In this document: positions 1 through 32,000 of the stretch, piece after piece
Numbering within the stretch: the first letter of the stretch is position 1
Layout of the letters: the number at the start of each line of letters is the position of its first letter
Origin: Candidatus Electronema aureum
GTDB taxonomy: Bacteria > Desulfobacterota > Desulfobulbia > Desulfobulbales > Desulfobulbaceae
Length of the DNA: 32,000 nt
Direction of reading: 5' to 3'
NCBI GenBank assembly: GCA_004284765.1
Contig: NQJD01000004.1
Location: forward strand, 90,263-122,262
Made by a program: the position numbers and the translations under genes
Notes under the pieces: generated by a model
Told to the model about the DNA's origin: nothing
The model's input: the letters and a program-made list of their open reading frames with translations, nothing else
Database searches by the model: none

Positions 1-1091
1 TTCGGGAAGAGGTTACGCTCAATGAAATATTGGTCTTTGAGCGCAACCTCTTCCAGACGAAGAGCGATCTCCAGCAGCGGATCAGAGACATTCAGCACGG
101 CGAGCAGATCGTCGCAGGCATTTTTGATGATCTTGCCTCTGGGGTCAAACGTTTTGTACACTCGGTGGCCAAAGCCAGACAGCTTAAAGGGATCAGCCTT
201 GTCCTTGGCTTTGTCGATGTATTTCTTGAAATTGCCACCGTCCCGGTAAATAGCCTCCAGCATGGTAATCACTGCTTCATTAGCCCCACCGTGCAGTGGC
301 CCCCAGAGCGCGTTAATCCCAGCAGCTATGGAGGCGTAAAGGTTTACACCCGCGCTACCGACTAAGCGCACCGTGGAGGTGGAACAGTTTTGCTCGTGAT
401 CAGCATGAAGAATGAGCAGCTTGTTCATAGCTGCCACCGCCTCAGGTCGCAGAGCATAAGGCGCGACCGGATTGTCGAACATCATGTTGAGGAAATTGGC
501 GCAGTAGCTTAAATCCGGGCGGGGATAAACCAACGGTTCACCAAGGCTCTTCTTGTAGGAAAAGGCAGCGATAGTGCGAATTTTTGAGATCAACCGGGCC
601 GCTGTGAGGTCAAGCGGAGCCAGCGGGTCGTCGTTCATCTCTGGGTAGTAGCTGCACAGACTGTTGACCATCACCGACAGAATGGCCATCGGCGGCGCAC
701 CGGGCGGGAACCGGTCGAAGAAATGAATCATGTCCTCGTGGATCAGCGAGAAGCGATTGAGTAAATCCCGATAACGCTCATATTCCGCTGCGTTGGGCAA
801 GTGACCATGCACGAGCAGGTAGGCAACCTCGACGAACAGACACTTTTCAGCCAAATCCTCAATAGCATAACCTCGGTAGCTGAGAATGCCCTTGTTACCG
901 TCGAGAAAGGTGATTCGGCTGGTGCAGGCGGCGGTGTTTTTGTAACCAAGGTCAAGGGTGGTACACCCTGTTTCTTGGAGCAACTTACTGATATCGATAG
1001 CTCTATCGCCTTCTGTGCCGTACACAACAGGTAAGCTGTAGGATTTGCCATCAATGATGAGGGTAACGTTCTCGCTGCGGCTATTGCTCAT
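1..1091 (-). CDS. gltA: Citrate synthase, 3' end cut by window edge
   Basis: Missing from the ORF track because it runs off the left edge. Reverse translation from the ATG at 1091..1089 gives MSNSRSENVTLIIDGKSYSLPVVYGTEGDRAIDISKL... It contains hallmark citrate synthase stretches: LHADHEQNCSTSTVRLVGSAG (approx 350-412), WGPLHGGANEAV (approx 268-306) and GFGHRVYKTFDPRG (approx 133-176). Confidence 0.93.
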   Translation of the reverse strand, partial: MSNSRSENVTLIIDGKSYSLPVVYGTEGDRAIDISKLLQETGCTTLDLGYKNTAACTSRITFLDGNKGILSYRGYAIEDLAEKCLFVEVAYLLVHGHLPNAAEYERYRDLLNRFSLIHEDMIHFFDRFPPGAPPMAILSVMVNSLCSYYPEMNDDPLAPLDLTAARLISKIRTIAAFSYKKSLGEPLVYPRPDLSYCANFLNMMFDNPVAPYALRPEAVAAMNKLLILHADHEQNCSTSTVRLVGSAGVNLYASIAAGINALWGPLHGGANEAVITMLEAIYRDGGNFKKYIDKAKDKADPFKLSGFGHRVYKTFDPRGKIIKNACDDLLAVLNVSDPLLEIALRLEEVALKDQYFIERNLFP

Positions 1092-1384
1092 GACGGGCAC
1101 CTCTGTCTCTGGTAGTTGACTGATCGCTTTCATGCTCTTGCTGCATGAGAGCAGGCGCGCCCCGCAAGCGGCGGAAAGAGATACGCGGTCTTTCCTAACC
1201 GGGTACAATGGTTGCGCTGCAAGGGACTGAAAACAGGCGGCTGTGCGGACTATAGCTGAAGCTCTCGACAGCCTATGAAGTTGGACAAGGGGCGATTGTA
1301 CCGCACTTCCCAGAAAAGATCAAGGCGCAGAAAATCCCCATCTATTTCCGGCATAAGCTGGGGTGTTGTCCGACTGAGATAAAG

Positions 1385-2050
1385 TCACATCTTTCCGTCT
1401 CTCTTCTCAATCTGTTCTTTCTTTTCTGCGGGCAGAGAGTCATAGAGGGTGTCGATATGCTTTGGTTGTGTGATCATAACATCCGCGATAATATTGACTA
1501 ATTTGGCGAGTTGGGCAGCAGTGTCAGGATCATCGCGCAAGTCAAGCTCGCCTGGATGCACTGCCTCATTTCCAATCACGCGAACGATGTCCAGACTCTT
1601 TTGAATACGAGGGTTCAAGCCTTTCTTAACCAGCCCGGCAATATCCTGATTGATGTTCTTGCCAGACTCGCCCAAGTGTGCGCAGAGTTTCTGCACACAG
1701 AGCCGGAGCAGTGCGGCAGCACCACGAGGCGAGCGATTGATGATACTCCGTGCCTCCTCAAAATCTTGGCGGATATCATCGGGAAGATCACTGTTCGGCA
1801 TAGGTGCTGTGGAGGAATCCGGGTGAACCATGTTGCCTTGCCACCAAATGCTGAACTGGCGGCAATGGAGGCATCGACAGACAGACATTTCCTTGATTAA
1901 GGTAGCACGTCGATCTTTCGGTTGAGTTGAGAAAAATGATGGACCAATATCGAAGCCCCCAGCAGACCACTTTTGTTGCGCATATGCGTTACAGAATGGA
2001 CAATTGAATGATGGTGCATCGAATGTCGGCGGAACATATGGTTGTGTCAT
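1385..2050 (-). CDS. DUF4145 domain protein with N-terminal Cys4 zinc-ribbon-like segment
   Basis: 221-aa ORF. The N-terminus has CPFC...CRCLHC. The C-terminal half (PRGAAALLRLCVQKLCAHLG...IQKSLDIVRVIGNEAVHPGELD) fits the DUF4145 pattern (R..GN.a.H). It starts 24 nt after the radA stop on the same strand. Confidence 0.7.
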   Translation of the reverse strand: MTQPYVPPTFDAPSFNCPFCNAYAQQKWSAGGFDIGPSFFSTQPKDRRATLIKEMSVCRCLHCRQFSIWWQGNMVHPDSSTAPMPNSDLPDDIRQDFEEARSIINRSPRGAAALLRLCVQKLCAHLGESGKNINQDIAGLVKKGLNPRIQKSLDIVRVIGNEAVHPGELDLRDDPDTAAQLAKLVNIIADVMITQPKHIDTLYDSLPAEKKEQIEKRDGKM

Positions 2051-2074
2051 ATTTTCATCCCTATTCTCGTTATG

Positions 2075-3445
2075 TTATACAAAGAGCCTCTCCACCACTT
2101 CATGCACGGTGCGGACGGGATGCACAAGGATGCCATCGGCGGAACCCGCCTCAAGCTGGCGACGGCTTGATTCGGGCATGAGGAAGGTCTTGAAACCAAG
2201 CCGCTGGGCTTCGCGCAGGCGCATCTCCATCTGACCAACCGCCCGAATCTCACCCGCCAGGCCTACCTCACCGCAGACTACGGTAGCCGGGTCAACGATC
2301 TTCTCGTAGAGACTGGAGAGCAGGGCGACGATGACTGCCAGATCAAGGGCAGGCTCGTCAATGCGGATGCCACCCGCGATATTGAGGAAGATGTCATGGT
2401 TGAAGAGGGTCAGCCCGATTTTCTTCTCCAAGACTGCGGTGAGCAAGGCAAGACGCTGCGGGTCAGCACCAATGGCGGTGCGCCGGGCGGTGCCGAGGTT
2501 AGAAGGACTGACTAAGGCCTGAACTTCCACTAAGATAGGCCGGGTGCCTTCCACACTGGGCATGACCACTGAGCCAGGCACATTCACGGGCCGCTCGGCG
2601 AGAAAGAGCGCAGAAGGATTATCGACCTCAGCCAGACCGCTTTCCTTCATCTCGAACACGCCAATTTCGTTGGTGGAGCCGAAGCGGTTCTTGACCGTGC
2701 GCAGGAGGCGGAAGACTTGGCTGCTATCGCCCTCAAAATACAGCACCGTATCAACCATGTGCTCTAACACACGCGGCCCGGCAATGCTGCCGTCTTTGGT
2801 CACATGGCCGATGAGGATAATCGGCAAGTCCGTGCGCTTGGCAAGGTTGACTAAGAGCGAGGTGGATTCGCGCACCTGCGTGACCGAGCCGGGCGCAGAG
2901 CTGACCGTCTCGCTGTACATGGTCTGGATAGAATCCACAGCGAGAAAAGCAGGTTGCACTTCCTCCACCAAGCTGATAATGGCTTGCACAGAGTTCTCGG
3001 CAGCAAGAAAGATGCAGTCGCTTTGCACAGCTAACCGCTCGGCCCGCATCCGTATTTGACGGACAGACTCCTCGCCGCTGACGTAGAGGAGCTTGTGCTT
3101 CTGCGCGGCTAAGGCTGCAAGCAGCTGGAGAATGAGGGTGGATTTACCGATACCCGGATCGCCGCCGATCAGGATCATGGAGCCAGGTACGATGCCGCCG
3201 CCCAGCGTCCGGTCTAACTCGCTGATGCCGGTGACGAGGCGGACAGACTCCTCGCCGCCTTCACCGTTGAGCGGGAAGACCTCTGCTACCGCGCTGCCGC
3301 GCAGACGGGGCTTAGACTGCTGTTGCTCGCGCAGGCTGTCCCACTCGCCGCACTGCGGACAGCGGCCCAGCCATTTGCGGCTCTCGTGGCCGCAGCTGGC
3401 GCAGAGGAAGATAAGTTGTGGTTTAGCTGGGGCCATGCGGTTCAT
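2075..3445 (-). CDS. radA: DNA repair protein RadA/Sms
   Basis: N-terminal zinc ribbon CASCGHESRKWLGRCPQCGEW, Walker A GDPGIGKST, a KNRFG motif and a Lon-like C-terminal domain. The start is ambiguous. The ATG at 3445 forms an ATGA overlap with the stop of the upstream HNH gene. The ATG at 3436 (MAPAKPQLIFLCASCG) is equally plausible. The track start at 3478 is probably too long. Confidence 0.93.
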   Translation of the reverse strand: MNRMAPAKPQLIFLCASCGHESRKWLGRCPQCGEWDSLREQQQSKPRLRGSAVAEVFPLNGEGGEESVRLVTGISELDRTLGGGIVPGSMILIGGDPGIGKSTLILQLLAALAAQKHKLLYVSGEESVRQIRMRAERLAVQSDCIFLAAENSVQAIISLVEEVQPAFLAVDSIQTMYSETVSSAPGSVTQVRESTSLLVNLAKRTDLPIILIGHVTKDGSIAGPRVLEHMVDTVLYFEGDSSQVFRLLRTVKNRFGSTNEIGVFEMKESGLAEVDNPSALFLAERPVNVPGSVVMPSVEGTRPILVEVQALVSPSNLGTARRTAIGADPQRLALLTAVLEKKIGLTLFNHDIFLNIAGGIRIDEPALDLAVIVALLSSLYEKIVDPATVVCGEVGLAGEIRAVGQMEMRLREAQRLGFKTFLMPESSRRQLEAGSADGILVHPVRTVHEVVERLFV

Positions 3446-4809
3446 CCGTGATGCCGCTTCCTGTGACAGTTCGGACAAAGAGCGACTGTATTTTCTATGG
3501 TGTCTGCTCCTCCTTGAGCCAATGGAACAATATGATGCGTTTCAAGGAAAGGCTCATTCGTCGATTTGCTGATAAAAGGCGCAGGTTGCTTGCAGTCGAA
3601 GCATATTCCGTTAGCTTTTCTTTTTGCATATTCGACAATATATGGATTTCTTTTAAATTTTAAAACGATTACACTTAACCGTGACGATTCAATGCAGCAG
3701 TTGGCGTTTTTTATTCTCTCTTCCAGATCGTGAATACTCAATTTTTTGACTTCTTTTTCCATTTGCTCCTGTTCTCGATAATAATCATCGATTGCAGTGT
3801 AAACAGGATCAGAGGTGCGACTTGATAACACTTGTGACAAATAGGCAGTTAATCCAGGGGAATGAGTCCTTCTCATCAGCGGAGTTATCTTGGTGTTGCG
3901 TATCGCATAATCGATAAAACGTCTGTTCGCTTCTTCTAAAGAAGGTAAAATATTAACAATATGCTCATGCGAAACAAGACAGCCGACAGAGTCGGGAACT
4001 TTGGCAAGACAGTCAGGGACTTCTTTTAGATTATTAGAAATAATCTTTTTCTTTCCTTGATTCCCTTGAAATTTCACAGCTGTTGTCTCTGTGAAATTTA
4101 AAAATTCTTTCAGAACGAGTACTAATGAATATTTTTTATATATAGTTATGCAGTATTCTTGGCCAACATTAAATCTTATAAATTTTCCATCTTTATCAAG
4201 ATTTATATTCCAATTATCACATCTCAGTTCGTTGGCGTAAAAAATCGCATCTGACAAGAAATGTAGAATATTTTTTCTCAATTTAACATCTGGAAGCAAT
4301 TCTTCGGCGATCTTCTGAGCCGACTGAACGTTTTCTCTGTCAATTTTTTTAAATTCATTGCGATTATTATCTTTACCGCACTTCCAAATTTCTTCGAGTT
4401 CATTTGCCACATCATCAGGGATGATTGACCCAGACCCTCTCGGATGCCAATATTTTTTCTTTAAAACATGATGATTTTCAAGCAGATCAATATTTATCAT
4501 GCGATCCGCCCCAGGAACAAGTATTCTGTCAAAATCTATATCTACGTATAGTGCTTCCTTCTGAGTCTGACTATTATTCCAATGTGTATCAGGATACACA
4601 TCTGATGCAGCCCATCCAGAAGCCATGATGCCTTTTGGCTCTTTCCCTAAACGAATAAGAAAAAGACGATCACCTTTTTGAATGGATTTCCGTGATCCTG
4701 TACTCCAGTCTCCTGAGAAGACTCCTCTTTTTTTAATTTCCTGAGCTGCATCGGCAATATTATCCCAATGATAATATTCAGGGTTCCATATCAATAAGTA
4801 CGTGGCCAT
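3442..4809 (-). CDS. HNH endonuclease with N-terminal PUA/EVE-like domain; putative modification-dependent (type IV-like) restriction enzyme
   Basis: The C-terminus RNPYIVEYAKRKANGICFDCKQPAPFISKSTNEPFLETHHIVPLAQGGADTIENTVALCPNCHRKRHHG is a clear McrA/COG3183-type HNH motif. The N-terminus (MATYLLIWNPEYYHWDN...GDRLFLIRLGKEPKGIMASGWAASDVYPD) looks like a PUA-fold reader, which is an inference. The start is taken at ATG 4809 because the track start at 4932 would overlap the upstream gene. The gene is strongly AT-rich compared with its flanks; for example, line 4081-4140 has 14 G+C out of 60. Confidence 0.8.
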   Translation of the reverse strand: MATYLLIWNPEYYHWDNIADAAQEIKKRGVFSGDWSTGSRKSIQKGDRLFLIRLGKEPKGIMASGWAASDVYPDTHWNNSQTQKEALYVDIDFDRILVPGADRMINIDLLENHHVLKKKYWHPRGSGSIIPDDVANELEEIWKCGKDNNRNEFKKIDRENVQSAQKIAEELLPDVKLRKNILHFLSDAIFYANELRCDNWNINLDKDGKFIRFNVGQEYCITIYKKYSLVLVLKEFLNFTETTAVKFQGNQGKKKIISNNLKEVPDCLAKVPDSVGCLVSHEHIVNILPSLEEANRRFIDYAIRNTKITPLMRRTHSPGLTAYLSQVLSSRTSDPVYTAIDDYYREQEQMEKEVKKLSIHDLEERIKNANCCIESSRLSVIVLKFKRNPYIVEYAKRKANGICFDCKQPAPFISKSTNEPFLETHHIVPLAQGGADTIENTVALCPNCHRKRHHG

Positions 4810-4910
4810 TTTTTCGTCAAAATTTGACGTTGAATGCCTTAAACGGCTGAACGCTCCGCTTGTCTTATAGAACGGCGAGGCCATTTGCGCAGCCCCGCCG
4901 CTTCTCCATT

Positions 4911-7900
4911 TCAGTGCTGCTGTGACCCACACGCCAGCATCTGCTCATTCAGCCGCTGGGCTTGCAGGCAGAAGGCCTCCATCCGCGCCTCGATGAGCTG
5001 CGGGAAAGGATTGCCGTCGGTTTCGATAGCGAGGAAAGGCAACTTGCGCTCTTTGGTCAGAAGAGACTCCCACGCCACGCTGTTGCCAAGCTGAATCTTC
5101 TTCTCCGTCGTGGTGAATTTCTCACTCAGAACTGCTTCAGCTACCCGTGAAGGCATACAGCCAAACGGCCCGATGGAGATCACCCCGCAAGACGGATGGA
5201 GGATTTCGTGCAAGGCCGCACCCACGGTGAGAATGGTCTCCACCGTGAACTGCTTGGAGACAAACCGCTCACCCGCCTCAATTACCGGTTCAATCGGCGA
5301 AGGAGTGCCGTCATAAAAGAAGAGGCCAGAGAGAGAGAGCCGCTTGCGGATAGCCTGATCAAAGTATTTCTTGATCTGTCGCCGGATGGCGAAGCCCGGT
5401 GTTGCCTCGCCCTCAATGCCTTCGCCGATCAGCCAGTCCACATACTTCATCCACTCGCCGATGGAAGCAGTGCGGGCAACAAAGCCACGGGCAGCCAGCT
5501 TCTCAATCAAGTGTTGCAGAGAAATAGGATCGTGGCGGACGTAGATTTCACCGAGCAAGGAAATCTTAGGCATCTGCGCGTAGGGTATCTTCAGCTCAAT
5601 CTGGCGCAGACGGAGCGCGCTACGGGAAAGCTGATCAGCTAACACCGGCCAGCGTCGGTGGATGACCGCCTGAATCGCCCGATGCTCTGCGTGGAAAATC
5701 TCCAACGCCTCTTCTCGGTCTTTGGCTCCAGCCAGCACCGCAGGCCACATTTCATCAAAGATATCGCCGATGATGATTGCTCGCCAAGCCGCCCGCAGGA
5801 AGCTGTCGCTGAGGTTGCAGTAGCCGTTCATGGCAGTCGGGGTGAACATCGCCACGTCTGGAATGTGCTGCTGCTCCACCACCCGCTTGGTATAAACGTG
5901 GTACTGACCGAAACGGCAGGGGCCTTCCGCGCTGGCCATATAATAAACCAGCACCTCGCCGGGCTTGCGCTGCTTGACGCTGTTGAGCAATGCGCCGAGC
6001 GTGGTTTGCAGCGGCAGACATTCCTTGCAAGAGGCGTTGCCACGGCCCAGCTTAAGAACTTCCTCATCCGCCGCTGGCATGACCTCAGCTTTTATGCCGA
6101 CTCTGTTAAAGGCGGCAGCCAAGAGCGGGGTGGCATAGCGGCTCATGGCCGGAACTAAAAGCCGCACACGCGGATCAGTCATCGGCAGCCAGTCGCCGTC
6201 AGAAGTCCGCACGCCGGTCACGCCATCCCTGTTCTCTACTTCCGCTGCGTGGAAGATCTTGCCGAGAGCCTGCTTCGGCTGGCCCTTCTTCTGAATCTCT
6301 CGGTAATAGCGGATGATATCCAAGAAGGCTTCAATCCGGGTTTCCAAGCCCGCATCAGCAGTGTGGCTGTCTAATTCCAAGGTCAGCGAGGGCTTGCGGC
6401 CCATGATGCTGCGGAAATAGCTGACAATGAAGGAGTCTGGCCCGCAAGAGAAGTTGGTGATATACGCCCCGTAGAGCTGCGGGTGCTTCTCGACAAAGCG
6501 CGCGCCCTTGAGGATGATCTGGCCCATAACCCAGAACATGTTCGCATCATCAGCTAATTGCTCCTCCCAGTAGGGCAGCATGTCAAAAGGAATGATGCTG
6601 ATGCCCCGGCTGGCAAACTTGGCTGGAATACCCTTGTTGGCGGCACTGGCAAAGCTGTTGTACGGTCGCCCAAAGACCACCACGCCGAATCTGTCCGGGT
6701 TCTGCTCAAGATCCGCCAGAGCCTGTTTGCCCATGGCGCGGATGTCTTCAGTGAAGGCATCTTGAGCGGCAATAGCGGCCTGCAAGGCAGCATCTGCCTT
6801 GGCAGCATCCATGCCGAACTGTTTGGCCAAGTCACGGATGGCATCGCGGTCAGCCGTGTAGCCTTTGGCGAAATCCAACACCTGATAGATGACGTTCTTG
6901 CTGTTCTCCAAGGCTGGGAAGGCAGTGCGGAGATAATACGGCTCGCCTTGCACTAACACGCAAGTACACGAAGTCTTGTCCTTCTCACCAAGATCAAAGC
7001 CCTTCAGTTGCGGCAGAAAGATGTAGTCTGGTTTCTCCGCTATGAGCGCAGCAATGTAATTATGGGCGATTTCCACCGGATAGCAGAAGGAAGAACCCTG
7101 CTGATCCGCGCCTCTGGGGTCTTGCGCCGCAGGCAAAGTCAGCCGGAAGCCCAGTGCCGCAAAGAAGGCGTTGAAAAAGGGGAAATAGGTGTTGAGCAGG
7201 AAGGAGCGGTTCATGCCGACCGTGGGCCGCTTGTCCTCCGGGCTGACTGGGGCGAGGTCACGGAAGACCCGCCGTTCGCGCCGGATGACTAAATCATAGT
7301 CGCCAGCCTCCACCTTGCGATTGTGAATTAAGTTGTCATAGCGATTGCAGATGCCGCCAAAGGGATAGACCTTGCCCTTGATCTTGATCCGAGCAATCTC
7401 ACAGCCCCGGTCGCAGTCCTTGCCACCGCCGCATTTGAACGGCTCGCCGTATTCCACCTCACGGTTGATCAGCTCCTCCAAATCGTACTGCTCGGATTTG
7501 AGCAAGCCCTGCTCCATCCGTCGCTCGACCTCCAAAGCCACACCGAAAGCACCCATCAGCCCGGCTTCAGACGGCACCACCACCTGCTTGCCAGTCAGCC
7601 CAGCCAAGGCCGCTGGCACAGCCTGATTGTAGCAAACCCCGCCTTGGACAAAGACCTTTTTCCCCACCGGGCGGCTGCCTTTCACTCGATTGTTGTAATT
7701 CATGCCGATGGAATAGACTAACCCAGCCACGATGTCTTCCAACGGCACATTCTCCTGCACCGAGCGTTTGATGTCCGAGCCGATGAAGGCCGCGCACTGG
7801 TCACTGAAGTTGGGCGGGGCGGTGGCACGGAGAGCGGTTGCGCCGATATCTGTCACCTTGATGCCAAGGCTTTCTTTGGCCGCTTCTTCCAAGAACGAGC

Positions 7901-9191
7901 CGGTGCCTGCGCTGCACGCTTCGTTCATGGCGTAGTCGCTGGGCACACCGTTGGTGATGTAGGTGTATTTGGCATCCTGCCCGCCGATCTCAAAGATAGT
8001 GTCCACTTCGGGATCAAAATGCACCGCTGCCGTGGCGTGGGCGACAATCTCATTGATCACGCCATCAGTCAGGGCGTGCAGTCCGGCAATCTGTCTACCC
8101 GAACCAGTCACGCCCAAGCCCTCGATGACCACCGGCACCTTGACCTGATCAGCCAAGGCACGATAGACATTCTTTGATGCGCCGATGGGATCGCCGTTGG
8201 TGCGCAGATACTCGGCAGCAATGATGGCCTTGTCCTTGCGCCGCATCAGTACGCCCTTGGTGGTGGTGGAGCCAACATCTAAGCCGAGTATGACCTGATC
8301 GCCAGCCTCAGCAATGCCCCGCTCTTGATGCTTGTAATCCACCAGCTTCTGGCACTCGGACAAAGGCGGCAGAGTGGCCAGCCCAGCCCGATGCTCGGTG
8401 AAAATTGTATCCAACGAGATGAATTGCCTGCATTCATTGTCCAAGGCCCACAGTGCCGCGCCCACGGCCTCAAAGACAAAGGTCTCGTCTAAGATACGCA
8501 GCTCAGGCAAGGCTTCGCGCAAATAATGAATCATGGCCTTGTTGCCTGCGCAGCCACCCACCAGCATCACCGAATCCTTGGGCAGCTTTTTTAGCAGCTC
8601 CAGCACTTTGCCGGACATCATCTTGGATAAGCCAGCCACTACTTGATTCTTGGGCACTCCTTTGTTGAGGGCATGGGTGCAGTCACTCTTGCAGAAGACT
8701 GAGCAGCGGCCCGACACCTTGTGCGGTTGCTCCGGCAAGTCCATTTCGCTGACTTCATTCAGGGTGATGGACATCCGCCCTAACTGCTGGAGGAAGAATT
8801 CACCAGTGCCAGAAGCACACTTGCTGCCGGTATGAATGTCGCTGACCCTGCCGTCCTCATCCAAATGATAGACCATGGTGGTCTCGCCGCCCGCGCTGAT
8901 TACTACTCGGCAAGGCTGCTCTTTGGGCAGCAAAAAGGCAGCGGCTAACTCCACGGCCTCTGGTTCGGCAATACTGGAGAAGTTCAGCATATTCCTAAAC
9001 TTGCGCCCAGTAGCCGCGATCTTGAATTCCTGAAGATTATCAATCTGGCCAAGTAGCTCGCGCAGCGTCCGGCGCGGGTTGCCGTCATGGGCCTGAGAAC
9101 TGGAAAAGAGGATATGGGTACCAGAGGCGTTCCGTTCCAGTCCCGCTAAGGAAATACTGGAGGCCCCAGCGCAGATGCCGAGAGATTTCAT
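4911..9191 (-). CDS. Large acyl-CoA dehydratase activase-related protein (two BcrAD/BadFG ATPase domains plus DUF2229-like regions)
   Basis: Two actin-fold ATPase modules (LGICAGASSISL... and ILGLDVGSTTTKGVLM...GGQDAKY). Cys-rich segments follow, typical of CoA-substrate-specific enzyme activase fusions of about 1400 aa. The start is chosen at ATG 9191 (MKSLGICAG); the 43 upstream codons of the track ORF look non-coding. Confidence 0.85.
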   Translation of the reverse strand: MKSLGICAGASSISLAGLERNASGTHILFSSSQAHDGNPRRTLRELLGQIDNLQEFKIAATGRKFRNMLNFSSIAEPEAVELAAAFLLPKEQPCRVVISAGGETTMVYHLDEDGRVSDIHTGSKCASGTGEFFLQQLGRMSITLNEVSEMDLPEQPHKVSGRCSVFCKSDCTHALNKGVPKNQVVAGLSKMMSGKVLELLKKLPKDSVMLVGGCAGNKAMIHYLREALPELRILDETFVFEAVGAALWALDNECRQFISLDTIFTEHRAGLATLPPLSECQKLVDYKHQERGIAEAGDQVILGLDVGSTTTKGVLMRRKDKAIIAAEYLRTNGDPIGASKNVYRALADQVKVPVVIEGLGVTGSGRQIAGLHALTDGVINEIVAHATAAVHFDPEVDTIFEIGGQDAKYTYITNGVPSDYAMNEACSAGTGSFLEEAAKESLGIKVTDIGATALRATAPPNFSDQCAAFIGSDIKRSVQENVPLEDIVAGLVYSIGMNYNNRVKGSRPVGKKVFVQGGVCYNQAVPAALAGLTGKQVVVPSEAGLMGAFGVALEVERRMEQGLLKSEQYDLEELINREVEYGEPFKCGGGKDCDRGCEIARIKIKGKVYPFGGICNRYDNLIHNRKVEAGDYDLVIRRERRVFRDLAPVSPEDKRPTVGMNRSFLLNTYFPFFNAFFAALGFRLTLPAAQDPRGADQQGSSFCYPVEIAHNYIAALIAEKPDYIFLPQLKGFDLGEKDKTSCTCVLVQGEPYYLRTAFPALENSKNVIYQVLDFAKGYTADRDAIRDLAKQFGMDAAKADAALQAAIAAQDAFTEDIRAMGKQALADLEQNPDRFGVVVFGRPYNSFASAANKGIPAKFASRGISIIPFDMLPYWEEQLADDANMFWVMGQIILKGARFVEKHPQLYGAYITNFSCGPDSFIVSYFRSIMGRKPSLTLELDSHTADAGLETRIEAFLDIIRYYREIQKKGQPKQALGKIFHAAEVENRDGVTGVRTSDGDWLPMTDPRVRLLVPAMSRYATPLLAAAFNRVGIKAEVMPAADEEVLKLGRGNASCKECLPLQTTLGALLNSVKQRKPGEVLVYYMASAEGPCRFGQYHVYTKRVVEQQHIPDVAMFTPTAMNGYCNLSDSFLRAAWRAIIIGDIFDEMWPAVLAGAKDREEALEIFHAEHRAIQAVIHRRWPVLADQLSRSALRLRQIELKIPYAQMPKISLLGEIYVRHDPISLQHLIEKLAARGFVARTASIGEWMKYVDWLIGEGIEGEATPGFAIRRQIKKYFDQAIRKRLSLSGLFFYDGTPSPIEPVIEAGERFVSKQFTVETILTVGAALHEILHPSCGVISIGPFGCMPSRVAEAVLSEKFTTTEKKIQLGNSVAWESLLTKERKLPFLAIETDGNPFPQLIEARMEAFCLQAQRLNEQMLACGSQQH

Positions 9192-9399
9192 AGGCGTATG
9201 AGGGAGATCAGGTTCTATTGGTTCTACCGCTGATGAAATGTTGAGCGGCGAACCAAAAAGTATTATAAGGCAGACAACAACGTGGGGCCGCCTTTCATCG
9301 TGCCAAATGTAGGAAAACACGTTCCACTTGAACAGGCAAGTTTTTTTTCAGGATGAGGGCGCAACACCGCTCGCAGCAGCGATGATGCGCTGATTTCTC

Positions 9400-9428
9400 T
9401 TGACGCGGGGCTGCAATTCAGTTAGACA
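9400..9428 (+). promoter_or_regulatory. Possible sigma70-type promoter of the thi leader
   Basis: TTGACG (9400-9405), 17-nt spacer, TAGACA (9423-9428). This would place the transcription start just before riboswitch stem P1. The -10 is weak and the match was found by eye only. Confidence 0.3.
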
Positions 9429-9435
9429 CAGAGCT

Positions 9436-9535
9436 GCGTTTCACGGGGGGTGCTTCTGCGGAAGCTGAGAGAGGCGGCTGCCTCAACCCTTGGAACCTGA
9501 TACGGGTCATGCCGTCGTAGGGACAGTGAGAAAAG
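9436..9535 (+). promoter_or_regulatory. TPP (THI-box) riboswitch aptamer
   Basis: ucacGGGGGGUGCuucugcggaagCUGAGAgaggcggcugccucaACCCuuggAACCUGAUacGGgucAUGCCgucGUAGGGAcaguga carries the conserved GGGGUGC, CUGAGA, ACCUGAU, AUGCC and GUAGGGA blocks. A closing P1 pairs UCAC (9441-9444) with GUGA (9526-9529). It lies upstream of thiS-thiG-thiH. Confidence 0.92.
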
Positions 9536-9576
9536 CCATGCCGCGCCTTTCCCCCTTCCCTTCGTTTGTCCGTCCG

Positions 9577-9651
9577 GTAGGGGTGAACCTTGTGTTCACC
9601 CTGTTATATCACATCGGGCAAGATCGGGCGATCACAAGAATCGCCCCTACG
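9577..9651. repeat. REP-like hairpin doublet, copy 1, in the thi leader
   Basis: GTAGGGGTGAACcttgtGTTCACCC, 24-nt spacer, GGGCGATCacaagaATCGCCCCTAC. These are two GC-rich hairpins whose outer ends (GTAGGGG / CCCCTAC) are themselves inverted. The architecture is the same as at 12939-13031. Confidence 0.8.
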
Positions 9652-9690
9652 TGTTGAATTTCCACCATATACCTGACTGTCTGGCATCTC

Positions 9691-9888
9691 ATGCACATAA
9701 CCCTGAACGGCCAGTTCACGGCAACCGCCGCCCTCACCTTGCTTGACATGATCAATGAGCAAGGCTTTGTGCCGGATGCCGTGATTGCTGAAGTCAATTT
9801 CGAGCTGATTAAAAGAGACCGCTGGCAGCAGCACCTACTCCACGAAGGAGATACGGTGGAGCTGCTCAGTTTTGTAGGAGGAGGCTGA
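9691..9888 (+). CDS. thiS: Sulfur carrier protein ThiS
   Basis: 65 aa ending in GG (..ELLSFVGGG). It is followed directly by thiG and lies downstream of the TPP riboswitch. Confidence 0.9.
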
Positions 9889-9889
9889 A

Positions 9890-10681
9890 ATGGATGCAAC
9901 AATGAACGCGGCAGACGATGCGCTGCTGCTCGGCGGGGTGCGCTTTGCCAGCCGCCTGCTCACCGGCACGGGCAAGTTTGCCTCGCACGACCTGATTGCC
10001 CCGATGCTCGCGGCCAGCGGCTCGGAGCTGATTACAGTGGCCTTGCGCCGGGTTGACCCCAAGGCAGGCGAGCAGGATATCCTGCGCTACATCCCGCCTT
10101 CGGTGCGGATATTGCCCAACACCTCTGGCGCGCGAACCGCCGAGGAAGCGGTGCGCATCGCTCGGCTGGCGCGGGCGGCAGGTTGCGGCGACTTCATCAA
10201 GATTGAGGTGATCACCGACAACAAATACCTGCTGCCGGACAACGCCGAAACCCTGCGCGCCACTGAAATCCTTGCCAAAGAAGGCTTCATTGTCTTGCCC
10301 TACATGTTCCCTGATCTAACCGTGAGCAGGCAGTTGCACGATGCGGGCGCGGCGGCGGTAATGCCGCTCGGCTCGCCCATCGGCAGCAACCGGGGCTTGG
10401 AGATGAAGGCCATGATCCGGCGGATGATCGAAACCAGCAAGCTGCCGGTGATTGTCGATGCAGGCATCGGCAAGCCCTCGCAGGCGGCGGAGGCAATGGA
10501 GATCGGTGCGGTAGCGGTGCTGGTCAACACCGCCATCGCCACCAGTAGCGACCCGGTCATGGCTGGCCGTGCCTTTGGCCTCGCGGTGCAAGCCGGGCGG
10601 CTGGCGCGATTAGCACAGCTAGCCGGGGAGAAAGACTACGCCGAAGCCTCCTCGCCCCTGACCGGCTTTCTGCGAGCATAA
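9890..10681 (+). CDS. thiG: Thiazole synthase ThiG
   Basis: 263 aa with typical ThiG segments: [32 protein letters not shown]...[17 protein letters not shown] and [10 protein letters not shown]. The GGAGGAGG Shine-Dalgarno sequence lies inside the end of thiS. Confidence 0.95.
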
Positions 10682-10683
10682 GC

Positions 10684-11796
10684 ATGTCCTTCCTCAACGT
10701 TGTCCTTGCCTTAGAATCCTTTGATTTCGATGCCAGCCTGCACGCCATTACTGCTGCCGACGTAGAGCGCACGCTGTCCCGCGACGAGCAGCTTGACCGC
10801 CGCGACCTGCTCCACTTGCTCGCCCCGGCAGCGCAGCCGTATCTGGAGGAAATGGCCCAGAAAGCGCATCGTCTGACCTTGCAGCACTTCGGCAAGGTGA
10901 TCGGCCTGTATGCACCGCTGTATATCTCGGATTACTGTGCGAACTCATGCACCTACTGCGGCTTCCATGTGGGCGTTGACTTTCCCCGCACCAAGCTGAC
11001 GCTGGCTGAGATCGAGCAGGAAGCAGCAGCCATCGCCGCCACCGGAATCCGGCACATCCTTGTCTTGACTGGCGAAGCCCCGGCCCAGACTCCGCTGTCC
11101 TATCTGGCCGAGGCAGTGCATCGGCTGCGGGCGCATTTCTCGTCCATCGCCTTGGAGATTTTCCCGCTCGATGAGGCCGAATACCGCATCCTGCGCGAGG
11201 CCGGAGCCGATTCGCTGACCGTCTATCAAGAGGTCTATGACCGCGCCATCTATCAGGAAGTGCATCCGGCAGGACGGAAAGCGGATTACGTCTGGCGTGT
11301 GCAAACCCCGGAGCGCGGCGCACGGGCAGGCTTCCGGGCGTTGAACTTAGGGCCGCTCTTTGGCCTTGGCCAACCCCGCCGCGAGGCATGGCTGGCCGCG
11401 CTCCACGCCCGCTGGCTGGAGGAGGAGTTCCCGGATGTGGAAGTCTCGCTCTCCTTGCCGCGCATGACCAAAGCAGCGGGCGCCATTGCCCCGCGCTCGC
11501 TGATGTCGGACAGCGAGTTCGTCCAATTCATGCTGGCGTGGCGGCTGTTTATGCCACGGCTCGGCATCACCATCTCCACCCGCGAGGCCCCCGCGTTCCG
11601 TGACCGGCTGGTCCAGCTTGGCGCAACCCGCTTCTCCTGTGGCTCGAAGACTGGCGTGGGCGGCTACGCGGTCAGGAAGCAGGACGAAGCCCCGGTGCAG
11701 TTCGCCGTGACCGATAACCGCAGCGTCGAGGAAGTGGCAGCGATGCTCCGCCGGAGCGGTTATCAGCCGATTTTCAAGGACTGGGAGCTGGTGTGA
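10684..11796 (+). CDS. thiH: 2-iminoacetate synthase ThiH (radical SAM)
   Basis: 370 aa with the radical-SAM cluster motif CANSCTYCGF. It starts 2 nt after thiG. Confidence 0.93.
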   Translation: MSFLNVVLALESFDFDASLHAITAADVERTLSRDEQLDRRDLLHLLAPAAQPYLEEMAQKAHRLTLQHFGKVIGLYAPLYISDYCANSCTYCGFHVGVDFPRTKLTLAEIEQEAAAIAATGIRHILVLTGEAPAQTPLSYLAEAVHRLRAHFSSIALEIFPLDEAEYRILREAGADSLTVYQEVYDRAIYQEVHPAGRKADYVWRVQTPERGARAGFRALNLGPLFGLGQPRREAWLAALHARWLEEEFPDVEVSLSLPRMTKAAGAIAPRSLMSDSEFVQFMLAWRLFMPRLGITISTREAPAFRDRLVQLGATRFSCGSKTGVGGYAVRKQDEAPVQFAVTDNRSVEEVAAMLRRSGYQPIFKDWELV

Positions 11797-11797
11797 T

Positions 11798-11912
11798 CGT
11801 GATACGTATGATGCCGCTGTCGTGATAGGTATCACGACGATGCCATGATACGTATGATGATTTTGCCGTGATACTCGATGCGGCAGATTCGGGATACGTA
11901 TCCTTTTTGGGG
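11798..11912 (+). repeat. Tandem array A: five 23-nt units with a near-palindromic GATACGTATGATG core
   Basis: Units read in register: cgtgatacgtatgatgccgctgt / cgtgataggtatcacgacgatgc / catgatacgtatgatgattttgc / cgtgatactcgatgcggcagatt / cgggatacgtatcctttttgggg. The array starts 2 nt after the thiH stop. It contains a perfect 9+9 inverted repeat GTCGTGATAggTATCACGAC, and the palindrome GGATACGTATCC followed by TTTTT. Confidence 0.85.
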
Positions 11913-11924
11913 ATGGATGGGTGT

Positions 11925-11949
11925 GCGGGCGAATCTTGTATTCGCCCGC
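11925..11949. repeat. Single REP-like hairpin, copy 2
   Basis: GCGGGCGAATcttgtATTCGCCCGC has a 10-bp stem. The cttgt loop is the same as in the REP hairpins at 9581-9601 and 12943-12965. Confidence 0.7.
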
Positions 11950-12083
11950 CTTGTTGCCTGCAACCACCAAGCGATCGGTATGGGAAGAGGGATTGCGCGA
12001 AAGAGAATATTGTCTGAGAACGGATAGTTAAGGATTTAGAGATGGTGTAAGAAGTACGATATTCCGCATATGAGGCTGTTTCT

Positions 12084-12689
12084 ATGAATATTTTTACGGC
12101 AGCAGTGACAGGATTTACCATTGTGGTCAAGAAAGTCGGGATTGTCTTCAAAGCAGTCCTGACCGGGATACGAATTCTGATCACACATATCATCATTTTC
12201 GTTGTCCGTGCAATAGAAGCGATTGTTGATGCCTTTCTATCATTCTTGAAGTTAGTTTGGACGCAGATAGTCAAAGTCGTCAATTGGCTCTTCAGAATGT
12301 ACTTATCAGAGTCAGGTATCGTTTCTTTGGCTCAGGAATCAGTTAGCTTCGCAATCAGGCTGCGCTGGGGCGTTGTAATAATCTCTGGTTTGTATGCGAT
12401 TTATAAATATTTTGGCGTAACTTATTTACTACTGGCAGTTGTTGTTTGTTGTGCATTGATTTTAATTGGCTATTCAGAAGCAAAAAAAGAGGAGGAGAAA
12501 TGGAATTCTATTATAGATAGAATCAATGAAGTTATTGCACGTTATTCAAGATATACAATTCGTTGTGCTATCCTTCTGTTCTCAGCTTATATTTTGTACA
12601 TGCAGATTCCATTGAAAGGCTACAATAGCCAGACAATAATGGAAAAATATATTGATCAGCAGCGCACAGAGAATGCAATACAACCCTGA
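12084..12689 (+). CDS. Hypothetical membrane protein (AT-rich orphan)
   Basis: 201-aa ORF with several hydrophobic/amphipathic segments (IVFKAVLTGIRILITHIIIFVV, VVIISGLYAIYKYFGVTYLLLAVVVCCALILIGY, CAILLFSAYILYM). GAGG lies about 9 nt upstream of the ATG. I recognise no family. AT-rich relative to the thi genes. Confidence 0.55.
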   Translation: MNIFTAAVTGFTIVVKKVGIVFKAVLTGIRILITHIIIFVVRAIEAIVDAFLSFLKLVWTQIVKVVNWLFRMYLSESGIVSLAQESVSFAIRLRWGVVIISGLYAIYKYFGVTYLLLAVVVCCALILIGYSEAKKEEEKWNSIIDRINEVIARYSRYTIRCAILLFSAYILYMQIPLKGYNSQTIMEKYIDQQRTENAIQP

Positions 12690-13269
12690 CATTCATCATC
12701 GCCGCTCGATCCGCTTGCAGGGATATGATTATTCTCAGGATGGCGCATATTTCATCACCATCTGCGTTCAAGGCAGGGAATGTCTGTTCGGGGATATTGC
12801 AGAAGGAGGGATGCGGATGAATGAGGCGGGGAAGATGATTCTTCAGATATGGAATGAATTGCCGCAGCGTTTCAGCAATGCGGAGATAGATATTCTTGCG
12901 GTCATGCCAAATCATCTGCACGGAATTATATTCTTGCACCGTAGGGGCGAACCTTGTGTTCGCCCTGCATCACATTGTATTTCCTCCTTGCCATCAAACA
13001 CCAAGGGCGATCATAAAGATCGCCCCTACGGAACCTTGCCTGATTCCATAGGCCGTCTTGTCCAAGCATTCAAATCCATCACCACCAATCAATATATCCA
13101 CGGCGTGAAGAAACAGGGATGGAGACCATTTCCCGGCAGGCTTTGGCAGCGCAATTATTGGGAACATATCATCTGTGATGAAACGGAATTGGAGAAAACC
13201 CGTGAATATGTCCAGAATAATCCGGCTCAATGGGCACTGGATGAATTGAATCCCTTTTACGCGCCATGA
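12673..13269 (+). CDS. IS200/IS605-like Y1 (HUH) transposase of the REP-associated (RAYT) type
   Basis: MQYNPDIHHRRSIRLQGYDYSQDGAYFITIC..., HUH motif in MPNHLHGII, and a catalytic-Tyr helix in LWQRNYWEHII..REYVQNNP. The start is taken at ATG 12673. The track start at 12652 adds 7 residues that are atypical for this family. Confidence 0.85.
   Translation: MQYNPDIHHRRSIRLQGYDYSQDGAYFITICVQGRECLFGDIAEGGMRMNEAGKMILQIWNELPQRFSNAEIDILAVMPNHLHGIIFLHRRGEPCVRPASHCISSLPSNTKGDHKDRPYGTLPDSIGRLVQAFKSITTNQYIHGVKKQGWRPFPGRLWQRNYWEHIICDETELEKTREYVQNNPAQWALDELNPFYAP
12939..13031. repeat. REP-like hairpin doublet, copy 3, inside the RAYT coding sequence
   Basis: CCGTAGGGGCGAACcttgtGTTCGCCC, 37-nt spacer, GGGCGATCataaaGATCGCCCCTACGG. 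It is translated in frame as ..HRRGEPCVRP...GDHKDRPYG.. between the HUH motif and the Tyr helix. Confidence 0.8.
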
Positions 13270-13775
13270 CCGCCGCCGAACTCATCCGTCTCCTGAAGCT
13301 GGAGCCGCACCCGCTGGAAGGCGGCTATTTCCGCCGCATTTACGAATCATCCCTGCGCTGCGACTGCGGCTATGGCAGCAGGCCGCTGCTGACTTCGATC
13401 TACTACCTGCTCACGCAGGAAAGCCCGGTCGGGTTGCTGCATAAGAACAGATCAGATATCCTGCATTATCATCAGCGCGGCGCGGCTGTCAAATACATCA
13501 TGATATCCCCGGAGGGCAGTCTGTCAGAGCACATCCTCGGCCCGGACATTCAGCATGGCGAGACCCTGCAATTGCTGGTTCCGGGCGGCTGGTGGAAAGC
13601 GTCGCGGCTCTGCGAGGGTGAATATGCTTTGATCAGCGAGGCGGTCGCGCCGGGTTTCGACTATGCGGACAATGAGATTGCGACGGAGGAGATGGTGCAG
13701 CGGAATTACTCAGAGATGCTTGATGTGCTGAACAGGTGTATCAGGCAGAGACCTTCTGAGGATGCAGATTTATGA
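13266..13775 (+). CDS. Cupin-fold protein, DUF985 family
   Basis: 169 aa. LKLEPHPLEGGYFRRIYES, TSIYYLL, LHYH, LQLLVPGGWWKA and ISEAVAPGFDYADNEI match the DUF985 (cupin_5) pattern. Its ATG overlaps the RAYT stop (ATGA). Confidence 0.8.
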   Translation: MTAAELIRLLKLEPHPLEGGYFRRIYESSLRCDCGYGSRPLLTSIYYLLTQESPVGLLHKNRSDILHYHQRGAAVKYIMISPEGSLSEHILGPDIQHGETLQLLVPGGWWKASRLCEGEYALISEAVAPGFDYADNEIATEEMVQRNYSEMLDVLNRCIRQRPSEDADL

Positions 13776-14032
13776 GCAGCATACACGACAAGTTGAAGCA
13801 ATTCAAAAACAACCCGAACGACGTGAAGTTTACGGAACTCTGCAAGGTCTGCGAGTTCTATTTCGGCAAACCGCGTCAGTCCGGCTCCAGCCATACAGTG
13901 TACAAAACCCCTTGGCAAGGCGATCCCCGTGTCAATATCCAGAATGACAAGGGCAAGGCAAAGGCGTATCAGGTGAAGCAGGTTCTCAAAGCTGTCGAGC
14001 GATTGGAGGTGGAGCATGGCGCTCAAGAATGA
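13772..14032 (+). CDS. hicA: HicA-family toxin (mRNA interferase)
   Basis: 86 aa. The segment KPRQSGSSHTVYKTPWQGDPRVNIQNDKGKAKAYQVKQVLKAV fits the long HicA variant (G-S-H...Y core). Its ATG overlaps the cupin stop (ATGA). It sits upstream of hicB, the usual order. Confidence 0.7.
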   Translation: MSSIHDKLKQFKNNPNDVKFTELCKVCEFYFGKPRQSGSSHTVYKTPWQGDPRVNIQNDKGKAKAYQVKQVLKAVERLEVEHGAQE

Positions 14033-14314
14033 TCATTACACCTACCGGGTGACGTGGTCGGAAGATGACAACGAATATGTCGGGCTGTGCGCGGAGTTTC
14101 CAAGCCTGAGCTGGCTGGCAAAGACGCACGAGGCCGCGTTGAAAGGCATTCGGCAGGCGGTGGCAGAAGTCATTCAGGATATGCGGGAAAACAACGAGCT
14201 GGTTCCAGAGCCTATCGCTGTGAAGCAGTTCAGCGGCATCGTGATCTTGCCCTGAAAGCGGCGGAAACAGGTGTCAGCCTGAACCGGCTTGCCAGCTCCA
14301 AATTAAGCAGATGA
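14016..14314 (+). pseudogene. hicB: HicB-family antitoxin with the C-terminal RHH domain out of frame (frameshifted or internally deleted)
   Basis: Frame 1 (14016-14255) gives the HicB N-domain: YTYRVTWSEDDNEYVGLCAEFPSLSWLAKTHEAALKGIRQAVAEVIQDMRENNELVPEPIAVKQFSG, then IVILP-stop. A second frame reads HRDLALKAAETGVSLNRLASSKLSR-stop from 14237 to 14314, which is the usual ribbon-helix-helix tail. The segment normally between FSG and LHR (K-F-x-x-R-x-P-x-x-L) is absent. Confidence 0.65.
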
Positions 14315-14328
14315 GGTGATGAGTAATC

Positions 14329-15369
14329 ATGAACGAATCCAGACTCCTTGACGCGAACATCAACCGCGCTGCCGAAGGGCTGCGGGTTTTGGAAGACATC
14401 GCCCGTTTCGCCTTTGACCGGCAGGAGCTTTCTGCCGAACTGCGCGGCCTGCGTCATACGGTGCGCGACCTCTTCAAAGGCCGAGAGAACAGCCTGCTGG
14501 CTGCCCGCAACGCAGCGGACGATGTGGGCAAAACCACCTCCGGGCAAAGCGCGAGCGACCAGCGCCGCAATCTGCGTGACACGGCCCAGGCCAACTTCAA
14601 GCGGGTGCAGGAGGCAGCCAGAACCTTGGAGGAAGTCCTCAAGGCGCAGGGCGAATACGCTGCGGGCAAGCGGCTGGAGCAGCTGCGCTTTCAGCTCTAT
14701 GAGCTGGAGCCGCGTTTCCTGCCGCTCTTCCAGCGCACGCTGCCTGCGGGGATATACGGCATCCTCGGCGAAAAGTTCTCCCTTGGCCGCAGCAACGCGG
14801 ACGTGGCCCAGCAGATGACCGATGCCGGAGTGCGAATCATTCAGTACCGGGAAAAGCTGAAGGACAAGAGCATCAGGGCGATTTACGAGGAATGCCTGAG
14901 CATCCGCCGCATCACCGCAGACGCGGGCGCACTCTTCATTATCAATGATTATGCTGAGATTGCCCTGATGGTCGGCGCGGACGGCGTGCATCAGGGGCAG
15001 GATGATCTGCCGGTGAGCGAGCTGCGCCGAATTGCGCCGGGCCTGCTCATTGGTTGCTCAACGCACAGCCCGGAGCAGGCGGAACAGGCGGTGCGCGACG
15101 GGGCAGACTACATCGGCGTGGGGCCAATCTTCAGCACCCAGACCAAAGAGGATGTCTGCGCCCCGGTTGGGCTGAATTATCTCGACTACGTGGCAAAAAA
15201 CATTCATATTCCCTTTGTCGCCATTGGCGGCATCAAACGGGAGACCCTGCCGCAGGTGCTGGCGCACGGCGCGAAGACCGTCTGCTTGGTCACAGAGATC
15301 ATCGGCGCGGAAGACATCGGGCAGCGGGTCAGGGAGATTCAACAAATTATGGCAGCAGCGCAACCATGA
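14329..15369 (+). CDS. thiE: Thiamine-phosphate synthase ThiE with an N-terminal extension of about 135 aa
   Basis: The C-terminal 210 aa (GIYGILG...IQYREK...FIINDYAEIALMVGADGVHQGQDDLP...IGCSTHS...ADYIGVGPIFSTQTK...FVAIGGI) is a canonical TMP-TENI fold. The N-terminal helical domain (MNESRLLDANINRAAEGLRVLEDIARF...) is unassigned by me. GAGGTGA lies 9 nt before the ATG. Confidence 0.9.
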   Translation: MNESRLLDANINRAAEGLRVLEDIARFAFDRQELSAELRGLRHTVRDLFKGRENSLLAARNAADDVGKTTSGQSASDQRRNLRDTAQANFKRVQEAARTLEEVLKAQGEYAAGKRLEQLRFQLYELEPRFLPLFQRTLPAGIYGILGEKFSLGRSNADVAQQMTDAGVRIIQYREKLKDKSIRAIYEECLSIRRITADAGALFIINDYAEIALMVGADGVHQGQDDLPVSELRRIAPGLLIGCSTHSPEQAEQAVRDGADYIGVGPIFSTQTKEDVCAPVGLNYLDYVAKNIHIPFVAIGGIKRETLPQVLAHGAKTVCLVTEIIGAEDIGQRVREIQQIMAAAQP

Positions 15370-15387
15370 GCCTGCGTTGCCTGCGAC

Positions 15388-15502
15388 GATCATAACGCTT
15401 ATGTCCCTCCGACTATAGTGCTTATGTCAGTCGGACATACGTGCTTATGTCGCTCTGACCTAAGCGTTATAGTCCGACCGACATACGTGCTCTGGCAATA
15501 TG
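15388..15502 (+). repeat. Tandem array B: five 23-nt units related to array A
   Basis: Units: gatcataacgcttatgtccctcc / gactatagtgcttatgtcagtcg / gacatacgtgcttatgtcgctct / gacctaagcgttatagtccgacc / gacatacgtgctctggcaatatg. Each has an internal small inverted repeat GACATA-N6-TATGTC. The array lies between the thiE stop (15369) and the thiC Shine-Dalgarno/ATG (15524). Confidence 0.85.
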
Positions 15503-15523
15503 GGACTAACTTCAGGAGAACAA

Positions 15524-16807
15524 ATGACACAAACATACACCACCCAGATGGACGCGGCCCGCAAAGGCATCATCACCCCGCAGATGCGCGAGGTCTTGGC
15601 CAATGAGGTTATCTCTGAACAGCTTTTGCTGGAGCGGGTGGCGCAGGGACGCATTGCCATCCCGGCCAATAAGCACCACCACAATCTCAAGGCAGCCGGG
15701 GTTGGTCAGGGTTTGAAAACCAAGATCAACGTCAATCTGGGCGTGTCCAAGGATGTCTGCTCCTTCGAGGGCGAGATGAACAAGGCTCGCTTGTCGCTCA
15801 AATACAAGGCTGATGCGATCATGGACTTGAGCGTCTCCGGCGACACCGAAGGCTTCCGCAAGCGACTGGTGGCGGAAGTGCCGGTGATGATCGGCACGGT
15901 GCCGATCTACGACACCATTACCCGTACTGGCAAGCCCACAGAACAGATCACGGTGGAGGACTGGTTTGAGACGGTGCGCATTCACGCTGAGAACGGCATA
16001 GATTTCATCACCATCCATGCGGGATTGAACCAGAAATGCGCCAGCAGTCTGCGCCTCAACAAACGGCTTTGCGGTATTGTCAGCAGAGGCGGAGCGATTC
16101 TGTATGAATGGATGGCGAAGACTGGTCAGGAGAATCCCTTCTACGAATACTTTGACCGACTCTTGGACATTTGCGAGCAGCACGATGTCTGCATCAGCCT
16201 TGGCGACGGTCTCCGGCCTGGCGCGATCAAGGATTCGACCGATGCGCCGCAGATCGAGGAGCTGATCACGCTCGGCGAGCTGACCAAGCGGGCTTGGGCG
16301 CACAACGTGCAGGTGATGATCGAGGGGCCGGGCCATGTTCCCCTGCACGAGGTGGAGATGAACATGAAGCTGCAAAAGAAGCTCTGTCACCACGCGCCGT
16401 TCTATGTGCTCGGCCCGCTGGTCACGGACATCGCGCCGGGTTATGATCACATAACCTCAGCCATCGGCGGCGCGCTGGCTGCCATGCACGGGGCGGATTT
16501 CCTCTGCTACGTCACGCCGGCGGAACACCTGCGCCTGCCTTCCGCTGACGACGTGAAGGAGGGCATCATCGCCTCCAAGATCGCTGCTCATGCGGGCGAC
16601 TTGGCCAAAGGCATTCCCGGCGCGGCGGACTTGGATCACGCGATGAGCGCGGCACGAGGCAGCTTGAATTGGGAAGGCCAGTTCAACCTTGCCCTTGACC
16701 CGGAGAAAGCGCGGGCCTACCGCGCCTCCTCTGAACCTGCGGACAAAGGCGTTTGCACCATGTGCGGCGACTTCTGCTCGATGAAGCGGCTGAAGGGGCT
16801 GCTGTAA
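15524..16807 (+). CDS. thiC: Phosphomethylpyrimidine synthase ThiC
   Basis: [21 protein letters not shown]... and a C-terminal [11 protein letters not shown] cluster motif. AGGAGA lies 6 nt upstream of ATG 15524, so the track start at 15500 is less likely. Confidence 0.95.
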
Positions 16808-16861
16808 AATCGTCTTGCTCTTCGCATTTGTTGCATAATTTGGAGAGCAAGGCAATTCATC

Positions 16862-16889
16862 TTGTGAAAGCAGGGGCAGGGGGTATAAT
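16862..16889 (+). promoter_or_regulatory. Possible sigma70-type promoter for the PDT-TyrA gene
   Basis: TTGTGA (16862-16867), 16-nt spacer, TATAAT (16884-16889), about 40 nt before the ATG at 16931. Match found by eye only. Confidence 0.4.
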
Positions 16890-16930
16890 GGCAGAAAACT
16901 TCAACTTCGTTCGCCTCCTGACTCTGCATC

Positions 16931-25648: not shown

Positions 25649-27346
25649 TCATGGCTTGCCGATCATCTCCTGCATCCTGATGATGGTTTTCTCCTTACTC
25701 CAGAAATAGAGCGGATTGCCGCTGTCGTCGCTTTCCGCAGCAACGAGGCGGAAGCGGCCCGGCTGCTCCGTGCTTCGTAAGACCTGAAAATCAACGGTAT
25801 AACCGGGAACTTGCTGCGTTTCCCAGAGGTTATTCATCCGGCTGCCATCCCAGCTCAGGACAGAGACCGAAGAACCCTCGAACCAGCGTAGGCTTTTAAA
25901 GTATTTGACGCTCGTTACCCGGTTACGGCTGACGATGATCTCTGGTTTACCGTCGCCGGTCATATCTTGGGCAATCAAGCGAGTGTGAAGATACATCCGG
26001 TTGCGTTCATGGGGCTGATCTACCTCAGCCTGCCGCCTGCTTGCCAAGGAGCCGAGGGCATCGCGGCTTGCACCATAGCTTTCTTCGCTCTTCCAAAGCG
26101 TTTTTTGTTCCTGATTCAGAATCAGCAGCTTGTTCTCCTCGGTCAGACCGACAAACTCGCGCCTGCCGTCCTGATCAAGATCAACGCGGATGAAATCATA
26201 TAAACCGAAGCCTTGGGGAACTTGCACTTCCTCGGCCCGGCTGAGATCGCCCGCCCGATTGAGGCTTATGCGGTAAATGTTGCCGCCTGCTTGACCGAGC
26301 AGCACCGGCTTGCCTGCTGAATCACTATCCGGGCGAAGATAGAAAGGCACCTGATCATGCAGGGTGTAGAACTTTTTGCCATCCCAAGCCATCACTAACG
26401 AAGAGGGAACACTGCCGCTGCTGGCTGAGATGTAAATTTCCAAGCGGCTGTCGTTATCGAGATCAGCTAAGTGAACGCTGTGCAAACCGAGATAGCTCGA
26501 CAGCGGCAACTCGGCAATTTGCTGAAACCGGTCTGAACTGAAGCGGCAGAGGATCAATTTACCCTGCTCCAGCAAAACGATTTCTTCTCTGCCGTCACCG
26601 TCCACATCGCCTGCATCCATCGCTCGGAGAGAAAGAGCTAACGCGCCGCTGTGTTGGCTATTCAGTACGTTCAAGGGACCGCTGCCGACAGAAGTAGTGG
26701 CAATGGTAGACTGCTCACTCATGGCATAAAGTCCGTTTCGATAGGCTTTATCAGGATGGGAGGTTTGAAAACCGCTGATGCCGTCTTTATCTGCCACAGC
26801 AGGTAGTTCCTCTTCAGCCACTTTTTGGTGAAAAACCTTGGTGGCGATTTCATCAGCCAGCGCATCAAGAGTCGGAATAGTCTTGTCCAAGGCATCAATG
26901 CGGCGCGAAAAAGAAGCTGGCGCAGCTTTGCCGCTCCTGAAGACATGAATCAGGATTTCATAGCCTTGTTCCTGCTGCTCTAAGTTGCCGAGGAATAGAT
27001 AATCACCGTGCATATTTTTGAGAATCTTTTTCGCCTCTTGCTGATTGCCTTGCTGAAGCATCTCTTCTAATCCGCCGGTTTTATCAGCTCCATACACTGC
27101 GGCCAAGCCGGTGCGGTCAGCCATGCGGGTGGCTAAGACGCTGGTCAATCCGGTACGAAGATGATCCTGCGGCGGCTGACTTTTCACCGTGAAGGGCAGG
27201 AAGACAATTTTGCCTTGCTTGGCTTCGGCGTGTGTGTCAACTGCCAATACGGCTGCGGGTAGGGCCGCAAGAAATAGAATAAACAGCAGGACGAACTGGC
27301 AGAGCTGGTTGCCGACAGCCAGCCAACTATCTGAATACGCTTTCAT
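25649..27346 (-). CDS. Secreted FG-GAP/VCBS repeat protein
   Basis: N-terminal signal-like segment (FVLLFILFLAALPAAVLAV). Calcium-binding-type repeats recur: DVDGDGREEIVLL, DLDNDSRLEIYI, DLDQDGRREFVGL, DMTGDGKPEIIVS. GGAG lies 7 nt before the ATG. Confidence 0.8.
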   Translation of the reverse strand: MKAYSDSWLAVGNQLCQFVLLFILFLAALPAAVLAVDTHAEAKQGKIVFLPFTVKSQPPQDHLRTGLTSVLATRMADRTGLAAVYGADKTGGLEEMLQQGNQQEAKKILKNMHGDYLFLGNLEQQEQGYEILIHVFRSGKAAPASFSRRIDALDKTIPTLDALADEIATKVFHQKVAEEELPAVADKDGISGFQTSHPDKAYRNGLYAMSEQSTIATTSVGSGPLNVLNSQHSGALALSLRAMDAGDVDGDGREEIVLLEQGKLILCRFSSDRFQQIAELPLSSYLGLHSVHLADLDNDSRLEIYISASSGSVPSSLVMAWDGKKFYTLHDQVPFYLRPDSDSAGKPVLLGQAGGNIYRISLNRAGDLSRAEEVQVPQGFGLYDFIRVDLDQDGRREFVGLTEENKLLILNQEQKTLWKSEESYGASRDALGSLASRRQAEVDQPHERNRMYLHTRLIAQDMTGDGKPEIIVSRNRVTSVKYFKSLRWFEGSSVSVLSWDGSRMNNLWETQQVPGYTVDFQVLRSTEQPGRFRLVAAESDDSGNPLYFWSKEKTIIRMQEMIGKP

Positions 27347-27415
27347 GATTGAACTCCGATAGTACGATTTTTTATTGCGAAGCTATGTTAAGTTCTTATT
27401 CTACTGAATCTTCGA

Positions 27416-28822
27416 TCAAAAATACACTCCTTTAATCTCCGCCGTACCGCCGTCCTGCACACCGCTTAAAATCCGCTTTGCCACCTTCCACGCCTCCTTG
27501 TGCATATCATTAATGCCGATGCCCTGCCAGCCAAAGCCGCAAATATGGAGGCTGTCGAGCATCTCGTGCATCTGGTTTCGCCAGGCAAGCAGGGCCGGAT
27601 AGCCTTCCTCCATCTGCGGGATGCCCCATCTTGGTCGCAGCACCCGGCTGAAGACTGGCGGATCGGGCAGCTCCATCAGCTGCTTGATGTCTTCATAAGC
27701 CCGCGCCACGATTTCCTCATCCGGCAGTTCCAGCCGCTCTGGGTGCCTGCGCCCGCCGACTAAAGTCTCCACTAATAGATGTCCTTCCGGGGCGCGTCCT
27801 GGGAACATGTGCGAGGAGAAGAGGGTGCCGAGAGCGAAACGCTGTTCCTGCTCCGGGGCGAGATAACCAAAGCCAAAGGGAACCTGCGCCTTGTCAGCGG
27901 CAAAGCCCATCGCCACGGTGGCGAGCTTGGCTTCCGGGATAGACTGCATAGGCGGTTCCGGTAAACCTGCGCCGACCAGCAATTCAAGGCAACGATTAAC
28001 CGGCAGAGCGATGATCAGGTGGCGGGCGTGCAATTCAAGCTGGCCGGTGCGCACCAGCCAGCCGTTGCCGGTCTGCTCGACACTGCGGGCAGCGGTGCGG
28101 TACATGATTTCCTGATTGGGAATCAGCTTGGCGGCCATTGCCTGCGGCAAGCGGGCCATGCCGGTGCGGAAGCTGGTCATCGCGGGCAGCCCTTTCCGCT
28201 TCTTGTCCTTCTTTTCTTTTCTTGCCGCGAGCATTTTGGCGATGCCGCCGCGCAGCACCGAGCCATGTTCAAGCTCTAATTTCCGCAGGCCGGGCATCAC
28301 GCCTTCTATTTTCAGCCGCTCAATATCGCCCGCGTAGGTGCCGGTGAAGACGGCATCGGCAAAAGGCAGCATCGCCTTGCCGAAACGGTGTTCGATCCAC
28401 TCGGCAACGGTCGGCTCATCTGGCAAAGGCTTTTTCCATAAGTCCGCCATGACTCGAAACTTAGCGGGCCACGACATCAGCGGTGCTTTAATGATCTTGC
28501 CCGGACTTTGCGGGATCAGATTGAGCTTGCCGTCTAAACAAATATAACGGACAAACTTCGACAGCGGGGCTTTTTCCACCTCATTCGCCAAGCCAGCCTC
28601 ATGAATCAACACCCGGCTTTCAAGACAGTTGTCCAAAAAGCCATGCGGCCCGCCTTCAGCCAAATAACCTTCCTCCAAATGCGAGCGCACGGCCCCGCCG
28701 GGCTGTTCTTCCCGCTCAATGACTAACAGAGAAATATCCGGCTGCTTGTGCTTGAGGAAGGTGGCGGCGGCAAGGCCGGACAAACCGGCTCCGATGATCA
28801 AGACATCTTTGGATGAATTCAT
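27416..28822 (-). CDS. hemY: Protoporphyrinogen/coproporphyrinogen oxidase (HemY family, FAD-dependent)
   Basis: Dinucleotide-binding motif VLIIGAGLSGLAAA...EREEQPGGAVRS, and the overall length and pattern of HemY-type oxidases. The start is taken at ATG 28822; the track start at 28837 is a TTG. Confidence 0.8.
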   Translation of the reverse strand: MNSSKDVLIIGAGLSGLAAATFLKHKQPDISLLVIEREEQPGGAVRSHLEEGYLAEGGPHGFLDNCLESRVLIHEAGLANEVEKAPLSKFVRYICLDGKLNLIPQSPGKIIKAPLMSWPAKFRVMADLWKKPLPDEPTVAEWIEHRFGKAMLPFADAVFTGTYAGDIERLKIEGVMPGLRKLELEHGSVLRGGIAKMLAARKEKKDKKRKGLPAMTSFRTGMARLPQAMAAKLIPNQEIMYRTAARSVEQTGNGWLVRTGQLELHARHLIIALPVNRCLELLVGAGLPEPPMQSIPEAKLATVAMGFAADKAQVPFGFGYLAPEQEQRFALGTLFSSHMFPGRAPEGHLLVETLVGGRRHPERLELPDEEIVARAYEDIKQLMELPDPPVFSRVLRPRWGIPQMEEGYPALLAWRNQMHEMLDSLHICGFGWQGIGINDMHKEAWKVAKRILSGVQDGGTAEIKGVYF

Positions 28823-28900
28823 GGCGGGCAGAATCAAGGAGAGGATTATCGCTGTTAAACAAACGGCAGGTTTAAGTTTAGCAGTGTTTTCTTGGAATTA

Positions 28901-29737
28901 TTATTGTCTACCGGAATGTTGTTTGTAATAACTGTACAATTTTCCCCTAAATATCTTCTCGTAGGTTAAATGAAATCCCTGTTGATCAGAAATGAAAGTT
29001 TTTGATCGTTTGAATTCGCTAACGATGCTTTCAGCACATGATTTATCTAATTGCTTTGGTAAGGGAACCTCGCTCTTGCCAAGATGCCACTGAAAACAGC
29101 CAGCCACGAAATCAGCGGCAAGGAGAAGAGGTTCTTCTTGCTCCGTTTTTAGGGCAACATTAGACATTTTAATCTCTAAGTTATATTTCTCTTTTAGCTT
29201 TGAACGATTGTGATAATCGTGACACATATCATAAAACATGTCGGCGTTTTCTTCTCCTTGAATATCAGTGTCGCAGATCATGGTAATATCTAATATAGAA
29301 TATCCTGCTGGAGTTATTATCTTTGGCAATCCCTGGCATCGTAAACAGTAGCCTACTGCTTGCGTGCTTCCTCTGCGAAAGGAATCATAGCGAATAATAG
29401 TTGAAGGCTTAAGAAAGCCAATACGAGATTTTTCCGCAGACGCAATAACACTATGAAACTGCATTCCTTCATTCCAAAAGTTTTCCCACATTGGTTGCAT
29501 TTTCTCTATTTGCATCACCGAAATAGCCATCGCATTATCGAGAATAGCCCTGACCATTTTTGTGGCGGTACTGTTGTCTATATCACGCCACTTTTTTCCA
29601 ACGATGCTTATTGAGTTCCGTGCTTCCTCGACTTCTGCCGTATCAACTATGATTCCTCCTACTGTATAGTATGAATGATTAGCCGCTTCTTTTGCGATGA
29701 TGCCTGAACCATCTAAAAACAATGAATATTTTTTCAT
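28901..29737 (-). CDS. DUF3800-like protein (AT-rich orphan)
   Basis: 278 aa. The N-terminal YSLFLDGSG and the C-proximal LLLAADFVAG resemble the two acidic motifs of DUF3800. The gene is clearly more AT-rich than its neighbours. Confidence 0.5.
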   Translation of the reverse strand: MKKYSLFLDGSGIIAKEAANHSYYTVGGIIVDTAEVEEARNSISIVGKKWRDIDNSTATKMVRAILDNAMAISVMQIEKMQPMWENFWNEGMQFHSVIASAEKSRIGFLKPSTIIRYDSFRRGSTQAVGYCLRCQGLPKIITPAGYSILDITMICDTDIQGEENADMFYDMCHDYHNRSKLKEKYNLEIKMSNVALKTEQEEPLLLAADFVAGCFQWHLGKSEVPLPKQLDKSCAESIVSEFKRSKTFISDQQGFHLTYEKIFRGKLYSYYKQHSGRQ

Positions 29738-29804
29738 GACAATAGGATGGTTAAATCATTCCGCTCGCAAAATTCAGCTCCAGCCCCACCTTCTCCTCCC
29801 CATC

Positions 29805-29832
29805 TTGACACCAGCCTGATCGTGCTTATTGT
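29805..29832 (+). promoter_or_regulatory. Possible promoter of htpG
   Basis: TTGACA (29805-29810), 16-nt spacer, TATTGT (29827-29832), about 80 nt upstream of the ATG. Match found by eye only. Confidence 0.35.
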
Positions 29833-29909
29833 TGCGGCACAATCCGTTATCTAACCACAGATATACTGTCCAGACCATAAAAAAACACCTGCCAACGAGG
29901 ATGCCGATC

Positions 29910-31790
29910 ATGACCGCACAGGCTCAGACTAAGGAATTTCAGGCCGAGACCAGAAAGGTGCTCGATATTGTCATCAATTCGCTCTACACCGAGCGGGACA
30001 TCTTTGTCCGCGAATTGGTCTCCAACGCTGCGGACGCGCTGGAGAAATTCCGCCATGTCTCGCTGACCGAGAAGCCGGAATTTGATGCCCATGTGCCGCT
30101 GGAAATCACCATTGATTGCAATGACAAGAAGCACATTCTGACCATCACCGACACCGGCATCGGCATGACCGCCGCAGAGCTGGAGGCCAACTTGGGCACC
30201 ATCGCCCATTCCGGCTCCGGCAAATTTCTCGCCGAGCTGGCCGAGACCGCGAAGAAAGATGTCAATCTGATCGGCAAGTTCGGCGTGGGTTTCTACTCGG
30301 CGTTCATGGCCGCCAAGACGGTCAAAGTGCAAAGCCGCTCCTGGGACGGCAGCCAGGGCCACGAATGGTTTTCGGACGGCAACGGCAGCTACACCATCAG
30401 TGTCTGCGACGGCCTGCATCGCGGCACCAAAATTGTCATGGAGCTGAAGGAGGATGCGCACGATTACGGCCAGAAATTCACCATCGAGCGGATCATCCAG
30501 CAGTATTCCACCTTCATTCCTTTCCCGGTCAAAGTCGAAGGCAAGAAGGTCAACACCGTTGAAGCCATCTGGACGCGGGCGAAAAGCGAAATCAAAGACG
30601 AAGAGTACACCGAGTTCTACAAATTCGTGGGCAATGCTTACGATGAGCCGCTCTACCGCTATCATTTCTCTGCCGACAGTCCGTTAGCTATCAACGCGCT
30701 CCTGTTTGTGCCGAAAGACAACTTTGAATCTATCGGCTTGGGCCGGATGGATCCGGGCGTGAATCTGTATTGCCGCCGGGTGCTGATTGATCAGCACAGC
30801 AAGAACATCCTACCGGAATGGCTGCGTTTTCTCAAAGGCGTGGTGGATTCCGAAGACCTGCCGCTGAACATCTCCCGCCAGTCGCTCCAAGACAACGCCC
30901 TTGTCGCCAAAATCCGCAAAGTCATCACCAAACGCTTCATCAAATTCATGGAGGAGGAGGCGAAAAACGACGCGGAGAAATACCAAGGCTTCTGGAAAAC
31001 CTTTGGCATTTTCATTAAAGAGGGAGCGACCTCTGATTATGAATACCAGGCCGAGCTGGCAAAATTGCTCCGCTTTGAATCATCGGCAACAGAGGCTGGC
31101 AAAATGACATCTCTGGAAGATTATGTCAGCCGGATGAAGGAAGGGCAGAAGGAGATGTACTACATCAGCGGCCCCAGCCGGGCTGCGGTTGAGAACGGCC
31201 CGTATGTCGAGATGTTCAAAAAGCGGAACATCGAGATCATTTACACTTTGGAGCCGATTGACGACTTTGTGCTGTCGCATCTCGGCACTTTTGATGAGAA
31301 GAATCTGCTTTCTGCTGACCGCGCCGACCTTCGTCTGCCAGAAAACACGGATAAAACCGAGCAGGAAAAGGCTGATGACGCAGGCAAGGAGAAACTTGCC
31401 GAGGCCGTGCAGACTTCGCTCTGCAAATGGATGAAGGAAGTGCTGGGCGAGAAGGTTCAGGAGGTCAAGCCGTCGAGCCGCCTGGTTGACAGCCCGGCCA
31501 TGATTGTCAGCGTGGGCGGCCAGATAACCTCGACAATGGAGCGGATTCTGTCCAGCCAGAATCATGGCAAGCACAACCCGATGACGATGGGCAACAAGAA
31601 GGACATGGAGATCAATCCGGCCAGCGGGTTGATTAAGAAAGTCGCTGATCTGCGCGTTAAAGATCAGGATTTTGCCAAGGAGCTGGCCGAGCAGATTTAC
31701 GACAACGCCATGATTCAGGCTGGTTTGCTGATCGACCCGCAGCAGATGGTCAGCAGGAACTACCGGATTTTGGAGCGAATTGCGGGGTGA
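29910..31790 (+). CDS. htpG: Molecular chaperone HtpG (Hsp90)
   Basis: MTAQAQTKEFQAETRKVLDIVINSLYTERDIFVRELVSNAADA, plus the GHKL ATPase motifs DTGIGMT and GKFGVGFYSAF. GAGGA lies 10 nt before ATG 29910, so the track start at 29829 is too long. Confidence 0.96.
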   Translation: MTAQAQTKEFQAETRKVLDIVINSLYTERDIFVRELVSNAADALEKFRHVSLTEKPEFDAHVPLEITIDCNDKKHILTITDTGIGMTAAELEANLGTIAHSGSGKFLAELAETAKKDVNLIGKFGVGFYSAFMAAKTVKVQSRSWDGSQGHEWFSDGNGSYTISVCDGLHRGTKIVMELKEDAHDYGQKFTIERIIQQYSTFIPFPVKVEGKKVNTVEAIWTRAKSEIKDEEYTEFYKFVGNAYDEPLYRYHFSADSPLAINALLFVPKDNFESIGLGRMDPGVNLYCRRVLIDQHSKNILPEWLRFLKGVVDSEDLPLNISRQSLQDNALVAKIRKVITKRFIKFMEEEAKNDAEKYQGFWKTFGIFIKEGATSDYEYQAELAKLLRFESSATEAGKMTSLEDYVSRMKEGQKEMYYISGPSRAAVENGPYVEMFKKRNIEIIYTLEPIDDFVLSHLGTFDEKNLLSADRADLRLPENTDKTEQEKADDAGKEKLAEAVQTSLCKWMKEVLGEKVQEVKPSSRLVDSPAMIVSVGGQITSTMERILSSQNHGKHNPMTMGNKKDMEINPASGLIKKVADLRVKDQDFAKELAEQIYDNAMIQAGLLIDPQQMVSRNYRILERIAG

Positions 31791-31812
31791 TTCCGTAAAG
31801 TGCTTATCGTTT

Positions 31813-31840
31813 GCAGGGGCAGAAAAAATTTCTCCCCTGC
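31813..31840 (+). terminator. Hairpin, likely the htpG terminator
   Basis: GCAGGGG(C)AGAAA-aaa-TTTCTCCCCTGC forms a 12-bp stem with one bulge, 23 nt after the htpG stop. The T-rich tract (CTTACTTTTTAT) is not immediately adjacent, so confidence is moderate. Confidence 0.5.
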
Positions 31841-32000
31841 TCATAAAACTTACTTTTTATAAAATTTATGTTACTGTCTCACCTTACGCAACAAGCCTTA
31901 CAGGATTCAGTTGAAGCAAGGCAACGTAAGCCGATTGAAGGGCTTTCAGGTAGAGCTTGGATTTGAGTGCAAAGTGATTGATCTGAGTTGAGCGTTTGAG

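Follow-up and report, generated by a model that had tools for sequence, protein, structure and literature searches.

Tandem arrays of 23-nt hairpin units in the thi region of Candidatus Electronema aureum: probable REP/BIME-like repeats of cable bacteria

Two tandem arrays of 23-nt units (A and B) in thi spacers of Candidatus Electronema aureum are real repeats, and with a third array (C) nearby they represent a class that is, within our sample, lineage-specific for cable bacteria (Candidatus Electronema; sparser in Electrothrix). Arrays of this class lie beside unrelated genes, are polymorphic in presence and in copy number, and have no specificity for thi genes. As to their origin, spread and effect on the host, we infer that they are tag-less, array-only REP/BIME-like repeats that are selfish or neutral and do not serve thi control, a reading to which we assign a probability of roughly 60%. 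Coordinates (Table 1) refer to the window, i.e., the whole analysed stretch of 32,000 nucleotides.

Table 1. Arrays and neighbouring genes in the window.
Feature	Position	Strand	Description
thiH	10684..11796	+	upstream neighbour of array A; Pfam Radical_SAM + BATS
Array A	11797..11911	.	five 23-nt units; core CGTGATACGTATCACG + 7-nt linker
ThiD2-ThiE fusion gene	14329..15369	+	upstream neighbour of array B; Pfam
Array B	15388..15502	.	five 23-nt units; GACATA-CGTGCT-TATGTC + 5-nt linker
thiC	15524..16807	+	downstream neighbour of array B
TPR2, TPR1	19012..21081 (TPR2 19012-19980, TPR1 20071-21081)	-	tandem duplicates flanking array C; Pfam
Array C	19981..20070	.	three to four 23-nt units, GGAGACACCATAGTGTCTCC type; overlooked in the first-pass annotation
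NB-ARC gene	21044-22204		TPR genes lie downstream of it

The description of A and B as arrays of five 23-nt units, given in the first-pass annotation, was confirmed by TRF, by the register layout and by a lag scan. TRF reported period 23 at 11797-11874 for A (3.4 copies, 74% matches) and at 15397-15491 for B (4.1 copies; 80% matches if read as period 46), and in the 23-nt register five units are recognizable in each array, the last ones being the most degenerate. When the whole window was scanned at lags of 8-79 nt (69-nt windows, at least 60% identity), the only scoring periods were 23 and its double, 46. All palindromes that had been described are found in the sequence, namely GTCGTGATAGGTATCACGAC at 11819-11838 and GGATACGTATCC at 11892-11903 in A, and GACATA-N6-TATGTC at 15434-15451 in B. 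Array A directly adjoins the thiH stop codon (11794-11796), and TTTTT follows its last unit, GGGATACGTATCC. Array B extends from 18 nt past the thiE stop to 21 nt short of the thiC start codon (ATG); its unit 4 approximates the reverse complement of unit 2, which results in the 46-nt super-period (inverted repeat I1), and the array is identical in the independent assembly L001. Array C, for which TRF places period 23 at 20000-20069, takes up the entire spacer between the stop codon of TPR1 and the ATG of TPR2 and coincides exactly with the joint of a tandem duplication of 1071 nt, whose two gene copies share 62% amino-acid identity. Its ortholog in E. halotolerans (L165:9843-9996) has six to seven units, and the units are 80-85% identical between E. 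aureum and E. halotolerans, whereas the TPR genes on either side are 70% identical at the nucleotide level. The units of array C are as well conserved between the two species as protein-coding DNA, which hints at a function or at active homogenization, since junk DNA would not be expected to keep these units so well.

The arrays have their architecture in common, not their sequence. Units A1 and B3 match at about 15 of 22 positions, and A and B had been regarded as related, but this relation could not be demonstrated on proper alignment: in the best rotation the two consensus units match at only 9 of 23 positions (p~0.99), the local alignment of the arrays scores 15, where shuffles average 15.4 (p=0.62), and under a structure-preserving null the similarity equals background. 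The same orientation that had been noted for A and B means little where units are palindromes and where one of those in B is inverted. What A and B do have in common is a stem of 6-7, a loop of 4-6 and a linker of 5-7 that add up to 23 nt. No consensus is common to A, B and C, and k-mer sharing among 12 arrays is at chance level; the window's genome therefore does not reveal a single dispersing family.

Every array folds better than shuffled sequence (z of -2.4 to -8), with values against dinucleotide shuffles of -3.2 for A (sense; -3.5 antisense) and -5.8 for B. The z-scores are alike on both strands and there is no consistent strand asymmetry; A and several other arrays fold better on the sense than on the antisense strand, and for C the antisense fold is at least equal to the sense fold. 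Among the units of B, V4 and L008, 22 cells were changed on both sides, versus 13.1+-2.5 in shuffles (0/500), and the covariation score was 0.449, versus at most 0.152 with partners slid. In these units the arms covary while the central six nucleotides, (C/A)GTGCT, are kept, and C-type units show the same covariation pattern. The ratio of G.U to A.C mismatches in the stems is 8:1 in A, 5:6 in B/V4/L008 and 7:5 in C. These comparisons show self-complementarity to be conserved through compensatory changes, and covarying stems with kept loops fit hairpins better than operators. The earlier proposal of a repeated RNA hairpin module was borne out insofar as covariation and folding statistics identify each unit as a hairpin; its functional framing around thi gained no support.

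In about 0.33 Mb of Electronema-type DNA we found some 18 independent arrays next to unrelated genes, in a small and biased sample, each locus having a thi or TPR gene at its centre. Cable-bacteria loci (275 kb) yielded 13 lag-23 matches at a threshold of 0.55 and other Desulfobacterales (936 kb) yielded 0, a further 869 kb of metagenomic controls gave low-complexity matches only, and 1.8 Mb of control DNA from other bacteria contained no array of this kind, as every lag-21/23 match there was coding or low-complexity, with a folding z near 0. Solitary unit copies were absent from the roughly 2.3 Mb of sequence examined. The period is 23 in aureum-type, KV, V4, halotolerans and YB6 arrays, and 21 in TJ, JM, PJ and Rat3; one 21-nt unit is common to three L007 loci and another to two L005 loci. 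The flanking genes encode MOSC, PLD-like, histidine-kinase, DUF6709, TPR and PIN proteins or are mutS, pcnB and gdh/purB, and most arrays lie between co-directional genes, often reaching exactly from stop to start codon (A, C, L165), with others between convergent (L002b) and divergent (L008) genes. Arrays close to thiC or thiE also occur in L005, L007, L008 and L010, which is expected, because all thi-centred loci were sampled around thiC. With arrays beside TPR, gdh/purB, DUF6709, mutS and histidine-kinase genes, the units are generic intergenic repeats without a tie to thi.

Comparison of close relatives revealed gain, loss and turnover. In most relatives thiE and thiC overlap at ATGA, and this junction is empty in L005-L010, L082 and Electrothrix, and filled in the window, L001, L002 and L004; L003 has another palindromic insert in place of B. 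The ThiC of L082 is 98% identical, yet array B is missing there. Where present, B sits in an insert of about 150 nt and arrives with a replaced thiE 3' end, not as a clean insertion, the last codons of ThiD2-ThiE differing from those of relatives with an empty junction. Orthologs of array A have four (L082), five (L173), six (L002) or eight (L004) units, and that of L003 is diverged and has six. In one lineage an A-type array lies 3' of a MOSC gene and not of thiH, and synteny breaks at the left edge of A, between the thiH and MOSC contexts, as confirmed in three assemblies. The window, L002, L003, L004 and L082 all retain the T-run after the final A unit despite stem divergence.

These data bear on several other explanations. 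A thiamine-specific cis-regulator, with A and B as related elements that stand in for a thiC riboswitch and govern how the thi transcript is processed or translated, draws on the location of both arrays in thi spacers, on the arrays near thiC or thiE in other cable-bacteria species, and on the lack of a TPP riboswitch before thiC, in the position where the first-pass annotation had expected a regulator. This lack had been claimed correctly: the single TPP aptamer (RF00059) in the window lies at 9436-9541, upstream of thiS, and Rfam at permissive settings gave no match in 11700-20200, including A and B. On the comparative data, however, the thiamine-specific reading is already contradicted and hardly credible, as the two arrays are not demonstrably related, B is absent from a strain whose ThiC is almost the same and from the majority of species, in which the two genes thiE and thiC overlap, an A-type array stands behind a MOSC gene, non-thi loci carry arrays just as frequently, and the thiC Shine-Dalgarno sequence (AGGAG, about 15512-15516) is predicted to be unpaired. 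Phased sites in duplex DNA, at which each palindromic unit would bind a dimer (a repressor, a ParB/RHH-type or a nucleoid-associated protein) with a 21-23-bp spacing for a co-operative, filament-like assembly, had also been considered in the form of operator-like sites. The dyad-symmetric units with 6-bp arms 4-6 bp apart, the centre-to-centre distance of about two helical turns and the strand-symmetric palindromy would suit such sites, and operator, iteron and centromere arrays (lambda OR, plasmid iterons, sopC/parC) likewise consist of tandem dyad-symmetric or direct repeats about two turns apart; lambda OR1-3 are spaced 23-24 bp. In those systems, however, the protein-contacting arms are conserved, and one or few arrays per replicon serve promoters, origins or partition loci, whereas the cable-bacteria arrays are numerous, lie 3' of stop codons or between cistrons, and contain no promoter-like sites. 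Their arms differ within one genome (GTGATAC in A, GACATA in B, GAGACAC in C), so one protein could not read all of them, and in B/V4/L008 the arms change in compensatory pairs around a kept centre, the reverse of operators. With 10.5 bp per turn, moreover, each 23-bp unit would turn the next site by about 68 degrees, which puts successive sites out of helical phase. We consider sites of this kind very improbable.

Arrays are found at rearrangement joints, and they could be scars or recognition sites of recombination or transposition, i.e., ends, junction fillers or attachment sites that mark joined gene segments, by analogy with HUH enzymes on single-stranded hairpins or with multi-site transposon ends (Tn7, Mu, Tn552); transposon ends with several 22-23-bp transposase sites exist. 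Array C at its duplication joint, the breakpoint at the left edge of A and the replaced thiE end accompanying B are all consistent with this, as are an rve-type transposase fragment, truncated as read from the sequence, that adjoins the L009 array, and GTAG-REPs directly next to array A (11923-11949) and next to the L175 array. Against it, the arrays lack target-site duplications and have no terminal inverted repeats in common, no recombinase or transposase gene is consistently nearby, no inverted array pairs bracket a segment, and the units are too diverse for one enzyme, which makes this explanation quite unlikely. A host-beneficial RNA module would consist of selected multi-hairpins between the cistrons of polycistronic transcripts genome-wide, not only at thi, which act as a 3'-exonuclease barrier, as a partial terminator or insulator, or as a spacer that sets relative cistron expression, as in E. 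coli 3' UTR REPs/BIMEs. In its favour are the mostly co-directional, often exact stop-to-start placement, the conservation of the C unit type since the divergence of E. aureum and E. halotolerans, the better sense fold of several arrays with the G.U excess in A, and the T-run retained behind A although the stem diverged. The strand asymmetry is inconsistent, however, B/V4/L008 and C lack such an excess, C folds at least as well in antisense, arrays also occur between convergent or divergent genes, fast gain and loss at the thi junctions speak against an important role there, and a simple terminator scan found none within the arrays; we therefore regard a selected RNA module as unlikely.

Among other tandem repeats, minisatellites, VNTRs and MIRUs resemble the arrays in being tandem, in lying in intercistronic spacers of operons, in their strain-polymorphic unit number and in that they can abut stop and start codons. 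MIRUs, reportedly described by Supply et al. in 1997, are said to have units of 46-101 bp with a family consensus and small ORFs for translational coupling, and not to be hairpin-based, whereas the array units are palindromic and 21-23 nt long, and 23 is not a multiple of 3. CRISPR repeats are similar in their internal stem-loop, regular spacing, lineage-constant length (the shortest 23-24 nt) and diverse sequence, but the arrays have no spacers, leader or nearby cas genes, and many small ones are scattered among ordinary genes. The closest likeness is to REPs and BIMEs, which also consist of short, imperfectly palindromic sequences in the spacers outside genes, often with co-directional genes on both sides and sometimes immediately 3' of a stop codon, with regular spacing, alternating orientation, sub-families that differ by complementary stem changes, strain-variable copy number and species-specific families. 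REPs are known to be reiterated in tandem, to alternate in orientation within BIMEs and to form sub-families whose stems are complementary variants, and the GTAG-1 arrays of Thauera sp. MZ1T are tandemly reiterated small REPs (Nunvar et al., 2010, PMC2817692; Di Nocera et al., 2013, PMC3733652). Unlike REPs and BIMEs, our arrays lack three features that define REPs, namely a GTAG or CGTC tag, solitary copies (none in the roughly 2.3 Mb) and a linked RAYT or other cognate transposase, which counts against membership; they also lack REPIN doublets and are strictly head-to-tail with a fixed 23- or 21-nt period and no mosaic linkers, each array of the window's genome having its own unit sequence without a genome-wide consensus. 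The window also contains a RAYT-like gene, which pairs with a separate, GTAG-tagged REP family.

According to the REP/BIME-like reading, the class comprises short head-to-tail hairpins of the architecture given above (stem in bp, loop and linker in nt), with a variant of 5-bp stems and a 21-nt unit in some species, and direct and inverted units often alternate to give a super-period of 46 or 42 nt. Its presence in spacers of unrelated genes, its gain and loss between close strains and its position at rearrangement joints would be REP/BIME-type behaviour. Unit number also changes between close strains, which would come about most simply via slipped-strand mispairing or unequal recombination between units; the strict 23-nt (21-nt) period without sequence conservation is unexplained by simple slippage. 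The remark that no element of this exact form has been described was fair, as neither Rfam nor the genome papers on cable bacteria contain one, and it seems fair to call the class undescribed so far, clustered small REPs/BIMEs being its nearest described counterpart. Once transcribed, the arrays would form stable stem-loops in polycistronic RNA. The hairpins of B would thereby break the ancestral translational coupling of thiE and thiC at the ATGA overlap, with the thiC Shine-Dalgarno sequence staying free, and array A would place structure and then a T-run immediately past the thiH stop. Such effects on thi expression are probably incidental by-products of insertion and not an evolved control of thiamine synthesis genes.

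The first-pass annotation had described two arrays of 23-nt tandem repeats in the thi spacers, and both are present: Tandem Repeats Finder (TRF) reports period-23 arrays at 11797-11874 and 15397-15491, the second being better read as period 46, and in the 23-nt register arrays A and B consist of five units each, the final units being degenerate. The count of two was incomplete, as a lag-autocorrelation scan of the whole 32 kb (lags 8-79) returned lag 23 and its double, 46, alone, and did so at three sites; the third, array C, had been missed. Gene calls and Pfam matches give the order TPP riboswitch, thiS, thiG, thiH, array A, an insert of unrelated genes, ThiD2-ThiE, array B, and thiC. The thiH stop codon directly adjoins array A, and array B starts 18 nt 3' of the thiE stop and ends 21 nt 5' of the thiC ATG. 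That thiC has no TPP riboswitch of its own was also seen correctly at first pass: Rfam searches at gathering and at permissive thresholds (E up to 1) matched no family at the arrays and found RF00059 solely upstream of thiS. Arrays A, B, and C have a common architecture, in which a stem of 6-7 bp, a loop of 4-6 nt, and a linker of 5-7 nt add up to 23 nt; the units are short imperfect palindromes with arms of 6-8 bp that are able to form a stem-loop, and they are contiguous, with a start-to-start distance equal to the unit length. Every array found sits in a spacer between ORFs, no sense-strand ORF runs through the arrays, each 23-nt copy shifting the reading frame, and A, B, and C units were found in the window solely within their own array. 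Arrays A and B fold better than their dinucleotide shuffles (z = -3.2 and -5.8, respectively), and the folding z-scores of all arrays range from -2.4 to -8. An independent short-read assembly (L001) contains array B with an identical sequence, which shows that the arrays did not arise in assembly. Exact protein matches put the window on the closed 2.94-Mb chromosome OW818638.1 (assembly GCA_942492785.1), whose accession belongs to one series with the E. halotolerans and E. laxa genomes of Sereika et al. 2023 (PMC10030654), so that the organism is probably Ca. Electronema aureum GS.

Features of the window and period-23 or period-21 arrays in the comparison loci
Feature	Genome or locus	Position	Basis or context
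TPP riboswitch	window	9436-9541	RF00059 match, 76.5 bits
thiS	window	9691-9888	gene calls/Pfam
thiH	window	ends 11796	gene calls/Pfam
Array A	window	11797-11911	directly 3' of thiH
Predicted membrane protein, 201 aa	window	12084-12689	no Pfam match; inserted with RAYT-like gene between thiH and thiE
RAYT-like gene	window	12673-13269	NCBIfam REP_Tyr_transpos, 57.6 bits (below cut-off of 80); Pfam Y1_Tnp
Two small ORFs	window	13772-14290	between cupin gene and thiE; toxin-antitoxin-like arrangement
ThiD2-ThiE fusion	window	14329-15369	gene calls/Pfam
Array B	window	15388-15502	thiE-thiC spacer
thiC	window	15524-16807	gene calls/Pfam
Array C	window	19981-20070 (TRF core 20000-20069)	period 23; TRF and lag scan; within NB-ARC/TPR (STAND) locus
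Array C orthologue	E. halotolerans	L165:9843-9996	
Array	Electronema sp. V4 (L168)		between gdh and purB
Arrays	E. halotolerans (L167), YB6 (L170), strain JC (L175)		after TPR genes
Period-21/42 arrays	L005	1856-2340, 7150-7440	
Period-21/42 array	L006	5040-5300	
Period-21/42 arrays	L007	8230-8560, 15030-15370, 20600-20725	
Period-21/42 array	L172	6364-6548	

The pattern of variation between units speaks to whether they act as folded strands or as double-stranded binding sites. MAFFT, using sequence alone, aligned the units of array B in one register with those of the V4 array and of the array of comparison locus L008; the units retain (C/A)GTGCT or CGTATA as their loop and have different stems (GACATA/TATGTC, GGACTTA/TAAGTCC, and GTTGAT/ATCAAC). 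In this alignment 22 cells are changed on both sides, compared with 13.1 ± 2.5 in shuffles (0 of 500), with a covariation score of 0.449 versus at most 0.152 for slid partners, and in the C-type units 80.6% of the cells are paired, with a score of 0.292 versus at most 0.151, figures that amount to about three or four independent stem variants, since the units of one array are not independent. A kept centre with covarying arms is, as far as these alignments go, the signature of a folded single strand and not of a dimeric operator. The array of operator-like sites for a dimeric DNA-binding protein that had been proposed at first pass thus appears disfavoured: the arms vary and covary around a kept centre in the B, V4, and L008 units, and a simple promoter consensus scan revealed no promoter-like sites within the arrays. 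A simple terminator scan gave no calls there either. The folding z-scores are alike on both strands, and G.U versus A.C mismatches stand at 8:1 in array A, 5:6 in the B, V4, and L008 units, and 7:5 in the C type. Direct and inverted units are mixed in many arrays, such as B (in which unit 4 approximates the reverse complement of unit 2), L002b, L010b, and L007b (arrays of the comparison loci L002, L010, and L007), and this mixing results in a super-period of 46 or 42 nt and in long composite hairpins; the arrays with a 46-nt super-period include B, the A-type array of L002, and that of L009 from Electrothrix sp. YB6.

Arrays A and B had been taken to be related, a view that we had to abandon. 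At best rotation and strand, their consensus units match at 9 of 23 positions (p ~0.99 versus shuffles), the best local alignment scores 15 at a shuffle mean of 15.4 (p = 0.62), and the pair also stays at background under a structure-preserving null of reversed sequences, which keeps the tandem and palindromic structure. For the unit pair A1-B3, we counted 15 matches versus the 16 of 22 originally given, and about 16 of 22 for one chosen pair is expected when the choice among 25 unit pairs is free and a gap is allowed. Among the arrays in general, 7 of 78 pairs reached p <= 0.005 versus shuffles, with 0.4 expected (C-L165, L010a-L170, B-L010a, B-V4, L165-L175, L002b-L165, and C-L175), and under the structure-preserving null the orthologous pair alone is beyond doubt, about 10 pairs exceeding the 95th percentile versus 4 expected. 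The evidence for kinship of non-orthologous arrays (B-L010a, B-V4, L010a-L170, and C/L165-L175) is suggestive under this null. Twelve arrays have k-mers in common no more often than expected by chance, and we do not claim a universal core, for which GAYAC, ATAGTG, or GATCATAA had been picked by eye. A covariance model (R1) built from the B, V4, and L008 units recovered its training arrays and, weakly, L010a, and the search with it revealed no solo copies and no other arrays. Sub-families across species and loci are likely, not proven, and array A, we conclude, has no relatives among the others. Separately, GATCATAA occurs five times in the window, with 0.7 copies expected, and the 11-mer TGTGATCATAA three times, at 1468-1479 (+), 16441-16452 (-), and 19992-20003 (-); further sites are 15388-15395 and 13009-13016. 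Two of the copies border arrays B and C, and one each lies within thiC and within a DUF4145 gene.

At the thiE/thiC junction, stop and start codons overlap (ATGA) without any spacer in most cable bacteria (L005-L010 and six Electrothrix loci), and array B, together with changed final thiE codons, is found only in the window, L002, L004, and L001. In a ThiC search, Candidatus Electronema genomes matched at 97-99% identity, and a metagenome scan with ThiC yielded two close Electronema loci only, the remaining loci being used as controls. The metagenomic strain L082, with a 98% identical ThiC, has an empty thiE/thiC junction, and strain JC (L003, 99% ThiC identity) carries a different, long palindromic insert there, which makes this junction a repeated target of palindromic insertions. 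The JC insert (L003:9860-9985) is an imperfect palindrome of ~125 nt with the arms GCGCCGCACCCTTCGGCTCCGCTCAGGGTGCTT and AAGCGCCCTGAGCGGCGCCGAAGGGCAGCGC. The unit number of array A is 4 in L082, 5 in both the window and L173, 6 in L002, and 8 in L004; L003 carries a strongly diverged version with 6 units. Its palindromes change by paired substitutions, CGTGATAGGTATCACG of the window corresponding to CGTTATACGTATAACG of L002. Judged from these comparisons, array A is the older but unstable one, with units that have been replaced over time. In the L002 lineage, the same A-type array sits with its downstream flank after a MOSC-domain gene and not after thiH, as three independent assemblies agree, and this indicates a rearrangement joint exactly at the array edge; strain JC has no array 3' of its MOSC gene.

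The 90-nt spacer between the stop codon of TPR1 and the ATG of TPR2, which forms the novel joint of a tandem duplication of 1071 nt, is filled by array C. The two copies become homologous again precisely at the start codon, and nothing resembling array C is present at the paralogous junction of NB-ARC and TPR1. The orthologous site of E. halotolerans has 6-7 units of the C type, again from stop to start, versus 3-4 in the window; the C units are 80-85% identical between the two species, whose TPR genes on either side of the array are 70% identical and whose NB-ARC and valS genes are 84-86% identical. Array C is therefore old and constrained, or it is actively homogenised, and its conservation is the main observation that a pure junk-DNA reading leaves unexplained. 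A 3' fragment of valS is duplicated across the NB-ARC/TPR island (18842-18996 versus 23677-23831, 83% identity), and E. halotolerans has the same arrangement at L165:10960-12126, with a 388-aa valS-fragment ORF 3' of the TPR gene. As the arrangement is common to both species, the island appears, on sequence comparison, to have landed within or adjacent to valS before the species split, duplicating the 3' part of that gene.

The arrays are widespread among cable bacteria. With the threshold set at 0.55, the 275 kb of loci from cable bacteria gave 13 lag-23 hits, and 936 kb of other Desulfobacterales gave 0; a further 869 kb of metagenomic controls gave low-complexity hits only, and all lag-21/23 hits in 1.8 Mb of controls were coding repeats, heptamer microsatellites, or low-complexity DNA with a folding z of ~0. 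Non-thi loci were fetched via TPR paralogues and one MOSC gene, and further neighbours of arrays are a histidine kinase gene, a DUF6709 gene, mutS, and pcnB. About 18 independent arrays were found in ~0.33 Mb of Electronema/YB6-type DNA, a small sample biased to thi and TPR loci, and arrays appear to occur in cable bacteria at roughly one per 15-30 kb. Solitary B-, C-, or GATAC-type hairpins were not found in 170 loci. Electronema TJ, JM, and PJ and Electrothrix Rat3 have arrays of period 21/42 with a 5-bp and not a 6-bp stem. The period type does not track ThiC similarity: ThiC of TJ and JM is 97-98% identical to that of the window, yet these two have period 21 alone in the sampled loci. One unit is common to three L007 arrays and another to two L005 arrays, so that the arrays of those genomes make up dispersed, species-specific families. 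The period-23 array of YB6 (L009:20250-20360) adjoins, on the opposite strand, an apparent C-terminal fragment of a transposase (...RPQTNGMVERFNGRI), which by eye we take to be of the rve type (IS481/IS3-like), and this array is probably another one at a truncation or joint.

Other accessory DNA is present in the window. GTAG-tagged REPs at 9577, 9626, 12941, and 13004 are a sequence family distinct from the arrays and rare in the other sampled loci. An inverted, REPIN-like doublet of GTAG-REPs (9577-9651) lies between the TPP aptamer and thiS, where the expression platform is expected; the riboswitch leader of strain JC (L003) has one GTAGGGGCAAAA...TTTTGCCCCTAC hairpin instead and is ~70 nt shorter. 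The gene resembling a RAYT (REP-associated tyrosine transposase) looks intact, with the HUH motif NHLHGII and the Tyr in RNYWEH, and its coding sequence holds an in-frame GTAG-REP pair (12939-13031); it carries and neighbours GTAG-REPs and not 23-nt units, and it is absent beside array A in L002, L003, and L004. A degenerate REP-like hairpin (GTGCGGGCGAATCTTGTATTCGCCCGC) is located at 11923-11949, 11 nt 3' of array A, and in strain JC (L175) a GTAG-REP directly follows a period-23 array; GTAG-REPs and period-23 arrays seem to accumulate at the same spots. Of the two small ORFs upstream of thiE, the first matches HicA weakly (E = 0.022, below the Pfam cut-off) and the second matches nothing. 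These ORFs, the REPs, the RAYT-like gene, and the arrays mark the thi operon of this strain as heavily invaded by accessory DNA. A cluster reminiscent of a defence or DNA-repair island lies elsewhere in the window, at 1385-4932, beside a gene for a 1469-aa BadF/BcrA-type CoA-enzyme activase; it encodes a DUF4145 protein, an EVE-HNH endonuclease, and a KaiC/RadA-like ATPase that bears a Lon-protease C-terminal domain and a zinc ribbon.

Among described elements, REPs that are clustered into BIMEs come closest to the arrays. REPs are known to be regularly spaced in alternating orientation, to be tandemly reiterated, and to form sub-families with complementary stem variants, and the small REPs of Thauera, with 5-bp stems, were found via a tandem-repeat database, in arrays beside genes (PMC2817692, PMC3733652). 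The arrays are likewise short extragenic stem-loop palindromes in clusters with regular spacing and alternating orientation. They differ from REPs and BIMEs in that, with the units read in register, no conserved GTAG/CTAC or CGTC/GACG lies beside the stems, and that solitary or doublet copies were not found in the window, in the 170 loci, or in the R1 search. A linked RAYT also appears to be missing, the RAYT-like gene of the window going with the separate GTAG-REP family. A high-copy dispersed consensus family was not seen in the window, and the shared units in L007 and L005 partly support one. With MIRU-type minisatellites, the arrays have in common that tandem units are intercistronic and polymorphic in copy number between strains, but MIRU-type units are 46-101 bp long with short ORFs overlapping the flanking stop and start, whereas the arrays are made of hairpins of 23 or 21 nt without ORFs. 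CRISPR repeats are similar in size and hairpin, but the arrays have no unique spacers. In a literature search, including full text, we came across no account of these arrays; the cable-bacteria genome papers catalogue only IS elements and repeats >250 bp.

The best-supported reading is that the arrays represent a lineage-specific, REP/BIME-like class of tandem mini-hairpin repeats. Such arrays would settle in spacers and at joints, they would probably expand and contract by slippage or unequal exchange, and, when transcribed, they would place stable stem-loops within operon RNAs. In the thi operon, array B would remove the ancestral translational coupling of thiE and thiC, the thiC Shine-Dalgarno sequence being unpaired in the predicted fold, and array A would put structure, and then a conserved T-run, directly 3' of thiH. 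Sequestration of the thiC Shine-Dalgarno sequence by array B is not predicted by the fold. The alternative that the arrays serve thi-specific control, to which their position in two thi spacers had given rise, is contradicted by the comparative data: array B is missing in most cable bacteria and in L082 despite its 98% identical ThiC, and arrays lie generically beside unrelated, non-thi genes. The consequences for the thi operon are likely incidental.

A further alternative is that the arrays are a distinct, undescribed class of period-locked tandem mini-hairpins (23 or 21 nt by lineage), array-only and tag-less, with a trans-acting factor of their own. This dedicated factor would recognise hairpin geometry and loop, not stem sequence, and in cable bacteria it would give rise to arrays, or keep them homogeneous, at the junctions of genes and at the joints of rearrangements. 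Candidates for it may be an HUH-type enzyme with single-stranded DNA as its substrate, or an RNA-binding protein for which the arrays serve as insulators between cistrons. If true, this would explain the constant unit length without sequence conservation, the period switch between close species, and the conservation of array C. With the origin of the arrays, their fixed unit length of 23 or 21 nt, and the conservation of array C in view, we consider a distinct class with its own machinery unlikely, at about a one-in-five chance.

For thiamine regulation the arrays are of no consequence, as they are no substitute for a thiC riboswitch. For genome biology they are of modest interest, as the published analyses of cable-bacteria genomes did not describe them, and a constant unit length combined with a free stem sequence poses the small, well-posed question of what sets the length. 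The arrays coincide with rearrangement joints and add structured RNA to operons, and their polymorphism between near-identical strains means that they could serve as strain-typing (VNTR) markers for unculturable cable bacteria.
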